Shown here: positions 1-64,000 of the stretch, in pieces
Layout of the letters: every line of letters begins with the position of its first letter
How positions within the stretch are numbered: the first letter of the stretch is position 1
DNA from: an uncultured euryarchaeote
GTDB lineage: Archaea; Thermoplasmatota; Poseidoniia; Poseidoniales; Poseidoniaceae
Reading direction: 5' to 3'
Length of the DNA stretch: 64,000 bases
Assembly (NCBI GenBank): GCA_937899865.1
Contig: CALBRH010000025.1
Coordinates: forward strand, 32,001 to 96,000
The notes under the pieces: model-generated
Databases searched by the model: none
What the model was told of the DNA's origin: nothing
What the model saw: the letters and a program-made list of their open reading frames with translations, nothing else
Made by a program: the position numbers and the translations under genes

Positions 1-2
1 AA

Positions 3-587
3 TTACATCAAAGGATTAATGCCCAAACTATAGTTGCCAACATCAACAATTACATCAGTCCCTGGAATCATCAATAACTTATCTTCTTGGTCAAGAGAAA
101 ATACTCCTACTCCTACTTCATCAGTCATCATCTTCAAATCTCTTCGACAAGCATTTTGATGCGCATCCATGTGGACAAGTTCCCTTAAATCAACAATTAC
201 AGTGTCACCATTAGCAATTCTTTGAGCAATGCCTCTAGTAGGTATGCGTTTCATTTCATCGGGTGAAACATAACGCAATGCCCTTGAAGGAAAGGAACGT
301 CTAGCTTTATTTTGTACTCCTAAATCATGAAATGGTTCCCCATCAGCAGTTACTGGACCTTGCCAGTTTGGTGGGATTGGGACACGATTTTGTCTCACAT
401 CCATTTTTGGTAATTTATCTAAAGGCTCTTGAACAGTTGCTGGTGGCTCATTGTTTAGAGTCGATTGAGATAAAGCGTTATTTTCATTGGCTTCAGGTTC
501 CTTTGCAGCAGGTTTAGAGGCTGAATTAGTAGGTTTTTCTGCCCCATCAGGATCGGGTAAACCAAAGAAACTCCACAAACTGGGCAT
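3..587 (-). CDS. sepF: Cell division protein SepF (archaeal type)
   Basis: N-terminal amphipathic segment MPSLWSFFGL, long Pro-rich linker, C-terminal domain with NGDTVIVDL matching the archaeal SepF G[DN]xxIxD motif. ATG at 587 chosen over GTG 593. Confidence 0.7.
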   Translation of the reverse strand: MPSLWSFFGLPDPDGAEKPTNSASKPAAKEPEANENNALSQSTLNNEPPATVQEPLDKLPKMDVRQNRVPIPPNWQGPVTADGEPFHDLGVQNKARRSFPSRALRYVSPDEMKRIPTRGIAQRIANGDTVIVDLRELVHMDAHQNACRRDLKMMTDEVGVGVFSLDQEDKLLMIPGTDVIVDVGNYSLGINPLM

Positions 588-596
588 AATCACACA

Positions 597-3500
597 TCAC
601 AAGTCTAAGTCATCTAAAATATCATTCAGAGAATTGCTTGCTGATTGAGTTGTAGTATCTGTAATTGTTGGTTGACTTTGAACCGCTGGGGCTGATTGTG
701 CAGCAAGATACTGTGCGCCATAGTACTGCCATTGTTCCATAGTCCAACCTTCTGGAAGACCAGTAGCAGGAAGTGGTGGAGATTGGCTTGCAACAGGTTC
801 TGGTTGAGGTGCTACAACTTCTTGTGTTACAGGTTGTGGAGTGGGGTTGTATGCAGCATATGGGTCAGGTTGTGTGGCAGCTTGAGGTTGCGGTTCGTAA
901 GAACTGTAAATGTCTGGCTGAACCGTTTCTTGTTGATATAAGCCAAACCCTGTATCGGCTCCAAGGTTATTGATTGGTTCACTAAATTGACTGGTAGTTG
1001 TACTTATGATAGTGAGGTCAGAATATTTATCGGATGTTGAACCAGAGTTTCTAGTAAATAGTAAGAATGCGGCAAGGCCAATTACGACTATTGCAAGGAT
1101 ACCAATTATCAAAGTTCCAACTCCACCAACAGAATCGGTAATTGCTTCAAGGAAACCTTCTGCAGGCTTTGCCTTCACAACAATTTCAATTGAAGTAGTA
1201 CTACTTTCACCGTCGTCGTCAGTAGCAGTCATGGTTATTGTCCATGTTCCTGGAGGTAAATCAGCAATCAACCATTCTGCACCATAGTGATCAATATCGC
1301 CGACCTTTTCACCATCAAGGTCCGAATCAAGATGATTACTATCCCATGCATAAATCAGTGACAATTTGTCAAATACTGTATCAGTAGTAGTAATACCTGA
1401 TAGAGTTAGGTTGTCTCCTTCATTCAATGCTAAGACATCAGTGCTATTGGTTATCTTAGCTCTTGGAGCAGTATTAATCACACTGACGTTGATACTTGTT
1501 GAGTCACTCGCACCATCATCGTCTGTAACGGTTGCAGTAATCCATCTAACTCCACTAGTTGGCCATGAAGCAGTCATTTCAAGCCCATTAATGTCACAGT
1601 CATTGTCAGCAACTCCATCCTCATCAGCATCACTTAAGGAATCTAAATCCCAACAGACTTCGAGATTATCAATATCTGATGCAGTGTCATCAACATCAGC
1701 AGTGAAAGTAATGTTATTGTCCTCAAAAATTGGTTGTGTAGATCCAAGTGAAGCAATTGATGGGGCCACATTTGAGATGTTCACTATTCCAGTTCTAATC
1801 TCAGACTTTTCATTATCGTTATCATATGCTACAACAGTTAGATTATGAAGTCCTGAAGTTGGCCAAGATACTGTTGTTTGTGATGAGGGCCCAACAGTTG
1901 TTATGGTCCAATTTTCATCCAAGTCAGAAGGCATCCATTCAATAATCACGGAATCTTTGTCCAAAGGAGTATCGTCTGCTACGGCTCGTAATATGACGGT
2001 TTCATCTTCGTTCAAGTTCCAGTAACCCATTTCATCAGTCGATTGGTTTTGGCCGGCTTTCCATAATTCGGGTTGGGCTAAGGTTGGAGCAACATTCAGT
2101 ACATCTAGAGTCCTAGTTATGGTGGTTATTGCCCCGTCATCATCTTCAGCAATCGCAGTTATTGTCATTGGACCTTCTTGGTTAGCAAGGAAAGTACATG
2201 TTGGCTGAGTAGTTCCTTCATTACAATTTAAGCCAGGCCAAGTAATTGTGACCTCTTGCCCGGATGGAGATATAGTGTCTACATCCCCACTATCACTAGC
2301 ATCAGCGAAGACGAATTGGTTAACCTCGATAGTTTCCGGAGCGCTCAAATTCATGTAAGGCGCACGATTTAATACGGTTGCAGAAACATCGATTATGTCA
2401 GTGTCAAGTTCATCATCGGTAACAATAACTTGTATATTCCAAGCTCTTCCGTCACTCCAGTTATATTCGATGATACAATCCTCACTGTCAACATTGTCAA
2501 TTAGTCCAGGTTGTTTTTCCACAGAGAATCGACAGGTCACCGCTCCACCATCTTCATCAAAACTTGCTGATGCATCGATAGTGACATTCTCAAAAGTATA
2601 AACTCCATCTACAACGGTTACTTGAGCAGTAGGAACTCGTCCAATAAATATCTCAACATTGGCTAAATTGTTGGTACGGTTTGAGTCTTCAGTAACTAGG
2701 TTATCAGGGTCTACTTCAATTAGCAGATTCTGAATTCCTATCGGTTCATTGGCTGGTACTTCCCAGTCTATGTCAACTCTTGATTCACCATAGGAAGGGA
2801 TTGACGGTAGAGGTTCGGTTATCACAGTACCACTTGGAGTTGTAACATCAATTGTAGTGGCAGTGGATGCAAGTAAGCCTCGGTTTTGAGTTGGAATAGA
2901 AAACGACAAAGTATCGCCAGGTAGAGCATTGTATCCAATTGATTTAGTTAGGGTTGATTCAACACCATCTCTGGTTCTAGTGACAATTATCGCATCGGTT
3001 TGAGCAATTAGATCAACCGGGGTAAGCGATAAATCAATCACGATAGTTGCAGCACCGACAATCTCTGCTTGAGGGTCCCAAACAATTAATCCGTTACTGG
3101 AAAAGTCATCACTAGAATTTGTAGTATCAACTACGTTAGATGAATTTACGATTTCTGTAGCCTGTCCATTGGCATCAGTTGTTGGATTGAGATATGTGTT
3201 AGTCATCTCATAACGTAGTTGTAGGTTAGTATTGGCCTGTGCATTACCGCTTGGCCCCCCATAATCTATGGAAATGGTTTGTTCTACATTTGGTAGAGTT
3301 GCAATTCCTTGTAAGCCAACATCAATTTCAAGGTCGCGGGTCCCTGGATTTGAATTCGGATTGACACCACTTGACCCAGCTGGCTCGTATGATTTAAGTA
3401 ACCAATCAATAGTAAATCCAGCAGCATTACTGATTCTCATCCATGAATTATATCTAACGTCAGGACAATACCAATTGAATCCTTGACTCACTCCAGTAAC

Positions 3501-4274
3501 GTTCCACTCGTTTATTTTGTATGAATCGTCGCATCCCGAATAACCAATATTGATGCCATCTTCGGTTGGAATTCCTTGAGCAGTAATTTGCCAACTGTTG
3601 TTTTCAGGCCCTGCCGTGTCAAATTCTGAGGGATCAAAATAATCAGAAGAACCGGAAACAGAGGTAGAAGCAAAGAATTCCATGTACCATTGATCACCTG
3701 TGTGTAGTGGGAAATCATACTTTTCTTTGGGTGGATTGTAAGATGTGTCAAAAGAAATTTCTGCTATATCTTGTTCTAAGAAGCCAAAATTAAACGGTCG
3801 AAATTTAACATCGAGAGTAAATTCAGAATTGATTACAGCCATATCACGAACTCGTATAACATCTTCACCACTATAACCTATGTCGAGACGACCACTAACG
3901 CCTTCTAAAGTCGCACCACTATTTCCAGAGGTAAAGTCTCCTTCAATTTCCATCCTGTAGGCTAATGTTTGGACGTTATTGACATTGATGAAGAAGATAT
4001 CCTTAACTTCGTAAACAGTATCTCCTGTCAAGGTGTTGAGAGATGCAGCAACATTAGCTTGTTGAATCAGTTGTTGAACATCAAACTGAGTTTCATAGGT
4101 ATATTTGTCACCAATTCGCCATGTAGGGACATCAGGCCAACCATTTAGTGTGCCACTTTCACTTATTGTTGGAGTATCAGTTAGGCTGTTTTGTTTTGAG
4201 TCATTGAGGCTAGCCAATGGCGCAATAAACATAATTGAAATTAGAAGTATAGCCAAGCAGCGTTGCTTAAACAT
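597..4274 (-). CDS. Large secreted, C-terminally anchored surface protein (N-terminal PxWxxGDxWxY domain, CARDB-like domain, PKD-like repeats, TM helix, GWTMEQW tail)
   Basis: 1225-aa ORF with signal peptide; CARDB-like IEVDPDNLVTEDSNRTNN; repeated PKD-like (I/V)TVTDDDG...T motifs; DxDxDG motifs; TM GVGTLIIGILAIVVIGLAAFLLF; Pro/Gln-rich tail. Confidence 0.8.
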   Translation of the reverse strand: MFKQRCLAILLISIMFIAPLASLNDSKQNSLTDTPTISESGTLNGWPDVPTWRIGDKYTYETQFDVQQLIQQANVAASLNTLTGDTVYEVKDIFFINVNNVQTLAYRMEIEGDFTSGNSGATLEGVSGRLDIGYSGEDVIRVRDMAVINSEFTLDVKFRPFNFGFLEQDIAEISFDTSYNPPKEKYDFPLHTGDQWYMEFFASTSVSGSSDYFDPSEFDTAGPENNSWQITAQGIPTEDGINIGYSGCDDSYKINEWNVTGVSQGFNWYCPDVRYNSWMRISNAAGFTIDWLLKSYEPAGSSGVNPNSNPGTRDLEIDVGLQGIATLPNVEQTISIDYGGPSGNAQANTNLQLRYEMTNTYLNPTTDANGQATEIVNSSNVVDTTNSSDDFSSNGLIVWDPQAEIVGAATIVIDLSLTPVDLIAQTDAIIVTRTRDGVESTLTKSIGYNALPGDTLSFSIPTQNRGLLASTATTIDVTTPSGTVITEPLPSIPSYGESRVDIDWEVPANEPIGIQNLLIEVDPDNLVTEDSNRTNNLANVEIFIGRVPTAQVTVVDGVYTFENVTIDASASFDEDGGAVTCRFSVEKQPGLIDNVDSEDCIIEYNWSDGRAWNIQVIVTDDELDTDIIDVSATVLNRAPYMNLSAPETIEVNQFVFADASDSGDVDTISPSGQEVTITWPGLNCNEGTTQPTCTFLANQEGPMTITAIAEDDDGAITTITRTLDVLNVAPTLAQPELWKAGQNQSTDEMGYWNLNEDETVILRAVADDTPLDKDSVIIEWMPSDLDENWTITTVGPSSQTTVSWPTSGLHNLTVVAYDNDNEKSEIRTGIVNISNVAPSIASLGSTQPIFEDNNITFTADVDDTASDIDNLEVCWDLDSLSDADEDGVADNDCDINGLEMTASWPTSGVRWITATVTDDDGASDSTSINVSVINTAPRAKITNSTDVLALNEGDNLTLSGITTTDTVFDKLSLIYAWDSNHLDSDLDGEKVGDIDHYGAEWLIADLPPGTWTITMTATDDDGESSTTSIEIVVKAKPAEGFLEAITDSVGGVGTLIIGILAIVVIGLAAFLLFTRNSGSTSDKYSDLTIISTTTSQFSEPINNLGADTGFGLYQQETVQPDIYSSYEPQPQAATQPDPYAAYNPTPQPVTQEVVAPQPEPVASQSPPLPATGLPEGWTMEQWQYYGAQYLAAQSAPAVQSQPTITDTTTQSASNSLNDILDDLDL

Positions 4275-4319
4275 GGTTATCCGAAGAAGTCCTATTACTT
4301 GAGAGAGTCGTTATTTAGT

Positions 4320-7300
4320 CTACTTTTGAGATTTTAACCATTCATGACCGTAATACTTCCATTGTTCCATAGTCCATCCGTCAGGAAGTCCGCCTTCGGG
4401 TAATTGCGGATCGGCAAGTAGATCATCGATTGAAAAATCATCAGAATCAGCAGCATTAGGTGGGAGTTGTAATGCTTGGTCAAAGACAAAACCAGGCGGT
4501 GGAGCGGCTGGTTTGCGAGTTTCTGAATTCAATTTTCCATCGCTATCAAATGCTGAATCTAGTTCATCTTGTTCCCAAGTTTTTACTTTTTCAGCATTGC
4601 TTCTACGACGTCCAACCAGTACAAGTAGCATGATTACGATTAATGCAAGAGCGAGTTGGGCTATTGGGTTGGCTTCTTCTCCAGCGAGTAATGCTCCAGC
4701 TTCTTCTATGATGTTGCGATCTGCTGGACCTACATCAACGACCATTTCCTTTGAGCCAGGTTTTTCTGGGTTTTCATCCCATACAATTGCTTTAATCGTT
4801 ACCTTACCTTCCTGCCTGAACGTATGTTCAACTCTAGCGCCAACTAGGTCAGCATCATTATCTTTAATTCCATCACCATTACTATCAAAGTTGATATCAG
4901 TATCCCATGCATAATTTAATCCACCTATGTCATTAAGTGAATCAGTGGTTGAGCGTGCATCAAGAATACATTTTTCATACGCTCGACATTGAATTGATTT
5001 GACTTTGACAAGTGGGGGGATATTGACAACATTGACCACTACAACTTCACTGGTTGTTGCGCCATCATCATCGGTCACGTGATAGACAACAGTATGTGAA
5101 CCACTTCGGTTCCAAGCATAATTGAAAACATCTCCAATGATATCACAATCATCACTGGCTCCTCCTATGCCATCACTATCTATTCCGGGGTCAACATCCC
5201 AGCATTTGACTAGTGATGCTAAATCACTTTGTGTATCTGTTGAGTTTCCAGTAATAGTAATTGTTTGGCCTTCAGCAATTGGTAAAATTGAATCTAATGG
5301 TTGTACTATTGGGGGGACATTTCTAATGTTTACCCAGCGCTCATTCGTTGAACTAGTAGCACCATCATCATCGGTGACATCGAGTCTAATGGTATGTAAT
5401 CCAGAGGTTTGCCAACTCATATCAAATTCAGTGACTCGGCCTTTCAAGAAGTAAATCAAGTCAGACTGGCGGTTATCTGGCCACCAAGTATGATCCAAAT
5501 CCTCTATATCATCAACAGAATCCTCAGCCTGTCCTTTTATAGTGACTAATTGGTCTTCATCAAGTTGCCAAATCTGCTGTTCATCAGATTCGATAATTCC
5601 ATTATTATCATACAGATTGATTATTGTACTGTGAGGAGCAATATTAGTGAATAAAATATCGATATTTGCTTCTGTTTGTGCTAAATCATCATCTACGCCA
5701 ATAGCTTTGAAAGAATGATAACCTTCAGTAGGAGCAGTAGTTGTACAAGTCTTAGTGTAATACCCTTCCATACACTGAGCATCAGGCCAAAAGACATCTA
5801 CCACTCCAGGGAATGGGTCTTCAGAATCAGTGTCATTAGCAAATGCATACAAGGTGATAGGATGTTCTACTCTTGCTTCAGTACGCATACTTCTAATTTC
5901 TATTAATGGAGCCCTATTAGTTATATTTGCATACAGGATTTGTTCGACCTCATCACGCTCTTCATCAACAACAGTGACAACAATTGGATAATTTCCATCG
6001 TCAATCCAAGTCCAATTAGTTTGACAACTGGTAGATACTACTTCCATGTAAGCCCATGAACGAGAACCGTCATCATAAGGGATGTCAAATATGCATGAAA
6101 CATTGCCGCCATCTTCATCGAAACTTGAGCTTGCATTTATGAAAACCTCGACCTTTGTTAGTGCACTAACATGATTTGCCACTGGAGTAGGCAATCTTCC
6201 TACGAATAATTCGATAATAGCATAGTCGTTGTTTGGATTGGCATCTGCAGAGTTCAATTCATCAGGGTCTGCTTCCCAAGAAATCGGTATATTTCCAATT
6301 GGTTGATTTTCAGGTACATCCCATGTGAAATTAGTTTTGTAGATTTCATAGGTAGATAGTGATGGCACTGGTAAATTGAAATCATTACCAGTAGGAGGAT
6401 AGATGCGCAAATCGGTGGCGACGCTATCTGAAATGCCATTATTTTGAATTGACACCTCGATAATAAGTTGATCACCAGGGAGTACATTATATCCTGAAAG
6501 AGAGTTTAATTGCTTTAATTCTCCATCCCTATTTCTAGTAATTATGGCTCTTTCAGCATCAGCGAATAAGTCCAATACTACAAGGTCATCATCAAGAGTG
6601 ATTGTCTTAGCCCCAACTAAATTGCCAGAGGTTGTTCTCGCTACTAATCCATGACTTGCCCAATCGTTTGAAGTAACTGAACCGTCTACTGAATTACCTA
6701 TGTTTATTATCGTCCAAGCACTGCCATTAGATGCTGTAGTTAGTGCTTGGACTTCACCAGTCGCTTCATGCCTTAGTTCTAGTGAAACACCGCTAGTACT
6801 GCCTAAACATCCTGCTGCAGACGAAGCGTTTACCCAGACCTCTATTGGCGTGTCCAAAGCGGTAACATCACTTTCAGTATCGATAAAAAGACAATCTTCT
6901 CTAATGCCAGGGTCATTGTAAATATTTACTCCAGATGAATCCTTTGGCATATATTCTTTGAGTCTAAAATCAATAGTTAGCCCGACATCTTCCTCAGTAT
7001 GCTTCCAAGCAAAATTTCGTGCTGCTGGGCAGTACCAAGTATACCCTGCTTCATCACCATCTGAATTAAATGAAGTGATTTCGTAGGATTGATCGCAACC
7101 TCCATAGTTAATCGATTGACCAAACTCATTGCTTGGTTTGCCAACATTTGTTACTTCGTAGGTTGAACTATTGGTATCTGAAGTTGGTGGAGGAAAAGGT
7201 GTAATGTAGTCACTTGAACCGGACCATTGTGATGTTGAGGTTACGGTAGTAGTCCATCTATCTCCATCTCTTAACGGGAAATCATAGTTTTCGCTTGGAG

Positions 7301-7841
7301 GCGAGTAGGTATTAGATATCGTAATGTCACCGATGGTCTGTTTCAAAAAGCTAATTCCACTTGGTGTGAATTCTATGAATAAATCTAAATCACTTCGAAG
7401 TGATGCTAAATCACTTACTCGCAAAACTTCAGTTTGGGTAAATTCAATTTCTGCGGTGCCGGTGAAGCTATCAAGTGAAACTCCTGATTTGTCAAAATTA
7501 GCCGAGGTTCTAACTGTGTAAACCAAGGTTGGCGTGCCATCAACATTTTGTTCTGAAATAGATAACACTTCAGTTATTGAATCCCCGTTTATTTCACCAA
7601 CATTAGCTTCCACTCCAGAGTCAATTACTAATTGCGTGGGGTCAAATGTCCCAGCATATTTCCATTTGTCACCCACGCGCCAAACAGGGACATCAGCAGT
7701 ACTGGCAGAAGACTTTGAACTATTTTCAGGGTCTGTGATGTCTTCCAGAGAGTTTGTTGCGTCGTAAGGAATTGTAGTTGAGAAAAGCATGATTGCTACC
7801 AAAGCCAGCGCTTTGATTTGCAGGTACGCGATGCTCCGCAT
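4320..7841 (-). CDS. Tandem paralog of the 597..4274 surface protein
   Basis: Collinear motifs with the neighbour (VPVWRVGDKW, YDFPLRDGDRW, WYCP, SSFDEDGG, VTDDDGAT, LPDGWTMEQWKYYG). Start placed at ATG 7841 (MRSIAY...) ahead of a signal peptide. Confidence 0.8.
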   Translation of the reverse strand: MRSIAYLQIKALALVAIMLFSTTIPYDATNSLEDITDPENSSKSSASTADVPVWRVGDKWKYAGTFDPTQLVIDSGVEANVGEINGDSITEVLSISEQNVDGTPTLVYTVRTSANFDKSGVSLDSFTGTAEIEFTQTEVLRVSDLASLRSDLDLFIEFTPSGISFLKQTIGDITISNTYSPPSENYDFPLRDGDRWTTTVTSTSQWSGSSDYITPFPPPTSDTNSSTYEVTNVGKPSNEFGQSINYGGCDQSYEITSFNSDGDEAGYTWYCPAARNFAWKHTEEDVGLTIDFRLKEYMPKDSSGVNIYNDPGIREDCLFIDTESDVTALDTPIEVWVNASSAAGCLGSTSGVSLELRHEATGEVQALTTASNGSAWTIINIGNSVDGSVTSNDWASHGLVARTTSGNLVGAKTITLDDDLVVLDLFADAERAIITRNRDGELKQLNSLSGYNVLPGDQLIIEVSIQNNGISDSVATDLRIYPPTGNDFNLPVPSLSTYEIYKTNFTWDVPENQPIGNIPISWEADPDELNSADANPNNDYAIIELFVGRLPTPVANHVSALTKVEVFINASSSFDEDGGNVSCIFDIPYDDGSRSWAYMEVVSTSCQTNWTWIDDGNYPIVVTVVDEERDEVEQILYANITNRAPLIEIRSMRTEARVEHPITLYAFANDTDSEDPFPGVVDVFWPDAQCMEGYYTKTCTTTAPTEGYHSFKAIGVDDDLAQTEANIDILFTNIAPHSTIINLYDNNGIIESDEQQIWQLDEDQLVTIKGQAEDSVDDIEDLDHTWWPDNRQSDLIYFLKGRVTEFDMSWQTSGLHTIRLDVTDDDGATSSTNERWVNIRNVPPIVQPLDSILPIAEGQTITITGNSTDTQSDLASLVKCWDVDPGIDSDGIGGASDDCDIIGDVFNYAWNRSGSHTVVYHVTDDDGATTSEVVVVNVVNIPPLVKVKSIQCRAYEKCILDARSTTDSLNDIGGLNYAWDTDINFDSNGDGIKDNDADLVGARVEHTFRQEGKVTIKAIVWDENPEKPGSKEMVVDVGPADRNIIEEAGALLAGEEANPIAQLALALIVIMLLVLVGRRRSNAEKVKTWEQDELDSAFDSDGKLNSETRKPAAPPPGFVFDQALQLPPNAADSDDFSIDDLLADPQLPEGGLPDGWTMEQWKYYGHEWLKSQK

Positions 7842-7910
7842 GCTATAGCGACGCAATACATAGGAAATGAACACTTCTCCTACCAAGTAGGAAAGGTTGA
7901 GAAGTTAATT

Positions 7911-8525
7911 TCACAACAAGTCTGCTAGTTCGTCCTTGATGATTTCAACTGCTTCAAGAATCTCATCTTTATGGCGAGCACCAGTGATTACCATCTTTCC
8001 ACTACCGAAAATCAAACAGACAACCTTAGGATAGTCGAGTCGGTAAATCAAACCAGGGAATTGTTCAGGCTCGTATTCTACCTTGTCGAAAGGAAGGTGG
8101 AAGGTTAAGTTGTTTAGATTCAACTTTCTTGGAACTCCAGCAAGTGGTTCTCCAGTAAATTTGTCGTTACCATCATAGTCTTCAGGGTAATGAAGAGCGT
8201 ATGTTGCAACCATGTTTTGGACTTCAATTTCAACATCAGATAAGTCCCAAGTCTTGATTCCAGCACCACGTAGATCGGAAATCATTCTGTCGATTCCAGT
8301 ATGGATATTATCTTCATCTTTACCACCAGTACATACTGCTCGACCTGAACGGAACATTAGAATAGCCAGTTTCGGGTCAGTTACTCGGTAAACTACACCT
8401 GGAAACTGCTCAGGTTCATATTCACAATTCAACTGAATTGCAATATCTGGGAGGTCAAGTTCTTCAGCAACTCTTGTGCTGGCAACTACATTTACTACTG
8501 TTAGACGTTCTTCATCTGTTGTCAT
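7911..8525 (-). CDS. tbp: TATA-box-binding protein
   Basis: Two internal repeats NVVAST...EYEPEQFPGVVYR...LMFRSGRAVCTG and NMVAT...EYEPEQFPGLIYR...LIFGSGKMVITG. Confidence 0.97.
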   Translation of the reverse strand: MTTDEERLTVVNVVASTRVAEELDLPDIAIQLNCEYEPEQFPGVVYRVTDPKLAILMFRSGRAVCTGGKDEDNIHTGIDRMISDLRGAGIKTWDLSDVEIEVQNMVATYALHYPEDYDGNDKFTGEPLAGVPRKLNLNNLTFHLPFDKVEYEPEQFPGLIYRLDYPKVVCLIFGSGKMVITGARHKDEILEAVEIIKDELADLL

Positions 8526-8548
8526 GTTTAAAAGCGACTTATAAGAGG

Positions 8549-8556
8549 TATATAAA
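8549..8556 (-). promoter_or_regulatory. TATA box of tbp (TTTATATA), probably leaderless transcript
   Basis: Plus-strand TATATAAA at 8549-8556 reads TTTATATA on the minus strand, 23 nt upstream of the ATG. Confidence 0.7.
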
Positions 8557-8595
8557 CAAAAGCATTTGTCCTAAACAAATTATGTTGCCACAGAC

Positions 8596-9759
8596 TTAGA
8601 TTTTTGTCCAAAATGTGACATTTTCGACACTATCTATTTTCATCCCAGGGCTACCTAATTTTGAAATCAATGTCCTGCCACCTGCAAGTTCTATGGCATC
8701 ACTGGTAAGTTTGGGGTTTTTTGTTAGTGCAACCATACATCCTCCCCCGCCAGCACCGGTTAATTTAGCCCCAAGGCTTGTCGGGGCAGCCGCTTTGATT
8801 AAGTTATCAAGTTCTGGACTCGATACACCAATGCTATTGAGCATAATTTGATTCTCACTCATGGTTCGCCCTACTGCTTCATAATCACCATTTCTTAATG
8901 CTTCAATACCTCTTCGAGCTATTTTTCCAATCGTTTCGATTTCTTCAATTCTAGATGGATTTTTTTGTAACATATTAGCGACCTTAGCAACTTGTTTACT
9001 AGTAGGGGCGCTTACTCCTGTGCTACCAATCACTAAGTATACATCATCCGGTTTTTTATCCAAATTTAGTTCATGAATATGCCAAAACCGTTCACCTTCC
9101 GGCATCTTCAACTCTCTTCGATATAGATAATCAATGTCATCTTCGATTTGGTCAGAGATAATGATGACTTCACCATGTGAGCAGGTGGAAGAATCCATTG
9201 GTGAAGCCCGTCCATTTTGGGCTGCGGCTTCTACACTGTGAGCAAGAATCGCATTTTCATCAGCATCTACTGCCTTTTCACCTGTGATATGAAATAATTC
9301 AGTTGTTGGCTTAATCGAGAAAAACCCTTGTTGATTATCATAAGCATTTGTTGTTAAGATACTAGCACCAAATCCTTCAGCCCATTGTTGCTGAGTTGTA
9401 GCACCACTTGCCTCTACCCATCTGCCACGAGCTAGACGAAGTGCACCTGCAAAGGCAACTGATAATGCTGCTGAAGAGCCAAGTCCAGACGCTCTTGGAA
9501 TGTTACCTTCGATGTGGATTGATAATGGCGGTGCACCCTCGTCTGTGGGCCATAATTTATCGATCAATCCTTTGATGTGAGGATTACGTTCCATGTTTAA
9601 TGCACTACCATCAAGAAGCCACATGCCAGTCTGTGAAGGTTGAATCTTGACAGAAATCCTTTGGTCAATTGCTACCGCTACTGCTGGGTGACCATATACA
9701 ACAGCATGTTCACCAAATAGAATACATTTTCCAGGTGCGCTTGTGCTGATATAACTCAT
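8596..9759 (-). CDS. mvk: Mevalonate kinase (GHMP kinase)
   Basis: SAPGKCILFGEHAVVYG, IPRASGLGSSAA, GRASPMD, GAKLTGAGGGG. Start ATG 9759 preceded by SD GGAGGT. Confidence 0.88.
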   Translation of the reverse strand: MSYISTSAPGKCILFGEHAVVYGHPAVAVAIDQRISVKIQPSQTGMWLLDGSALNMERNPHIKGLIDKLWPTDEGAPPLSIHIEGNIPRASGLGSSAALSVAFAGALRLARGRWVEASGATTQQQWAEGFGASILTTNAYDNQQGFFSIKPTTELFHITGEKAVDADENAILAHSVEAAAQNGRASPMDSSTCSHGEVIIISDQIEDDIDYLYRRELKMPEGERFWHIHELNLDKKPDDVYLVIGSTGVSAPTSKQVAKVANMLQKNPSRIEEIETIGKIARRGIEALRNGDYEAVGRTMSENQIMLNSIGVSSPELDNLIKAAAPTSLGAKLTGAGGGGCMVALTKNPKLTSDAIELAGGRTLISKLGSPGMKIDSVENVTFWTKI

Positions 9760-9764
9760 CAAAT

Positions 9765-9770
9765 ACCTCC
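9765..9770 (-). promoter_or_regulatory. Shine-Dalgarno GGAGGT of mvk
   Basis: ACCTCC on the plus strand, 5 nt upstream of the ATG at 9759. Confidence 0.7.
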
Positions 9771-9839
9771 AGTTTGACCGCTTATATGTCAACCTCATGA
9801 TGTGGTTTTATTTGTGCTTTGATACGGTGACTTCAATAG

Positions 9840-11930
9840 TTGTCTCATTATCGGAGTAATTATCACAGGCGAGGTGATATTATCGAACACCCACTATTAA
9901 TCGATTATGGGCCGATTCCCGGTTGGGTAATTTTGGCTATTATTGGAGTGATTTCAATATCATTTTTTTCATATCAAGTATGGAAAGCAACTCGTTTGGT
10001 AATGATTGGAAAACCTGACAACCGATTCGACAATTGGCCTGCCCGTATCAAGGAAGTAGCAACAGGTTGGTTGGGTCAAAAGAAAGTGTTGGAAGACAGA
10101 ATTGCTGGTGGTATTCACGTCTTAATGTTCTGGGGCTTTCTCATGCTTTCTACAGATATGTTTGATTTAGCAACTGCTAACTGGTTTTCTCATAATTTGT
10201 TGCCAGCTATAGTCAAAGGACCTTGGAATCTAATGGTTGAGACGGGCTATACTATCGCATTAGTAGGGTGTATGGCTGCATTGATACGGAGAGTAATTTT
10301 CACTCCGGACAAACTCAAGGGTAAATCACAACTTGAAGGCAATGTAATTTTATTGTTGATTATGACCATTACGGTAACATCATTCTTTGTAGAAGCCGGT
10401 GAACAAGGAGTATCTTCAACCTATGAGCCAATAGGCGCTTGGGTAGCAGAAACAATTGCGCCATCTACTAATGTTGTCGTAGGTGCTTATTGGGCTCACA
10501 TGTTGGCTATTGCTACATTTCTGTTTTTGATTCCACTTTCCAAGCATATGCATTTAGTGATGGCATTCCCTAACGTATTCTTCCATGACATGCGTCCTAT
10601 GGCGACAATGGAGCCAATGCAAGTTGGTGAAGATGGTAAAGCAGTATTACTTGATGACTTGGATGTTGAGTCATTTGGTACAGTAAATTACACAGATTTG
10701 ACATGGCGAAATCTAATCGATGGTTGGGCTTGTACATCATGTGCTCGCTGTCAAGATGTATGCCCAGCATATGCATCTGGAAAATCACTAAACCCAATGC
10801 AAATTATTCACGATGTTAGAAATTATGCTAATGACAATTATACTACACTAATGGCAGGAGAGACTCCTGAACAGGATATTATTGCTAAGTTCGGTGAAGA
10901 TTCAATTTGGGCTTGTACTACATGCCATGCATGTGTAGAAGCATGTCCAATTTACATCGACCATGTGCCAAAACTAACCGATGCTCGTAGGCATTTGATG
11001 ATGGAGCGAATGGAGTTTGACGAAAAAGTCGAAGATACCGTCATGCCATTAATGGCAACTATAGAGAACCTGGAATCAGATTCCAATCCTTACGGATTAC
11101 CTTCTCATGAAAGAGGTGATTGGGCTGCAGATCTTGATGTCAAAGTTGCTGAACCAGCCGAATATATCTATTTCGCCGGTTGTGCAGCATCATTTGATGA
11201 GCGCAATAAGAAGGTTGCAAGAGATACTATCAGCATTATGAAAGAAGCCGGCTTAGATGTTGGAATTCTCGGAATGCAAGAAGGCTGTAGTGGAGATGCG
11301 GCTCGCAGGGCAGGAAATGAATACTTATTCCAAATGCTTGCAGAAACTAATCTTGCTACATTTGAGGAAATAGGAGTTAAGAAAGTGGTCGCCTCTTGTC
11401 CACACTGTTTCCATACTCTAGGCAAGGAATACAAAGACTATGGCGGTGAAGACATCGAAGTAATGCACCACTCACAATTAATCAACCATCTTCAAGCAGA
11501 AGGTAAGTTGCCAGAACCTAAACACGATGGTTCTGTAACTTATCATGACCCATGCTACTTAGGTAGGATTGGCGGTGAATTAGATGCTCCAAGAAAAGCC
11601 ATTGGTGGAGTTGATATAGAAACTGAACGCAGTGGAAAATCTTCCTTCTGTTGTGGTGCAGGCGGTGCTCAAATGTGGATGGAAGAGCATGTCGATGAAG
11701 GCTATGATCGAGTTAACATCATTCGTTCAAAAGAACTTGCAGAAACAGGTGCTGATACTGTGGCAGTGGGTTGCCCATTCTGTTCAACAATGATTACCGA
11801 TGGACTTTCTGCTATTGGCTCTGAAATGGAAGTTAAGGATATTGCAGAGATTGTTTGGGAACAACTCAAGGCAAATGATGCAGTGATTGAAGCCAAGAAG
11901 AGCGACAAATCAGAAGCAGCAGAAGCTTGA
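9840..11930 (+). CDS. Membrane-bound Fe-S oxidoreductase (FadF/HdrED-like: TM domain, two 4Fe-4S, CCG domains)
   Basis: Multiple N-terminal TM helices; CTSCARCQDVCP and CTTCHACVEACP; GCSGDAARRAGNEYLFQ, CPHC, HDPCYLGR, CCGAGG, CPFC. Start uncertain (TTG). Confidence 0.85.
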   Translation: MSHYRSNYHRRGDIIEHPLLIDYGPIPGWVILAIIGVISISFFSYQVWKATRLVMIGKPDNRFDNWPARIKEVATGWLGQKKVLEDRIAGGIHVLMFWGFLMLSTDMFDLATANWFSHNLLPAIVKGPWNLMVETGYTIALVGCMAALIRRVIFTPDKLKGKSQLEGNVILLLIMTITVTSFFVEAGEQGVSSTYEPIGAWVAETIAPSTNVVVGAYWAHMLAIATFLFLIPLSKHMHLVMAFPNVFFHDMRPMATMEPMQVGEDGKAVLLDDLDVESFGTVNYTDLTWRNLIDGWACTSCARCQDVCPAYASGKSLNPMQIIHDVRNYANDNYTTLMAGETPEQDIIAKFGEDSIWACTTCHACVEACPIYIDHVPKLTDARRHLMMERMEFDEKVEDTVMPLMATIENLESDSNPYGLPSHERGDWAADLDVKVAEPAEYIYFAGCAASFDERNKKVARDTISIMKEAGLDVGILGMQEGCSGDAARRAGNEYLFQMLAETNLATFEEIGVKKVVASCPHCFHTLGKEYKDYGGEDIEVMHHSQLINHLQAEGKLPEPKHDGSVTYHDPCYLGRIGGELDAPRKAIGGVDIETERSGKSSFCCGAGGAQMWMEEHVDEGYDRVNIIRSKELAETGADTVAVGCPFCSTMITDGLSAIGSEMEVKDIAEIVWEQLKANDAVIEAKKSDKSEAAEA

Positions 11931-11935
11931 TTGAT

Positions 11936-12574
11936 ATGCGTCTATTAGTTGTAGATCTATTGGCTGAAAGAAAAGCGTTTGGCAAAGAAGGCGTAAGGGA
12001 AATTGTAGCACATTTTGACAATCCAGAAGTATTTCTTTGGTCGCCACATACAACAGAGAGAACTGAATACGGTTTTGGGACAGTTGTTGAGCAGCCAGTT
12101 GATTGCGATTTTATTGCCATAACCGGTTCTCGCCGGAATGTTAGTTCATGGGAGCCATGGATGGATGATGTTGCAGAATTAATCCGAACTGCTGAAGTGC
12201 CAATAATTGGAATTTGTTTTGGCCATCAGATTATTGCTGCAGCCCTTGGGGGTAAAGTAGAGCGAGCATCCAAAGGTAGTCATTTTGTTTCTGAAGTGAA
12301 ATACATAGATGGTGCTGTAGTTAATGCTGTGTTCACCCATCAAGACCACGTTGTAGATGCAGGAGAGTTAGAGGTGATTGCTTCTGCACAACATTGCAAG
12401 ATAGCGGCTTGTCAACATCCAACTAGGCCGATAAGAACAGTCCAATATCATCCTGAAGCAACATCTCGTATATTGTCTAAAGCACTTAAGCACGGTGATA
12501 TGACTAAAGTCGAAGCAGAAGTTTTTGATATGTCAAAGCCTTTGATAGATGTTTATGATTCACTCCTTGCTTGA
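11936..12574 (+). CDS. Class I glutamine amidotransferase-like protein (GMP-synthase GATase-like)
   Basis: ITGSR, GICFGHQ nucleophile elbow, QYHPE His-Glu. Confidence 0.85.
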   Translation: MRLLVVDLLAERKAFGKEGVREIVAHFDNPEVFLWSPHTTERTEYGFGTVVEQPVDCDFIAITGSRRNVSSWEPWMDDVAELIRTAEVPIIGICFGHQIIAAALGGKVERASKGSHFVSEVKYIDGAVVNAVFTHQDHVVDAGELEVIASAQHCKIAACQHPTRPIRTVQYHPEATSRILSKALKHGDMTKVEAEVFDMSKPLIDVYDSLLA

Positions 12575-13288
12575 ATTGGAAAGTTCAATGAAATCTTGTT
12601 CAAACGAGTAAAGACACAATATTAATCCAACAAAAAGAGCATATTCTGCATATGCTGCAACATCAATAGCATACTGGATTTTGTCCAAAGTTAGAATTGT
12701 ATCTCCCTCAAGTCCATATTTGTCTAAACCATTAACTGCACGAACGACTGCTTGAGACATTATCACATAGGATATTAATGATAGTGAGATACTAAAAATT
12801 CGCAACTTCTTCCCCTTCTTATTGGCATTTGGAATAGCAAAGTGAGCCACGATTGCCCATACCATGCCGCCTTGAAAAACCATTGAGGCTGTAATGACAT
12901 GTAGTGCAAGATAGTCATACATGTTAGCAAATGACATTACAAACAAATTTCCACCAGTGAAAAGACCGCATAACATTGCTAAAAACAATAATTTGCTAGA
13001 CTTTATTCTACTAAATTCGTACCACATCCGATAAGAAAATAGCATTTGAGCAAGTCCTGAAATTGCTAAACCAATTGTGAATACCCATCGCTCTACACCA
13101 GGGAAATCAGCTTCAGAGATGAAGAAGGGGAAGTCTCTGGAATTGCCATTTAGCAAATGAATTACCATGGCTAAAGGTACTACAGTAGCAGGTAGTAACC
13201 AACTAGTCTTAACTAGGGTTTCATCAGACAGGAATATTTTTCCAATTTTGATGCCATTTTTATCATTTTTCACTACGACACCGTGCAT
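12560..13288 (-). CDS. Frag1/DRAM/Sfk1-like multi-pass membrane protein
   Basis: About 6 TM helices; FPFFISEAD...ERWVFTIG, LHVITA and AAYAEY resemble the conserved PYIS/H/E positions of the DRAM/TMEM150/PGAP2 family. Start uncertain. Confidence 0.55.
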   Translation of the reverse strand: MHGVVVKNDKNGIKIGKIFLSDETLVKTSWLLPATVVPLAMVIHLLNGNSRDFPFFISEADFPGVERWVFTIGLAISGLAQMLFSYRMWYEFSRIKSSKLLFLAMLCGLFTGGNLFVMSFANMYDYLALHVITASMVFQGGMVWAIVAHFAIPNANKKGKKLRIFSISLSLISYVIMSQAVVRAVNGLDKYGLEGDTILTLDKIQYAIDVAAYAEYALFVGLILCLYSFEQDFIELSNSSKE

Positions 13289-13349
13289 GGCGAATGGATT
13301 CGTGCCTATAACCTTCAAGTGTGATGGCTAACACCGCAACCTGTTTCAA

Positions 13350-14837
13350 ATGCCTCTGCGAGTCCACGACACCCGCCGTCGAGAGAAAGTTCCGTTCAAA
13401 ACAATGGAGCCAGGTAAAGTCTCGATGTATGTCTGTGGCGTGACTGTATACGATAATTGTCATTTAGGCCATGCTCGTTGCTATCTTGCGTTTGACTTGA
13501 TCCATCGTTGGCTTGAAGCATCAGGATTTGATGTACATTATGTTCAGAATTTCACCGATATCGATGACAAAATCATCAATCGTGCCAACGAAACAGGAGC
13601 AGATTGGCGAAAATTGGTAGATGAAAATATTGCAGGATATTATGAAGATATGGACGCACTCAACATATTGAGAGCTGATGATTATCCACGTTGTACGGAA
13701 TATGTAGATGATATGATTCGTATTACTCAAGATTTAATCGATAAAAATCATGCATATACTGCCCACGATGGCGTTTACTTCCATGTTGAGTCAGCACCTG
13801 AGAAATATGGGCAATTGACCGGGCAAAGTATTGATGCGGTACGCTCAGGTGCAGGTGGTCGAGTCGATGATACTGGATCTGGAAAGCGAGATCACAAGGA
13901 TTTCGCTCTTTGGAAAGCCGCTAAACCAGGTGAGCCACACTGGGATTCTCCTTGGGGGCCAGGAAGGCCTGGTTGGCATATCGAATGTACTGCAATGTCA
14001 ATGGATTACTTTGGCAAACAGTTTGATATTCACGGTGGGGGTCATGATTTGCGATTCCCGCATCATGAAGCAGAAATCTTCCAAGGTGAATGTCACACAG
14101 GTTGTTCACCAGTAGTTCATCATTGGTTGCACAATGGTTTTGTTAATATCGATGGAGAGAAAATGAGTAAATCTCTGGACAACTTTTGGACTATCAAAGA
14201 TATCCTGAAACAAGTTGATGCAATGGTGTTAAGATTTGCTTTAATCAATGCACATTATCGCTCACCAATCGATATGAATGAGACCTTGTTAAAGGATGCT
14301 GAGCGCAATTATAATCGTGTTTTGAAGTGCTATATCAATGCACTAAAGAGCATGACTACGAAGTCACCAATTGCATTACCACAACCAGATATTACTTCTC
14401 AACAGCCGCTAATCAAGTCTTTAGCAATGCTCGAGAAAATGGGCGAAGGATTTGCTCAAGCAATGGATGATGATTTCAATTCTCGCGATGCAGTTGCTAA
14501 GGTTCTTGGAGGAGTAAGAGAAATTTCCAAAGTGCTAGACAGTGGTTTAGATGACGCAGATAAAGACGCATTTGCTCATTATGCAGTTGATTGGTTAGAA
14601 GAATCTGCAGGCGTAGTTCTTGGGATTTTACCAACTCGAGAATTTGCCTTATTAGAACCGGAAGAAGACCCGCGTAAAGCAGAGATTGCACCCCGAGTGG
14701 AGGGTCTTCTTATCGAGAGAGCAGAAGCAAGAGCTAACAAAGATTGGGCAAAGGCTGACCAAATTCGTGATGAGTTGAACTCAATGGGAGTAATCGTAAC
14801 TGATTCAGCCGATGGACCAACTTGGGAACTTGAGTAA
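13350..14837 (+). CDS. cysS: Cysteinyl-tRNA synthetase
   Basis: [46 protein letters not shown]. Confidence 0.98.
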
Positions 14838-14864
14838 TTAGTAATCTCATTTGGAAGATTTACT

Positions 14865-17747
14865 TCACTTGGGCGGTGGTTTTAGATCAGGTAAAACCGG
14901 CACGAATTGTTTTGGTTGGTGCTTTTCCATCACTGTTAGGAACTCATCCAAACTGATTACTCCATCACCATTAGCATCAAATGTATCCAGCATAGCATCG
15001 ATATCTGAAACCTTTACAGAGTCTTTGAGCAATGTGTTGACAGCGGTTCGAATCTCTCTCCTTGAGACATAACCATCGTTAGTTTGGTCAATAGCAGTGA
15101 ACAACCTTACTGCAGAAAGTCCGGAGGATTTCATAGCGCTAGCAACCTTGTCCTTGATGTCGATTGAATCATCTTTACCATCAGAATCACTTGAAGATTC
15201 ATTCACATCTTCATCATCCCAAATTTTGTCGATTACTGTTGTTTGAGAATTAAGAAGATCATCATCGTCACCTCGACTGACAACATACAATCCAAATAGC
15301 AATGCAATCACAATAATTAGTAAAATTAGTTTCAATTGATTCTTTGTTGCTTCATCTGCTTCTGCTTCATCAATAAATTGGTCATCTGGTTGGTCAGCAA
15401 ACATGTCATCGTCATCATCAACAGTATTGTTATCGGTTGGTCCAGGTAATGTAGTAGTGTCGCCACCATTGTTGGTATTGCCGCCATTGTTGTTATTGTT
15501 ACCAGTATTTGTGTTGTCATCGGGAAGTTGAACATTGACATTTATCCTGTCACCATTTTCCATTTCAACAGTGTAATAATTGTCATATAATTTTGTCAAA
15601 TCAATGTGATAATTTGCATGAGTTGAACGATTGATTACATCGAAGTAGCGGTCATCTCCAGAAGTAAATATTGGGTCCAAAGTCAGGTTCTTCAAACGAT
15701 TAACATTATCTTTGTAATCACCATCAAAAGTAGTATTCAACCAAGCATTGATTTCTTCATCGCTGTCGCCGTTGAACTCGACCCAATTAGCCTTCATGTC
15801 ATCAAACTCATGACGCATAGCCATGGCCAGACCTGCCTCGATTTCGGCAAAGGTTTGACTACCATCTACCTCGGTCAGTGATGTCACATCTACGGCTTTT
15901 TGGAATCCTGTACCATTGACATATTCCCAATCATCACCTTGCAATTGTTGCATGAGGTCAACATCACCAAATACGGCTTTACCTTGTACTACGGTTAGTG
16001 CTACATCAGCATCAATAGCTTCAATCAAGTTTCGATATGGGTCTTCATGGAAGGTATCTATGACAACAAGGTCAGCATATAGGTCAGCCTTGATTCGTCC
16101 AACAAAAGGAGTCCACCCTGTGGCATCAGCAGGATTACAAGTAACCATTTCTACCAATTCATAATTGCTAAAGTGGCCACCAAGATTGTTGGTGTTCCAC
16201 ATATCTGCAACCTTTAATTCATGCAGGTTATTTTTCGAACCACTTGGCCCCCAATCTGGTGAGATTGAGATGCTTACACCTGCTTGGTCTGCCGCGACAA
16301 CATCAGTTGTATCACCGTATAGTAATAGATTAGAAAGCGGAGACCACACAAGTTCTGAATTGACACTAGCCATTTTACTAAATTGTGAGGAGTCTAATGC
16401 TGTTCCATGAATGACAATAGTTTCATCCATTATCAAATTCTTACTCCACAATGCATCAAATTCGTCTTTGCTGGATTGATCAACTCCTTCTGATAAGTGA
16501 ACAAACCACGCGTTTAGTGTTCCTGCCTCACTTTGACTAATCAGGTGGCTACCTGTATAATCGTCATCAGCAGCACCACATACAGCGCATGTAGAAATAC
16601 CGTCTTGTCCGAAGTTGTATAACTCGACATTTCTCGACAGAATGCTATCCCATGCTTGGGTGCCTGAACTTGGTGAACCTTGCATGGCAGTCACTCCACC
16701 GGAGACTGCTTGTACCTCAGCGTACTTCATCTGTTCACTTGCCATATCCCAACGATAAGTCGACTGAATATTGGTCTTCATCCAAGTAATACTTGGTCCG
16801 TAATCCCAGTTGTTACCCCATTGGTATCTGTTAGTGTATCCGCCTTCCTCTGACTTTTGAGAGTCACTAAGATGCACATCGAAATCCCAAAGAGGTATGT
16901 GATTGTAATGTACGTGATTGTGCAAATCAATCAATCCAGGATAAATTGTCCCTTCAGTTTCAACGATTGGCACATCAGTAAAATCAACACCAGCAGGTGG
17001 ATTGGCATTTGATGCCCATACCCCGGTAATCTTACCGTCACGAATCATCACATTTCCATCATTTATTACGTTATTTTCACCATCCATTGTGACAACTCTT
17101 CCTTTGAGAAGGAATGCTCTAGATGAGTCTGTGTTGGTCAACTTATAGCAATTAACAATGTTGTCAGGTACAGTATACGGCTCTGAATAATCTGCAGCCC
17201 TACCGGGGGTCGGGTCGTCCTTGGTTAAACTGCCATCATCCGAAATGTAAGACCTGCCATAACTAGAGTCACTTGCTGGGAAAGACATAGAGTTGATTAG
17301 ATTAGAATTGGTATCAGAAATACTGACTGTCTCGCCATCAAAATAACTCAGATCGAGGTCGGAATCAGCACGGAATACTACCAATCTCTCATCAGCATCG
17401 AGCGTAGTATTGTATGGAAGTTGACAAGGCGGGCTACCACTGGTTGTTGAAAGGAGCCAACTTGAGACATCCTGTGGTGCATCACCGGAATTCCATATTT
17501 CGATAAATTGGTCACTATATTTACCGTAATCTCCGTCGCCATTCCAGTCAACTGCGCCGTAGATGTTAGAATTAGTTTCATTGGCTACAAGATTATTTGG
17601 ACTAATGAAAAGTTCCGAAATAACCACATTTGCCGCACGACCATTTGCCTCTTTTGCATCGTCTAATTCTAGGCTATTGACTGTTGAAGACCATGAAGAA
17701 AACATCAGCAGCAGCAACACGCTTGAGGCAACTAGTACTCGTCGCAT
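14865..17747 (-). CDS. Secreted/membrane-anchored lamin-tail-domain + amidohydrolase-superfamily protein with C-terminal EF-hand pair
   Basis: Signal peptide from ATG 17747; LTD-like VVISELF...DQFIEIWN; PGLIDLHNH, VHLSEG, IHGT, SPDW metal motifs; Asn/Gly linker; TM; EF loops DQTNDGYVSRRE and DANGDGVISLDE. Confidence 0.8.
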   Translation of the reverse strand: MRRVLVASSVLLLLMFSSWSSTVNSLELDDAKEANGRAANVVISELFISPNNLVANETNSNIYGAVDWNGDGDYGKYSDQFIEIWNSGDAPQDVSSWLLSTTSGSPPCQLPYNTTLDADERLVVFRADSDLDLSYFDGETVSISDTNSNLINSMSFPASDSSYGRSYISDDGSLTKDDPTPGRAADYSEPYTVPDNIVNCYKLTNTDSSRAFLLKGRVVTMDGENNVINDGNVMIRDGKITGVWASNANPPAGVDFTDVPIVETEGTIYPGLIDLHNHVHYNHIPLWDFDVHLSDSQKSEEGGYTNRYQWGNNWDYGPSITWMKTNIQSTYRWDMASEQMKYAEVQAVSGGVTAMQGSPSSGTQAWDSILSRNVELYNFGQDGISTCAVCGAADDDYTGSHLISQSEAGTLNAWFVHLSEGVDQSSKDEFDALWSKNLIMDETIVIHGTALDSSQFSKMASVNSELVWSPLSNLLLYGDTTDVVAADQAGVSISISPDWGPSGSKNNLHELKVADMWNTNNLGGHFSNYELVEMVTCNPADATGWTPFVGRIKADLYADLVVIDTFHEDPYRNLIEAIDADVALTVVQGKAVFGDVDLMQQLQGDDWEYVNGTGFQKAVDVTSLTEVDGSQTFAEIEAGLAMAMRHEFDDMKANWVEFNGDSDEEINAWLNTTFDGDYKDNVNRLKNLTLDPIFTSGDDRYFDVINRSTHANYHIDLTKLYDNYYTVEMENGDRINVNVQLPDDNTNTGNNNNNGGNTNNGGDTTTLPGPTDNNTVDDDDDMFADQPDDQFIDEAEADEATKNQLKLILLIIVIALLFGLYVVSRGDDDDLLNSQTTVIDKIWDDEDVNESSSDSDGKDDSIDIKDKVASAMKSSGLSAVRLFTAIDQTNDGYVSRREIRTAVNTLLKDSVKVSDIDAMLDTFDANGDGVISLDEFLTVMEKHQPKQFVPVLPDLKPPPK
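15450..15525 (-). repeat. Low-complexity Asn/Gly/Thr linker (DDNTNTGNNNNNGGNTNNGGDTTT)
   Basis: Imperfect TTG/GTT trinucleotide repeats within the CDS. Confidence 0.7.
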
Positions 17748-17834
17748 GTAGCGACCTTTACTAACAAGGACATTAACCCGCCGGTATCGATTTGGCAACG
17801 ATTAGATGATAGACTAAATCAAATTGGTAGAGTT

Positions 17835-18209
17835 ATGGCCACATTAGATATTAGTGAACCAGAGTTCTCCGGAATCATTGAAAATAACAAAATTGTCATA
17901 CTTGACTTTTGGGCTGAGTGGTGTGGCCCATGTAAGGCATATGGGCCGGTGTATGAGCGGGTTTCAAACGAATTTGAAGATGTGGTTTTTGCTAAAATCA
18001 ATACCGAAGAGGAACCTCAATTGGGTAGAATGTTCAATATTAGATCTATTCCAACAACCATTGCTTTCAAAGAACAGATTGGCGTTTTTATGCAGCCGGG
18101 GGCGCTTCCGGAAGCAGCATTACGTGATTTAGTGGTAATGTTACAAGACCTAGACATGGATGAAGTTAGAAAAGAGATGGAATCTATGAAGACCGAAGAA
18201 TCAGAGTAA
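17835..18209 (+). CDS. trxA: Thioredoxin
   Basis: LDFWAEWCGPCK, FNIRSIPT. Confidence 0.95.
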   Translation: MATLDISEPEFSGIIENNKIVILDFWAEWCGPCKAYGPVYERVSNEFEDVVFAKINTEEEPQLGRMFNIRSIPTTIAFKEQIGVFMQPGALPEAALRDLVVMLQDLDMDEVRKEMESMKTEESE

Positions 18210-18255
18210 GTCATATCATGCGATGATTTCAATAGGTTGAGGTTTAGCGCAACCC

Positions 18256-20064
18256 ATGCACTGGAAGCCTTGGCTCATCATTATGGTAATGATGAGTGCA
18301 ACTCTTTCCGGTTGTCTTGGTGAAGACTCGAGTACAGAGTCAGAGTCTATCAGCTATGATTCTTATCCTGAACCATGGGATAGAGCCAATATAGTGTACG
18401 ACAATACTGATGTCTTTAGTCGAGTTTCAGTAAATGGAACATTCAATATTTCAGCGCCACAATCAATCTATGTCCCAGTTCCAACAATTACCGCTGCTGA
18501 TGGTGGAGCGGGTGTAACTGGTGGTGCAGAGGTTCATCTTGGCTTATGGCTGCCTGAAATTGATGGCTGTGATTTCACTGCTGGAAATGTTAGCGAAGAA
18601 TGTAAAGTACCAGTCATTGCTGATGTCGGACCTTACTATGATGATGGAGATGTTTCGGCAACAACTCCGGCAGACAGGCTAGGTCGATTTTTAATCGAAA
18701 ACTATGTTCCACATGGCTTTGGTGTTGCCCAAGTATCGGTATTTGGTACCGGTAATTCAAATCATTGTATGGACTTAATGGGTACTGACGAGCAAAGAGG
18801 CATTGACGCTGCAGTGACCTATTTAGGAGAAGCAGGTTGGTCAAATGGAAAAGTTGGCTTAATTGGAAAATCCTATGATGGTTCAACACCATGGCAAGCT
18901 GCTACTTTTGGAAATCCATATCTTGCAACAATTGTTCCAATGTCTGGATTGATTGGTGTTCATGATTTGATGTGGCGCAATGGAAGTATGGAAGCAAGAG
19001 GCGCAATAATGCACAATGGAGTATACGGATCATTTGGAATTGATGGTGATGGCGGTGATACTGGGAACCTATGTGAGGGTTATATGGAAGGTTATGTAAA
19101 CGGTCCACTAGCCTATCAAACTGGAGGCATGGTAGACTATGCTGGCAATACTTATTGGACCGAGCGTTCATTCTTGTCTAGAGTATTAGAGAATTATCAA
19201 GGTTCAATTTACATAATCCAAGGAATGCAAGATTGGAATGTAGATCCGCACATGGCATTCCCCGTTCATCAGCAAGTCGAAGATGCTGGAATAGAGGTCA
19301 AAACATTAGCCGGACAATGGGCTCACGATTATCCTGACCGTGTTGAAGGTCATAGTTCACAAAACTCTGGCCGAGGTGCTGAGGCTTATCCCTACACATT
19401 GAGATGGGATTGGGCTGACGAGATGCTATTTTGGTTTGATTGGTACCTCAAGGGCGAAGGTAGAGCACCAACATTAGGAGTTGAAATGCAGGATAATCGT
19501 GGTGGCTGGAGATTTGAAACCACTTACCCAGCACCAGATACCGAATACTTGGAAATCAACGGTGCTGATATGGCGCCCGATGGAACTTCAATGTCAGCAG
19601 CATCGTCCATAACTCTAAGTTATGGGCCGTTCGAAGAAGATGTCTACATTGCTGGTATGCCAACATTCCATATTCCGGTTACACCTAGTACGCTAAATGG
19701 CGCACATGGGTTCTTGGAAATGACAGATGAAGAAGGAATGCACCTTGGACATGCTGTAATGGATTTCAGATTTCATGCAGGAGGTCGTGATGGCCAACTA
19801 ACTTTAGTGCCATATGTGGAAGTTCTAGGTTTGATGGAATTTATGCCAATGGATGTATTCATTAGTGCGGGAGAAACTATCTTCATCACTTTGACTCAAA
19901 CCGGTGAGGATTATGTTCCGTCATCATCTGCCGTTGGTGGTTATTCAGTTGATTGGAGTGCCTCAACTCTAACATTGCCAATAGTAAAGCGCACCTGTGA
20001 AGATTTATTCCAAGCCCCAATGCAAGTATATGGTACCGAAGATGCTGGCGTTAGAGAATGCTGA
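18256..20064 (+). CDS. Lipoprotein serine hydrolase, CocE/NonD / X-Pro dipeptidyl-peptidase (S15) family
   Basis: Lipobox LSGC; GKSYDG nucleophile; QGMQDWNV Asp; GQWAH His; C-terminal beta-domain. Confidence 0.85.
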
Positions 20065-20100
20065 TTTGTCATTGAGTACCAGGTGATTCTGAATAGTTAT

Positions 20101-21501
20101 TCAGTAATCTGGCAAGATTAACTCAACTGCAAATAACGGGTCAGGGTCAGTAGAATCATGATATGCTACAACTACTCCTCCGTCGTTTAGAATTGCTAAA
20201 GAAGCAAAGTCGAATCGAATATCATTTCCTGCACCTGAAGTAGAATCTAGATCGCCTTGACCTATGTAAGTCAAGGTATCAGGTGACATGTCTTGGGAGT
20301 AACCTCTAACATGGTATACAGTATCGACATCAGGCCCTTCAGAGCTTTGATACCTAACATTCAACACAAATAGGTCTAATTCGCCATTGGCTTGGAATTC
20401 CCACTCTTCAATTTGAGTTGCCTGTTCATTCAATTCGTAAGTATAATTCATCCAAGTCATTGCGCCATCATCTGACATATAATGGGTAAAAGATGTACCA
20501 GTATTTGCTACACAATGTATTATTCCTGCTGAATCAATTTGACAATATTCGCTAGGGAACTGAACAAATAATTCATTCCAAGATAGTGATGTGTCCATGA
20601 ATGCAGCATTGCCGTTGCTGTAATATGAGGGGAATACCAATCCACCACTTGGCATAGGAAACGCTCGCATTTCTTTGTGTGGCTTATTGACATCGTAGTA
20701 TGCTGGTAAGTTTGCCTCAGTGAAATCTAGATCGAGTTCAACCTCTGGGTCACCACCACTGCGGTCAGGAAATTGGAATGGATAATAGTTCAAACCATCA
20801 ACACTAATTTGCCCACCAGCATTCATTGACTGATGCCAAAAGTTTGACACAACAATGCTTGCCCATTCACCATTACCCAAGGTTGACTCAATAGGCCCAA
20901 TAACCTCAACTTGCCATGAACGGTCATAAAATGGTTCAGTAATTCTATTGTAGCACCATTTCCATTCATCTTCAGATTCATCATATAATATTGCATAGAA
21001 TTTGTCCAATTTTAGATCAGCACCTGGGTAAGGGAACCAAGACATTGAAATTATATCGCCATTGGTTGCTTGTACAATACTTCCTTCGCCCAATCCTTCC
21101 TGACCAGGATTGGTTGGAACGAAAGTCACACATTGTCCGACTGCAGGTAAAACTCCAGGGATGTAAGTATCCCATTCATGACCACGGTCAAGACTCCATA
21201 CAGGATATTCCCCACCTATGTTGAGTATTTGTCCATCGATTGTTGTAGCAAGGTAATGTTCACAGCAATTTCCTCCTTTTGACGCATCAAATACTGCCCA
21301 TGACATGTTAGTAGATTGATTGGTCCTCAAGTCAATAGTGGTGAATGGTCGTGGGGACTCGTGAGATGCGTTATCAATCAAGATATATTCTGTCCAAATA
21401 TTCTCGACAACTTCTTCTTCGACGAATGTTTCACCTTCGCCAAAACAACCTGCTAGCATTGTAGAAAGTGCTAGCAAAATCGCCAAGGTAATTCTTCGCA
21501 T
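20101..21501 (-). CDS. Lipoprotein with Asp-box (BNR)-like repeats, probable beta-propeller, function unknown
   Basis: Lipobox LAGC after ATG 21501; SLDRGHEW, SVDGLNY, SDDGAMTW. Confidence 0.6.
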   Translation of the reverse strand: MRRITLAILLALSTMLAGCFGEGETFVEEEVVENIWTEYILIDNASHESPRPFTTIDLRTNQSTNMSWAVFDASKGGNCCEHYLATTIDGQILNIGGEYPVWSLDRGHEWDTYIPGVLPAVGQCVTFVPTNPGQEGLGEGSIVQATNGDIISMSWFPYPGADLKLDKFYAILYDESEDEWKWCYNRITEPFYDRSWQVEVIGPIESTLGNGEWASIVVSNFWHQSMNAGGQISVDGLNYYPFQFPDRSGGDPEVELDLDFTEANLPAYYDVNKPHKEMRAFPMPSGGLVFPSYYSNGNAAFMDTSLSWNELFVQFPSEYCQIDSAGIIHCVANTGTSFTHYMSDDGAMTWMNYTYELNEQATQIEEWEFQANGELDLFVLNVRYQSSEGPDVDTVYHVRGYSQDMSPDTLTYIGQGDLDSTSGAGNDIRFDFASLAILNDGGVVVAYHDSTDPDPLFAVELILPDY

Positions 21502-21549
21502 GTTGGGTCTAAGTAGCACTCATGTTTGAATGCGTCGTTTATTAGATTT

Positions 21550-24500
21550 CTATGAAACTTTGAAGTAAATCTTAGCTTCATCAACCTCAAAATTCTCGAT
21601 TTCAGAATTAGGCGACTCACCATTTGGATAGAAAATTGCTGCATTTGCTCTTGTTTCAGAAATTATCCAATCTTGGTCAATCTTGAATAATTCTGGAGCA
21701 TTTTCCATCCATACTTCAAGTTCGATAGTTGCTTCAATTTCCAAGTTCAAATCTTTACGCTTGGCTTGAATTCTTCTTGTTATGTCACGGGCTAATCCCT
21801 TGGATAATAGTTCAGGAGTATCGTTCATGTCCAATACAAGGCTAACATGGTATGAATCATCACCTTGTCCAACTTGAATTGTAGATGCAGCAAAACCTGA
21901 TTTTTCAACACGCTTTACTTCAACATCACCCTCTTCTATTTGTATACCCATAATCTCCAAACTTCCAGCTTTGATTTGTTCAAGCATTGCCGCAGGGTCA
22001 TCTGCGTTACGAATCTCAGCAGCGATTGAATTTACATCGCCTCTTGCACGTGGTGCTAATGCTCTAAAGTTAGGAGCCAGTTCAATCTGTTGAAATCTAT
22101 CTAAGTCAGTCTCTATTGAAATATTTTCAACATTCAATTCCTCTGCTAATATATCATGGAATTCAGCCAAATCAGGACCAGAGACAATCCATCCATCTCC
22201 ACATGGCAATCTTTGTCTTCGTGATGCATCTACTCGAATTCGACGACCTGTTTCAGCAAGTTCTCGAACTAAATTCATTTTCTCTTCTAAATCAAGGTCT
22301 TGTGGAGGTAGGGTTGCAGTAGCATTTGCAGCCTCCTCATCCCATGAGTCAGCAGTAGCACCATCAAGGCTACCTGGTGTGCCAAGAGGCCAATCAGCCA
22401 AATGGACAGTTGAGCCAGCCAAGTTACGATAAATCACATCGACCATAAACGGGCTTACTGGTGCAACCAAGCGGCAAACAGTGGTTAGAACTTCATGCAG
22501 GGTGTTTTGACATGCGAGTTTGTCGGTATTTTCAGCCTCGTCCCATAATCTTCTGCGACTTCTTCGGACATACCAATTTGATAAATCATTGACTACAAAG
22601 TCTTCAAGTTCTCGACATGCTTTGTGGTAATTCCAATTAGTGAAACCATCATGATAGCCCTTTGCTACAGTTGCTAATCGAGATAAAATCCAACGGTCAA
22701 GAGGTGATCTTTGCTCTACTGTAATGTGGTTTGTTTCGGGGTCAAAGCCATCAAGAGCAGCATAATCAGCATGGAATTTGTAGATGTTCCATAGAGTCAA
22801 AAACATCTTGGCATAAGTTTCTCGCACACCATTAGGGTCGAATTTTAGTGGACTCCAAGGTGCTCCTGCGGTCACCATATACCATCTTGTAGCATCTGCC
22901 CCTTCTCGATTAAAATGGTCCCAAGGGTCGACAATATTGCCTTTTGATTTTGACATTTTCTTTCCTTCTGCATCAAGAATTAATCCTAAAGATAGACATC
23001 TCTTGTAAGCAGGTGAGTCAAATACAGTAGTTGAAACTGCTAACAAAGTGTAAAACCATCCACGTGTTTGGTCAACACCTTCACAGATGTAGTCAACAGG
23101 GAAAGATGAGTTGAAAGTTTCTCCACCATCGAAAGGATGATGCCATTGGGCAAATGGTGCACATCCTGAATCAAACCAACAATCCATGACAAATGGTTCT
23201 CTATGCATTGGTTTCCCATTATCGGAAAGTAAAGTGAATCCATCAACAATTGGCCGGTGAAGGTCAACATCGTCAGGGCATTCTGGATTTTTAAAACCAG
23301 CAGCATTAGCTTTAGCGACTTCTGCTTGCAATTCCTCGATTGAACCAATACATTTCATCTGTCCATCTTCACAACGCCATACAGGAAGTGGAGTGCCCCA
23401 ATATCTCTCTCTTGAGATTGCCCAATCTTTGACATTTCTAAGCCATTCACCGAATCTACCCTCGCCAACCCAATCAGGGGCCCATTCGACTCCATCATTG
23501 AATTCTAGTAGTTTTTCTTTAACGGCAGTCATACGAACAAACCATGAATCCATGGCATAGTATAGTAATGGATGGTCTGTTCTCCAACAATGTGGATAGT
23601 CGTGAAGGTAGGCTTTTTCACGGTATAAAAGTCCACTTTGAGGGCCTTTGCCATTGCTGCCATTAGGTGCAGATAACAAGTCAATAATTGTTTGATCACA
23701 TTCTTTGACATAACGTCCATCAAGTTGTTCATGAATCCCTTCAACAAAGGCACCGTCCATTCCTACGGTATGGAATGCTGGGAGGCCTACTTCCATACCA
23801 AGATTATAGTCATCTTCACCATACATTACTGCGGTGTGAACTACGCCAGTACCATCGGTTGTTGTTACCCAATCTGCTGACAGAACTGTCCAAGCAGTCT
23901 CGGAATCGCCTCTTGGAACAGCACTTGGGAATAGAGGTTCGTAAGAGCGACCAACCAATTCACTACCAGGAAATTCTTCCACGATTTCGACATTGTGTCT
24001 CAAGACTTCCTTCATCAAATCTTTTGCTAAAATCATTGTTTCACCAATATCAGCACCACCAGAACCACTCCAATTTGCTGCAGCTTCAGAAACTCTAACT
24101 TTGACATAGGTTACATCAGGTCCAACAGCAAGGCCGACGTTACCTGGCAGAGTCCATGGAGTAGTTGTCCAAGCGAGAATAGATGAATCATCATCGGTTA
24201 GTTTGAATTTTACATAAACCGAAGGTTCCTCGACTTCTTTGTAGCCTAATGCTACTTCATGACTTGAATAAGAAGTACCTGTTTGAGGGCAGTATGGCAA
24301 TACTTTGTGGCCTCGATAAAGCAGTCCTTTGTCGAACATTTGCTTTAATGCCCACCAACATGATTCAACATAGTCATTGTCTAGAGTGACGTATGGATTA
24401 TCAAGGTCGACCCAATAAGCCATACGTTCTGTCATTTCACGCCATGCAGACTCATAAGTCCATACAGATTCTCGACAAGCCTGATTAAAATTGCTCATTC

Positions 24501-24837
24501 CGTATTCTTCAATGGCTTCATTGGACATTAGATCCATGCGCTTTTGGACTTCGATTTCAACAGGTAGGCCATGAGTATCCCAGCCACCTTTTCGTTCGAC
24601 CAAGAAACCTTCCATAGCTTTCCAGCGGCATACTAAATCTTTGTACGCACGTGCAACGACGTGATGTATTCCTGGCTTCCCATTAGCAGTTGGAGGACCT
24701 TCAAGAAAAATGAAAGGAGCGCCAGTTCTGCGTGATTCTATTGAATTTTGGAAGGCGTTTTCTTCACTCCATGTATTCAGTAGCGCAGTTTCAAGCGCAA
24801 CTGCGTCGAGTTCTCCGGCGGGTTTTGGCTTAGCCAT
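21550..24837 (-). CDS. ileS: Isoleucyl-tRNA synthetase, type 2
   Basis: EGPPTANGKPGIHH, GWDTHGLP, WTTTPWTLP, DWAISRERYWG, EGVDQTRGWFY, KMSKS; long IleRS2-type C-terminus. Confidence 0.97.
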   Translation of the reverse strand: MAKPKPAGELDAVALETALLNTWSEENAFQNSIESRRTGAPFIFLEGPPTANGKPGIHHVVARAYKDLVCRWKAMEGFLVERKGGWDTHGLPVEIEVQKRMDLMSNEAIEEYGMSNFNQACRESVWTYESAWREMTERMAYWVDLDNPYVTLDNDYVESCWWALKQMFDKGLLYRGHKVLPYCPQTGTSYSSHEVALGYKEVEEPSVYVKFKLTDDDSSILAWTTTPWTLPGNVGLAVGPDVTYVKVRVSEAAANWSGSGGADIGETMILAKDLMKEVLRHNVEIVEEFPGSELVGRSYEPLFPSAVPRGDSETAWTVLSADWVTTTDGTGVVHTAVMYGEDDYNLGMEVGLPAFHTVGMDGAFVEGIHEQLDGRYVKECDQTIIDLLSAPNGSNGKGPQSGLLYREKAYLHDYPHCWRTDHPLLYYAMDSWFVRMTAVKEKLLEFNDGVEWAPDWVGEGRFGEWLRNVKDWAISRERYWGTPLPVWRCEDGQMKCIGSIEELQAEVAKANAAGFKNPECPDDVDLHRPIVDGFTLLSDNGKPMHREPFVMDCWFDSGCAPFAQWHHPFDGGETFNSSFPVDYICEGVDQTRGWFYTLLAVSTTVFDSPAYKRCLSLGLILDAEGKKMSKSKGNIVDPWDHFNREGADATRWYMVTAGAPWSPLKFDPNGVRETYAKMFLTLWNIYKFHADYAALDGFDPETNHITVEQRSPLDRWILSRLATVAKGYHDGFTNWNYHKACRELEDFVVNDLSNWYVRRSRRRLWDEAENTDKLACQNTLHEVLTTVCRLVAPVSPFMVDVIYRNLAGSTVHLADWPLGTPGSLDGATADSWDEEAANATATLPPQDLDLEEKMNLVRELAETGRRIRVDASRRQRLPCGDGWIVSGPDLAEFHDILAEELNVENISIETDLDRFQQIELAPNFRALAPRARGDVNSIAAEIRNADDPAAMLEQIKAGSLEIMGIQIEEGDVEVKRVEKSGFAASTIQVGQGDDSYHVSLVLDMNDTPELLSKGLARDITRRIQAKRKDLNLEIEATIELEVWMENAPELFKIDQDWIISETRANAAIFYPNGESPNSEIENFEVDEAKIYFKVS

Positions 24838-24977
24838 GACCCTGCGAGATAGGTTTTTGTCTTGAATCTCACCCTTGAATTAGTGGTAAAATTATTTGTT
24901 AACAGATTATAACTCAATCTAGGTATATTGATTATTGTAACGGTATGTTTGAAGTCCTTTCATACCTACGGTTGTAC

Positions 24978-27900
24978 ATGTCCGCCGCTACATCTTGGCG
25001 TAGTGCCCTGTTTTTGGCCATTCTTATGGCAATTATCGGGCCTTTGCAAATGACAGGTAATATTACTGCTAATTCAGCAGAATTCACCACATTAGCAGAA
25101 GAAAATACAGTTAAGTTTTCAACGATTGGAAATGACGAATTTATTCAATTGATTGGCGATGGCGCTGTTAACAATGATTTCACTGTTGAAGTTCCAAGCA
25201 CATCTCCAATTTCAGATTTGCAACTTAGCATTGAGCCATCTGTCATGCAAACACATTATGGATTCGTATGGAATAGTGATGCGATTTGGTCAAATGCAGA
25301 TGCTACTAAAAATGGAACAGTTGTTGAGGTGAATTCACTAACTGGTTCAACAGCAGGAACCATCTGGGATTTCAATACTGGATTACAAGGCTGGACTGTA
25401 TCGAACCCAACCTTTGTTGGCCGATATACCAATACTTGTGGTGTTAATGGAACTTCAGGTGGTTCAATAAAGACTCAAGCGAATTATAACGCGCCTCATC
25501 ATGCGACTTCACCGCGAGTTAATCTTGCTGGCGCTCAAAGCATGCCTTTACATGCTTGGGTTTTACAAGGCTCCTTTAATTGTGGAGAAGAGCCAGATAC
25601 TAATGAAGATCTCCAAATTCAATATATTACTTCCAGTGGCAACTGGGTTACATTGAATACATGGGCAGGCTCAACATCAGGAGGGACCGCTCAGCAATGG
25701 TCAACCAATTTGCCTGCTGCTGCACTTCATTCGGCCACTCAAATTAGAATCAACCAAGTAAGTGGTTCAGGTGCGAGTGGTACATGTTGTGATTTTTGGT
25801 TTGTTGACGATGTTCATTTAGCATCTCCACCGGAATCTCACTGGATAAGTCCGACAATCGGTTGGGGGCAAGGTGCAGTACAACCGGTTTCAAGAAGCAC
25901 ATACGCACCAATATATCTCGATGCTGTCATTCCTCAAGGCGCTTTCCTAAATTGGTCAATACTTGATGCAAACGGTGTTGAAATCATGGGCGCCTCTGGT
26001 AGTAATGATGCTATGATACCACTCAATATGATAGATTATGAAGCGTATCCGTTGATAAGACTAAAATTAGAGTTTAGAGGTTCGCCTATCGGCACAGGAA
26101 TTCCTATTCTACATTCGATTGCTGGAGACGGACAGATTCATACAAATTTCAGAGGTAGTATCCTAAATCAAGATTGGGAAGCTGCTTGTATGCAAGGTGG
26201 AACAGTTTCTTTTACAACAGGGGCAACTGCAACTGCGGATTGTAACTTGACTTCACCTTGGTATAACCCTCTAAGTCCCGCCAAAGGGATTACAGGAAAC
26301 ATAGAACTAACTAACGGAATTTTACAAATTCGTTATTCCGATTCGGCTAATTGGACTAATTTGACTTCTCCTACATTTACCGATCAAAATGACGAAACAA
26401 TATACCGGTATCAATTACGTGTGATTCATGATAATTCAAGTACAAATTCATGGAAATCTAGTTCACTTTCGTGGACATTACTAAGCGGTAAACATCCAGC
26501 TGAACCTGCTATTGACTTTAATCAGGATGGATTTGTAGAATGGGGTGGCAGCGATAACAGAGTTGGCTCATGGGGCTGGCAAGACCGATTTGAAAATGGA
26601 GAAGAGATAATCTCAGTCACACCAGGGATTTCCGGAAGCGATAGTGTATCTGCATGGTTGCCACGAGACAATATCCAATCTTTTTCAGTCGGCGTGATGG
26701 CAGAGACTGGAGTGCTTACTGGAATATATTTGAGAGTTGCCAATCAACTGATTGCTAATTGGTCATATGATAGTGTCAAAAGTGCATACATTACACTAAA
26801 TTCATCTCAACTTTACGCATTGAGTTATGCTGCCTCTACGGCATCTAGTGTTGGATTCTTAGGGTCTAATTTCGTGCAAATGGATTTTGAAGTCACCGGA
26901 ACTGGTGGCATGAAGATGGCAGGATTATCTGTTCCTTATCCTGTATCTGTATATCTTGACTCTGATCAACAATCACCGATGGTTTTGGGTATTAATGATG
27001 CAAGATCAACTCTTTCAGATGTTAATGGCCAGCACATTATCCCAGTCCCATTTGTCTCAGATACAGCAGGTGGAATGATGGTTACTCTTGATGGAGTAAA
27101 TTATTCATCCGATGTAGAGGTATTAAATTCCTATATGGAAGACCCAGTGCAAGTAATTACTACTAGCCAAAAATGGCATACAATGCACACTAATTTCAAA
27201 GTTAGTGCTTCGAATCCAGGTCTAGTTAGGCTCGATGTAGTCGGTGATAACAATCATGCAACATGGTTAATTCCAAGCGGGGGAGGTTCTCCAATTGGGC
27301 AAGGAGATAGCGAATTAGTAGAATTACATCCAACAAAATGGCTTAATTTCACTCAAAACGGTGATGACGTTAGTGTTGCGGTAAAATATCGAATTGAGCC
27401 AGGATGGGATGATGAAGAATATTTAACTGCATCAACAAGATTGGTTCTCTCCAACGGTGTAGTCTCAATTCCAGCAACCCATTCTTGGGGCAGCACTACC
27501 GGTGGCTCCAAAGCGTTGGAAAACGATTTGGAAATAAAAAGTGTCACATTTTCAACAGAACTTGGCGAATTGCCGAGTGATGAATATTATCTGCCAGCAG
27601 GGCAAGATGTTGATATTTCAGTCGATATTGGATTTGAAGGCTTGACTGGTAGTGAATCATTTGCCGATGGAGATGCATTGTTGTCATTGTATCAAGGCAG
27701 TAATGAAATTGCTAATACTACAATGCTTGATGTTGATATGTGGAATTATACCGATACAGTACCATTCACTAATGGAGTTCTAGATTGGCGAGTTGAAGTT
27801 GTATCACTTGCTGGCGGAGGAGTTACTGATGACGCAGTGCAAGAGAGAACGTTCTTTGCTGATTCTGTAGTTCCATCTGTTTATTGGTCTAGTGTTGCAG

Positions 27901-30137
27901 CATACGATCACAGAGTTCCATCTTCCACTCAAACAATCCAAGTACAAATTACCGACCAACCATTACTTCCTTCAAACATTGAAGCAATGGTTTGGCGAGA
28001 GTGGGTTAACGATTATGACTTCAATGGTCAACCAAGTCCAGATGAGTATGAGTCTTTCTCAAATGTATTGCTGCCTAATGATATGACTGCTTTTGTTGGG
28101 CAATACACAATATTGCTTGACGATAGTGGCGGTGTTATTGGTGACAAAGTTGCCGTTTATCTAACGGGTAATGACGCCGCTGGCCATCCACTAGAAGATA
28201 ATGGAACTGGTGAACAAGGAGACCACCTCTTCATGTATCAATTGAAGGCTGATGGTCCACCATCAATTCCTACTGCAGCATTTACTTGGGAAGGAGGTAG
28301 ACAGACATGGCTTCACCCAATGATAACTTATGAATTCGATGTCATGATGAATGAACCTAATGGTGGCTCTGACTTAAGCGTCGTCGAAGTTCAATTAGCC
28401 TCACAGCAAAATAGTGATCAGTTGCCGATTTCTTGGGATTTCATGACCGGAGATTGTACTACGACTAGTCCACATTTAGTTATCGAAGATTGTCAAATGG
28501 TTGGGCAAGATGGAATTGCAGGTCCATATGAAGAAGACATAACATTGAATGTAGAATTCCATTTGCTTTGGACGATACCAGATTTAGGTGATACCAAACG
28601 TGAACCTAAATTGATTGTAATGGACCGTGCAGGTAATACCGACCAACAATCTTTCCCAACTTTGAGATGGCGTTCTTCTGGCGACATGTATATCCCTGAC
28701 GAAACTATTCAACTAATTATCAATCAAGGAACTGTTGTAGAAGATGGTGCGAGAATTGCTCCAAGTAGTTCTTTTGAAGTATCTGGAGATGTATTATTCC
28801 AAGAAACCAATACAAGACCTGACTTTGATTGTCCTGTTAGTGTAATGTTTGATGGAGTCACCTATCCAACTACTGCAATCGATGGTTCATGGACTGCGGT
28901 TGTGACAGCTTCAGAAAACTCAGGCAAGAAAGCATTGACATGGGGTATAGATTGTATATCTGGGCAAGGAAATGATGCCACAGATGAGTCAGACAATAGG
29001 TGGATTTTGATAGACGGAACAGGACCTACTCCAGTTGAAATTATTAATCCAAGACCTAATACGATTCTCGAAACTGAGGTGTATGAGGTAAGAGTTGCAA
29101 TCAATGAAGAAGGTGGACTTGATGTCGAATCATTACAACTTGAGTGGTGGGTTGAAGACGCAGATACAGGAGATAGATTAGTCAGTGGTTTTGAGACTAT
29201 GATGCTTGAGGGCGATGATATAGAAGGGACACAACTGGAAGTTTATGCCAATGTTGATTTGTCAGAGATTACTGACACTATGATAGAAAAACGACTAATA
29301 TTGTTCATTAAGATAAATGGAAGAGACCTTGCTGATAATGCAATAACTGGAATGAACGGCGCACCGTCTGGTAGCCAAATCGCTCAATGGGATCTTGAGT
29401 GGTTGAGGCCAGAATTCACTATTGGACCACTTGATGTGTCATATACTCGATTGATTCTTGAAGTTGGACAATCAACTTCAGTTCAAGCTCTTGTTAGTAA
29501 TATTGGTTCATTGGACGGAACTGTAGATGCTACTGCCTATGTCGTAAGATTAAACGGTACTAAAGAGGTCTTACAGAGGCCAAACATGGAGATTCCTGCA
29601 GAAGGAAAGGGACTAATCTCCATAGATTGGGTCCCAACAACTGAAGGTATACAGTGGATTGAAGTTGAACTTGATAATGGTCAAACAGCCAAAGGCCCAA
29701 CAGTAGATGTTCGACCTGCGAGAGAACAGGGTTTTGTCGAGAACTTATTCGGTGATGTAAATCCAATTATCGGATCGGTAGTAGCGCTCATTTTCGTCTC
29801 AATTATTGCGACTTTACTGATTTGGGCAAGAAAGGCAACGAGAGGTAGAGGCTCTCGTTCTGAATATGATTGGGATGAATATTCATCTGAAATCGATTAT
29901 GATGACTACGATGATTACGAAGATGAAGGTGTAACTGAATACGAAGAACAGCGGTCAATCGAACCTGCTGCATCAGTAAGTGCTGCTTCAGCAGCCTTAA
30001 CCGGTGGATCAGAGGCTACTACTGAAGAAGAAAACGATTGGGTAATGGGCGCTGACGGTTACTGGTGGTACCATGACAAAGATACAAATGAATGGTGGTA
30101 CAAAGACGAGAATGGCGACATTGTCAAATTTAGTTAA
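24978..30137 (+). CDS. Giant (about 1720 aa) secreted, C-terminally anchored surface protein with a Reelin-repeat-like domain
   Basis: Signal peptide from ATG 24978; beta-rich acidic body; CARDB-like domain near the C-terminus; TM IIGSVVALIFVSIIATLLIWA; acidic tail and Trp-rich end. Confidence 0.75.
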   Translation: MSAATSWRSALFLAILMAIIGPLQMTGNITANSAEFTTLAEENTVKFSTIGNDEFIQLIGDGAVNNDFTVEVPSTSPISDLQLSIEPSVMQTHYGFVWNSDAIWSNADATKNGTVVEVNSLTGSTAGTIWDFNTGLQGWTVSNPTFVGRYTNTCGVNGTSGGSIKTQANYNAPHHATSPRVNLAGAQSMPLHAWVLQGSFNCGEEPDTNEDLQIQYITSSGNWVTLNTWAGSTSGGTAQQWSTNLPAAALHSATQIRINQVSGSGASGTCCDFWFVDDVHLASPPESHWISPTIGWGQGAVQPVSRSTYAPIYLDAVIPQGAFLNWSILDANGVEIMGASGSNDAMIPLNMIDYEAYPLIRLKLEFRGSPIGTGIPILHSIAGDGQIHTNFRGSILNQDWEAACMQGGTVSFTTGATATADCNLTSPWYNPLSPAKGITGNIELTNGILQIRYSDSANWTNLTSPTFTDQNDETIYRYQLRVIHDNSSTNSWKSSSLSWTLLSGKHPAEPAIDFNQDGFVEWGGSDNRVGSWGWQDRFENGEEIISVTPGISGSDSVSAWLPRDNIQSFSVGVMAETGVLTGIYLRVANQLIANWSYDSVKSAYITLNSSQLYALSYAASTASSVGFLGSNFVQMDFEVTGTGGMKMAGLSVPYPVSVYLDSDQQSPMVLGINDARSTLSDVNGQHIIPVPFVSDTAGGMMVTLDGVNYSSDVEVLNSYMEDPVQVITTSQKWHTMHTNFKVSASNPGLVRLDVVGDNNHATWLIPSGGGSPIGQGDSELVELHPTKWLNFTQNGDDVSVAVKYRIEPGWDDEEYLTASTRLVLSNGVVSIPATHSWGSTTGGSKALENDLEIKSVTFSTELGELPSDEYYLPAGQDVDISVDIGFEGLTGSESFADGDALLSLYQGSNEIANTTMLDVDMWNYTDTVPFTNGVLDWRVEVVSLAGGGVTDDAVQERTFFADSVVPSVYWSSVAAYDHRVPSSTQTIQVQITDQPLLPSNIEAMVWREWVNDYDFNGQPSPDEYESFSNVLLPNDMTAFVGQYTILLDDSGGVIGDKVAVYLTGNDAAGHPLEDNGTGEQGDHLFMYQLKADGPPSIPTAAFTWEGGRQTWLHPMITYEFDVMMNEPNGGSDLSVVEVQLASQQNSDQLPISWDFMTGDCTTTSPHLVIEDCQMVGQDGIAGPYEEDITLNVEFHLLWTIPDLGDTKREPKLIVMDRAGNTDQQSFPTLRWRSSGDMYIPDETIQLIINQGTVVEDGARIAPSSSFEVSGDVLFQETNTRPDFDCPVSVMFDGVTYPTTAIDGSWTAVVTASENSGKKALTWGIDCISGQGNDATDESDNRWILIDGTGPTPVEIINPRPNTILETEVYEVRVAINEEGGLDVESLQLEWWVEDADTGDRLVSGFETMMLEGDDIEGTQLEVYANVDLSEITDTMIEKRLILFIKINGRDLADNAITGMNGAPSGSQIAQWDLEWLRPEFTIGPLDVSYTRLILEVGQSTSVQALVSNIGSLDGTVDATAYVVRLNGTKEVLQRPNMEIPAEGKGLISIDWVPTTEGIQWIEVELDNGQTAKGPTVDVRPAREQGFVENLFGDVNPIIGSVVALIFVSIIATLLIWARKATRGRGSRSEYDWDEYSSEIDYDDYDDYEDEGVTEYEEQRSIEPAASVSAASAALTGGSEATTEEENDWVMGADGYWWYHDKDTNEWWYKDENGDIVKFS

Positions 30138-30142
30138 CCACG

Positions 30143-31918
30143 GTGAGTCTTTTGTCCAAAATTATCGGCTTGTTACAAATTGATTCTACAGTCGGTGATT
30201 TGGCAGGTAATGCAAAACGATTGGAATTGTTAGCAAATATCGCTAACCAAAACGGAGCCAAATTGGCAGTTGCTACCGAGTTGGCAATCTGTGGCTATCC
30301 ACCTCGTGATCTATTACTGCAACCAGATTTCATCACTACTTCATTTGAATCCGCTAAATCTCTGAATGTGGATATTCCAGTACTTGTTGGGACTCCAGTT
30401 CCATCCGAGCACGAGAGGAATTTGCCTGCTAATGGGGTAGTACGTTCTGGATTACTAAACGCATCGCCAAATGGAGAAAACACCAATAGAGTGGTGGCCA
30501 AAAAACAACTTTTACCTTCATATGACGTTTTTGATGAAACAAGATATTTTTCACCGGCAAATCGTTCTGGTATTTGTCGCTCAATCGGTGATATTGACCT
30601 TGGAGTGACAATCTGTGAGGATGCTTGGCAAGCTGCGGGAATGACACCATCTACATATGGACAAGACCCAATCGAGAGCCTTGCTGAGTGGGGGCGACAA
30701 GGTGTAGCACTTGATGCTACGGTTAATCTTTCAGCCTCGCCGTACCACGCTGATAAAGTAAGTACAAGAATAGAAGTTTGTCGTACAGCCGCCCGTATTT
30801 TACAACATCCATTTTTACTGTCCAATCAAGTTGGAGGCAATGATGATTTGTTATTCGATGGTTGCTCATTGGTAGCATGGCCAAACGGTAGAGTAGTGGT
30901 TGCACCTGCTTGGCAAGAAGGAGTTTTACTGGTTGATTTAGAACAGCCAGATAACTGTAAATGGGTAGGTATGGATAGTAGTGATGCGCTCTCAATTGGT
31001 AGTGATGAAATCAAATTCCTTGCTAGCGAATCAGATGGTCACGAAGATTCTGCATCATTAATCGAAGACATTACCGATGCTGTGATTACTGGACTTGCTG
31101 ATTATTGTCGTAAATCTGGTATCAAAAAGATAGTTCTGGGATTATCAGGTGGTATCGATTCAGCTGTTGCTGCTTGTGTTGCATGTGCAGCAGTAGGTTC
31201 GAAAAATGTGCTTGGAATTGCGATGCCAAGTCGATTTTCATCACAACACTCACTGGATGATGCACAGTATACTGCTAATTCTCTTGGTATGGAATTCAAA
31301 ATACAATCTATCGATGATATGCATTCGACATTGGAATCCCAAATCAGTAGCGTACTCGAAAATGGTAATCCCGTGGCATCTGAAAATATTCAGTCACGTT
31401 TGCGTGGAATAATTGTCATGGCTCATGCTAATGCGCAAAATAGAATGGCGATTGCAACCGGAAATAAATCCGAACTCGCTCAAGGTTATTGCACATTATA
31501 TGGCGATATGGCTGGAGGTTACACGCCACTTGGCGACTTGTATAAGATGCAGGTTTACGCCCTTGCAGAAATTTTCAATCAACGCGCAATAGCCATTGGC
31601 CAAGCGCCACCAGTGAATCAATCAACATTAACAAAACCACCATCTGCAGAGTTGGCACCAAATCAGAAAGATGAAGACTCATTACCGCCATATGAGGTAT
31701 TGGATGAGATATTAAGACTCCATATTGAAAATACTATGGATGCAGATGATATTGTTAATGCGGGATATGACCGTTCTGTTGTAGTCGATGTACTTACTAG
31801 ACTTGAGCGCAATGAGCACAAGCGCTGGCAAATGTCACCAGCACCTCGTGTGACTGGTAAAGCGTTTGGTCAAGGTTGGCGTAGACCATTAGCATCAAGA
31901 CATGATTGGCGTGATTGA
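30143..31918 (+). CDS. nadE: Glutamine-dependent NAD+ synthetase
   Basis: Nitrilase triad motifs TELAICGY, KKQLLPSYDVFDE, TICEDAW; synthetase motifs LGLSGGIDSA, ENIQSRLRG, TGNKSE, KPPSAEL. Confidence 0.95.
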   Translation: MSLLSKIIGLLQIDSTVGDLAGNAKRLELLANIANQNGAKLAVATELAICGYPPRDLLLQPDFITTSFESAKSLNVDIPVLVGTPVPSEHERNLPANGVVRSGLLNASPNGENTNRVVAKKQLLPSYDVFDETRYFSPANRSGICRSIGDIDLGVTICEDAWQAAGMTPSTYGQDPIESLAEWGRQGVALDATVNLSASPYHADKVSTRIEVCRTAARILQHPFLLSNQVGGNDDLLFDGCSLVAWPNGRVVVAPAWQEGVLLVDLEQPDNCKWVGMDSSDALSIGSDEIKFLASESDGHEDSASLIEDITDAVITGLADYCRKSGIKKIVLGLSGGIDSAVAACVACAAVGSKNVLGIAMPSRFSSQHSLDDAQYTANSLGMEFKIQSIDDMHSTLESQISSVLENGNPVASENIQSRLRGIIVMAHANAQNRMAIATGNKSELAQGYCTLYGDMAGGYTPLGDLYKMQVYALAEIFNQRAIAIGQAPPVNQSTLTKPPSAELAPNQKDEDSLPPYEVLDEILRLHIENTMDADDIVNAGYDRSVVVDVLTRLERNEHKRWQMSPAPRVTGKAFGQGWRRPLASRHDWRD

Positions 31919-31957
31919 ATTCGATGGTCATAAAAATCAACTGCTTTACCTCGGGTT

Positions 31958-32794
31958 ATGTCCGGCGAAGTTGTCAACATTGCAGGCTATCGGTTCACCG
32001 ATATGCCTGACCGTGATGATTTACGACAGCCATTTAGAGACTTATGTGATAAATTAGACCTAAAAGGTACAATACTACTGGCTCATGAAGGAATAAATTT
32101 CTTTCTTGCCGGAAGCAAAACAGCAATTGACTCATTTGTAACTTCTCTAGAAGAAGATGAACGATTTCGCGACATTCCTCTCAAGATTTCATATTCTGAT
32201 TATCAACCATTTCGTCGAATGAATGTTCGACTAAAAAAAGAGATTATTTCACTCGGTCTTGACCACATCAAACCGGCAGAAATGACTGGTGATGAGATTG
32301 ATCCAATGGAATTTAAACAAATGCTCGATGCTGGAGAAGAGGTAGTTGTACTTGATACTCGTAACGAATATGAGTGCCGCATTGGAACTTTTGAGAATGC
32401 ATTGGAACTTAACATACGCTCATTTAGAGACTTTCCTAAAGCGATTGAGGAAATTGATGAGGAACTCAAGGATAAGCCGGTAGTTATGTTTTGTACTGGT
32501 GGAATTCGATGTGAGAAAGCGAGTGTTGTCATGATGGATGCAGGTTTTTCTAATGTTAAACAGTTGAAAGGTGGTATCCTTGGTTACTTCGAACAAGTCG
32601 GCGGCGATTATTGGAATGGCGATTGCTTTGTTTTCGATAGAAGAGTAGCAGTTAATCCTCAACTTGAGGAGACTGATGTAGTACAATGCTATGCCTGTAG
32701 AGAACCATTACTTCTTGAAGAACAAAATACAGGTGAATATGTTATAGCTCAATCATGCCCGTATTGTTCAGGAAAGAATAACTCACCAAATTAG
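31958..32794 (+). CDS. trhO: Oxygen-dependent tRNA U34 hydroxylase TrhO (UPF0176/YceA rhodanese family)
   Basis: GTILLAHEGIN, FRRMNVRLKKEII, LDTRNEYE, MFCTGGIRCEKAS, QLKGGIL, WNGDCFVFDRR, CxxC...CPYC. Confidence 0.9.
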   Translation: MSGEVVNIAGYRFTDMPDRDDLRQPFRDLCDKLDLKGTILLAHEGINFFLAGSKTAIDSFVTSLEEDERFRDIPLKISYSDYQPFRRMNVRLKKEIISLGLDHIKPAEMTGDEIDPMEFKQMLDAGEEVVVLDTRNEYECRIGTFENALELNIRSFRDFPKAIEEIDEELKDKPVVMFCTGGIRCEKASVVMMDAGFSNVKQLKGGILGYFEQVGGDYWNGDCFVFDRRVAVNPQLEETDVVQCYACREPLLLEEQNTGEYVIAQSCPYCSGKNNSPN

Positions 32795-35002
32795 CCACTC
32801 GTCATTCAAGGTTAATGGACTCCACAAATGCAATTCATGGCCAGATATTCCATCATCAGCAACAAACATTACCAATTCATTATTACCAACTAAATCACCA
32901 TAGTTTGTCGCATCTGAATTATTTCCAATACCAGTCCATGGGTCGTATACTAACTTAGCCTGTAATGTTGTAACATCGAAACTCCACAAACAATGACCGG
33001 TATCAAGACCACCTTCCTCGCCATTAGCGATGATTAGGAGATGGTTATCAGTAGCCATCATTCCTCTGATTTCAGCTGAGTTCATGCCTGGTTGGAATTC
33101 ATGAATTACCTTAGTGCCTGTAGTAGTTCCATCACTCACACACAACTCTTCTGCAGTGCTGCCGGTAATACAGTCAAACCAAATTCTGTTATCGAGAATT
33201 ACTGGCTCAACTCGCTCACTTGGAGCAACCATTAGGCTTGATAGTTCGGTTACAGTATTACTTAGCAAATCATAACTCCAAACGGTTGGATCAACACCGG
33301 AAATCTGAGCATCAAATATTATCTTGTTTGCAAGTAGATTTAACCCAAGGTTTTCCCCTACGTTAGTTGGTGGGTTCCCATTACTTTGCAAGGTCATACT
33401 GGTTAACCATGAATGACTGCCATCAGTTTGTAATTCGACTAATTGTCGTCCATTTATTCCATCATCAGCAACTAAAATTGTACTTTGTCCAAGAGATAAA
33501 ATGGCATTAGGTGAACTATCTTCAAAGCTGTTTAAATTCCAAGACATTAGTTGACCATCATTGCTCAAGTAATGCATTTCAAATCCAATATCATCGTGGA
33601 TTCCAGAAAACCAAATTCCAGATTCATCAACAACAAAAGTAGTACTGGTGTGAGATGAGATTTTGTTTTGTACAGGATCCAATAGAATTTGGGCGTCCAG
33701 TCCAATAAATGGTGCATCGAATAAATTGTATAGACTCACGCCATCAGTCCACATCAAATCATAATTGGAGTCGGAGAAAACTAAACCATTCATCCATACT
33801 ATACTGACAGAGTCAGCAATGATTCCATCACCGCTGTATCCAGTGAGTTGCTGGGTGCCACTTGCAGATAGATTACTAGTCCATAATTCACGACCATTGA
33901 CTCCACTATTTGCATCAAATAGCCATAATTCTTCATCATTGACAGTTAGTGATGTAAATCCTAAGTGAAGCCCAGGGCTAGAATCAGCATTGCCAGGATT
34001 GATGTCGATAAGTTGCTGAGTTGTATCAGATGTGCCATGACTAGTCCACAATTCACAACCCGAGGCGCTATCGCTTCCAGAAGTGATAACCATACTATGA
34101 GTTGTAGACCAAGCAAATTCAGAACATTGGCTTGAGTAACCATCAGATACTCCAACAAAGAAATCAGAAATAGGTCCAAAATTTAATGGCTCACTACAAA
34201 TCTTTAGTGATTCAACTATCTCGTCATCATGCATAATCTCATCATCTGCAACTCCATCACCATTGCCGTTATCAACTCCGAAATTTATGACAAATCCATT
34301 ACTACAGAGATGTTGAGGGGGGTCGATTCTCTCAACCAATGCTGAATGGCCGCTTGTGCCATCTGCACCATTTATGCCGTTAGCGCCAATCATTCCGTTA
34401 CAGACGAATTCTGAACTGGTGATTTCTTCAGCATCCAATGTATCATTGTCATTAAGATCCAAGCCTACTGAAATTAGTAGACCACCGTACATGCAGGATT
34501 CATTGCCATAATCAATGACAGTTGTGTTTACAAGACTATCAAATCCAGGTATGCCGTTAGGACCAGTAGCTCCTTGAGGCCCAGACAATCCTTCCTTACC
34601 GTGACATAATCTGGTAGTTGAGGTGACTTCATCTTCTTCGAGAATACCATTTCGATTACTATCGTTGCCGATGAAGATATCTGCTCCTCCTTCAGTACAA
34701 ATGTGGTCTGCTTCACGCCCTTCTGTACGAACTAAAACCTCTGTGGCATCATTGCCAGATTTGCTTGTTGGGTCGTCTAAGGAATCGATAATGGTAAATG
34801 AGTATGCAGATAGTATTAGAGCAATAATGATGCTAATTGTTTGGATGGCAAGCATAATTCTTTTTTTAGGAATCTTGTCATTGCTCTCATCTTGTTCAAC
34901 ATTTATGCTACCATCAAGTGGAGGAATGGGTTTGATTGGGGAATCATTAGCAGGTTCTCCTGCAATAGGTCTGATATCATCAAGTTGAGAACTATTGTTC
35001 AT
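32783..35002 (-). CDS. Type II membrane protein: Cys-paired repeats with collagen-like spacers and an ELWxxDGT-type beta-propeller
   Basis: N-proximal TM; three C-x-x-G(G)...G.D.N......E......C modules; G-X-Y runs; ELWTSHGT, ELWTSNLS, ELCVSDGT, ELHLW repeats. Confidence 0.75.
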   Translation of the reverse strand: MNNSSQLDDIRPIAGEPANDSPIKPIPPLDGSINVEQDESNDKIPKKRIMLAIQTISIIIALILSAYSFTIIDSLDDPTSKSGNDATEVLVRTEGREADHICTEGGADIFIGNDSNRNGILEEDEVTSTTRLCHGKEGLSGPQGATGPNGIPGFDSLVNTTVIDYGNESCMYGGLLISVGLDLNDNDTLDAEEITSSEFVCNGMIGANGINGADGTSGHSALVERIDPPQHLCSNGFVINFGVDNGNGDGVADDEIMHDDEIVESLKICSEPLNFGPISDFFVGVSDGYSSQCSEFAWSTTHSMVITSGSDSASGCELWTSHGTSDTTQQLIDINPGNADSSPGLHLGFTSLTVNDEELWLFDANSGVNGRELWTSNLSASGTQQLTGYSGDGIIADSVSIVWMNGLVFSDSNYDLMWTDGVSLYNLFDAPFIGLDAQILLDPVQNKISSHTSTTFVVDESGIWFSGIHDDIGFEMHYLSNDGQLMSWNLNSFEDSSPNAILSLGQSTILVADDGINGRQLVELQTDGSHSWLTSMTLQSNGNPPTNVGENLGLNLLANKIIFDAQISGVDPTVWSYDLLSNTVTELSSLMVAPSERVEPVILDNRIWFDCITGSTAEELCVSDGTTTGTKVIHEFQPGMNSAEIRGMMATDNHLLIIANGEEGGLDTGHCLWSFDVTTLQAKLVYDPWTGIGNNSDATNYGDLVGNNELVMFVADDGISGHELHLWSPLTLNDEWLIW

Positions 35003-35107
35003 GGTGATATATCAGAACCTCAATGATATCAAAACTTCCGGTTGAATTGTCAATTAATTGGTCCTTTAGGGGTTTAGTTCATGAGATAGATAGTACACCC
35101 GAGTATC

Positions 35108-36880
35108 ATGGACTTGCCAGATAGGCTTGCTGCTCAACTAGCAGGGGATGAAGGGAAGACCAGGCAAAAGGCCGCAAGATTAGTAGTAGATTTAGCAGAA
35201 ATTGCTAATGCTGAAGGCTTTATTGAAGTTGATAATGCTCATGTTTCAGGAGTTTCAGTAATCACTGGGGGGCATGGTCTTCGACGCTTCCTTTCCGATT
35301 TATCAGATGACGAAGATGGTCAAGTTGCAATCACTACAACATTGAATTCAGCGGGTTGCGATAAGGAAAAAATGCAAGAGATGGATATTGATTGGCCAGA
35401 TTTTCTTGAACAGCAATTTGAAATTATTCATGCATACGAGCGTTTGGGAATTGAGGCTACCTTATCTTGCACACCTTATGACCGAGGAATAGAATTAGAT
35501 TCGGGAGTAGCATCTTGGGCAGAATCAAATGCTGTTTGTTTTTCTAACTCTTGGACTTCATTGATTACTAATCGAGAATCCGGATTATCCGCATTGGCTA
35601 CTGCATTAACTGGCTTTGCTCCGAAGTGGGGTCTTCATTTATCGAAGAACCGGGTGCCAAATATTCTAGTAAATATTTCATGTGAACTTAGCGAACTTGC
35701 TGATTGGTCAATCCTCGGCGATTGGATTGGTAAACAGGTCAGGCCCGATTGGGATTTGTCTTGGGGGCCGATGCCATTTATTCGAGGAATGCCTGAACAT
35801 GTTTCCTTTGCCAGCAAAAAAGCCTTGACAGCTGCAGCAGCAAATTATGGCTGCCCAATGTTGTGGGCAGAAGGCCATAGTGCAGATCCACCGCTTGATA
35901 AAAATGCGAATGGAGAGTGGCTTGAACCAAAATTAGGCTGGGCAGGTGTGCTTGAATTTACTGAGGAAGACCTAATCCAACGATACCAAGATTTAGCACC
36001 TAAGGGTCAAGTAGATTTGGTCGTCATTGGGTGTCCACAAGCAAGTCTTGAAGAGATTAGAAGGACTGCTTCAGCAGTTCGTTCATACGCAGAGATGGGT
36101 GCAAAAATACCTAACAACAGATTATGGTTGTTTACTAGTGGTGAGAATTATCAATTAGCTAGTGAAGATGGTAGTATCGATTTGTTAGAAGATGCAGGAG
36201 TAGTAATTTTACAAGATACCTGTCCAGAGGTCACACCATACAATCGTCAGCATTACAATCATTTGCTTACTAATTCTCTAAAGGCTGAGCATTATTTGAC
36301 AAGTGGGCTAAACCGAATACCTACCAGTGTTATGTCGATTCAGGATTGCGTAGCTCATGCTTTTGATCCAGACTTGTCAAAGGGGGAAAGGCCAGTATTT
36401 TCAACCAAGGCTCAACCTCAACACCAATCTTCAAAATCACTGCGTACAGGAGAATATAGTGCACAAGGTAACGGACTTTCCTCACAGGGTGATTTTACAA
36501 TTACAGGTAGGGCTATGTCTACAGATGTTGCAATAACTTATCTTGGCTATGTTAATCGTGACACAGGTGTTATTGAAGAGACAGGCCATCCTCTTGACGG
36601 TCAAGCGATTGAGGACACCATTCTCATCTATCCCAAGGGCTCAGGCTCAACCGTAGCACCATATGTTTTGATGGGATTGATTTACACCGACAAAGGCCCT
36701 AAGGGAATTGTAAATCGAGATATCTGCTCACTAACCATTCCTGCATGTTCCTTGCTAAATTTGCCCTATGGTCATGGATTTGAATCCGATCCATGTATGG
36801 AAGTAAATACTGGTGATTTGGTTGAGATGAGTAAAGTTGGCGATAAGGTTACACTTACTGTCCTTGAGCGAGCCGATTGA
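35108..36880 (+). CDS. Aconitase X, fused large (DUF521) + small (DUF126) subunit; probable phosphomevalonate dehydratase
   Basis: AHVSGVS, CTPYD, WAESNA, NRES, IGCPQAS, QDTCP in the N-part; ITYLGYVNRDTGVIEETGHPLDGQ and PKGSGST in the C-part. Confidence 0.8.
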   Translation: MDLPDRLAAQLAGDEGKTRQKAARLVVDLAEIANAEGFIEVDNAHVSGVSVITGGHGLRRFLSDLSDDEDGQVAITTTLNSAGCDKEKMQEMDIDWPDFLEQQFEIIHAYERLGIEATLSCTPYDRGIELDSGVASWAESNAVCFSNSWTSLITNRESGLSALATALTGFAPKWGLHLSKNRVPNILVNISCELSELADWSILGDWIGKQVRPDWDLSWGPMPFIRGMPEHVSFASKKALTAAAANYGCPMLWAEGHSADPPLDKNANGEWLEPKLGWAGVLEFTEEDLIQRYQDLAPKGQVDLVVIGCPQASLEEIRRTASAVRSYAEMGAKIPNNRLWLFTSGENYQLASEDGSIDLLEDAGVVILQDTCPEVTPYNRQHYNHLLTNSLKAEHYLTSGLNRIPTSVMSIQDCVAHAFDPDLSKGERPVFSTKAQPQHQSSKSLRTGEYSAQGNGLSSQGDFTITGRAMSTDVAITYLGYVNRDTGVIEETGHPLDGQAIEDTILIYPKGSGSTVAPYVLMGLIYTDKGPKGIVNRDICSLTIPACSLLNLPYGHGFESDPCMEVNTGDLVEMSKVGDKVTLTVLERAD

Positions 36881-36881
36881 T

Positions 36882-37841
36882 ATGTCAGATATGCGAATTT
36901 TAGTTACTGGTGGAGCTGGATTTATCGGTTCATCACTGTGTGAGTCATTGGTTTCAATGGGCCATAAAGTGGTGGCAATAGACTCTATGTTTCGTGGTAG
37001 TGAAGATAACCTTGATGCAATCCTTGGCAGTGAAAATTTTTCCTTGTATGCTGGTGATGTTAGAGATGTTGACGACTTAGACACTTGTGTTGAAGCATTA
37101 GGAGGCCTGGATTTAGTTTACCATCTTGCTGCAATCAACGGCACGAAATGGTTTCATGAAGCAGCACATTCGGTAATTGATGTTAATGTCAATGGCACTC
37201 TTAGGACCTTAGAATTAGCCATGGCTCATGATGCAAAATATGTCTTTGCATCTTCACCAGAAGCATTTGGTGAACCATTATCTCAGCCAATAACTGATGG
37301 CGATTCGATGGTATTTACTGACCCTAGAGAGCACCAAAGACATTCATATGGTGGTAGTAAGTATTTGGGAGAAATCGCTTGTCAACATGCAGCTAGAGAT
37401 GGTTTGAATGTACAAATTATCCGCCCATTCAATACCTATGGTCCAAGATTGTGTGGTGATGAATACGGTCAGGTAATTGCAATGTTTTTCAATCAACTAA
37501 TTGATTCAGGAGTTTTGGCTGTTCATGGTGATGGCAGCCAAACTAGGAGTTTTACTTGGATTGATGATGTTGTCAAAGGCTTTGTCAGTGCAGGTATGCA
37601 AGACTTACCAACTGGAGAAGCATTCAATCTTGGCTCAACTGAAGAAATCTCAATTATTGATTTAGCAACTAAAATAACTCAATTTGGCGAGGATGTTGAT
37701 TTGATTCACAGTGAAGGATATCATGGCGATGTTAAACGAAGGTTGCCAAATATTTCCAACAGCGAGAAATTTCTCAATTGGAAAGCAAAAGTCTCACTCG
37801 ATGAGGGTTTGGAAATGATGTGGAACTCACTCAATCTTTAG
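36882..37841 (+). CDS. NAD-dependent epimerase/dehydratase (extended SDR; UDP-glucuronate decarboxylase-like)
   Basis: ILVTGGAGFIG, YHLAA, ASSPE, YGGSK, RPFNTYGP, QTRSF. ATG 36882. Confidence 0.88.
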   Translation: MSDMRILVTGGAGFIGSSLCESLVSMGHKVVAIDSMFRGSEDNLDAILGSENFSLYAGDVRDVDDLDTCVEALGGLDLVYHLAAINGTKWFHEAAHSVIDVNVNGTLRTLELAMAHDAKYVFASSPEAFGEPLSQPITDGDSMVFTDPREHQRHSYGGSKYLGEIACQHAARDGLNVQIIRPFNTYGPRLCGDEYGQVIAMFFNQLIDSGVLAVHGDGSQTRSFTWIDDVVKGFVSAGMQDLPTGEAFNLGSTEEISIIDLATKITQFGEDVDLIHSEGYHGDVKRRLPNISNSEKFLNWKAKVSLDEGLEMMWNSLNL

Positions 37842-38643
37842 TTCCATAATGCTTGTCTACTTTTTTTGACCATCCGTTTGGTGCTGCCATGATATTGTCC
37901 ATGCCATGTTGTGTCAAGACATCTAATCCCGTTTCAGGAATATTATCGCTCGAAGTCCAGATGTGAGTTACTTTCATGACTGCAAGTCTTGCAACAGCAT
38001 TTGGCAATTCTTTTTCTTCAACAAGTTCTACTTCAATTGCAGCAATCGCTTGTTGGATTAACATATCTTCGTCATCATTTGGTGTGACATCAATAAGATC
38101 CCATTCGCTTTCTTCTGTCGAGATTGGACTGCCCGCCATATCAATCCAATCAACTGCTTGTAAAGTACTTGGCATTACATGAAGAATTGCTTTACCGGTC
38201 TGGCGCATATTTAGTAAAGTCCCTCGGTATTGCTTGTGTTTGTTTCTACTAAATGATGCGATAAATAGCGGAGGAGTGTTAGATACGCCCATTACAGATG
38301 TAAGCGGAGCGAGATTTTTGATACCGTTCTCATCAATTGTCGAAGCAAGAATCAATGGACGTGGAGAGACGATTCCTGCCAACCAAGCAGAACGTTCTTT
38401 ATGGTCCATTTCCATTATATCAATGCGCTTAGGGCTACTTAGATTTGGTCTGGATTTTCTTTCGAACCATGCGTCAAGTTTCCCTGTATGGATTTCATCG
38501 ATTGCATGTTGGGTAAATTCGATGTATGTTTGCCAAGCAGGGATTAGTTCATTTTCACCGCGTTCTCTCTTTCTTGTTATCGAATCATTTGCATAATCAA
38601 TACATTTCCTGAGGAAGTCTGCAACAACAGCTTTTCTATCCAT
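37831..38643 (-). CDS. Flavin reductase-like (DIM6/NTAB) protein with an extra N-terminal helical domain
   Basis: IVSPRPLILASTIDENGIKNLAP, K.T..N motif region (GTLLNM). Confidence 0.7.
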   Translation of the reverse strand: MDRKAVVADFLRKCIDYANDSITRKRERGENELIPAWQTYIEFTQHAIDEIHTGKLDAWFERKSRPNLSSPKRIDIMEMDHKERSAWLAGIVSPRPLILASTIDENGIKNLAPLTSVMGVSNTPPLFIASFSRNKHKQYRGTLLNMRQTGKAILHVMPSTLQAVDWIDMAGSPISTEESEWDLIDVTPNDDEDMLIQQAIAAIEVELVEEKELPNAVARLAVMKVTHIWTSSDNIPETGLDVLTQHGMDNIMAAPNGWSKKVDKHYGTKD

Positions 38644-38671
38644 CTAATCACCTCCAGTTATTCCAATATAA

Positions 38672-39142
38672 TTAGCGCTTGGCATCATATTCTTCTCTTG
38701 TCATCAAATAGGTCGCAGGATTGCCTGCCCAAACTTCGTCATTTGGCAAGGATTTTGTTAATACTGCACCAGCAGCCAGAACTGAATTTTGGCCAATATT
38801 ACACCCTGGTATTATTGTTGCACCTCCTCCAATAACTGAATTGTGGCCAACTGTAATTGGTTGCCATAATTGTTTATTGCCCGATGGAGGATAGCGATCA
38901 TTCAGTAATGTAGCATTAGGTCCAATGAATACTTCATCACCTAAAATACAGCGATCAGCGATATAGGCGCCACCTTGTATTCGGCACCTGTCTCCTATAG
39001 TTACATCTCTGCCAACATGAGCTAAAGCACCAATAGAACAATCACTTCCAATATTCAAACCTGTTCCAATTGCACATGGTGACCAAGCAACACTGTTGTT
39101 TGGCAACTCAATCCTTTCATTAGGAGAGAAGCCACTCGACAA
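38672..39142 (-). CDS. Hexapeptide-repeat (left-handed beta-helix) acyltransferase, sugar N/O-acetyltransferase-like
   Basis: IGSDCSIG, IGDRCRIQ, LGDEVFIGPN, IGGGATIIPG, WAGNPA. Confidence 0.85.
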   Translation of the reverse strand: MSSGFSPNERIELPNNSVAWSPCAIGTGLNIGSDCSIGALAHVGRDVTIGDRCRIQGGAYIADRCILGDEVFIGPNATLLNDRYPPSGNKQLWQPITVGHNSVIGGGATIIPGCNIGQNSVLAAGAVLTKSLPNDEVWAGNPATYLMTREEYDAKR

Positions 39143-39151
39143 ATTATCGCC

Positions 39152-39634
39152 TCACGCAATGCCAAGTTCAGTAATTAATTTTTCAACATGGCCTTTCGCT
39201 CTTACGCCATATCCAACCCATTTCAGATTGCCATCACTGCCAATTACGAAGGTAGATCGTGAAGTTCCCATGTAGGTTCTTCCATACATGCTCTTTTCTC
39301 TCCAAGTACCATACAATTCATGCAGTGAAGTATCTTCATCCATCAATAATGGGAAGTTAAGGTCCTGCTTAGCAATGAATTTATCATGTGATTTAGCAGA
39401 ATCCTTTGACACTCCAAGTACAACGTAGTCGCCGTTATTCAAACGCGACATAGAATCTCTAAAGTCACAAGCTTGATTAGTACATCCTGGAGTAGAATCT
39501 TTTGGATAGAAATACAAAATTACTGTTTTTCCATCTTTCATATATTGTTCTAAAGAATGCTTTTCTCCACTAGAATCTAGACATGAAAATTTGGGTGCGG
39601 CCTGGCCAACTTCGAGATTAATTACATCGCTCAT
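39152..39634 (-). CDS. bcp: Peroxiredoxin Q / bacterioferritin comigratory protein
   Basis: LYFYPKDSTPGCTNQACDFRD, RSTFVI. Confidence 0.93.
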   Translation of the reverse strand: MSDVINLEVGQAAPKFSCLDSSGEKHSLEQYMKDGKTVILYFYPKDSTPGCTNQACDFRDSMSRLNNGDYVVLGVSKDSAKSHDKFIAKQDLNFPLLMDEDTSLHELYGTWREKSMYGRTYMGTSRSTFVIGSDGNLKWVGYGVRAKGHVEKLITELGIA

Positions 39635-39845
39635 GCACAAACCTATCCGATACTATTGATGAATTATTGCATTTTGGCATATTTTTGTGAAAAATCCGAT
39701 ATTTATGTCTAAATTCGTTAAAATTTATGGCAAAAATGTGGCTTAGTGAGCCTTTTATGCACTTTGAATGAAAAACCATTCATTACGACTTAAAGCCCCC
39801 TAAGCAACCGATTCTTTGAATAACTGCCTTGTACAACCCGTGGCT

Positions 39846-40286
39846 ATGGTAGGGCTACGTCTGTCTCGTCGAGCCCGAAAGTTTCTGAAGAAGATTCAAC
39901 GCGCTCCAGGCAAATATGAACTCCAAGAAGCGGCCTCTACAATCCAAGCAGAATTGGATAAGCGACTAATTTCTTATGATGAGGCATTGACTCTCGGCAA
40001 CATCATTCAACATCGTGCTGATCAATTCGTTGACGATGATACAATTGTCTATGCGATTTCAGACCGCGATGCTTATCGAAGGACATTGGAGTTGTATCTA
40101 AGAGATGCACTCTTAAGCAAGACAGAGCAACTACTGTTGTGGGAAGAAAGGCGCCGTTTAGGAATCAGCGATAGGGATCACGAACGCCTTCTTGAGCAAT
40201 TACTTGCTCAGTGGAGGAAACAGGGTAAGAAGGTCAATATCGATAGTTTCGAAGCTCCTAAAGGAGGAGGTGGAGTTTCTGCTTAA
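39846..40286 (+). CDS. Hypothetical helical protein (C-terminus weakly TerB-like)
   Basis: ATG 39846; D.LLSKTEQLLL...RRRLGISDRDH pattern; overlaps the next gene. Confidence 0.55.
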   Translation: MVGLRLSRRARKFLKKIQRAPGKYELQEAASTIQAELDKRLISYDEALTLGNIIQHRADQFVDDDTIVYAISDRDAYRRTLELYLRDALLSKTEQLLLWEERRRLGISDRDHERLLEQLLAQWRKQGKKVNIDSFEAPKGGGGVSA

Positions 40287-43200
40287 CCGTGGTAAAACAG
40301 CGATAGCAGTCATGCTGTTAGTTATGTTTGTGACGCCTATGGCAACGCCGTTTGCATCATCTGAAGCAACAACATCAGCCAGGGCATCACCTGATTTTAG
40401 TGTCACAAATTTCGTATTGGATGGCGCTGGTTCAGTTAAAGACGGTGTCAACATCTATGTTGAGAACGCGACACATGTAGCTAGAATAGTTGTTTCAAAT
40501 ACTGGTTCAGCAGCAGGGACAGTCGTTGTTTCATTATATCACCAAGGTTCATCATCATCGGCTAAGACTTTAGTTTCTGCAATTGAAGTTGGTCCAATTT
40601 CACCGGGCACCTCTCACATTCCTGTTTTGATTGATTGGACTGCTTCTCCGGGTAACGGTCAGAGCCTTTATGCTGAAACGTTCTCATTGTCAGATACAAA
40701 CTCTGGTAATAATGAGTGGAGGCTTGATTTTGACGTTAGAAGCGCTCCACGTTATCTAGTAGGTACAGTACTAAGCTCCACTATTCCATCACCAGAGGCC
40801 GGACAAACTGAGGCCGTAATTGATAATGGTATTACTCCAATTAACGCAACAGTTCAGAACGACGGCGTAGAAACAATTACGGCAAACTTCAAATTGCTAT
40901 TTGAAGATCCAACAGACCCCGCAATAACTCACAATTTTGAAACAGGTGAGATTTTTATTGACCCAGGTTCACTTCATGTCGGCCCGATTCCATCTAATGG
41001 TAGTATAAACTTTGATGGTTCTGTGCTAACCGGTATTTGGACTCTTACCGCTTCTGTTGTTTTCATTGGAACTGGTGGCTGGACGGACACGCATGTCATA
41101 AGCACGACTACCGTTAGGTTCTCTGAGTATTCGGCCACACTATCTTCTCCAGCAGATAGAACCACCGAGCCCGGCTTGGTTACAACTCTAAATTACTGGC
41201 TTACCAATACTGGTTCACAAGACGATTTCTTCGATATCGGCATTACTTCTACTCAAGGTTGGGCCGATATGACATTAAATACCCAACAAACAACCAGTTT
41301 TTCTCCCGGAGTCACTATTAGCATTCAAGTTGAAGTTTCAGTGCCTTTGAATGCAGCTAGAACAGATATTGACACTATTGTTTTGACGCTGACTTCAGTG
41401 AATGATCCAACCGTTCCAAGATATTCCCTTACGGCTTCAACCATGGTGATGGCAGGTGAGTCATACATTGCAATCCTAGATATGCCAGCCACAACACAAC
41501 TTGTAGTCCCTGGCGATGAAGTAGGATTTAATGCCACGATTGAAAACGATGGTAATGCCAAAGGCTCTTATGACCTCATTGCTGGTTTTTCTACAACATC
41601 AAGTAGATGGAGTGTTAGGTTAGGTGCTACTACGACTGCAATTTTGGATCTGGGAGAGGTTGCAACATTTTCAGTAAACATCACCGTTCCGCCAATCAAA
41701 ATGCCTAATGATATCGCCGATCATAACAAAGAAGCGGATACTTTGAGTGTATGGGTTCAAGCAATACCATCTAATGGCGGTATCCCAGTCACTGCTAGTA
41801 CTCCATTAGAAGTTGCACCTGTTATCGTTGTAGATCCAGGTTTAGAGGAAGAAACCATTGAACTCACAGTAGATGATGTAATAGCAGCAAAGAATGGTAA
41901 TGGCGTTGAAATATTTAGGCACATGGATATTGAAGTACGACATAATCTAAATAATCCCTTGATAGCTACCGTTGATGGATTAATCGAAACGGGCAACTTG
42001 TCCTTCACTCCAACTAATAGCGGCGGATTTAGTGAAATTACTAGATGGAACGCGAGTGTTTCTAACGAATCACTTCTTGCAATGTCATTGGGTAGTACTA
42101 AGATTGGCGCATTAGGCGTTCAAGGTCCAGATGCCGATTATCCGTTAGCAGGAGTTTTGAGTGTTCCAGTCGTTGCATCGATACCAACTCCACCTTTGAT
42201 TCCTAACTTGGTTACTACTTCGATTGAGCGTAATATATCGATAAATATTCCTTCAATTCAAGGAGCAGATATAGTAGACAAAGGTCCATTTGATGTCCCA
42301 CTCGGCGAGACTACTGCTATCCCACTCCTGCTGGAAAATACTGGTAACGATTTAACCTCGTATAGATTGTCAATAATGGATGATTTGCCAGATGGTTGGG
42401 TTACATCAATAAACACCGCTGGCTCAGGCGGCGATACTATACTTGATTTGTCAGCTGATGTAGCAGACTACCCAGATAGTGGAAACTTGCACATGCGCGA
42501 CTTTGTGTTGAATGTGGCAACAGACCCGCAAGCAGCGGCTTACTCTATTCAAGATGTAAATATCAAGATTGAAGATAGTACATCAGGGTTACTAATCGAT
42601 ATAGTTCCCGTTTCGATAAGAGTTGGACCGTATGTTAATGCTTCACTTTCTCCTACCAGTCAATTAGTAGATATCAACACAACTTTAGCTGAAACTCCGC
42701 TTACTAGAGTTTACGTAACAAATACAGGAAATACTCCGACAATCTATTCTTTGTGGCTAGACGATTCTCTCGCAGGTGAGGTTGATTTTACACTTGAGAG
42801 TCCTAATCAAATTTTGATAGCACCCGGATATACTGATTCAGTAAAAGTTCGACTATCTGCCACAAATGATGCAGATTCTGATGGTTTTTACAAATCAACG
42901 CTTTGGGTTTCAACTGAAACTGGCGTCAATATGAGTGCCGATATCATTGCAAACGTAAGTGAGCAAAGAGATCTAAGTATCGATGCACCATTCCAAATTG
43001 GCGTGCTTCCTGGTCAAGACCAAGTTGTCAACTTCACTGTAACTAACTCTGGGAACCTTGAGGAAACTTTCGATGTAGAAGTAGCAGTTGATGGAGGCTG
43101 GGTAGTAGTTCCAGCCTCTCAATCAATGACTCTGCCAATAGATGAGGAAATACAAGGTAGTGTGACTGTTTCTGTTCCTGAACTTGGTGAAGGTATTTCT

Positions 43201-45147
43201 CTTAACGATGGTTCTGTTCATAATTTGACCATTCGCTTGGTTGACCCTGCTACAGAACTTACCGCAGGCGTGGCAGTAGTTAGAATGCTAATCTCGCCAA
43301 TGTTTATTCTTGAAGTGGTCGAATGGGAAGATGAAATGCTGTATCATAGATACTGGAATCGAACATTTGAAGCAACTGTCATAAACATGGGTAATCGAGA
43401 TGTTACTGTAGATTTGACTTATGCAATAAATAAGCCCGGTGGAGTGATAGAAAGTAGTGATTGGATGCTTCAATCCGGAGCACCTACAAGTCTATTCATG
43501 CCAGTCGGTCAAAATATCTCCTTCCAATTTGTTGTTAGCGCTCAAGAAATAAGCCCCGATCTTGGATTATATGCGCTTCTTTCAGTTCACTTAACTCCGC
43601 AGGATGCGGGTATTGATGGCGAAGGATACCTTAATTCAACCCTTAAAATGTCAAGATTCTTTGAGCCGAGCGATATTGACCTTAAACCAGATGAAACAGA
43701 TGGCCCAATGACGGTAGAAATCACGTATTCACACATTCCTATTGGCGCATCTAATGCCGTTGCCTATGAACTTGAGTTGTGTGCTGCAGAGCGATTATTT
43801 GATTTCAGCTCAGCCGGTTTAGATGAATCACTGTACCCATGGTCATTCACACTTGTTGTCGATGATTCTACATCGGTACCATTGTCTCTATCTCCAGAGG
43901 ACTGTGGCAGTAGTTCAGCAGGTGCTGAGTCTAGGATTCAACTTCCAACAAGAGAGGCTTGGGATGTTAGCAATCCGCTAACTATTGTTGTTGACGCACC
44001 AAATCGTCCAAATATCATTACTGAGGATGGTTGGGACTTAACATTCAGACTATTCCATCCAACAGAAAATAGTGGATATACCGTATTCAATGAGTCAACA
44101 TTTACTTTCCAGTTAGATGTCTTCGCTGACCCTAGTGTTAGTGAAGTATGGATAAGTTCTGGTACTATGGAAGAAGGCACAGATGCAACAATAAGTGCTA
44201 AAATCCGTAATGATGGAACTGCACTAGCCTTGTTCTTTACCGCCTCTCTAGAATGTTCAGGCTCTACTGTTAATACTCAAGTCGATCCAATTGTACAACT
44301 TGGTCCAAATAACGAGACAACCGTTAGTTGGGGCATTACTTCAGAAACTATTGATTGGTGGAGGCAATCTATTGATGGTACTTGTGTAGTTGAACTTGAT
44401 ACAGACATGATTGCGAAAAATGTCGAAGGAAATGATCGTTATGTCTACAAGGATGAAGTTTACTCTTGGTCTCCAGGTCAATCTTCATCCTTTGTCGCGT
44501 TTATCATCTTTGGATTATTATCACTTGTATTGGCAAGATTAAACGGTCAAAATGAGAAATTCCGTCTGTTTTCGATATATTCTGGAATTTTGGCATTTGG
44601 TTTTGCTTTCCACTTATTCAATATCATTTTTTGGGGTCCTGCTGTACTTACTATTGCCGCTCTTTGGTTATGGCGTATGACTTGGATGAGCACAGAAGAA
44701 TTTAGATTGATTCACGAAGATTATCAAAGAGCAAGGAAAGGTGTATCAACATTATATGCCGACCATTTTCAAGCACTTGCAGATAGTAGGAGACAACTGA
44801 GAATAATTCTTGCATTGCCAGTATTTGGGTTGTTAGGTGTTGTGCTGGGTATTCCACCTCAAATTGATACCAGTCAAGAGAATTTAATGACAATCGCTGC
44901 ATATGTCCTGATATTAGCAGTTGGAGTTTGGATTCTAGTTCGTAGAGCAGATGCAATGTATGGCGCTCTATATGGCCGATTAACCGATGTAGAAGTTAAG
45001 GCAATTCGTATCGAAAGAGATTTATCGGACCCGGCGCGATTATTACATGACTTAGCTAATGATGGAATCGACCTTGATGCTATTTTTGACGATTTGCACT
45101 CTGGCAGAGAGGTTGGAATGGACGAGGAGGTGAGAGAAGATGTCTGA
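40270..45147 (+). CDS. Giant (about 1625 aa) surface protein with CARDB/NEW3-like Ig repeats and about 5 C-terminal TM helices
   Basis: Signal peptide after GTG near 40270 (preceded by GGAGG; exact start uncertain); repeated N-x-G-N/S...D/E...GW modules; polytopic C-terminus. Confidence 0.75.
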   Translation: MEFLLNRGKTAIAVMLLVMFVTPMATPFASSEATTSARASPDFSVTNFVLDGAGSVKDGVNIYVENATHVARIVVSNTGSAAGTVVVSLYHQGSSSSAKTLVSAIEVGPISPGTSHIPVLIDWTASPGNGQSLYAETFSLSDTNSGNNEWRLDFDVRSAPRYLVGTVLSSTIPSPEAGQTEAVIDNGITPINATVQNDGVETITANFKLLFEDPTDPAITHNFETGEIFIDPGSLHVGPIPSNGSINFDGSVLTGIWTLTASVVFIGTGGWTDTHVISTTTVRFSEYSATLSSPADRTTEPGLVTTLNYWLTNTGSQDDFFDIGITSTQGWADMTLNTQQTTSFSPGVTISIQVEVSVPLNAARTDIDTIVLTLTSVNDPTVPRYSLTASTMVMAGESYIAILDMPATTQLVVPGDEVGFNATIENDGNAKGSYDLIAGFSTTSSRWSVRLGATTTAILDLGEVATFSVNITVPPIKMPNDIADHNKEADTLSVWVQAIPSNGGIPVTASTPLEVAPVIVVDPGLEEETIELTVDDVIAAKNGNGVEIFRHMDIEVRHNLNNPLIATVDGLIETGNLSFTPTNSGGFSEITRWNASVSNESLLAMSLGSTKIGALGVQGPDADYPLAGVLSVPVVASIPTPPLIPNLVTTSIERNISINIPSIQGADIVDKGPFDVPLGETTAIPLLLENTGNDLTSYRLSIMDDLPDGWVTSINTAGSGGDTILDLSADVADYPDSGNLHMRDFVLNVATDPQAAAYSIQDVNIKIEDSTSGLLIDIVPVSIRVGPYVNASLSPTSQLVDINTTLAETPLTRVYVTNTGNTPTIYSLWLDDSLAGEVDFTLESPNQILIAPGYTDSVKVRLSATNDADSDGFYKSTLWVSTETGVNMSADIIANVSEQRDLSIDAPFQIGVLPGQDQVVNFTVTNSGNLEETFDVEVAVDGGWVVVPASQSMTLPIDEEIQGSVTVSVPELGEGISLNDGSVHNLTIRLVDPATELTAGVAVVRMLISPMFILEVVEWEDEMLYHRYWNRTFEATVINMGNRDVTVDLTYAINKPGGVIESSDWMLQSGAPTSLFMPVGQNISFQFVVSAQEISPDLGLYALLSVHLTPQDAGIDGEGYLNSTLKMSRFFEPSDIDLKPDETDGPMTVEITYSHIPIGASNAVAYELELCAAERLFDFSSAGLDESLYPWSFTLVVDDSTSVPLSLSPEDCGSSSAGAESRIQLPTREAWDVSNPLTIVVDAPNRPNIITEDGWDLTFRLFHPTENSGYTVFNESTFTFQLDVFADPSVSEVWISSGTMEEGTDATISAKIRNDGTALALFFTASLECSGSTVNTQVDPIVQLGPNNETTVSWGITSETIDWWRQSIDGTCVVELDTDMIAKNVEGNDRYVYKDEVYSWSPGQSSSFVAFIIFGLLSLVLARLNGQNEKFRLFSIYSGILAFGFAFHLFNIIFWGPAVLTIAALWLWRMTWMSTEEFRLIHEDYQRARKGVSTLYADHFQALADSRRQLRIILALPVFGLLGVVLGIPPQIDTSQENLMTIAAYVLILAVGVWILVRRADAMYGALYGRLTDVEVKAIRIERDLSDPARLLHDLANDGIDLDAIFDDLHSGREVGMDEEVREDV

Positions 45148-46351
45148 AGAAAAATCCGAAGAGGAAATAGATTTTGATCTCGATGATATCCTTGAAGATG
45201 AAGTAGTTGATGAGATTCAACTTGAAGATATTGAAATGGAGAACGAGCCTGACGATAGTTCCGAATCAAGTGATTCAGAAGATGAAGCCTCAGGTACATC
45301 ATTCCAAGACAGAGTTAGGGAGTACATGGGAGAGTTAGAAGACGAAACTTTCCATGAGCCACCAGTGCAAGTTGACGACGAGCCCGAGCCTGAGCCTGAA
45401 CCTGAGCCTGTTGAAGAGGTTGTAGAATCGACAGATGTATCCGATGATGTCATCAATGAAGTTGAAAGTAGAATAATGTCTGCTTCGCGAGAACTTGACA
45501 GTTTGGTTCAAGGAGTAATCCAACAAGATAGCAATTCCCTTGCAGCAACTGAGCTGGATATAATGGAAGCAAAGAAATATCTTTCATTACACAAATTAAA
45601 GCGAGCGAAAAGTAGTGTCAGAAAGGCTGAGAAGGCTCTTGTTACACTAGAAGAAGACGTGCTCTATTTGCGTAGAAGCATTGCAATGTTACACCGTTTG
45701 TTGAAAGAAAAGAAAATCGATAGAATCGAGGCAGAAAATATTCTAATCGGTCTAAGGAAGGCTACTTCCAATGCAGAAATTGGTGATGTTGGTCAAGCGG
45801 CTACTGAAATTGAATTCTTAGTTGACGATTTGATTGGCGGTAATACTTCAACACTCAACCCATTCTTTTTCCGCCATTTTTGGCTTGGAGTAGATACTCG
45901 TTGGCCTGCTGGAGGTGATTCTGGAGTATTGCTTGTTAGATTGATCAATGACGGGCCAATTGCCATGCCGGCAATGCGCTTGTCTCCACCAGTTCCAGAA
46001 GGTTGGAGTTCAATTCCTTCTTCAGTTGACCTGCCAATTATTGCTCCAGGCGGCAATCTGCCACTAAGATTTGATATCAAGTCTGAAGGCAGATATGGTG
46101 CTGACGAAATCCCATTGTCCCGAAAGTTGGCTGTTTCAACAGGCTATGAAATGCGCTCTGGTGAAATAATGGTTACAATTAGAGCACAGAATCGCTCTAT
46201 GGAGCCGCTTTCAGATGTTATACTCTCGCCGTGGTTGCCTCCGGGTTATACTACGGCAAAAGTTCCGTTTGTGGAACGTTTATCCCCCGATGAGGTAGCG
46301 GTAATTAGAATGCCGCTGACCATCGACATGGGCACAGGAGGTAGTTCCTGA
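45140..46351 (+). CDS. Hypothetical cytoplasmic protein: acidic disordered N-terminus, coiled coil, C-terminal Ig-like domains
   Basis: Overlaps the upstream stop by 8 nt; preceded by GAGGTGAG; no signal peptide or TM seen. Confidence 0.65.
   Translation: MSEEKSEEEIDFDLDDILEDEVVDEIQLEDIEMENEPDDSSESSDSEDEASGTSFQDRVREYMGELEDETFHEPPVQVDDEPEPEPEPEPVEEVVESTDVSDDVINEVESRIMSASRELDSLVQGVIQQDSNSLAATELDIMEAKKYLSLHKLKRAKSSVRKAEKALVTLEEDVLYLRRSIAMLHRLLKEKKIDRIEAENILIGLRKATSNAEIGDVGQAATEIEFLVDDLIGGNTSTLNPFFFRHFWLGVDTRWPAGGDSGVLLVRLINDGPIAMPAMRLSPPVPEGWSSIPSSVDLPIIAPGGNLPLRFDIKSEGRYGADEIPLSRKLAVSTGYEMRSGEIMVTIRAQNRSMEPLSDVILSPWLPPGYTTAKVPFVERLSPDEVAVIRMPLTIDMGTGGSS
45379..45410 (+). repeat. 6-bp tandem repeat (GAGCCY/GAACCT) encoding EPEPEPEPEP
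   Basis: gagcccgagcctgagcctgaacctgagcctg visible in sequence. Confidence 0.8.
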
Positions 46352-46401
46352 GCCCAAATCATATTCCACCCGTAAAGCGGGAGGACGAGAAAAAAACAAA
46401 A

Positions 46402-46407
46402 AGGTGA
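46402..46407 (+). promoter_or_regulatory. Shine-Dalgarno AGGTGA of arlB1
   Basis: 5 nt upstream of ATG 46413, embedded in A-rich leader. Confidence 0.7.
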
Positions 46408-46412
46408 AAAAA

Positions 46413-47006
46413 ATGAAAAGAAAAGAAATAACGAACGAAGAAAGCAATACCCTTGCTGCAATGGGTATCGGTGCGATGATTGTATTTATCGCATTGATTC
46501 TTGTTGCGGCAGTGGCATCAGCGGTCATTATACAGACCGCTGAAAAGTTGCAGCAGAATGCACAGACCACAGGTGACCAAACCCAACAACAGATGGCAAG
46601 TAAGATTACGCCGTTGAGTGTTGTTGTGCAAATAGAAGCAGGTGTTGCACCTAATGCTGCAGCCACTGAAGATGTACTTAGAGTGACATTTGAACTTGCT
46701 CCTGGCTCCGAAAATGTAGACCCAGCAAATGCAGTTTGGAACGTAGTCTGTGAATTAGGCGTTGATGCTGGTGATTTAACTGGTTTTGGAAGAGTAAGCA
46801 CCCACACGCCAGAGCAAATTGCTGCTAACTTACTATACCCTGGTGAAATCTATGAGGTTTCAATAACACTCGGGGCAGCAACTCCTGGTTGCGATATGGA
46901 ATTGAATACTGCTCATTACCTAATGTTCCAAGCCGGAAATGCAGGATTCACATATGAAGTAATGAACTATGGTGGTTCAAATTCAGTTGGGACGGTGATA
47001 ATTTGA
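46413..47006 (+). CDS. arlB: Archaellin 1
   Basis: Class III signal peptide and N-terminal helix GIGAMIVFIALILVAAVASAVIIQTA..LQQ.A..TG. Confidence 0.95.
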   Translation: MKRKEITNEESNTLAAMGIGAMIVFIALILVAAVASAVIIQTAEKLQQNAQTTGDQTQQQMASKITPLSVVVQIEAGVAPNAAATEDVLRVTFELAPGSENVDPANAVWNVVCELGVDAGDLTGFGRVSTHTPEQIAANLLYPGEIYEVSITLGAATPGCDMELNTAHYLMFQAGNAGFTYEVMNYGGSNSVGTVII

Positions 47007-47566
47007 AGTCAAACAAAGAAACCCAAAACAATGACAACTGGGCTGCAATTGGTATTGGTGCAATGATTGTATTCATTTCGCTAATTTTGGTCGCAGCGGT
47101 TGCTTCTGCGGTTATAGTTCAAACTGCTGAAAAACTTCAGCAGAATGCTCAAAGAACCGGTGAAGATACTTCTGATGAACTGTCAGGTAAAATCACAATT
47201 CAATCAGGATATATCCAAAATGGTGGCGAGTATGTGCTTTATGTTAGACTAGGTGCAGGTAGCGATACAATTCAAACCGTAGATATATCATACCAATTGT
47301 ATTGTAATGCCGGAGCAGGATATGAATTTTCCCCACTGGATAATACAATGGTTCAATTACAATCTGATGCAAATTTTGCAGGTGGCGAAGATGAACTATT
47401 AGTTGCGGATCCATACAAGATTATGATTACGCCTGTTGAATGTACAGCTGCAGCAGTTAGTGCTGCTGATGGTAGAGTCGCACTTTATCTGCATGTAGAA
47501 GACGGCGGAACCACATACGAAATGTTACAATTTAATGTCGACGATGATGGAACCCCAATTATCTGA
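47003..47566 (+). CDS. arlB: Archaellin 2
   Basis: GIGAMIVFISLILVAAVASAVIVQTAEKLQQNAQRTG; TTG start overlapping the arlB1 stop. Confidence 0.95.
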   Translation: MKSNKETQNNDNWAAIGIGAMIVFISLILVAAVASAVIVQTAEKLQQNAQRTGEDTSDELSGKITIQSGYIQNGGEYVLYVRLGAGSDTIQTVDISYQLYCNAGAGYEFSPLDNTMVQLQSDANFAGGEDELLVADPYKIMITPVECTAAAVSAADGRVALYLHVEDGGTTYEMLQFNVDDDGTPII

Positions 47567-47573
47567 TGTTGCT

Positions 47574-47602
47574 TGCTGTTGAGAATTAATTTCTCGACGG
47601 CA
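47574..47602 (+). terminator. 12-bp intergenic stem-loop after the archaellins (terminator/attenuator or mRNA stabiliser)
   Basis: TGCTGTTGAGAA-TTAAT-TTCTCGACGGCA, 12 pairs including two G-U; directly followed by SD AGGAGGTG (47603-47610). Function inferred. Confidence 0.55.
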
Positions 47603-47615
47603 AGGAGGTGTACTA

Positions 47616-48473
47616 ATGGCTTGGCCATTTAGTAATAACACAGGTAATATTCGAGATGCAGATGCCGAACTAAGTGAAGAGCGACTCAAAATATTGTCAA
47701 ACGTGGCAATTGAACAGGTCCCACTTCCTGAAGAGGGAGAACTTAGTGAAGAAGATGCATGGACGATTTCACCAGGTCCGACGAGGGCTAAGATGAACAG
47801 CATCGGTAGTGTACCGACAGTGGCACAAACACTGGCGCCATCACAACCCGCTCAAGTCAATGCTCAAGTCGACACATCTGGATTGGAGCGATTGATCAGC
47901 AGCCGTCTCGACATGGTCGAGGATGTACTAGGATTGGTCGAAAAACGCCTTGAAGAAAGCATGACATTTAGTCCTGAAGGACAAAAGGTTGATGCTGAAG
48001 GCAATCCAATCGTTCATGATGATTCTGAGGAAGCAGAAATCGGAGCAGGAGATACGATTATCACCGCAAGTGGTGAAGTTATTCCTGCTGCGGGAGTTAA
48101 CCGCTTGATGGCAGAAGATGAGGCGCCATTGGTTGAGTTGTATGAAGCCCAAGCTTTAGCAGCCAACCCATTCCTTGTCGCACCTTCTTCAGGCCCAACA
48201 ACTGAAGCAAACAAAGTTGGAGCACCGACTGTTGCTGCTCTATTACTTGACAATATGTCGGGTATGGCTGCAGTAAATTTTGTTCAGAAGGCGATTAATT
48301 CAGGCATGCTAAATCAAGATGAAGGCAATTCAGTATTGGCGATTGTTCAACTTGCAACGCCAGGCGAAGCCGAAGAGGCATTAGAAGACCATCTTCCGCA
48401 TAGAGAATTGCTAACATTTTCAGCATTGGTAACATCTTGGAGACAAGTAAAGCAACTTAGAGGAGAAGAATGA
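47616..48473 (+). CDS. Divergent ArlC/D/E-like archaellum accessory protein
   Basis: Position between arlB and arlF; coiled-coil segment; C-terminal helices (NSGMLNQ..., DHLPHRELL) only weakly resemble the FlaD/E domain. Confidence 0.5.
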   Translation: MAWPFSNNTGNIRDADAELSEERLKILSNVAIEQVPLPEEGELSEEDAWTISPGPTRAKMNSIGSVPTVAQTLAPSQPAQVNAQVDTSGLERLISSRLDMVEDVLGLVEKRLEESMTFSPEGQKVDAEGNPIVHDDSEEAEIGAGDTIITASGEVIPAAGVNRLMAEDEAPLVELYEAQALAANPFLVAPSSGPTTEANKVGAPTVAALLLDNMSGMAAVNFVQKAINSGMLNQDEGNSVLAIVQLATPGEAEEALEDHLPHRELLTFSALVTSWRQVKQLRGEE

Positions 48474-48474
48474 A

Positions 48475-49122
48475 ATGGGAGCATCGGTCGGTATTGGTGG
48501 CCTGATTGTTGGCACTTCGATGTTGGTAGTATTAGCGTTAGCCGTTAATGCTGTTGATCTTCGATTAGAGTCATCATTAGAAACCATTGAATCGGCCAAT
48601 GAACTATCACCAACCTTCACTATAGATAATGCAGATATCGCTTTAGGAGCAGTTACTGCATTACAATTAGATGATCCAGGAACTGGATATGTAAATGGAA
48701 CGTTAAGCGCCACAGGCGGCGGTGGTTCTGGATTTTCTGGAACTTTTACAGTCAACAACAGCGGAGCAATAATCTCATGGTCAATCACCAACCATGGAGA
48801 TTACTCGTCCGACCCAACTATTGTTATTGACGGTCCGCAACCTGGTGGCGTAAACGGCTCATTTTCGGTTGTTGCAAGAACTACAGTTGTTGATGTAACC
48901 ATCACTAATACTGGTTCTGTTATTGTCCCAGTGAACGAAGTATGGATGTTCCTTGATGGAGAAAATGCCCGAAATTTGGCAAAGTTAGCGCCTATAACAG
49001 ACTCCGAGACTTTTTTTCCCGGCGATACAGTTGAAGTTATATGGCGCGGGCATGCAAATAATGTATTTGAAGTAGCAGCGCTTTCTTGTAATGGATTTAA
49101 CACCGCAAGAGTACTTGTATGA
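48475..49122 (+). CDS. arlF: Archaellum stator component ArlF (FlaF)
   Basis: MGASVG... N-terminal hydrophobic helix; V.ITNTGSV, VWMFLDG, FFPGDTV; operon position. Confidence 0.75.
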   Translation: MGASVGIGGLIVGTSMLVVLALAVNAVDLRLESSLETIESANELSPTFTIDNADIALGAVTALQLDDPGTGYVNGTLSATGGGGSGFSGTFTVNNSGAIISWSITNHGDYSSDPTIVIDGPQPGGVNGSFSVVARTTVVDVTITNTGSVIVPVNEVWMFLDGENARNLAKLAPITDSETFFPGDTVEVIWRGHANNVFEVAALSCNGFNTARVLV

Positions 49123-49131
49123 GGTATTATT

Positions 49132-49635
49132 ATGGCAGACGGAGGAGCATCTACATTCATTTTCTTGACAACCGCTCTATTAGTATCAGGTGCAGTTTCA
49201 GCAGTACTAATTAGTCAATATGGAGACATAACTTCAGCCATGGAGGCTGAACGTCGAGAAAACGAAGCGGATGCTAAAACTTCATTCGAATTTGCTGGCG
49301 ATTTAGCTAATGTGGCGTATGATAATGATCCTATCAACCCAACTGAGACAATCACCTTTTACTTACAGAATACTGGGGAATATGTCATCGATGAAGGTTC
49401 ATTATTTGTTCAATTAAATGGTTCTGTAATTGCAGATGCAAATGTTTCCACAACTGTTCTTCCTACTGGAGGCGCATGGGGTAATACAAATTTACTCGAG
49501 GTTGAAATATCAGGCGCATGGGGCTTTGCGGACAATACTGACATCAATCTTACAGTTTTGGTACAATCTGTTCTTGTTAGCGGATACCAAGGAGAAGATG
49601 TAGAATCTACGGTGGTGAGATTAAATGAATTATGA
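49132..49635 (+). CDS. arlG: Archaellum stator component ArlG (FlaG)
   Basis: MADGGASTFIFLTTALLVSGAVS N-terminal helix; FYLQNTG; position. Confidence 0.8.
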   Translation: MADGGASTFIFLTTALLVSGAVSAVLISQYGDITSAMEAERRENEADAKTSFEFAGDLANVAYDNDPINPTETITFYLQNTGEYVIDEGSLFVQLNGSVIADANVSTTVLPTGGAWGNTNLLEVEISGAWGFADNTDINLTVLVQSVLVSGYQGEDVESTVVRLNEL

Positions 49636-50356
49636 TGATCCATTGAATTTCCCCCATAAGCCGGTTGAAGACGGTTTTGCCTTTGATGTAGAAACAGATT
49701 CACTCGCCGATACGATGGGACTTAGATTGCCTAATCGCTCACTATACGTCTTACAGGGTGTAGTCGGTGCAGGAAAATCACTAATATCTCAAAGATTAGT
49801 TCACGGAATGCTTGACAACGGCGTGAAAGTTTTAGTTGTAACAACAGAATTGACCACTCGAGGCTGGATAGAACAGATGGAATCGATTGGTTACGGCATT
49901 ACAGATGCGTTGCGTGAAGGCCGTTTGATGGTTTTCTCGCGGTTCGGTACAGTTGCAGAAGCCAGAGCAGAAGTTGGTCTTGAAGAGGTATTGAACAGCG
50001 AAGCTGTTGGCGAGGCTGATGTTGTCATACTTGATTCAGCAAGTGCCTTGATGCCTGACAACCTTGACGATAAACAGCGTTTTGATTTAATGCAGAAATT
50101 GAGAAAAATTACCGCTGAAGGGCGTTCAGTAATGTTATGTGTTGACCCTGATGAAATGGATCACAAATTGTTGCATAATATGAGGGCTTCTTCAGAAGTA
50201 GTACTCGACCTTTCCACAGCATTAATCGGTGGCGATTTGAAAAGAAATATTGTTGTAACTAGATTCCTAAGAGCAGCAGGTCCAGTTCAAACAAGCGTTG
50301 GTTGGCGTGTTGAGCCAAGTATGGGCTTCATCGTAGATATTACTGCAGTTAGTTGA
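49625..50356 (+). CDS. arlH: Archaellum RecA-family ATP-binding protein ArlH (FlaH)
   Basis: GVVGAGKS Walker A, VVILDS, C-terminal WRVEPSMGFIVDI. Confidence 0.92.
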   Translation: MNYDDPLNFPHKPVEDGFAFDVETDSLADTMGLRLPNRSLYVLQGVVGAGKSLISQRLVHGMLDNGVKVLVVTTELTTRGWIEQMESIGYGITDALREGRLMVFSRFGTVAEARAEVGLEEVLNSEAVGEADVVILDSASALMPDNLDDKQRFDLMQKLRKITAEGRSVMLCVDPDEMDHKLLHNMRASSEVVLDLSTALIGGDLKRNIVVTRFLRAAGPVQTSVGWRVEPSMGFIVDITAVS

Positions 50357-50367
50357 GAGGAGTTATC

Positions 50368-52086
50368 ATGGCAGAAGAATCAAGATTTGCAAAGGGCGAC
50401 CTTAATGGCGTCATGGCGGCCTATCCGCATGTTGCAGATTGGATTCGAGATTTCGAATCTCGTTATGGTTCACGCCCTATTTACTACGGTCCTTTGGATA
50501 GAGATGCCAAGAAGACGAGACCTTACAATTTGATTTACTTGGCTAAAGAGCCAATTTTTATTCACATTTATGAACCACCAGAAGATGATGAAGGTAATGG
50601 AGGTCAAATCCTATGGTTTGGTCTTGAACCGCAACTTTCTGAAGAAGAAGAAAATATGCGTCGAGAATTAGTTGAAACATTGTTACAAGAAGCACCAACT
50701 GCTCCGACTTTTACCACTGATGGCGAATTTGAAAATATTTTGACTCAAATGATAGAGCGCTATTCCGTTCTTGAAAGCGAAGTTGGTGTCACCCCAAGGC
50801 GACAAGGTCGTTTATGGGAAATGGTTGGTATGGATGACAAGCGTGTTGTAGTTGATACAGAACAAAGAGAGCGTCTAAAATATATTATTATTCGAGATTT
50901 AATTAAGAATGGACCACTAGAGCCACTACTTTCTGATGAGATGCTGGAAGATATTCACTCCGTAGGATTGAAGCATATCCATATGGATCACAAAGTATTC
51001 GGGATGGTGACCTCTAATATTAGATTTAGAGAACGTGAGATGTTATCTCGCTATCTAAGGGCCATGTCAGAACGTATTGGCCGTCCAGTTTCTGACAACA
51101 AACCAATTATTGACGGTGCGTTGCTTGACGGTTCACGTATCAATATCATATTCTCTGATGACGTATCTATGCTAGGTCCGTCATTCACAATCCGTAAATT
51201 CGCTGAAGAAACAATTTCAATTATCCAACTAATCAAATGGGGTACAATTTCCTCGCAAGTAGCTGCATATATCTGGATTTGTCTTGAGTACGGTATGTCT
51301 GTTTTGGTATCTGGTGAAACAGCATCAGGTAAAACGACAACACTTAACGCGATTCTACCATTTATTGACCACAATGTCAAAATCTATTCCGCTGAAGATA
51401 CTCCTGAGGTAAAGGTCAGGCACAAGATTTGGCAGAGATTAGTCACACGTGATTCCAAGAATGAAGAATCAAGAGTTGAGATGTTCGATTTGCTGAAGGC
51501 TGCACTACGAAGTCGTCCAAGATACATCATCATCGGTGAAATTCGTGGAGTAGAGGGTGCGACAGCTTTCCAAGCGATGCAGACTGGCCACCCGGTTATC
51601 GCGACTTTCCACGCATCATCAATCGTTAAGATGATTCAGAGATTCACTGGTGACCCAATCAATGTTCCAATTCGTTTCTTTGACAACTTGAACTTCGCTA
51701 TTTTCCAAGAAGTAGTTGAAGCACCTGGTGGCGGTATTGCTCGACGTGTAACCGGTATCGATGAGGTAATTGGTTACAATAAACACAGTGACGGTGTTCT
51801 AACTCGTGGTATGTTCGAGTGGGACCCTGTCAAAGACAAACACTATTTCCGCGGTATGTTCCAAAGCCACTTGTTAGAAAACAAGATTGCTGCTATGGCT
51901 GGATTTTCCAATAAGAGGGATATCTATGATGAAATGTTGAGAAGAGCTGCCTCTTTGGAAAGGATGGCTGAAAGAGATTTAACACATTATGATGATGTGT
52001 TTGACTTGCTTGGCATTTACTACAATAATGGATTCGAAGCCTTCGACCGAGCAGTTGACACTTGGACAGGGGTCAATCACGGTTAG
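50368..52086 (+). CDS. arlI: Archaellum assembly/motor ATPase ArlI (FlaI)
   Basis: GETASGKTT, SAEDTPE, LRSRPRYIIIGEIRG, GHPVIATFHA; SD GAGGAG at 50357-50362. Confidence 0.96.
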   Translation: MAEESRFAKGDLNGVMAAYPHVADWIRDFESRYGSRPIYYGPLDRDAKKTRPYNLIYLAKEPIFIHIYEPPEDDEGNGGQILWFGLEPQLSEEEENMRRELVETLLQEAPTAPTFTTDGEFENILTQMIERYSVLESEVGVTPRRQGRLWEMVGMDDKRVVVDTEQRERLKYIIIRDLIKNGPLEPLLSDEMLEDIHSVGLKHIHMDHKVFGMVTSNIRFREREMLSRYLRAMSERIGRPVSDNKPIIDGALLDGSRINIIFSDDVSMLGPSFTIRKFAEETISIIQLIKWGTISSQVAAYIWICLEYGMSVLVSGETASGKTTTLNAILPFIDHNVKIYSAEDTPEVKVRHKIWQRLVTRDSKNEESRVEMFDLLKAALRSRPRYIIIGEIRGVEGATAFQAMQTGHPVIATFHASSIVKMIQRFTGDPINVPIRFFDNLNFAIFQEVVEAPGGGIARRVTGIDEVIGYNKHSDGVLTRGMFEWDPVKDKHYFRGMFQSHLLENKIAAMAGFSNKRDIYDEMLRRAASLERMAERDLTHYDDVFDLLGIYYNNGFEAFDRAVDTWTGVNHG

Positions 52087-52097
52087 GAGGTTTGAGT

Positions 52098-53900
52098 ATG
52101 GAGAGAATGCCGATCTGGCAAGTAGCGGTTAGACGGCTTGAAATGCCGATTGCGCGTTTCTTATTCATCTTCGTAGGCGGTGCTACATTTGCTGGATTGT
52201 TGGCTGCGTTAGCTCTTATTTTCTTCACCGGTGGATTAGGTGAAGGAGCGTTATTCCAAGGCTTTGCTGGAATTTTAATGATCATTGTTTTTCCTTTGAT
52301 TTGTGCCCTTGCTGCATTAGCATTTCCACTACTTGAAGTTCAACGCTCAGCCACTAGAATAGAGAAAGAAATGCATATGTTCATTACAAGAATGGGTATA
52401 CTTTCTCTTGGAGAAGTAGGCGCAAAATCAATTTTTGATATTCTCAAGCAGATGTCAGATTATGGAGAATTGGCCTCTGAAGTAAAGCGTATTGAGACAT
52501 TGGTAGACAAGTGGCATACATCTTTACCAGAGGCAGCCAGAATTGTTGCACATCAAAGTCCAAGCCCATTGTGGACCGATTTTCTCGACAGAATGGCGTT
52601 TTCAATTGAAGCGGGTCAGCCAATCGATGAGTTTATGCGTGCTGAACAAGAAACAGTTGCTGAGCAATATAACACTCTTTACGATACAAGATTAGAATCA
52701 GTTGATACGCTCAAGGAGATTTATGTCTCATTAGTTTCAGCAGGCTTATTTGCTTTGGTTATCGCTGGCATACATCTTGTTCTGTTTGAGGTTGGCTCAC
52801 CCGATGCAGAACCGATTGAGATTTTTAGTAGAATTAGATTCTTGCTACTTGCGGGACTTGTTTTTGTTATTGTCCAAATTGGTGCAATGTTTGCTTTTAG
52901 AGCAACAATACCCGAAGACCTAACCTTTGCTAGAGATGATATGGATACGCCATTTAGAATCAATTTCCGGCGAGCTTTTTTGGTGGCAGGTGCATTTTCA
53001 ATCTTACTTTCAGTAGTCATGTCGATAGCTGTAATGTCTGCTTGGGAGGTGCTAAGTGACCAATGGGATAAGTATGGATTACTGGTTTTTGCGATTCCTC
53101 TAACTCCACTACTATTTCCAGCATTTATGATAGGTCGAGAAGAAAAAATGGTTTTACGTAGAGATGAAACATATCCTGATTTTATTAGGGCTCTTGGAGG
53201 AACTGCTCAGGCTAGGTCTTCTGAACCATCTGCAACTATCAAGGCGCTGCGAGGTATTGATTTTGGTATGTTAGATAATTCAATTGACAGACTCGAAAAG
53301 CGGCTTTCGACAAGAATTGATTCGGATAGAGCTTGGGATTACTTCAACGCTGATACAAATTCAGCGGTTATTTCTCGCTACATGAGAATTTACATCGAGG
53401 GTTCACAGTCATCTGGTAGGCCAGCGGAAACCGCTGAGATGGTCAGCCGATCTGTTGGTAGTTTACTGTCTCTAAGGCGAAGACGTGCACTTTCTGCCAG
53501 TACTATGTGGGGTGTTGCAATCGGTTTGTTAGTCGCTAGTGTAACAAGCCTCAACGTAACAATTTCAATTGTTTTGCAACTTGGAGATGCGATTGCTGGC
53601 GTGGCAAGTGGACTTGCAGATACTGATGTTTCAGCCCTTTCTGACTTTGGTGGAGGTGTTGCATTGCCGGTTATGGAGGATGCTAGTTCGGTCGGAGAAA
53701 ATATTAGGATGTTCAAAATTGTAGTATCGATTTTGGTTCTCATTCAGGTTGCAGCTGTCTCTTACATAGCCACAAGATTGCGTGGTGGTGGTATTACTAG
53801 TTCGTTAGGACAAATGATTTCCTTATTGTGGATTGCCGGTATTACTTCTTTACTTACGGCATTTATACTTGAAGCAGCATCTTCAATATTCTCGGTCTAA
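52098..53900 (+). CDS. arlJ: Archaellum platform membrane protein ArlJ (FlaJ)
   Basis: Multi-TM; two T2SSF-like cytoplasmic domains (MHMFITRMGIL..., YPDFIRALG); SD AGGAGGT at 52085-52091. Confidence 0.92.
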   Translation: MERMPIWQVAVRRLEMPIARFLFIFVGGATFAGLLAALALIFFTGGLGEGALFQGFAGILMIIVFPLICALAALAFPLLEVQRSATRIEKEMHMFITRMGILSLGEVGAKSIFDILKQMSDYGELASEVKRIETLVDKWHTSLPEAARIVAHQSPSPLWTDFLDRMAFSIEAGQPIDEFMRAEQETVAEQYNTLYDTRLESVDTLKEIYVSLVSAGLFALVIAGIHLVLFEVGSPDAEPIEIFSRIRFLLLAGLVFVIVQIGAMFAFRATIPEDLTFARDDMDTPFRINFRRAFLVAGAFSILLSVVMSIAVMSAWEVLSDQWDKYGLLVFAIPLTPLLFPAFMIGREEKMVLRRDETYPDFIRALGGTAQARSSEPSATIKALRGIDFGMLDNSIDRLEKRLSTRIDSDRAWDYFNADTNSAVISRYMRIYIEGSQSSGRPAETAEMVSRSVGSLLSLRRRRALSASTMWGVAIGLLVASVTSLNVTISIVLQLGDAIAGVASGLADTDVSALSDFGGGVALPVMEDASSVGENIRMFKIVVSILVLIQVAAVSYIATRLRGGGITSSLGQMISLLWIAGITSLLTAFILEAASSIFSV

Positions 53901-53943
53901 TGAGATTGTCAAGTATTATAGATTGATTTTACAATCACCAATT

Positions 53944-54384
53944 ATGCAACCGGCACCCGGACCCCCTGTACAAGCCCCCGCACCTCAACCTATGCAGCCA
54001 ATGGCAGCATACCAACCACAACCAAAATTTCTTGATAAGTATGGCACTTACACCTTTAGTAAGTGGCTGATGATTGGCGCAGTATTGATTGTTATCGGAG
54101 CGATGTTTACTCAGGTGACAGATTTGGTTGGTGCGCCTAATCCTGCAGATTATGATGATGCAGGTAAGTATGCTGAAGATCAATTCTCACATGAGAAACT
54201 TGGCACAACACTTGGAGCGTTTGCAAATATGTTGCAATCAATAGGTTTGGGTCTAATTGGTTACGGCCTACTTAGAGAAGCCAGTGAAGGAGATGCTCAC
54301 CACACAGCAGTTAGAGTGACAGCAGTAATCACTGGTGTATTGGTAATTGGAAATATTGCAGCAGCGAATATATTGCCAATTTGA
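53944..54384 (+). CDS. Hypothetical membrane protein, Pro/Gln-rich N-terminus, 3 TM
   Basis: ATG 53944; hydrophobic segments; co-oriented after arlJ. Confidence 0.6.
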   Translation: MQPAPGPPVQAPAPQPMQPMAAYQPQPKFLDKYGTYTFSKWLMIGAVLIVIGAMFTQVTDLVGAPNPADYDDAGKYAEDQFSHEKLGTTLGAFANMLQSIGLGLIGYGLLREASEGDAHHTAVRVTAVITGVLVIGNIAAANILPI

Positions 54385-55035
54385 TTAACGTTTCATTTCT
54401 TCATTGATTCGTTTTTTAGTTGCAGCCCATGAACAGATAGGACACTGGGTTAAGTCGTGATTTCTTGCTGGACAGTATTCCCTGCCAAAGAAAATAATTT
54501 GCAGGTGTAATTTATTCCACAATTCTTTGGGAAAAATAGCTTTCAAATCCTTCTCGGTTTTCTCCACATTCTTGCCGTTAGATAATCCCCATCTTGCTGC
54601 AAGTCTGTGAATGTGAGTATCGACGGGGAATGCAGGTATCCCAAATGATTGTGCCATTACTACACTGGCAGTTTTATGACCAACACCAGGTAGATCTTCT
54701 AATGCTTCAAAAGATGCAGGAACTTCTCCATCATACTTTTCAATCAATATTTCAGATAGGCGGCGAATATTCTTTGCTTTGGTTGGTGCAAGTCCAACTT
54801 GTCGTATGTCTTCAAGAATCACTTCAACAGGTAACTTAGCCATCTCTTTGGCAGTTGGTGCTTTAGCAAATAGTGCTGGAGTGACTTCATTGACTTTCAA
54901 ATCAGTAGTTTGAGCACTCATCAAAACAGCGACTAATAATTGAAAGGCATTTTCATGGTCGAGTGGAACTGGTGTTTCGGGGTATAATTCTTCGAGCATC
55001 ACTGCGATACGTTCTGCCTTGTCTATACGTTTCAT
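54385..55035 (-). CDS. nth: Endonuclease III (HhH-GPD glycosylase/AP lyase)
   Basis: LLVAVLMSAQTTD, LPGVGHKTA, FPVDTHIHRL. Confidence 0.95.
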   Translation of the reverse strand: MKRIDKAERIAVMLEELYPETPVPLDHENAFQLLVAVLMSAQTTDLKVNEVTPALFAKAPTAKEMAKLPVEVILEDIRQVGLAPTKAKNIRRLSEILIEKYDGEVPASFEALEDLPGVGHKTASVVMAQSFGIPAFPVDTHIHRLAARWGLSNGKNVEKTEKDLKAIFPKELWNKLHLQIIFFGREYCPARNHDLTQCPICSWAATKKRINEEMKR

Positions 55036-55341
55036 TCACTCGCCTCTTCGCTTGAGGATTTCAGGTGGTATTCGATAAGTGTAGTCGATTGATTCGCCTA
55101 AAAGAGTGATTGCTGTATTTGAAAAAATAACCTTACTTACCATAGAATCGATACCGTGAAGCGGCATTGATGCAGAAAACTGGCCATTAGAATAGATGGC
55201 AATTCCCGTTTCGACATCAGGTGCTCTAGAAGTGAATGATGCCATTTCTTCATTGTGAAGTACCGTTCCCAAACCATCGAAAATCTGAGTGAACTTTACT
55301 ATTATCTTGTCCCATTGTTCAATAGCAAATTCTTCATCCAT
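55036..55341 (-). CDS. Hypothetical protein
   Basis: ATG 55341 with SD-like GAGGA; fills the gap between neighbours. Confidence 0.55.
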   Translation of the reverse strand: MDEEFAIEQWDKIIVKFTQIFDGLGTVLHNEEMASFTSRAPDVETGIAIYSNGQFSASMPLHGIDSMVSKVIFSNTAITLLGESIDYTYRIPPEILKRRGE

Positions 55342-55349
55342 GACAATCC

Positions 55350-55547
55350 TCAACCTTCGTACTCGCCACCAGTAAGCCAACCAAAAGCCAAGCCCAAACC
55401 AACTGAAATCATTGGTATAACATTACAAATCAATGTTTCCAATGGCTCAGTATTAGGCTTGCCAGCAATGTACCAGATAATCAATGCAAGAAACATTCCC
55501 GGTAACACCATAGAAGCACCCATGATCATGGTTCGTAATGTTCGCAT
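55350..55547 (-). CDS. Small 2-TM membrane protein
   Basis: 65 aa, two hydrophobic helices, SD GAGGAAGTGG upstream. Confidence 0.55.
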   Translation of the reverse strand: MRTLRTMIMGASMVLPGMFLALIIWYIAGKPNTEPLETLICNVIPMISVGLGLAFGWLTGGEYEG

Positions 55548-55583
55548 AATATCTCCACTTCCTCGTATTTGATGAATGTATGT

Positions 55584-57521
55584 TCACGAAAGGCGCGCAG
55601 CCATAGCATCTGCAGATAGTGAATTCAGAATATCATCCACTTCAAGCCAGCCTTTCCTTGCTGTCATTACACCGTATGCAAAATCACTCAAGCCACGTAC
55701 TGAGTGAGCATCTGGATTAATTATGACAGGGACATTGTTAGTCTTTGCATATTTACAAAGCCGCCAATCTAAATCCAGTCGATACGGACTTGCATTCAAT
55801 TCCACTGCTTTTAGTCGACCTGCTTCATTGTGTTCAGCCATATGATCGATTATGGCAAACATATCAACTTCGTAACCATCTCTGCCCTGTAAGATTCTTC
55901 CTGTTGGATGTCCAAGAACATTGGTAGCAGGATGGTCGATACAGCGAATTAATTCTTCAGTATTGGTGACTTCATCACGATTTTTCCATTTGGTCATAGC
56001 GTGAACTGATGCCACAACATAATCTAATTCAGCCAATACATTGTCAGGATGGTCCAACTTCCCACCTTCCAAAATATCAGATTCTACCCCATGGAATAAT
56101 CTGAAATCGACTCCCTCATTTGCCCATGCAGCATTATACTGCTTGATTTTCTTACCTTGGTCAAGTAGGTCTTCAGCACTTGCTCCGTTAGCCACCTTCA
56201 GAGATGGCGAGTGGTCAGCAACACCTAACCATTTCCAGCCAATATTACGAGCCGCATCAGCCATTTCCTCCAATGTTGCATCACCATCGGATAGAGTAGT
56301 GTGGTTATGTAAAGCGCCCTTGACATCAGATGGGACAATCAATCTTGGCAATAAGTCATCATTTGCTGCTGCTATCTCACCAGTATCTTCTCTAAGTTCT
56401 GGCGGCACCCAATCAAGTTCTAAGTGCCGGTAAATTTCACCTTCATCAACAGCTGGCAAAGATAGATGGGCAGCAGCCATGCCTTTCAGTTCACCAGCCT
56501 CTGCCTCAGGTATAAGGCCAAATTCACTCAATCTCAAACCACGGTCTATCGCTCTTTGACGCATGACAATGTTGTGTTCTTTACTACCGGTGAAGTATGC
56601 TAAAGTAAATGGGAATACTTCAGGAGTAACCAATCTAACTTGAGCATCAATAGTTCCGCCGGATTCGAGTTGCTCGTAATCATCGCCTCCAATAGCATCC
56701 ATGACATTCGGATCAATATGACCTATAGTGAAACCGCCATCGAAAATACTGGTATCAAGTATGAGACTTATTTTTGAATCTCCTGCACCTTTTACATCAG
56801 CTATTCCAGGTAATGCTAAGATTGCTTTACTAACTTGTTCTTTGTTTTCATCAAGCACTCCAACTACTACATCAAGGTCGCCAATAGTTTCTCTTCGACG
56901 ACGAGCACTACCGGCTAACTGTGCTTTGATAACACCATCAATTGAGGCGATTTTTTGCTCGAATGCTTCACCATACATTAGCCCAACATCAAGGCGACGA
57001 CGAGATCGAAATCTTGCTAATAGTTCGATACCGTCTAGCATTTTCTGTTGTGATTTAGCACCGAAACCCTTCAAACTTGCAATTGCATCATCTTCTGCTG
57101 CCTGTTTTAGTGTAGCGATAGAGTCGATGCCCAATTCTTCGTTCATTATCTTGATTCGCTTTGGACCAAGGCCGGGAATGCCAAGCATTTCAATAAGTCC
57201 AGGAGGCGTATTATTGTGTAAATCGATCCAGTCATTTGGCCAACGTCCTTCGCCAACTGCTTGAGATATTGCCGAACCTAATCCTTTGCCTATACCTTTG
57301 ATTTCGAATAACTGGCCAGTTGCGACAAGTTCTCCAAGGTCCTCTGTAATGCTACCAAGAGTTCTACTGGCATTTTGATAAGAACGGAGTCTAAACACAT
57401 TAGCTCCTTGTAGTTCGAGTAATACTGCTACTTGATGTAGAGCTGCTGCAATTTGGTTGCGAGAAAAATATGGCGGACCGCTGGGTCTCGGCTTAGGTAA
57501 TGAGAAATTTCCGCCTGCCAT
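55584..57521 (-). CDS. polX: DNA polymerase X family / PHP 3'-5' exonuclease fusion
   Basis: GANVFRLRSY, IPGLGPKR, AGSARR...IGDLD, FTGSKEHN, LHNHTTLSDG, ADHS, GHPTGR, ELNA, INPDAH. Confidence 0.93.
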   Translation of the reverse strand: MAGGNFSLPKPRPSGPPYFSRNQIAAALHQVAVLLELQGANVFRLRSYQNASRTLGSITEDLGELVATGQLFEIKGIGKGLGSAISQAVGEGRWPNDWIDLHNNTPPGLIEMLGIPGLGPKRIKIMNEELGIDSIATLKQAAEDDAIASLKGFGAKSQQKMLDGIELLARFRSRRRLDVGLMYGEAFEQKIASIDGVIKAQLAGSARRRRETIGDLDVVVGVLDENKEQVSKAILALPGIADVKGAGDSKISLILDTSIFDGGFTIGHIDPNVMDAIGGDDYEQLESGGTIDAQVRLVTPEVFPFTLAYFTGSKEHNIVMRQRAIDRGLRLSEFGLIPEAEAGELKGMAAAHLSLPAVDEGEIYRHLELDWVPPELREDTGEIAAANDDLLPRLIVPSDVKGALHNHTTLSDGDATLEEMADAARNIGWKWLGVADHSPSLKVANGASAEDLLDQGKKIKQYNAAWANEGVDFRLFHGVESDILEGGKLDHPDNVLAELDYVVASVHAMTKWKNRDEVTNTEELIRCIDHPATNVLGHPTGRILQGRDGYEVDMFAIIDHMAEHNEAGRLKAVELNASPYRLDLDWRLCKYAKTNNVPVIINPDAHSVRGLSDFAYGVMTARKGWLEVDDILNSLSADAMAARLS

Positions 57522-57620
57522 GTACTAAACAAAGCCAAGTTGTTCTCAAACCTTGTCATAAGTTATAGAGGTGTATTTTGACATAACCGTGCTTAAGAAC
57601 ATCAAACAACAGGGTGCTCC

Positions 57621-57953
57621 ATGGCAGGTGTTGATCCAGTATTCATCGAGCACCTTGCCGAAGCATTGTGCGGTATATCAGCCGTCTTGTTTACCTTTAT
57701 TGCAACCTTTTCTCGTTCGGAAAAAGCAGAGTATATGGCGCAAAATGTAATTGCTATATCTCTAATTTTGTGCGCTATTGTTCTGTGGTGGCTCTCCTTA
57801 TCAGGTGGCTCTCTTTGGGGCTCAAATTATTTGCCAAAGCCGTTATCTTTAGTTTGTGTAATCATTGCATTTTCTGCCAGAATGAATATCAAAGGCACCA
57901 ATATCTCATTTGGTGCTAATCCGCATTCGATTGGTAAAAAAGAACAGGAGTAG
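57621..57953 (+). CDS. Small 3-TM membrane protein
   Basis: Three hydrophobic helices; CTTAAG 23 nt upstream. Confidence 0.6.
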   Translation: MAGVDPVFIEHLAEALCGISAVLFTFIATFSRSEKAEYMAQNVIAISLILCAIVLWWLSLSGGSLWGSNYLPKPLSLVCVIIAFSARMNIKGTNISFGANPHSIGKKEQE

Positions 57954-57954
57954 G

Positions 57955-58296
57955 TCAAATTATTTCGCCACGAGGTTCGTGGTCACCATCAGAGGTTAAG
58001 TTTTGATTCTCTTGTGATGATTCTTTTTCCATCTTCTTTTTTATGAAGTCACGCATGTATTCTGGTAACTCGCCGTTGACAAAGATAACATCATTGACCG
58101 CGTCAAGTTTCATCAGTGAATAGAAAATTTGCATTGCAGTCATCGGAGTCGATGAACAACCATTACAACCACCATCAAGTGATAACATGATGTTGCCATC
58201 AGCAGTATCAATGACAGTAACAACACCATCGTGTGCGTCAAGAACTTCTTGGACAGGTCCAATCTCTGCCAGAATCTCCTCCGCGGTGATTGCCAT
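57955..58296 (-). CDS. NifU/Nfu-like Fe-S carrier domain protein
   Basis: VLDAHDGVV...LSLDGGCNGCSS (Nfu CxxC). Confidence 0.8.
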   Translation of the reverse strand: MAITAEEILAEIGPVQEVLDAHDGVVTVIDTADGNIMLSLDGGCNGCSSTPMTAMQIFYSLMKLDAVNDVIFVNGELPEYMRDFIKKKMEKESSQENQNLTSDGDHEPRGEII

Positions 58297-58458
58297 GGTA
58301 AGGCGAGGAAGCCGTCTTTAATGAATCATTTCTTAGTAATTTAAAGAAAACAGTATTCGGCGATAGGAAAAGTAGTCTGCAATCGTGTATTAATGCGGGA
58401 TTAACAGGCGAACCACTTATGAGGAGTTCGTCGGTCGCCGGCTCAATAGGTGTTTATT

Positions 58459-60558
58459 ATGGATATTACAAACATACCTTTGATTGCAGCAGGGACAGGT
58501 CTTTTTGGGCTTGTAATTGCTTTTATGTTATACATGCGAGTGAACAGTGTAAAGATTGACAACAAAGTTGTTGCCGACATTACCGAAGAAATACAAGATG
58601 GTGCTATGGCCTTCCTTAAGGCAGAGTACAAAATTCTTGGATTATTCGTCGCAGCAGTAGGTGTTCTGTTGTTTGTTCTCAACGATGTTGAGACAACAAT
58701 AGCATTCTTTGCTGGTGCACTGGCATCAGTCGCTGCAGGGTTCTCTGGAATGAGAGCAGCAACTTCCGCAAACGGCAGAACTGCAATGGCTGCTAAGAGC
58801 GGTGGACAACCAGCTGCACTTGCAGTTTCCTACAACGGTGGCGCAGTTATGGGTCTATCAGTTGGAGGACTTGGTCTGCTTGGTATTTCACTAGTCGCAT
58901 GGTGGCTAGGTGCTGGTGAAACAGCATCAGGTAGTGGAGATGCAGCAGCAAGCGGACTAAATGTAATCCAAGCAGCAGCCGGATTCGGTATGGGTGCATC
59001 TTCAATTGCTCTCTTCGCTCGTGTTGGTGGTGGAATTTACACCAAGGCGGCTGACGTGGGTGCTGACTTAGTCGGTAAGGTTGAAGCAGGTATTCCAGAA
59101 GATGACCCAAGAAATCCTGGTGTCATCGCTGACAATGTCGGTGACAACGTCGGTGACGTAGCTGGAATGGGTGCTGATATCTTCGAATCGTTCGTCGGTT
59201 CTATTATTGCAGCAATGATCATCGCTAACGAGTTCACTGGCGACAATGCTGCTGACTATGTTCTACTTCCAATCATGCTTGGTTTCATTGGTTACGCCGC
59301 ATCCATAATCGGTGTTTTCTCAATGGCCTTCCTAAAGAACGGCAAAGACCCAGCAGCAGCACTTAGAAACACCACATTCATTGGTGCAATTCTATTTGCA
59401 ATTGGTGGTTATGCATCAATCCAACAAGGTATCATCGATGTCGAATACGGCGTCATGCACTCAGTTGTTCTTGGTAGCATAGTCGGAATCCTAATCGGTT
59501 TAGTGACAGAATACTACACTGGTATCGAGCCGGTATTTGGTATCAAGACCAAGGCGATTCCACACATTGGTGAAATGTCCAAGACTGGACCAGCAACCAA
59601 CGCTATCGCTGGATTATCAGTAGGTATGATGTCGACTTTCATTCCTATACTTTTGATTGCACTTGGTATTCTTGGCGCTAACGAATTTGGCGGCGATGAG
59701 TACGGCCTGTACTGTATTGCTATGGCAGCAATGGGTATGCTAGCAACTGTTGGTGTAACAATGACAGTTGACGCATATGGACCAGTTGCTGACAATGCTG
59801 GCGGTATTGCAGAGATGAGCGGTCTTGGCGATGATGTCAGAGCTATCACAGACGAACTTGACTCCATTGGTAACACCACTGCAGCAGTTGGTAAGGGATT
59901 CGCAATCGGTTCTGCTGCTCTAACAGCACTTGCTCTATTCGCTGCTTACAACACAGCAGTCGGTGGCGTTAACCTAAATCTAACAGAGCCAATGGTCGTA
60001 ATTGGTCTACTAATTGGTGGCGGACTACCATTCGTAGTTGCTGCTATGACAATGACTTCAGTCGGTAAGGCTGCAGGTGACATGGTTGTTGAGATTCGCC
60101 GACAATTCAGAGAAATCGACGGTCTGCTAGAAGGTAAGGAAGGTGTCAAGCCAGATTCCAAGAAGTGTGTCGATATCTCTACTCAAGCAGCACTAAGAGA
60201 AATGATTGGCCCAGGTGTGGTAGCAATTCTTGCACCAGTAGTTGTTGGTCTTGCTCTTGGTACTGCTGCTCTAGGTGGTATGTTGGCAGGTTCATTGGTT
60301 ACTGGAGTACTTCTTGCACTATTCATGGCTAATGCTGGTGGTGCATGGGACAACGCCAAGAAAGCCATCGAGCAAAACCACATTGAAGGCGCTAAGAAAG
60401 GTGACGAGGCTCATGATGCAGCAGTTATTGGTGACACTATTGGTGACCCATTCAAGGACACCTCTGGTCCATCACTAAACATTCTGATCAAGTTGATGTC
60501 AATCGTTGCTGTAGTTCTTGCTGGAACCGGCGAATTAACCAAGAATGGTCTTCTGTGA
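58459..60558 (+). CDS. hppA: Membrane-integral pyrophosphatase, K+-dependent, probably Na+-translocating
   Basis: [60 protein letters not shown]; ATG 58459 with SD AGGTG. Confidence 0.97.
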
Positions 60559-60608
60559 TTAAATCATACGCTTTCAAGCGTTAGACTTTCAAAAGAAGTC
60601 ATACACGC

Positions 60609-61571
60609 ATGCACATGCGTGCTTACTTGTTGTCGCTGTTAATGATGACAGTTAGCCTTGCAGGATGCATTAACGACGAAGGCTCAAACCTTGGCGGTAT
60701 CGGTGATACTACTGAGGACGAGTTAGCCCTTCCTGATTGGCAAATAGGCGACCAATGGCTATACACATTCATCACACCTGAATTTGGTGAAGATAGCACC
60801 CGCTTGGTGGTTGCTGATGTTAGAGAAGATGATGGCCAGTTCATGCTTGGAATCTCCTCTGAAGGTGAGGCACAGCGTCATGCAGTAATCAATCACAATC
60901 CATTTTTAGGCAGAGTCACTATGGATGGTTTGTCTGTATATGAAAACGGAGAGCCACAACCAGTATTCAATTTCCCATGGGCAGTTGGCAATACATGGGA
61001 TTTCAGACTGTTTGGACAACAATGGACAGCAAGTACTGACAACATCTACAACGGTGAAGTCACAGTTTCTGCTAGTTCAGATGAAGGGCATGAATTAGAT
61101 TATGTCTTCAGTGGCCGCCAAGGATTCATCAAGACATTGGTGTGGCAAGATAGTGAAGGTACTGAGAATTTGCGAATGAATCTAAACCAAAAAAAGACTG
61201 GTTACACAGGAGATGTTTTCTTCTATCGTGCAGGAGACCTTCACGATAATCTTTACACCGAAAATGACCAAGAAATTTATGACTCATTCTTTGATGAAGG
61301 CTATTCCTCTAACGAAGCTTGGGATACTTTAGTGTGGTATTTAGATGTTGAAATTGATGAAAAAGGTTCAGGTTCATTGACAATAAGTGATCAGCAAGAT
61401 GGTTCATCTCCACTGTCAAGAGCGTGGGGTAATGGTGCGACTGAGAAAGGTTCTTTCGGTACAATTCCATCAAAGTCTGGCGAGCATAGGATAACTCTTA
61501 CCTTACAAGGTGAGACCTCAGTAGTACATCTCAAAGTAGCAGGTGCACTAGTTCGCTCATGGTCGCTATGA
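60609..61571 (+). CDS. Lipoprotein of unknown function with PxWxxGDxWxY domain
   Basis: Lipobox LAGC; LPDWQIGDQWLY and FNFPWAVGNTW motifs. Confidence 0.65.
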   Translation: MHMRAYLLSLLMMTVSLAGCINDEGSNLGGIGDTTEDELALPDWQIGDQWLYTFITPEFGEDSTRLVVADVREDDGQFMLGISSEGEAQRHAVINHNPFLGRVTMDGLSVYENGEPQPVFNFPWAVGNTWDFRLFGQQWTASTDNIYNGEVTVSASSDEGHELDYVFSGRQGFIKTLVWQDSEGTENLRMNLNQKKTGYTGDVFFYRAGDLHDNLYTENDQEIYDSFFDEGYSSNEAWDTLVWYLDVEIDEKGSGSLTISDQQDGSSPLSRAWGNGATEKGSFGTIPSKSGEHRITLTLQGETSVVHLKVAGALVRSWSL

Positions 61572-61580
61572 GGTGAATAC

Positions 61581-62192
61581 TTGCCAACTCTAATTATGAT
61601 GCATGGCATGACTGGCGACGCAGAAATGATGCGTCCGTTTGCTGAAAAAATACTTCCAAATGGCTGGACACTAATTGTCCCAGAGGCTCGTTATGACCAT
61701 CCTGTTAGAGGTAAGACTTGGTGGAGATACGAAGATTATGACTCTGACGCAACTCGCCGTGCTAATCTTTCAAGAAGAGAATTAATCGATGTTGATTCAA
61801 GTTTATCACAATTAGAACAATTGATTGCTAATGAAGCGCCTAAAGGCCCGCTTGTAGTTGGTGGATTTTCACAAGGCGGTGCTATGGCACAAGAATTACT
61901 TCATTTGCCAATTGCCGACCGAATTTTAGGAATAATATGCATTGGAACTCGACTTGTCCGCCCTATGGAGTTACGCATGAGACTTGAAGAATTAGAAAGT
62001 AAGCGAATGTTTTGGATGCATGGGGAGCGAGATGTCCGAGTATCTTTGGAGGATGGTTTTGCAATAGCCAGTTTGTTCGAGTCTGCTGGATGGGCAATCG
62101 AGATGATTGAACACAAAAAAGGACATATGATTCCTACAGAACATCATGAATCTTTGATAGAATGGCTTGCAACTTTTACCGATTCATCTTAG
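61581..62192 (+). CDS. Alpha/beta hydrolase (phospholipase/carboxylesterase)
   Basis: MHGMTG oxyanion, GFSQG, HGERD, GH triad. Confidence 0.87.
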   Translation: MPTLIMMHGMTGDAEMMRPFAEKILPNGWTLIVPEARYDHPVRGKTWWRYEDYDSDATRRANLSRRELIDVDSSLSQLEQLIANEAPKGPLVVGGFSQGGAMAQELLHLPIADRILGIICIGTRLVRPMELRMRLEELESKRMFWMHGERDVRVSLEDGFAIASLFESAGWAIEMIEHKKGHMIPTEHHESLIEWLATFTDSS

Positions 62193-62459
62193 GTATACAT
62201 TGGTTTCATCAAAACCACCAATAAACATTACATTTCCTTCTCGTAAATCAAAAATAACCGGTACGGTTCTGTGTCCTGTAGCTGCTACTACTGCTTGTCG
62301 AAGTCCTGGATGCTCATCAAAATTGAATTCTTTGTAGGTCAAATTCTTATTGGCAAATAGTCGCTTTGCTGCATTACAGTAGCCACAAAAGTTACCGGTA
62401 TAGAGCAAAAAATCAGTACCAGCATCTTTAGCGTGCTCCAAAATCACTTCTTCCGACAT
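62184..62459 (-). CDS. Glutaredoxin
   Basis: CGYC, RTVPVIF, IGGFD. Confidence 0.9.
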   Translation of the reverse strand: MSEEVILEHAKDAGTDFLLYTGNFCGYCNAAKRLFANKNLTYKEFNFDEHPGLRQAVVAATGHRTVPVIFDLREGNVMFIGGFDETNVYLR

Positions 62460-62571
62460 GATGTCCACAACTGCCTCATACCTATCTATTTTAACAGTTA
62501 GTATTGGTCAATGTTATGGATTTTAGCAAGGGTTTGAATACCATATTTACTACCTTTGTAATGGTGAGAAA

Positions 62572-63411
62572 GTGGTTAAACGTAGTGTCAAATCAATCAT
62601 TCCAACTCATACGGTACTGGAGGGTGGCGGCTTCAAGGTAAGACGGCCAGTTGCTATGGGCTCTCTAATGTCACCATTTTTATTACTCGATGAAATGGGT
62701 CCAGTAAACTATGGTCCAAGGGAAGCAATTGGTGCCCCTTCACATCCTCATCGTGGTTTTGAAACCGTTACTTACATGCTTGAGGGAGCAATGCAACACG
62801 CAGATTCAGCAGGTAATTCTGGCGATCTAAATCCTGGTGATGTTCAATGGATGACTGCTGGTAGAGGCATTATTCATTCAGAATTACCGCATCCTGATTT
62901 CTATGAGGCAGGTGGCAAAATGCACGGTTTTCAAATTTGGGTAAATCTACCCGCTAAGGATAAGATGATGTCACCTCGCTACCAAGATATTCCTTCAGAA
63001 GATTTGCCAACAGTTGAGTCAACAGATGGTAATGTGTGGGCCAAAATTATAGCGGGTGAGGCCATGGGTGCCAAGGCAGTAATAGATACTGTTATTCCAA
63101 TTCAATTCATTCATTTTCGTATGAAACAAGATGCTGAATTGGTACATCATGTAGGTAATGATTTGAACGCTATGATGTATATGTTCGGCGGTAGTGCAAA
63201 GATTGCTGGTGAAACAGTTGAGGATGGACAATTAGTTTTGTTAGATGGAGGTAGTGAAGTCGATATAAGTACTGAATCAGGTGCAGAATTCTTACTCTTA
63301 GCAGGTCCAGAAATCAATGAACCAATTGCTCGTTATGGTCCGTTTGTCATGAATACAAGACAAGAGATTCACCAAGCAATTATCGATTATCAAAATGGTA
63401 CTTTGGCTTAA
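62572..63411 (+). CDS. Pirin family bicupin
   Basis: PFLLLDE, HPHRGFETVTY, QWMTAGRGIIHSE, FQIWVNLP, GPFVMN. Confidence 0.95.
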   Translation: MVKRSVKSIIPTHTVLEGGGFKVRRPVAMGSLMSPFLLLDEMGPVNYGPREAIGAPSHPHRGFETVTYMLEGAMQHADSAGNSGDLNPGDVQWMTAGRGIIHSELPHPDFYEAGGKMHGFQIWVNLPAKDKMMSPRYQDIPSEDLPTVESTDGNVWAKIIAGEAMGAKAVIDTVIPIQFIHFRMKQDAELVHHVGNDLNAMMYMFGGSAKIAGETVEDGQLVLLDGGSEVDISTESGAEFLLLAGPEINEPIARYGPFVMNTRQEIHQAIIDYQNGTLA

Positions 63412-63481
63412 TCAATAAAAGACGGCAGAATTAACGATTTTCATCGGAATAACTTAGATACCCAAACTTCGAGTGATAAAT

Positions 63482-64000
63482 ATGGAATGGGAGGCATTGG
63501 CAACTGTTTTGACGTTGTTAACAATTGGCGTTGTAACTCCTGGTCCTAACAATATAACCTGCATTTCACACAGCGCAATTCATGGGGCTAAGTCAAATAA
63601 AAACCTAATATTTGGTATGGCTATCGGTTTTATTATTGTTCATTTGATTGTTGGAATGTTGGTTGAGAATGTTGAAGAAGGTAGCACTGCATTACAGGTC
63701 TTTCATTATTTTGGGTTGCTATTTATTTTCGCAATTGCCCTTAGAGTATTCACGCTAAACCCTGCATTAATCAACAAAGCAGTGGAAAGTAATTCGCTAT
63801 TATCACTTACAGAACGAACAGTGACCTCAGTCCCTATTCTTGGTTTTAAAACCGGCTTGTTTATGCAGTTTATCAACGGCAAGGAGTGGGCATTTGTTTT
63901 TGCAATTATGTGGTTGGCATTGGAAGGTTTTGGTGGTGGCTGGATTGGAATTCTAAGTATTACTGCAATAACAACTACTGGTGGTTTAATTGCCATGATT
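63482..64000 (+). CDS. LysE-family translocator (truncated by window end; not in the ORF track)
   Basis: My translation from ATG 63482: MEWEALATVLTLLTIGVVTPGPNNI...GMAIG...GLFMQFINGK..., open to 64000; TPGPNN and Q.xN.K are LysE hallmarks. Confidence 0.8.
   Translation, partial: MEWEALATVLTLLTIGVVTPGPNNITCISHSAIHGAKSNKNLIFGMAIGFIIVHLIVGMLVENVEEGSTALQVFHYFGLLFIFAIALRVFTLNPALINKAVESNSLLSLTERTVTSVPILGFKTGLFMQFINGKEWAFVFAIMWLALEGFGGGWIGILSITAITTTGGLIAMI

Follow-up and report, generated by a model that had tools for sequence, protein, structure and literature searches.

A predicted surface amidohydrolase of the deaminase type, widespread in Poseidoniales, carries in one subclade an EF-hand pair within its tail

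Introduction

The described enzymes closest to the protein reported here are those of the cog0402/ATZ-TRZ group of amidohydrolases. The chemistry of their HxxE motif has so far been that of deamination or dehalogenation at heteroaromatic or amidine carbons, and the Glu of this motif acts as the proton shuttle of deaminase-type enzymes. Relatives in this group include the MTA/SAH/adenosine deaminases TM0936 (1p1m) and Cv1032 (4f0r) and the atrazine chlorohydrolase AtzA (4v1x). Further relatives are TrzN, an 8-oxoguanine/isocytosine deaminase (7ww2) and guanine deaminase (6ohb, 2uz9).

The host of the present protein belongs to Marine Group IIa (Poseidoniaceae). Marine Group II is among the most abundant planktonic archaea and is uncultured, so that what its members take up from seawater is inferred from genes. 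Ca-binding and EF-hand families have already been remarked in the lineage (PMC9258230). Extracellular nucleases that bear a lamin-tail domain (LTD) have been depicted in marine DNA degraders (bioRxiv 10.1101/528695). EfhP of Pseudomonas aeruginosa has EF-hands that are predicted to be periplasmic, and an enzyme domain is absent from it (PMC4053335). The analysis described below concerns a gene in a stretch of 64,000 nucleotides of Poseidoniaceae DNA (the window), whose product combines an amidohydrolase with an EF-hand pair.

Results

The coding sequence occupies positions 14865-17747 of the window on the minus strand, as do all the features located below, and it is monocistronic (960 aa plus stop). 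The frame is open over 14865-17798 (-), and one intact protein of 960 aa is encoded from the Met at 17747, which is the likely start codon. The flanking genes, on the plus strand, code for CysRS (13350-14837) and thioredoxin (17835-18209). Together with S15 peptidase and IleRS, these window neighbours are housekeeping genes that form no operon with it; hence the context yields no functional link. The protein consists, in order, of a signal peptide, an LTD, the amidohydrolase, a helical extension, a stalk rich in Asn, Gly and Asp, a TM helix and an EF-hand tail, and the full set of these domain features lies far above chance level. An assembly chimera was ruled out, since at least 6 other genomes have the same fusion, as do over 100 metagenomic proteins and one independent DNA run. 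The junction between the TM helix and the tail is covered by DNA of a separate study. RNA-library contigs from two studies lie over the EF region, in patchy coverage whose gaps carry no meaning, and they give a weak hint that the gene is expressed.

The signal sequence (residues 1-25; 17673-17747) has an MRR n-region, a hydrophobic core and a Ser/Thr-rich c-region, and an N-terminal hydrophobic segment is likewise found in the orthologues. Residues 70-155 (17283-17540) match the lamin-tail domain PF00932, which probably extends over about residues 40-190. For the LTD listed in the initial annotation, orthologues that align over the same region score 38-70 bits, but the window copy scores 28.7 bits against a Pfam gathering cut-off of 34.3. 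The call for this copy therefore rests on its orthologues. On the far side of the enzyme, there is a low-complexity stalk of Asn, Gly, Asp and Thr (residues 743-800; 15348-15521); it has a pLDDT below 50 in the AF2 model and a lower conservation of 71%. A single TM helix follows (residues 805-824; 15276-15335; hydropathy up to 2.96). Signal peptide, stalk and single TM helix form a layout that is kept in the orthologues. This supports a type-I, surface-tethered protein in a predicted topology and bears out the earlier description of a single-pass ecto-enzyme. The same prediction places the EF-hands on the cytoplasmic side, as had been proposed, since the signal sequence and exactly one more hydrophobic segment separate the two sides.

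The amidohydrolase core (residues ~205-600; 15948-17135) matches PF01979 with an E-value of 2.9e-14. The AF2 model of residues 195-765 (pLDDT 91.7) revealed a (beta/alpha)8 barrel with an N/C-terminal composite beta-sandwich. When this model was used in Foldseek, the top 50 matches were all HxxE cog0402-type enzymes with a probability of 1.0. The HxH metal ligands H276 and H278, which follow strand 1 (16914-16922; conserved 100% and 98%), the strand-5 HxxE metal ligand H417 with E420 (16488-16499; 99% and 100%), the strand-6 His H447 (16407-16409; 100%) and the strand-8 Asp D498 (16254-16256; 98%), all scored among 119 representatives, are matched in alignment by the ligands of 4f0r and 4v1x. 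The family profile matches AtzA at 7e-32 and the MTA/SAH deaminase 4f0r at 3e-30, and also 8-oxoguanine/isocytosine and guanine deaminases (1e-24 to 1e-32 over the cog0402 relatives). In these alignments the HxxE, strand-6 His, SPxSN and strand-8 Asp motifs are paired. Sequence and model thus support a place for the predicted enzyme, by its catalytic machinery, in the HxxE (cog0402) deaminase/dechlorinase branch of the amidohydrolase superfamily, and the deaminase-type HxH, HxxE, H and D motifs first noted in it are confirmed by the alignment. The metal would be mononuclear and probably Zn. A pseudo-enzyme was ruled out, as every catalytic residue is invariant. The core is followed by a family-specific and mostly helical C-terminal extension (residues 601-742; 15522-15947), which is modelled confidently by AF2 and is covered by many family members.

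The NCBIfam curated cut-offs of five named deaminase groups were compared with the scores of the protein, and none was reached. The best score, 58.6 bits, was obtained with TIGR02967 (guanine deaminase; cut-off 375), followed by NF005557 (5'-deoxyadenosine deaminase; 52.6 vs 522 bits), NF006549 (TRZ/ATZ; 47.3 vs 540 bits), NF006055 (8-oxoguanine deaminase; 43.2 vs 532 bits) and NF012037 (MTA/SAH deaminase; 23.4 vs 779 bits). The scores therefore assign no substrate to the protein, and the reaction could differ from deamination. The ESM Atlas gives only the generic label "amidohydrolase family protein". In bacterial genomes recurrent neighbours were found in Burkholderiales only, all of them housekeeping genes (PNP oxidase, NUDIX, peptidase M90, DUF72, NAD synthase and SWIB) which offer no substrate clue. 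A nucleobase or nucleoside is a plausible substrate; the "dissolved nucleosides" of the initial annotation are unproven and amount to a guess. The family has invariant residues of its own, R307, W310, E344, R372, Y477, W499, E510 and K512, which are probably substrate-binding.

Orthologues were found in 127 of the 151 Poseidoniales genomes searched, covering 20 of the 22 genera, and all of them have the layout of signal peptide, LTD, amidohydrolase and TM helix. A protein of this layout is thus near-universal in Poseidoniales. Around it lies a wider clade of over 670 clusters, formed at 50% identity (E <1e-30), labelled "amidohydrolase family protein", with hosts among Poseidoniales, Promethearchaeota, Burkholderiales, Actinomycetota, Acidobacteriota and Myxococcales. 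The window protein shares 33-69% identity with this clade across the core and has identical invariant residues; many members have signal peptides and some an LTD. The enzyme falls in a large group that is sister to the cog0402 deaminases/chlorohydrolases, and we know of no characterised member of this clade.

Two short motifs mark the tail. The juxtamembrane motif (IEK[IM]WD type; residues 825-847; 15207-15275) contains an invariant Trp and is common to orthologues across the family, with or without EF-hands. The C-terminal Pro-rich motif (FVPxLPxxxPP type; residues 947-960; 14868-14909) predates the EF insertion and is 99% conserved among close relatives. The EF-hand module lies between them (residues 863-946; 14910-15161), as delimited by Pfam and by comparison with orthologues. 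EF-less orthologues, such as the one in CM001443.1, retain both of these motifs, which shows that the EF pair was inserted, as a stretch of ~80 aa, between elements older than itself. Orthologue tails as short as 5-12 aa also exist.

The module matches PF13499 at 42.3 bits (cut-off 30; E = 9.6e-11) and PF00036 at 42.5 bits (cut-off 25.4; E = 3e-11), and calmodulin lobes match it at ~1e-9. It comprises two helix-loop-helix units with 12-residue loops and fits the EF-hand pattern, in which oxygen ligands stand at positions 1, 3, 5 and 12, Gly at 6 and a hydrophobic residue at 8. Loop 1 (residues 887-898; 15054-15089) has oxygen ligands at positions 1, 3 (Thr), 5, 9 and 12 with Gly at position 6, whereas loop 2 (residues 924-935; 14943-14978) is the fully canonical D-x-N-x-D-G-x-I-S-x-x-E. 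Both loops reported at the outset are thus present, but with Thr at position 3 the first is not fully canonical. The EF pair most likely binds Ca2+. An AF2 model of the tail (residues 800-960), built from 8 sequences, has a pLDDT of 48.8, at which only the secondary-structure pattern is usable; the predicted pattern of helices and strands fits an EF pair. A modelled complex of the EF module and 2 Ca with the juxtamembrane segment 822-862 gave no answer (score 0.00, no controls) and weighs neither way.

The EF-bearing orthologues form one group (SH-aLRT 98), sister to other copies of the same genus, and the module was gained once, in a subclade of that genus. Outside this subclade, the best 150 representatives include no cluster with EF-hands. 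A search for a donor of the module in the same genome gave a best match only 27% identical. Conservation is 93% in the EF module and 95% in the core, with 32% in the adjacent linker, and both loops are retained among species that are just 68-77% identical overall. The module is under purifying selection and is about as conserved as the catalytic core. The union of amidohydrolase and EF-hands is a real and new domain combination. Literature on MGII/Poseidoniales with amidohydrolase, lamin tail or EF-hand did not describe the protein; only a general remark on Ca-binding families was found (PMC9258230).

The initial annotation had considered paired cytoplasmic EF-hands uncommon in archaea. They are commonplace in this lineage: the same genome encodes at least 9 EF-hand proteins, and 59 of 61 Poseidoniales genomes have such proteins. 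Across the genome and the order, EF modules are joined to many unrelated proteins, among them Tudor, SAP, Zn-ribbon and 7-TM proteins. GyrA and ATPase subunit I of the same genome also carry them and are clearly cytoplasmic. Two Na+/Ca2+ exchanger genes are also present.

Discussion

The explanation that we consider probable as a whole is that of a surface amidohydrolase of the deaminase type whose tail, in one subclade, has acquired an EF lobe that makes a tail interaction Ca2+-dependent. The protein would be exported, probably with cleavage of its signal peptide, so that a flexible Asn/Gly/Asp stalk holds the LTD beta-sandwich and the amidohydrolase at the outer side of the cell. The most likely reaction of the enzyme is hydrolysis of a C-N bond, of amidine or aminopyrimidine type, in a nitrogen-rich small molecule that is dissolved or particle-bound. 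Ammonium and the deaminated product would then be released at the cell surface. Inside the cell, two short motifs conserved in the family would be separated, in the subclade only, by an EF pair that most likely binds Ca2+. The lineage habitually adds EF modules to unrelated proteins on their cytoplasmic side, and the pair appears to be another instance of this. Its probable effect is to render an interaction of the tail Ca2+-dependent, and it is unlikely to relay a signal from the enzyme.

Other readings of the ectodomain and of its orientation have to be weighed. Instead of a nucleobase or nucleoside, the ectodomain may act on another class of substrate known from this branch or from neighbouring ones; pterins, compounds with formimino or guanidino groups, xenobiotics resembling triazines and amides derived from peptides are examples. 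Its best matches span chlorohydrolases and triazine hydrolases besides deaminases, its own invariant residues (R307 to K512, listed above) differ from those of MTA/SAH and guanine deaminases, and two invariant Arg hint at an anionic substrate. The ties of HxxE chemistry to deamination and dehalogenation speak against this. Poseidoniales have been described as degraders of protein and saccharide (PMC9258230), which favours a different substrate, but LTDs often accompany extracellular enzymes that process nucleic acids (bioRxiv 10.1101/528695). On balance we regard a substrate of another kind as quite possible, although short of probable. As to orientation, an inverted or alternative topology would make the EF tail an extracellular structural element that binds the Ca2+ of seawater (10 mM). 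The same genome does encode an extracellular protein that has multiple EF-hands and is anchored by a PGF-CTERM, and the positive-inside bias around the TM helix is weak within the genus (about one K/R on each side), being clearer across the wider family only (0.83 vs 1.66). N-glycosylation sequons are not discriminating (0.9 per 100 aa outside vs 0.74 inside). However, with an N-terminal signal sequence and just one more hydrophobic segment, the two ends must lie on opposite sides of the membrane, and the enzyme side bears the LTD and the stalk, which are typical for exported parts. Moreover, KKRK-type clusters follow the TM helix in distant family members, and in one tail variant a SAP-like segment, expected to bind nucleic acid, adjoins the EF module. 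An extracellular tail is accordingly very improbable.

The role of the tail allows further readings. The EF pair could be a docking or buffering module, Ca2+-binding or Ca2+-independent, that is unlinked to the enzyme, the surface protein merely anchoring an EF lobe. EF modules do occur on many unrelated proteins of the genome and the order, and the distance of the nearest relative in the genome points to recurrent modular reuse and not to co-evolution with the enzyme. Against it stands the precision of the insertion between conserved tail motifs, which, with the C-terminal motif still conserved, suggests that the EF module works with the tail; we think this reading rather unlikely. The initial annotation described a receptor-like architecture. 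In such coupling, occupancy of the ectodomain by a substrate or ligand would be relayed inward, or cytoplasmic Ca2+ would act through the EF pair and so control, inside-out, how active the ecto-enzyme is or where it is located. Strong purifying selection on a module lodged between the two motifs would agree with this, and the invariant juxtamembrane Trp in a predicted helix recalls calmodulin targets. However, the tail consists of the two short motifs and the EF pair. It lacks any output domain, be it a kinase, a cyclase or a DNA-binding domain, which leaves the term "receptor-like" unsupported. A single TM helix joined to a disordered stalk of 58 aa is a poor conduit for conformational signals, and most orthologues function without the EF pair, some with the very short tails noted above. 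The EF pair is, besides, a late insertion into an older tail within a single genus, and we hold such coupling to be improbable. A more specific form of Ca2+-dependent tail interaction is conceivable, in which the motifs dock the enzyme to a cytoplasmic partner, the EF lobe gates the docking, and Ca2+ thereby controls placement, clustering or turnover of the ecto-enzyme. We give it only a small chance. If true, an archaeon would exert inside-out control over a surface protein in the manner known from integrins, and this control would belong to a genuine layer of Ca2+ second messaging in Marine Group II.

The surface enzyme, near-universal in the order and open to cloning, is a concrete candidate for liberating ammonium outside the cell from organic nitrogen dissolved in seawater. 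With its EF-hand tail, the known EF-hand expansion of the lineage gains a further well-defined example. A soluble tail of 136 aa, with natural EF-less orthologues as controls, offers a practical handle on whether cytoplasmic Ca2+ serves these archaea as a signal.

In comparison with known systems, the protein resembles the cog0402/ATZ-TRZ enzymes in its fold, in the HxH, HxxE, strand-6 His, strand-8 Asp and SPxSN motifs and in the mononuclear ligand set. It differs from them in having only 14-19% identity to the solved deaminases, in scores far under every curated cut-off, and in its own invariant residues and the helical C-terminal extension of ~140 aa. The characterised cog0402 enzymes are soluble and cytoplasmic, whereas this one is predicted to be exported and membrane-tethered and bears an LTD. 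Like prokaryotic LTD surface hydrolases, it is an exported hydrolase with a probable LTD at the N-terminal side; in those proteins the LTD is fused to extracellular nucleases or phosphoesterases, here to an amidohydrolase of the deaminase type, and the LTD of the window copy scores below threshold. The EF pair resembles a calmodulin lobe (PF13499) in its two helix-loop-helix units, its 12-residue loops and an identity of ~30% to calmodulin lobes. Unlike calmodulin, it has one lobe only and Thr at position 3 of loop 1, and its Ca2+ binding is predicted. Like EfhP of P. aeruginosa (PMC4053335), the protein has a single TM helix and one EF pair, but here the pair is predicted to be cytoplasmic and is attached to an enzyme at the surface.

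Domain organization and topology of the 960-aa protein

The reading frame at 14865-17798 (-) is open throughout, and its likely start is the Met at 17747, which opens a typical signal sequence and gives a 960-aa product. Since the flanking genes are cysteinyl-tRNA synthetase and thioredoxin, both on the (+) strand, with an S15 peptidase and IleRS further out, the amidohydrolase gene is a stand-alone unit among housekeeping genes. Elsewhere in the window, a membrane protein at 12560-13318 (-) gave weak sub-threshold matches to Frag1/DRAM/Sfk1 and DUF998.

The architecture described in the initial annotation (signal peptide, lamin-tail domain (LTD), amidohydrolase motifs, transmembrane (TM) helix and two EF loops) was recovered by Pfam, hydropathy and translation, with the LTD (residues 70-155) sub-threshold, its 28.7 bits falling short of the 34.3 required. 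The protein matched Amidohydro_1 (2.9e-14) and Amidohydro_3, and five Pfam EF-hand models matched residues 881-942 (best 3e-11). Exactly two hydrophobic segments were observed, the N-terminal signal and residues 805-824. Translation placed the metal and catalytic motifs at H276-x-H278, H417-x-x-E420, H447 and D498, and the EF loops at residues 887-898 and 924-935. Both loops had been described as canonical; this is fully so for loop 2 (924-935), but loop 1 (887-898) has Thr at position 3. Both lobes of calmodulin align to the tail at ~1e-9.

The signal sequence and the single further TM helix would place the enzyme outside the cell and leave the C-terminal 136 aa in the cytoplasm. In support of this orientation, distant members carry K/R clusters on the C-terminal side of the TM helix (mean K/R of 1.66 after and 0.83 before), although this bias is weak in the window's genus. 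A SAP-like segment in the tail of one natural variant was also counted as support for a cytoplasmic tail.

Family and catalytic machinery of the enzyme

When 1.84 billion cluster representatives were searched, 671 clusters matched at E < 1e-30, aligned over residues ~205-645 at 33-69% identity. In 119 of the clusters, H276, H278, H417, E420, H447 and D498 are 98-100% conserved, as is a family-specific set consisting of R307, W310, E344, R372, a W-S-P-x-S-N segment, Y477, W499, E510 and K512. A profile built from 113 family members was run against solved enzymes and matched atrazine chlorohydrolase (E 7e-32), the MTA/SAH deaminase 4f0r (E 3e-30), 8-oxoguanine/isocytosine deaminase (E 7e-26) and E. 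coli guanine deaminase (E 5e-24), with HxxE, the strand-6 His, SPxSN and the strand-8 Asp in register. The AlphaFold2 model of residues 195-765 is confident (pLDDT 91.7, pTM 0.92), and its Foldseek neighbours are the same enzymes. The HxxE deaminase-type assignment made earlier is thus borne out by invariant residues, in-register motifs and predicted structure.

The protein fell far short of all NCBIfam equivalogs; guanine deaminase came closest, with 58.6 bits where 375 are required. The solved structures share 14-19% identity with the window's protein, and its relatives carry generic source annotations, for example "amidohydrolase family protein". From the motifs, the profile and Foldseek matches and the missed equivalogs, the enzyme belongs to the HxxE (cog0402-type) branch by fold and catalytic machinery, and falls in no characterised orthologous group. 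It would work by hydrolysis, attacking an amidine or amino-heteroaromatic carbon.

Distribution of orthologues

Orthologues were found in 127 of the 151 sampled genomes of the order, representing 20 of 22 genera; the MG-II chromosome CM001443.1 is of the same genus as the window. All those at 45-70% identity share one layout, in which signal sequence, LTD and amidohydrolase are followed by a low-complexity stalk and a single TM helix at the C-terminus; their LTD scores 38-70 bits, with two copies in some. The family extends further to Promethearchaeota, Burkholderiales, Actinomycetota, Acidobacteriota and others, and ~60% of these more distant members have an N-terminal hydrophobic signal. The surface-enzyme part of the architecture is old.

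The window's own genome bin (G000) also holds a 2.5-kb contig (G000:C8:1-2548, locus L033) with a second LTD-LTD-amidohydrolase copy. This copy shares 61% identity with the window's protein and 73% with another genus's orthologue, and is probably a mis-binned fragment rather than a paralogue.

EF-hands in the genome and lineage

Paired cytoplasmic EF-hands had been described as uncommon in archaea, but in this lineage cytoplasmic EF-hands are normal. Of 61 genomes of the order, 59 have EF-hand_7 matches, as against only 1 of 14 controls. The count per genome is 3-10 (mostly 6-10) in the window's family and 0-5 in the other large one. The window's genome has 15 such matches in at least nine ORFs, as well as two Na+/Ca2+ exchanger genes.

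Its DNA gyrase A (L025, G000:C63:116826-119594 (+)) carries a C-terminal canonical EF loop after the beta-propeller domain (Pfam EF-hand_5, 2.1e-06), for which the Ca2+ site reported in M. tuberculosis GyrA offers a comparison (PMC3479174). In A-type ATPase subunit I (V_ATPase_I; L026, G000:C63:63824-66175 (+)) an EF-hand pair is inserted at ~residues 341-397, in the cytoplasmic part. EF-hands were also seen in a 7-TM protein that combines an EF pair with a SAP domain (L031, G000:C13:9235-11433 (+)), a Tudor/Agenet protein with an EF pair (L029, G000:C5:10305-11609 (-)), and a double zinc-ribbon protein (8 EF loops, 2 TM helices; L027, G000:C51:79534-81738 (-)). One further protein is exported: it has a signal peptide and a PGF-CTERM anchor, together with many EF loops and a collagen-like stretch (L028, G000:C3:5902-9051 (-)).

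Gain of the EF-hand pair by the tail

Beyond the TM helix, tails in the window's family are made up of 1-2 basic residues, a conserved juxtamembrane motif of the IEK[IM]WD type with an invariant Trp, a variable acidic linker and a Pro-rich C-terminal motif of the FVPxLPPxxPP type. In the order's other large family the tails are just 5-12 aa. The window's protein and its orthologues in 5-6 sister species have a module of ~80 aa, containing both EF-hands, placed after the linker and ahead of the Pro-rich motif. In a quick IQ-TREE run on the ectodomain alone, midpoint-rooted for drawing only, the EF-bearing proteins form one group (SH-aLRT 98) whose sister is the 16 EF-less copies of the same genus, and outgroup genera are without the module. 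This pattern indicates a single gain, and the EF-hand pair is a recent insertion into an older tail. A close donor was sought in the same genome and none was found, the best match being a multi-EF zinc-ribbon membrane protein at 27% identity.

Mean identity of 125 close relatives to the window's protein as query is 93% in the EF module, 95% in the catalytic core, 32% in the adjoining acidic linker and 99% in the C-terminal motif. Both EF loops are intact in species just 68-77% identical overall; with the conservation of the module, this indicates that it is under purifying selection. An assembly artefact as the source of the fusion was ruled out, as the fusion recurs in other genomes. Over 100 metagenomic proteins, at 86-94% identity, show it as well, and the TM-tail region is spanned by DNA from an independent run. 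In RNA libraries of two studies there are short contigs that match the EF region, at most a weak hint of transcription.

Natural variants of the tail were also seen. In the metagenomic fragment P0219 (197 aa), a SAP-like helix-extension-helix segment separates the acidic linker from the EF module. A contig from an independent marine metagenome carries 21 extra nt, in frame, at 15192 of the window, in the acidic linker, which fits the low conservation of this part.

At least nine large type-I surface proteins of the genome share a different cytoplasmic ending, PPLPxxGLPxGWTMEQWxxYG; they lie at 597-4274 (-) and 4320-7886 (-) in the window and on contigs C38, C39, C44, C47, C51 and C65 of the bin. 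In P0132, an MGIIb-type amidohydrolase orthologue, this motif replaces the Pro-rich ending. The motif looks like a shared tail-docking signal.

Discussion

The ectodomain would be an active metallo-hydrolase, deaminating (or dehalogenating) an extracellular small molecule. The LTD may attach the enzyme to polymeric material or to the envelope, and the stalk would give it reach. The tail motifs may bind a cytoplasmic partner, with the EF lobe making some tail interaction Ca2+-dependent. The initial annotation, whose observation is confirmed and whose interpretation is partly supported, proposed a receptor-like architecture. There is no support for the enzyme itself signalling across the membrane: an output domain is absent, the stalk is disordered and most orthologues are without the EF module.

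The enzyme represents a new and uncharacterised group within a known branch. With the EF-hand tail it makes a domain combination that is new and limited to a subclade of one genus, and that fits a lineage-wide pattern already touched on by Méheust et al. 2022, who remarked on calcium-binding domains in protein families specific to MGIIa and MGIIb (PMC9258230).

Follow-up and report, generated by a model that had tools for sequence, protein, structure and literature searches.

No planktonic archaea of the surface ocean are more abundant than Marine Group II (MGII), whose archaellum may serve for swimming or for sticking. Among the closest described systems are the euryarchaeal arl1-type clusters of Pyrococcus, Haloferax and Oxyplasma meridianum (PMC12448462). 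How the stator is anchored in the absence of an S-layer is an open question in the Thermoplasmatales (PMC12448462). In Methanococcales (arCOG05057) and Thermococcales, S-layer-like multi-Ig proteins are encoded at the arl locus, and they have been proposed to adapt the envelope locally where it surrounds the filament (PLoS Genet 2026, PMC13705601). For MGII, Tully 2019 (Nat Commun, PMC6336850, Fig. 4) presents a putative motility operon containing several orthologous proteins without annotation, with neighbouring genes conserved in MGIIa; no characterisation of these unannotated genes was found in the literature. The absence of che genes from MGII has already been published, and MGII archaella have been argued to serve adhesion, on the grounds that che is lacking and that particle fractions are enriched in flaJ (Rinke 2019, PMC6461757).

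The locus analysed here lies within a 64,000-nucleotide stretch of DNA (the window; contig CALBRH010000025.1, positions 32,001 to 96,000) from an uncultured member of the Poseidoniaceae. As the initial annotation had described, it forms an unbroken run in the order A, B, C, arlB1, arlB2, X, arlF, arlG, arlH, arlI, arlJ and a 3-TM gene, every gene being on the plus strand. Both archaellin genes, arlB1 (46413-47006) and arlB2 (47003-47566), matched PF01917 above its cut-off (2.2e-22 and 3.8e-17, respectively). They are followed by gene X (47616-48473) and by an arlF-like stator gene (48475-49122), the product of which matched the ArlF model NF052590 at 1.5e-4, below cut-off, its position and N-terminal TM segment also fitting ArlF. 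The arlG product (49132-49635), which likewise carries an N-terminal TM segment, matched NF052591 at 2e-15, below the curated cut-off, and PF01917 at 5.9e-8. The KaiC-like ATP-binding protein ArlH (49625-50356) was identified through PF06745, above cut-off, and NF052589 (3e-52; 177.6 bits, less than the 215-bit cut-off), the ATPase ArlI (50353-52086) through PF00437 (T2SSE, 1.7e-37) and the platform protein ArlJ (52062-53900) through PF00482 (T2SSF, 2.8e-13). The run ends with a small gene (53938-54384) that was recognised from its reading frame and hydrophobic segments, encoding three TM segments behind a Pro/Gln-rich N-terminus; homologues were seen within the genus only (loci L017 and L018), and no family was matched. 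Archaellins, the ArlF/ArlG pair and the ArlH/ArlI/ArlJ motor core are thus all encoded together. PF01917 archaellins, ArlF, ArlG and then ArlH/I/J are common to this locus and the arl1-type cluster (PMC12448462), and a FlaK-type signal peptidase is likewise encoded elsewhere in the window genome. In contrast to the arl1-type cluster, the locus carries three extra coupled genes 5' of arlB, its proteins match neither the ArlC nor the ArlD/E models, the 285-aa X standing in their place, and its genome lacks che and cheF genes.

The three extra genes overlap one another. Gene A (39846-40286) shares its last 17 nt with gene B (40270-45147), which encodes 1,625 aa from a GTG at 40270, and B overlaps gene C (45140-46351) by 8 nt (ATGTCTGA), with a Shine-Dalgarno-like site, GGAGGTGA, ahead of C; in genome G027 the B/C junction reads TAG-ATG. 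As the start of C lies inside the end of B, its translation is coupled to that of B. The B protein consists of a signal-like N-terminal segment, approximately 1,350 aa of Ig-like domains (CARDB/FixG_C/NEW3-type) and five TM helices, with a loop of about 45 aa and an acidic tail of about 65 aa as its predicted cytoplasmic parts. FixG_C and CARDB matched above their Pfam cut-offs, and Ig_VWA7 and NPCBM_assoc (NEW3) just below theirs. The five C-terminal helices were indicated both by hydropathy and by AlphaFold modelling of the C-terminal 350 aa (pLDDT 80); when this model was used as a Foldseek query only its Ig domain was matched, no known fold being recovered for the membrane domain, and a PDB sequence search with B was likewise without a match. 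The genome contains a single copy of the membrane domain. Within the genus this is the best-conserved part of the protein, the membrane and cytoplasmic part showing 60-66% identity, compared with 26-54% for the ectodomain. In Poseidoniaceae there is almost no variation in the cytoplasmic loop and tail, and all B-like proteins share a signal peptide, an Ig array, four to six TM helices and a charged tail.

Gene C encodes a predicted cytoplasmic partner of B, of 403 aa, for which AlphaFold (pLDDT 73) returned disorder over the acidic N-terminal residues 1-100, a bundle of helices at 102-233 and a pair of Ig-like beta-sandwiches at 247-395; an NPF site is conserved as well. The Foldseek matches of C were generic only (Ig, PapD, MSP and transglutaminase barrels), the matches for the B and C models together including the CARDB domain of PF1109 and Fsx1 domains, and a sequence search of the PDB with C was empty or trivial. 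A profile search recovered just 81 hits among 1.84 billion representatives. The nearest Atlas clusters carry the automatic name 'COG1470 family' (scores 0.94-0.95); against PF10633 (COG1470/NEW3) C reached 14.7 bits, with a cut-off of 24.4, and its fold is that of a tandem Ig-like sandwich. Gene A encodes a helical protein of 146 aa, cytoplasmic and basic at its N-terminus, in which a TerB-like helical motif is present. It had no Pfam hit at an E-value of 0.1 or better; only over residues 70-120 does it resemble a motif shared by paralogs, and one of these paralogs matches PF05099 (TerB) at 31 bits, above cut-off.

Upstream of A, positions 39751-39828 on the plus strand are conserved among ten Poseidoniaceae genomes when lined up on the conserved codons at the N-terminal end of A. 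This region contains a TATA-like element, CCTTTTATGC, at 39751-60, a palindrome, TGAAT-N8-ATTCA, at 39765-82, of which the window has no second copy, and an invariant block, CCGATTCTTTGAATAACTGCC, at 39808-28, the TATA-like core of which lies about 27 nt ahead of the ATG of A. It is a putative promoter region. The invariant block CGATTCTTTSAATAAC was not repeated elsewhere beyond chance, and no EarA-type TACATA box was found near either promoter. The palindrome was also considered as a regulon site in the form TGMAT-N8-ATKCA, which occurs 17 times in the genome and once in the control; as every spacer from 4 to 12 was equally common or commoner, and as the sites lie mostly inside ORFs, the count was attributed to word composition and no regulon was proposed. 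In the spacer between C and arlB1 a small plus-strand hairpin, CCCG-TAAAG-CGGG (46369-46381), retains its stem through changes on both sides in an alignment of ten Poseidoniaceae loci. An A-rich tract and the Shine-Dalgarno sequence GGTGA (46402-06) follow it, and the spacer contains no oligo-T terminator. Marine metatranscriptome contigs from one study and two samples cover the locus from A to arlI, some of them bridging the B/C junction, and in run X1 the leftmost contig stops at about 39845. None of the listed contigs bridges C to arlB1 (46351-46413), in data of a kind in which an uncovered stretch proves nothing and a contig cannot prove a transcript. A Red Sea mdRNA-Seq paper (PMC5069720) gives no transcription start site for the archaellum operon.

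The proposed association of A, B and C with the archaellum genes was borne out within the order. The gene order A-B-C-arlB-X-F-G-H-I-J is identical in the loci of three Poseidoniales families (f1, f2 and f3), A-B-C standing ahead of arlB in each. C was present throughout the genus (24 of 24 genomes) and also in G027, G033 and G040, these being the genomes with a true ArlH, and in 0 of 13 genomes without ArlH. In a sample of 121 genomes of the order, the B membrane domain and ArlJ were both present in 72, both absent from 44 and mismatched in five, all incomplete assemblies, and by genus B was found in 12 of 13 with ArlJ and 0 of 8 without it, although most of the genomes counted in these tallies are kin, so that their independence is overstated. 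B and C accordingly track the presence and absence of arl genes across Poseidoniales, and no instance of A-B-C unlinked to arl genes, or in a genome without them, was found inside the order.

The initial annotation had further regarded the three genes as a lineage-specific accessory module. The tie to the archaellum stands, as does lineage specificity for A: in a phylum scan the full-length protein was found in f1 and in archaellated f3 genera only (47-70% identity across families), and A is a Poseidoniales-only addition in archaellated members. It does not extend to B and C, since at least six further families of Thermoplasmatota have the pair at the head of an arl operon. Among 28 genomes of six such families (f19, f36, f11, f45, f46 and f21), 26 carry the pair, without A, directly upstream of arlB, the phylum scans placing C 1.5-3 kb ahead of ArlD/E and on the same strand. 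Four distant full-length C homologues were recovered in a search of 1.84 billion proteins, all four encoded just upstream of arlB and three preceded by a protein of 1,262-1,679 aa, the preceding protein of the fourth being cut by the contig end. The B-C-arlB arrangement persists at 26-32% protein identity across families, and the gap between C and arlB is 14-24 bp in L047 and L054. In genome G043 (f7) a B-C-like pair is located away from the arl genes, adjoining coiled-coil proteins. Several archaellated families have no C, namely f16 (35 of 35 genomes with ArlD/E), f35, f27 and f30, and the Thermoplasmatales lack the pair; an archaellum does not, in general, require the module.

Two further statements of the initial annotation concerned missing genes. 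The lack of che and cheF genes in the window holds genome-wide too, as no match to PF04283, PF01584 or PF00015 (the CheF, CheW and MCP models) was obtained anywhere in the 91%-complete genome, while control genomes did match. The lack of arlK/pibD holds for the window, in which no signal peptidase was found and PF01478 gave no match, but not for the genome, another contig of which encodes a diverged FlaK-type class III signal peptidase (G000:C47:16569-17561; PF06847 at 31.3 bits, cut-off 29.9; FlaK, 3S0X, 5.7e-7; GGAD at the GxGD site). In genome G035 a homologue of this peptidase is located directly 3' of arlJ. The description of gene X as arlCDE-like had to be narrowed to its position, that of arlC and arlD/E in other Thermoplasmatota, since neither PF04659 nor PF05377 matches it. 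The 285-aa product belongs to no known family (no Pfam or NCBIfam match), is present in all Poseidoniales loci examined and has 1,065 homologues, every source-named one of which is a 'hypothetical protein'. Its candidacy as a diverged ArlC/D/E was rejected, with Pfam empty and an hhalign probability of at most 3% (the comparisons of X and C together spanned 0.2-3%); a colinear NPF-plus-helical motif was kept as a hint only. No window protein matched PF04659 or PF05377, and PF04659 was also without a match in the source genome and in 71 genomes of the class. These results correct the view that the MGII archaellum is 'reduced': the peptidase is present though diverged, the ArlC/D/E slot is occupied by X, and the extra genes are no ring replacement.

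The best explanation, to which we assign roughly even confidence, is that this is one archaellum cluster whose first genes encode an undescribed membrane-spanning accessory module acting as a scaffold of the archaellum. The B-C pair is probably a part that fits the archaellum motor into the cell envelope, and it may have a stator or envelope-anchor role. B is exported, with some 1,350 Ig-like residues on the cell surface, five helices in the membrane and its loop and tail facing the cytoplasm, where C may dock on them; the small, basic and helical A is coupled to the beginning of B. The B-C complex would then assemble next to the motor as an envelope-side scaffold, most likely providing a fixed, protein-rich patch of envelope for the ArlF/G stator or for the filament as it emerges. 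Such a patch, tied to the cytoplasmic face via C, might, by analogy, substitute for or modify an S-layer locally. A more specific version, that in Thermoplasmatota without a regular S-layer the pair is the missing envelope anchor of the archaellum, its Ig towers forming a ring or patch around the filament exit and being gripped by ArlF/G while C ties them to the motor, torque thus being resisted without a crystalline wall, is considered rather unlikely as formulated.

It is also possible, if somewhat unlikely, that B serves as a large adhesin, co-produced with the archaellum for particle attachment, C and A serving its export, anchoring or signalling and the connection being one of co-regulation only. 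The B ectodomain is a long Ig-like array, as in surface adhesins, and diverges faster than the rest of the protein, which would suit this role, as would the adhesive view of MGII archaella (Rinke 2019) and the detached pair in G043. However, an adhesin has no need for a five-helix foot with invariant cytoplasmic segments, nor for a stoichiometrically coupled cytoplasmic partner. Furthermore, the position directly upstream of arlB is kept in nine families, and the pair was never found in non-archaellated Poseidoniales, though these are particle-living too. That A, B and C are unrelated neighbours, kept beside the arl genes by descent alone, is highly improbable. Relatives do inherit gene order, and kin make up most of the genomes counted, but the arrangement survives down to 26-32% identity between families and in six families outside the order, the genes overlap each other with a spacer to arlB as short as 14 bp in some lineages, and joint loss with the arl genes was observed in eight genera.

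A further reading takes up the seeming absence of the ArlC/D/E or ArlX ring from Poseidoniales: PF04659 was detected in 115 of 301 Thermoplasmatota genomes, yet in none of the 41 of f1, the 22 of f3 or the 8 of f4. On this account C, with or without X, would replace the ring, and the module would be the cytoplasmic scaffold or polar organiser of the motor. C is indeed cytoplasmic, with a helical bundle like that of a scaffold protein, and an NPF-type site after a helical stretch is common to C, X and the ArlC/D/E proteins of L047-L049. The reading was already weakened by the finding that the same B-C pair sits beside intact ArlC/D/E in six other families, so that B-C is an extra part and not a replacement of the ring. 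In addition, C as a diverged ArlD/E was rejected (no Pfam match; hhalign probability 0.3%), C has no TM segment, unlike ArlX, and the ArlC/D/E position is held by X and not by C. Ring replacement is consequently judged improbable, and the envelope-side scaffold is retained as the favoured reading: a two-protein, membrane-spanning module that is co-inherited and co-lost with the archaellum and heads its operon in nine Thermoplasmatota families, and thereby a concrete candidate for how the archaellar motor is held still in cells without a regular S-layer.

Compared with the known cytoplasmic ring or switch proteins, ArlX (FlaX) of Thermoproteota and ArlC/D/E of Euryarchaeota, C is likewise helical, probably oligomeric, cytoplasmic and encoded with motor genes. 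It differs from ArlX in having no TM anchor, and from ArlC/D/E in having neither a PF04659/PF05377 match nor profile-profile similarity, and in coexisting with ArlC/D/E in other families. The MGII motility operon in the accessible part of Tully 2019 (PMC6336850) comes from the same organism group and the same syntenic region; the proteins, their coupling, their co-loss with arl genes and their occurrence outside MGII are not described in that part of the paper. Like the arCOG05057-type and Thermococcales multi-Ig proteins (PMC13705601), B is large and secreted, contains multiple Ig-like folds and has its gene inside or beside an arl cluster. In contrast to these proteins, and in two respects that the accessible part of that paper does not mention, B carries a C-terminal membrane domain of five helices, with conserved segments on the cytoplasmic side, and is always paired with the coupled cytoplasmic protein C.

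The ORF map of the window revealed 13 ORFs at 39846-54384, all in the same orientation on the plus strand. Matches to family models were obtained for arlB1 and arlB2 (PF01917), arlG (NF052591, 2e-15), arlH (NF052589, 3e-52), arlI (PF00437) and arlJ (PF00482), while arlF gave only a weak ArlF match (1.5e-4) and the last gene of the run, encoding a 3-TM protein, matched none of the models searched. The layout described by the initial annotation, an archaellum cluster extended by three upstream genes (A, B and C), was therefore borne out by ORF map and family models. The flanking genes lie on the opposite strand and are unrelated to the cluster (AhpC and a hexapeptide transferase upstream, Nth and PolX downstream). 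Publicly available protein names assign the source genome to Candidatus Poseidoniaceae (Marine Group IIa). In the Thalassarchaeaceae-type genera g11 and g142, the ArlJ match fell within an open frame of 1,172-1,185 aa (G374:C99:3079-4863, G324:C18:5560-7344, G344:C1:82965-84767 and relatives), which may represent an ArlI-ArlJ fusion as its length approximates that of both proteins summed.

Gene A (39846-40286, plus strand) encodes a helical protein of 146 aa whose N-terminus is basic. The product of B (40270-45147, plus strand) combines a signal-like N-terminus, an Ig-type region of about 1,350 residues (Pfam FixG_C and CARDB above cut-off, Ig_VWA7 and NEW3 just below theirs) and five hydrophobic helices, with a charged loop of about 45 aa and an acidic tail of about 65 aa on the predicted cytoplasmic side of these helices. 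C (45140-46351, plus strand) has neither signal peptide nor TM segment, and in its predicted structure (pLDDT 73) an acidic disordered N-terminus leads into a bundle of five helices and a pair of Ig-like sandwiches. B overlaps the last 17 nt of A, the ATG of C sits 8 nt inside B and is preceded by a GGAGGTGA site, and the B/C junction reads TAG-ATG in another family; judged from their sequences, the three genes are coupled. Within the genus, identity in the membrane and cytoplasmic part of B was 60-66%, whereas that of the ectodomain was 26-54%, and the loop and tail are nearly unchanging across Poseidoniaceae, a pattern that fits a rapidly evolving exposed surface with a fixed partner inside. 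At one Thalassarchaeaceae-type locus (L015, G040:C38, 8999-12235), A and B are separated by about 3.2 kb, unlike the overlap seen elsewhere. The TerB-like motif of A also occurs in two source-genome paralogs (G000:C51:170523-172498, L034; G000:C51:41163-42155, L035), of which one, 338 aa long, is flanked by zinc ribbons and has its gene immediately before that of an MreB/Salactin-like actin; the other, an HTH protein of 330 aa, carries the motif three times.

Linkage to the archaellum genes was observed within Poseidoniales, the order A-B-C-arlB-X-F-G-H-I-J being kept in all mapped loci, which come from three families. The genomes in which C was present, namely G027, G033, G040 and all 24 members of the genus, are those with a true ArlH, and C was absent from all 13 genomes without ArlH; the sole exception was G035, in which the contig ends 1.3 kb upstream of arlH. 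B was tracked through its membrane domain, a unique segment with a single copy in the source genome. In the order sample, this domain and ArlJ were both present in 72 of 121 genomes and both absent in 44, the five discordant genomes all being incomplete assemblies, with two of the matches at contig ends. By genus, B was found in 12 of 13 with ArlJ and 0 of 8 without, although these counts describe a pattern and are not a test, as related genomes are not independent.

A search of 1.84 billion representative proteins with the C profile returned only 81 matches. All four distant full-length matches sit just upstream of an archaellin gene; the preceding protein measures 1,262-1,679 aa in three of these loci (two with faint CARDB matches) and is cut by the contig end in the fourth, and ArlC and/or ArlD/E lay downstream in all three loci reaching far enough. 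Phylum-wide scans recovered full-length C from 28 genomes outside Poseidoniales. In 26 of these (f19, f36, f11, f45, f46 and f21, other Thermoplasmatota families) it shares the strand of ArlD/E and is encoded 1.5-3 kb upstream of it; in the remaining two, C and ArlD/E are on separate contigs. The entire gene order was confirmed at the G057 locus, with a C-arlB spacer of 14-24 bp in that lineage, and all B-like partners share a signal peptide, an Ig array, 4-6 TM helices and a charged tail. Full-length A was confined to archaellated Poseidoniales, and C was not found in families f16, f35, f27 and f30, where ArlD/E is present. The proposal of a lineage-specific accessory module therefore holds as to the accessory module, given the arl linkage, but not as to lineage specificity, since B-C occurs in other Thermoplasmatota families. 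In G043, a B-C-like pair lies apart from arl genes (L051, G043:C11:134000-153000); the genes after it encode two coiled-coil proteins, a protein that matches a DnaJ-type zinc finger, and a STAND-TPR NTPase.

ArlD/E (PF04659) was detected in 115 of 301 Thermoplasmatota genomes and in none of the 71 genomes of the class searched. Replacement of ArlC/D/E by the B-C pair was ruled out, because both coexist in other lineages. Family models gave no match to X, the 285-aa protein encoded between arlB2 and arlF, and profile-profile comparison with ArlD/E was negative for C as well as X. Both comparisons made with X aligned the same colinear stretch, in which a helical segment comes after an NPF site (best E-value 0.014 at 3% probability), and one Atlas neighbour at 0.86 contains 13% Arch_fla_DE members. 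X is therefore an analogue of ArlC/D/E by position; a very distant relationship is no more than possible. NPF-type sites preceded by a helical stretch are present in C (residues 240-242), in X (residues 184-187) and twice in ArlC/D/E proteins of other Thermoplasmatota (L047:9880-11211, L048:10172-11200, L049:4009-5253), and may serve all of them for docking.

Marine metatranscriptome contigs, from two samples of one study and unable to reveal transcript starts or levels, cover both archaellin genes as well as A, B, C, X, arlF, arlH and arlI. The B/C junction is bridged by some of them, that between C and arlB1 by none among those listed. Upstream of A, three non-coding blocks at 39751-39828 are conserved across Poseidoniaceae, namely a TATA-like box, a palindrome of 18 bp (TGAAT-N8-ATTCA, not a genome-wide motif) and a 21-nt block that is invariant and whose TATA-like core precedes the ATG of A by about 27 nt; the end of the leftmost RNA contig is at about 39845. 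A small hairpin (46369-46381) in the C-arlB1 spacer is kept across the genus despite changes on both stem sides; an A-rich tract and then a Shine-Dalgarno site come after it, without oligo-T. This layout would be compatible with read-through plus processing, and the hairpin may act in the processing or the stability of the RNA.

The lack of chemotaxis genes in the initial annotation could be extended genome-wide, as CheW, CheF and MCP models found no match in the source genome (91% complete); control genomes did match. Rinke et al. 2019 (PMC6461757) had already reported a marked absence of such genes and argued for adhesion. PF01478 gave no signal peptidase match. Weak matches in relatives revealed a protein some 335 aa long, whose source-genome copy (G000:C47:16569-17561; L023:1501-2496:+) matches PF06847 above cut-off and FlaK (3S0X) at 5.7e-7, its catalytic GxGD site reading GGAD; a homologue lies directly downstream of arlJ in G035 (G035:C23:54150-54707; L016:1-756:-). 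The FlaK-type class III signal peptidase of Poseidoniales carries an Arc_PepC_II C-terminal domain and is missed by PF01478. A signal peptidase is thus present but diverged, and unlinked to the arl genes in the source genome. Studied archaellins carry a basic residue immediately before the cleavage site; both window archaellins lack it (...NTLAAMGIG at 46413-46500 and ...DNWAAIGIG at 47003-47080, before the hydrophobic helix), a difference that may be linked to the divergence of the peptidase.

Taken together, the B-C pair, joined by A in Poseidoniales, forms a genuine and conserved accessory module of the archaellum cluster that has so far not been characterised; the interpretation in the initial annotation stands in this respect, with a distribution wider than claimed and no role as an ArlC/D/E substitute. 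We infer that its best-supported role would be that of an envelope scaffold or stator anchor. A literature search found no paper describing the B-C pair. Tully 2019 (PMC6336850) noted that the syntenic motility region of MGII contains orthologous genes lacking annotation, and a 2025 Thermoplasmatales study asks how ArlF/G act as stators without an S-layer (PMC12448462). S-layer-like multi-Ig proteins in arl loci of Methanococcales and Thermococcales are described in a 2026 survey of archaeal type 4 filament loci (PMC13705601), which proposes local envelope adaptation; the B-C pair differs from these proteins in having a polytopic foot and a coupled cytoplasmic partner.
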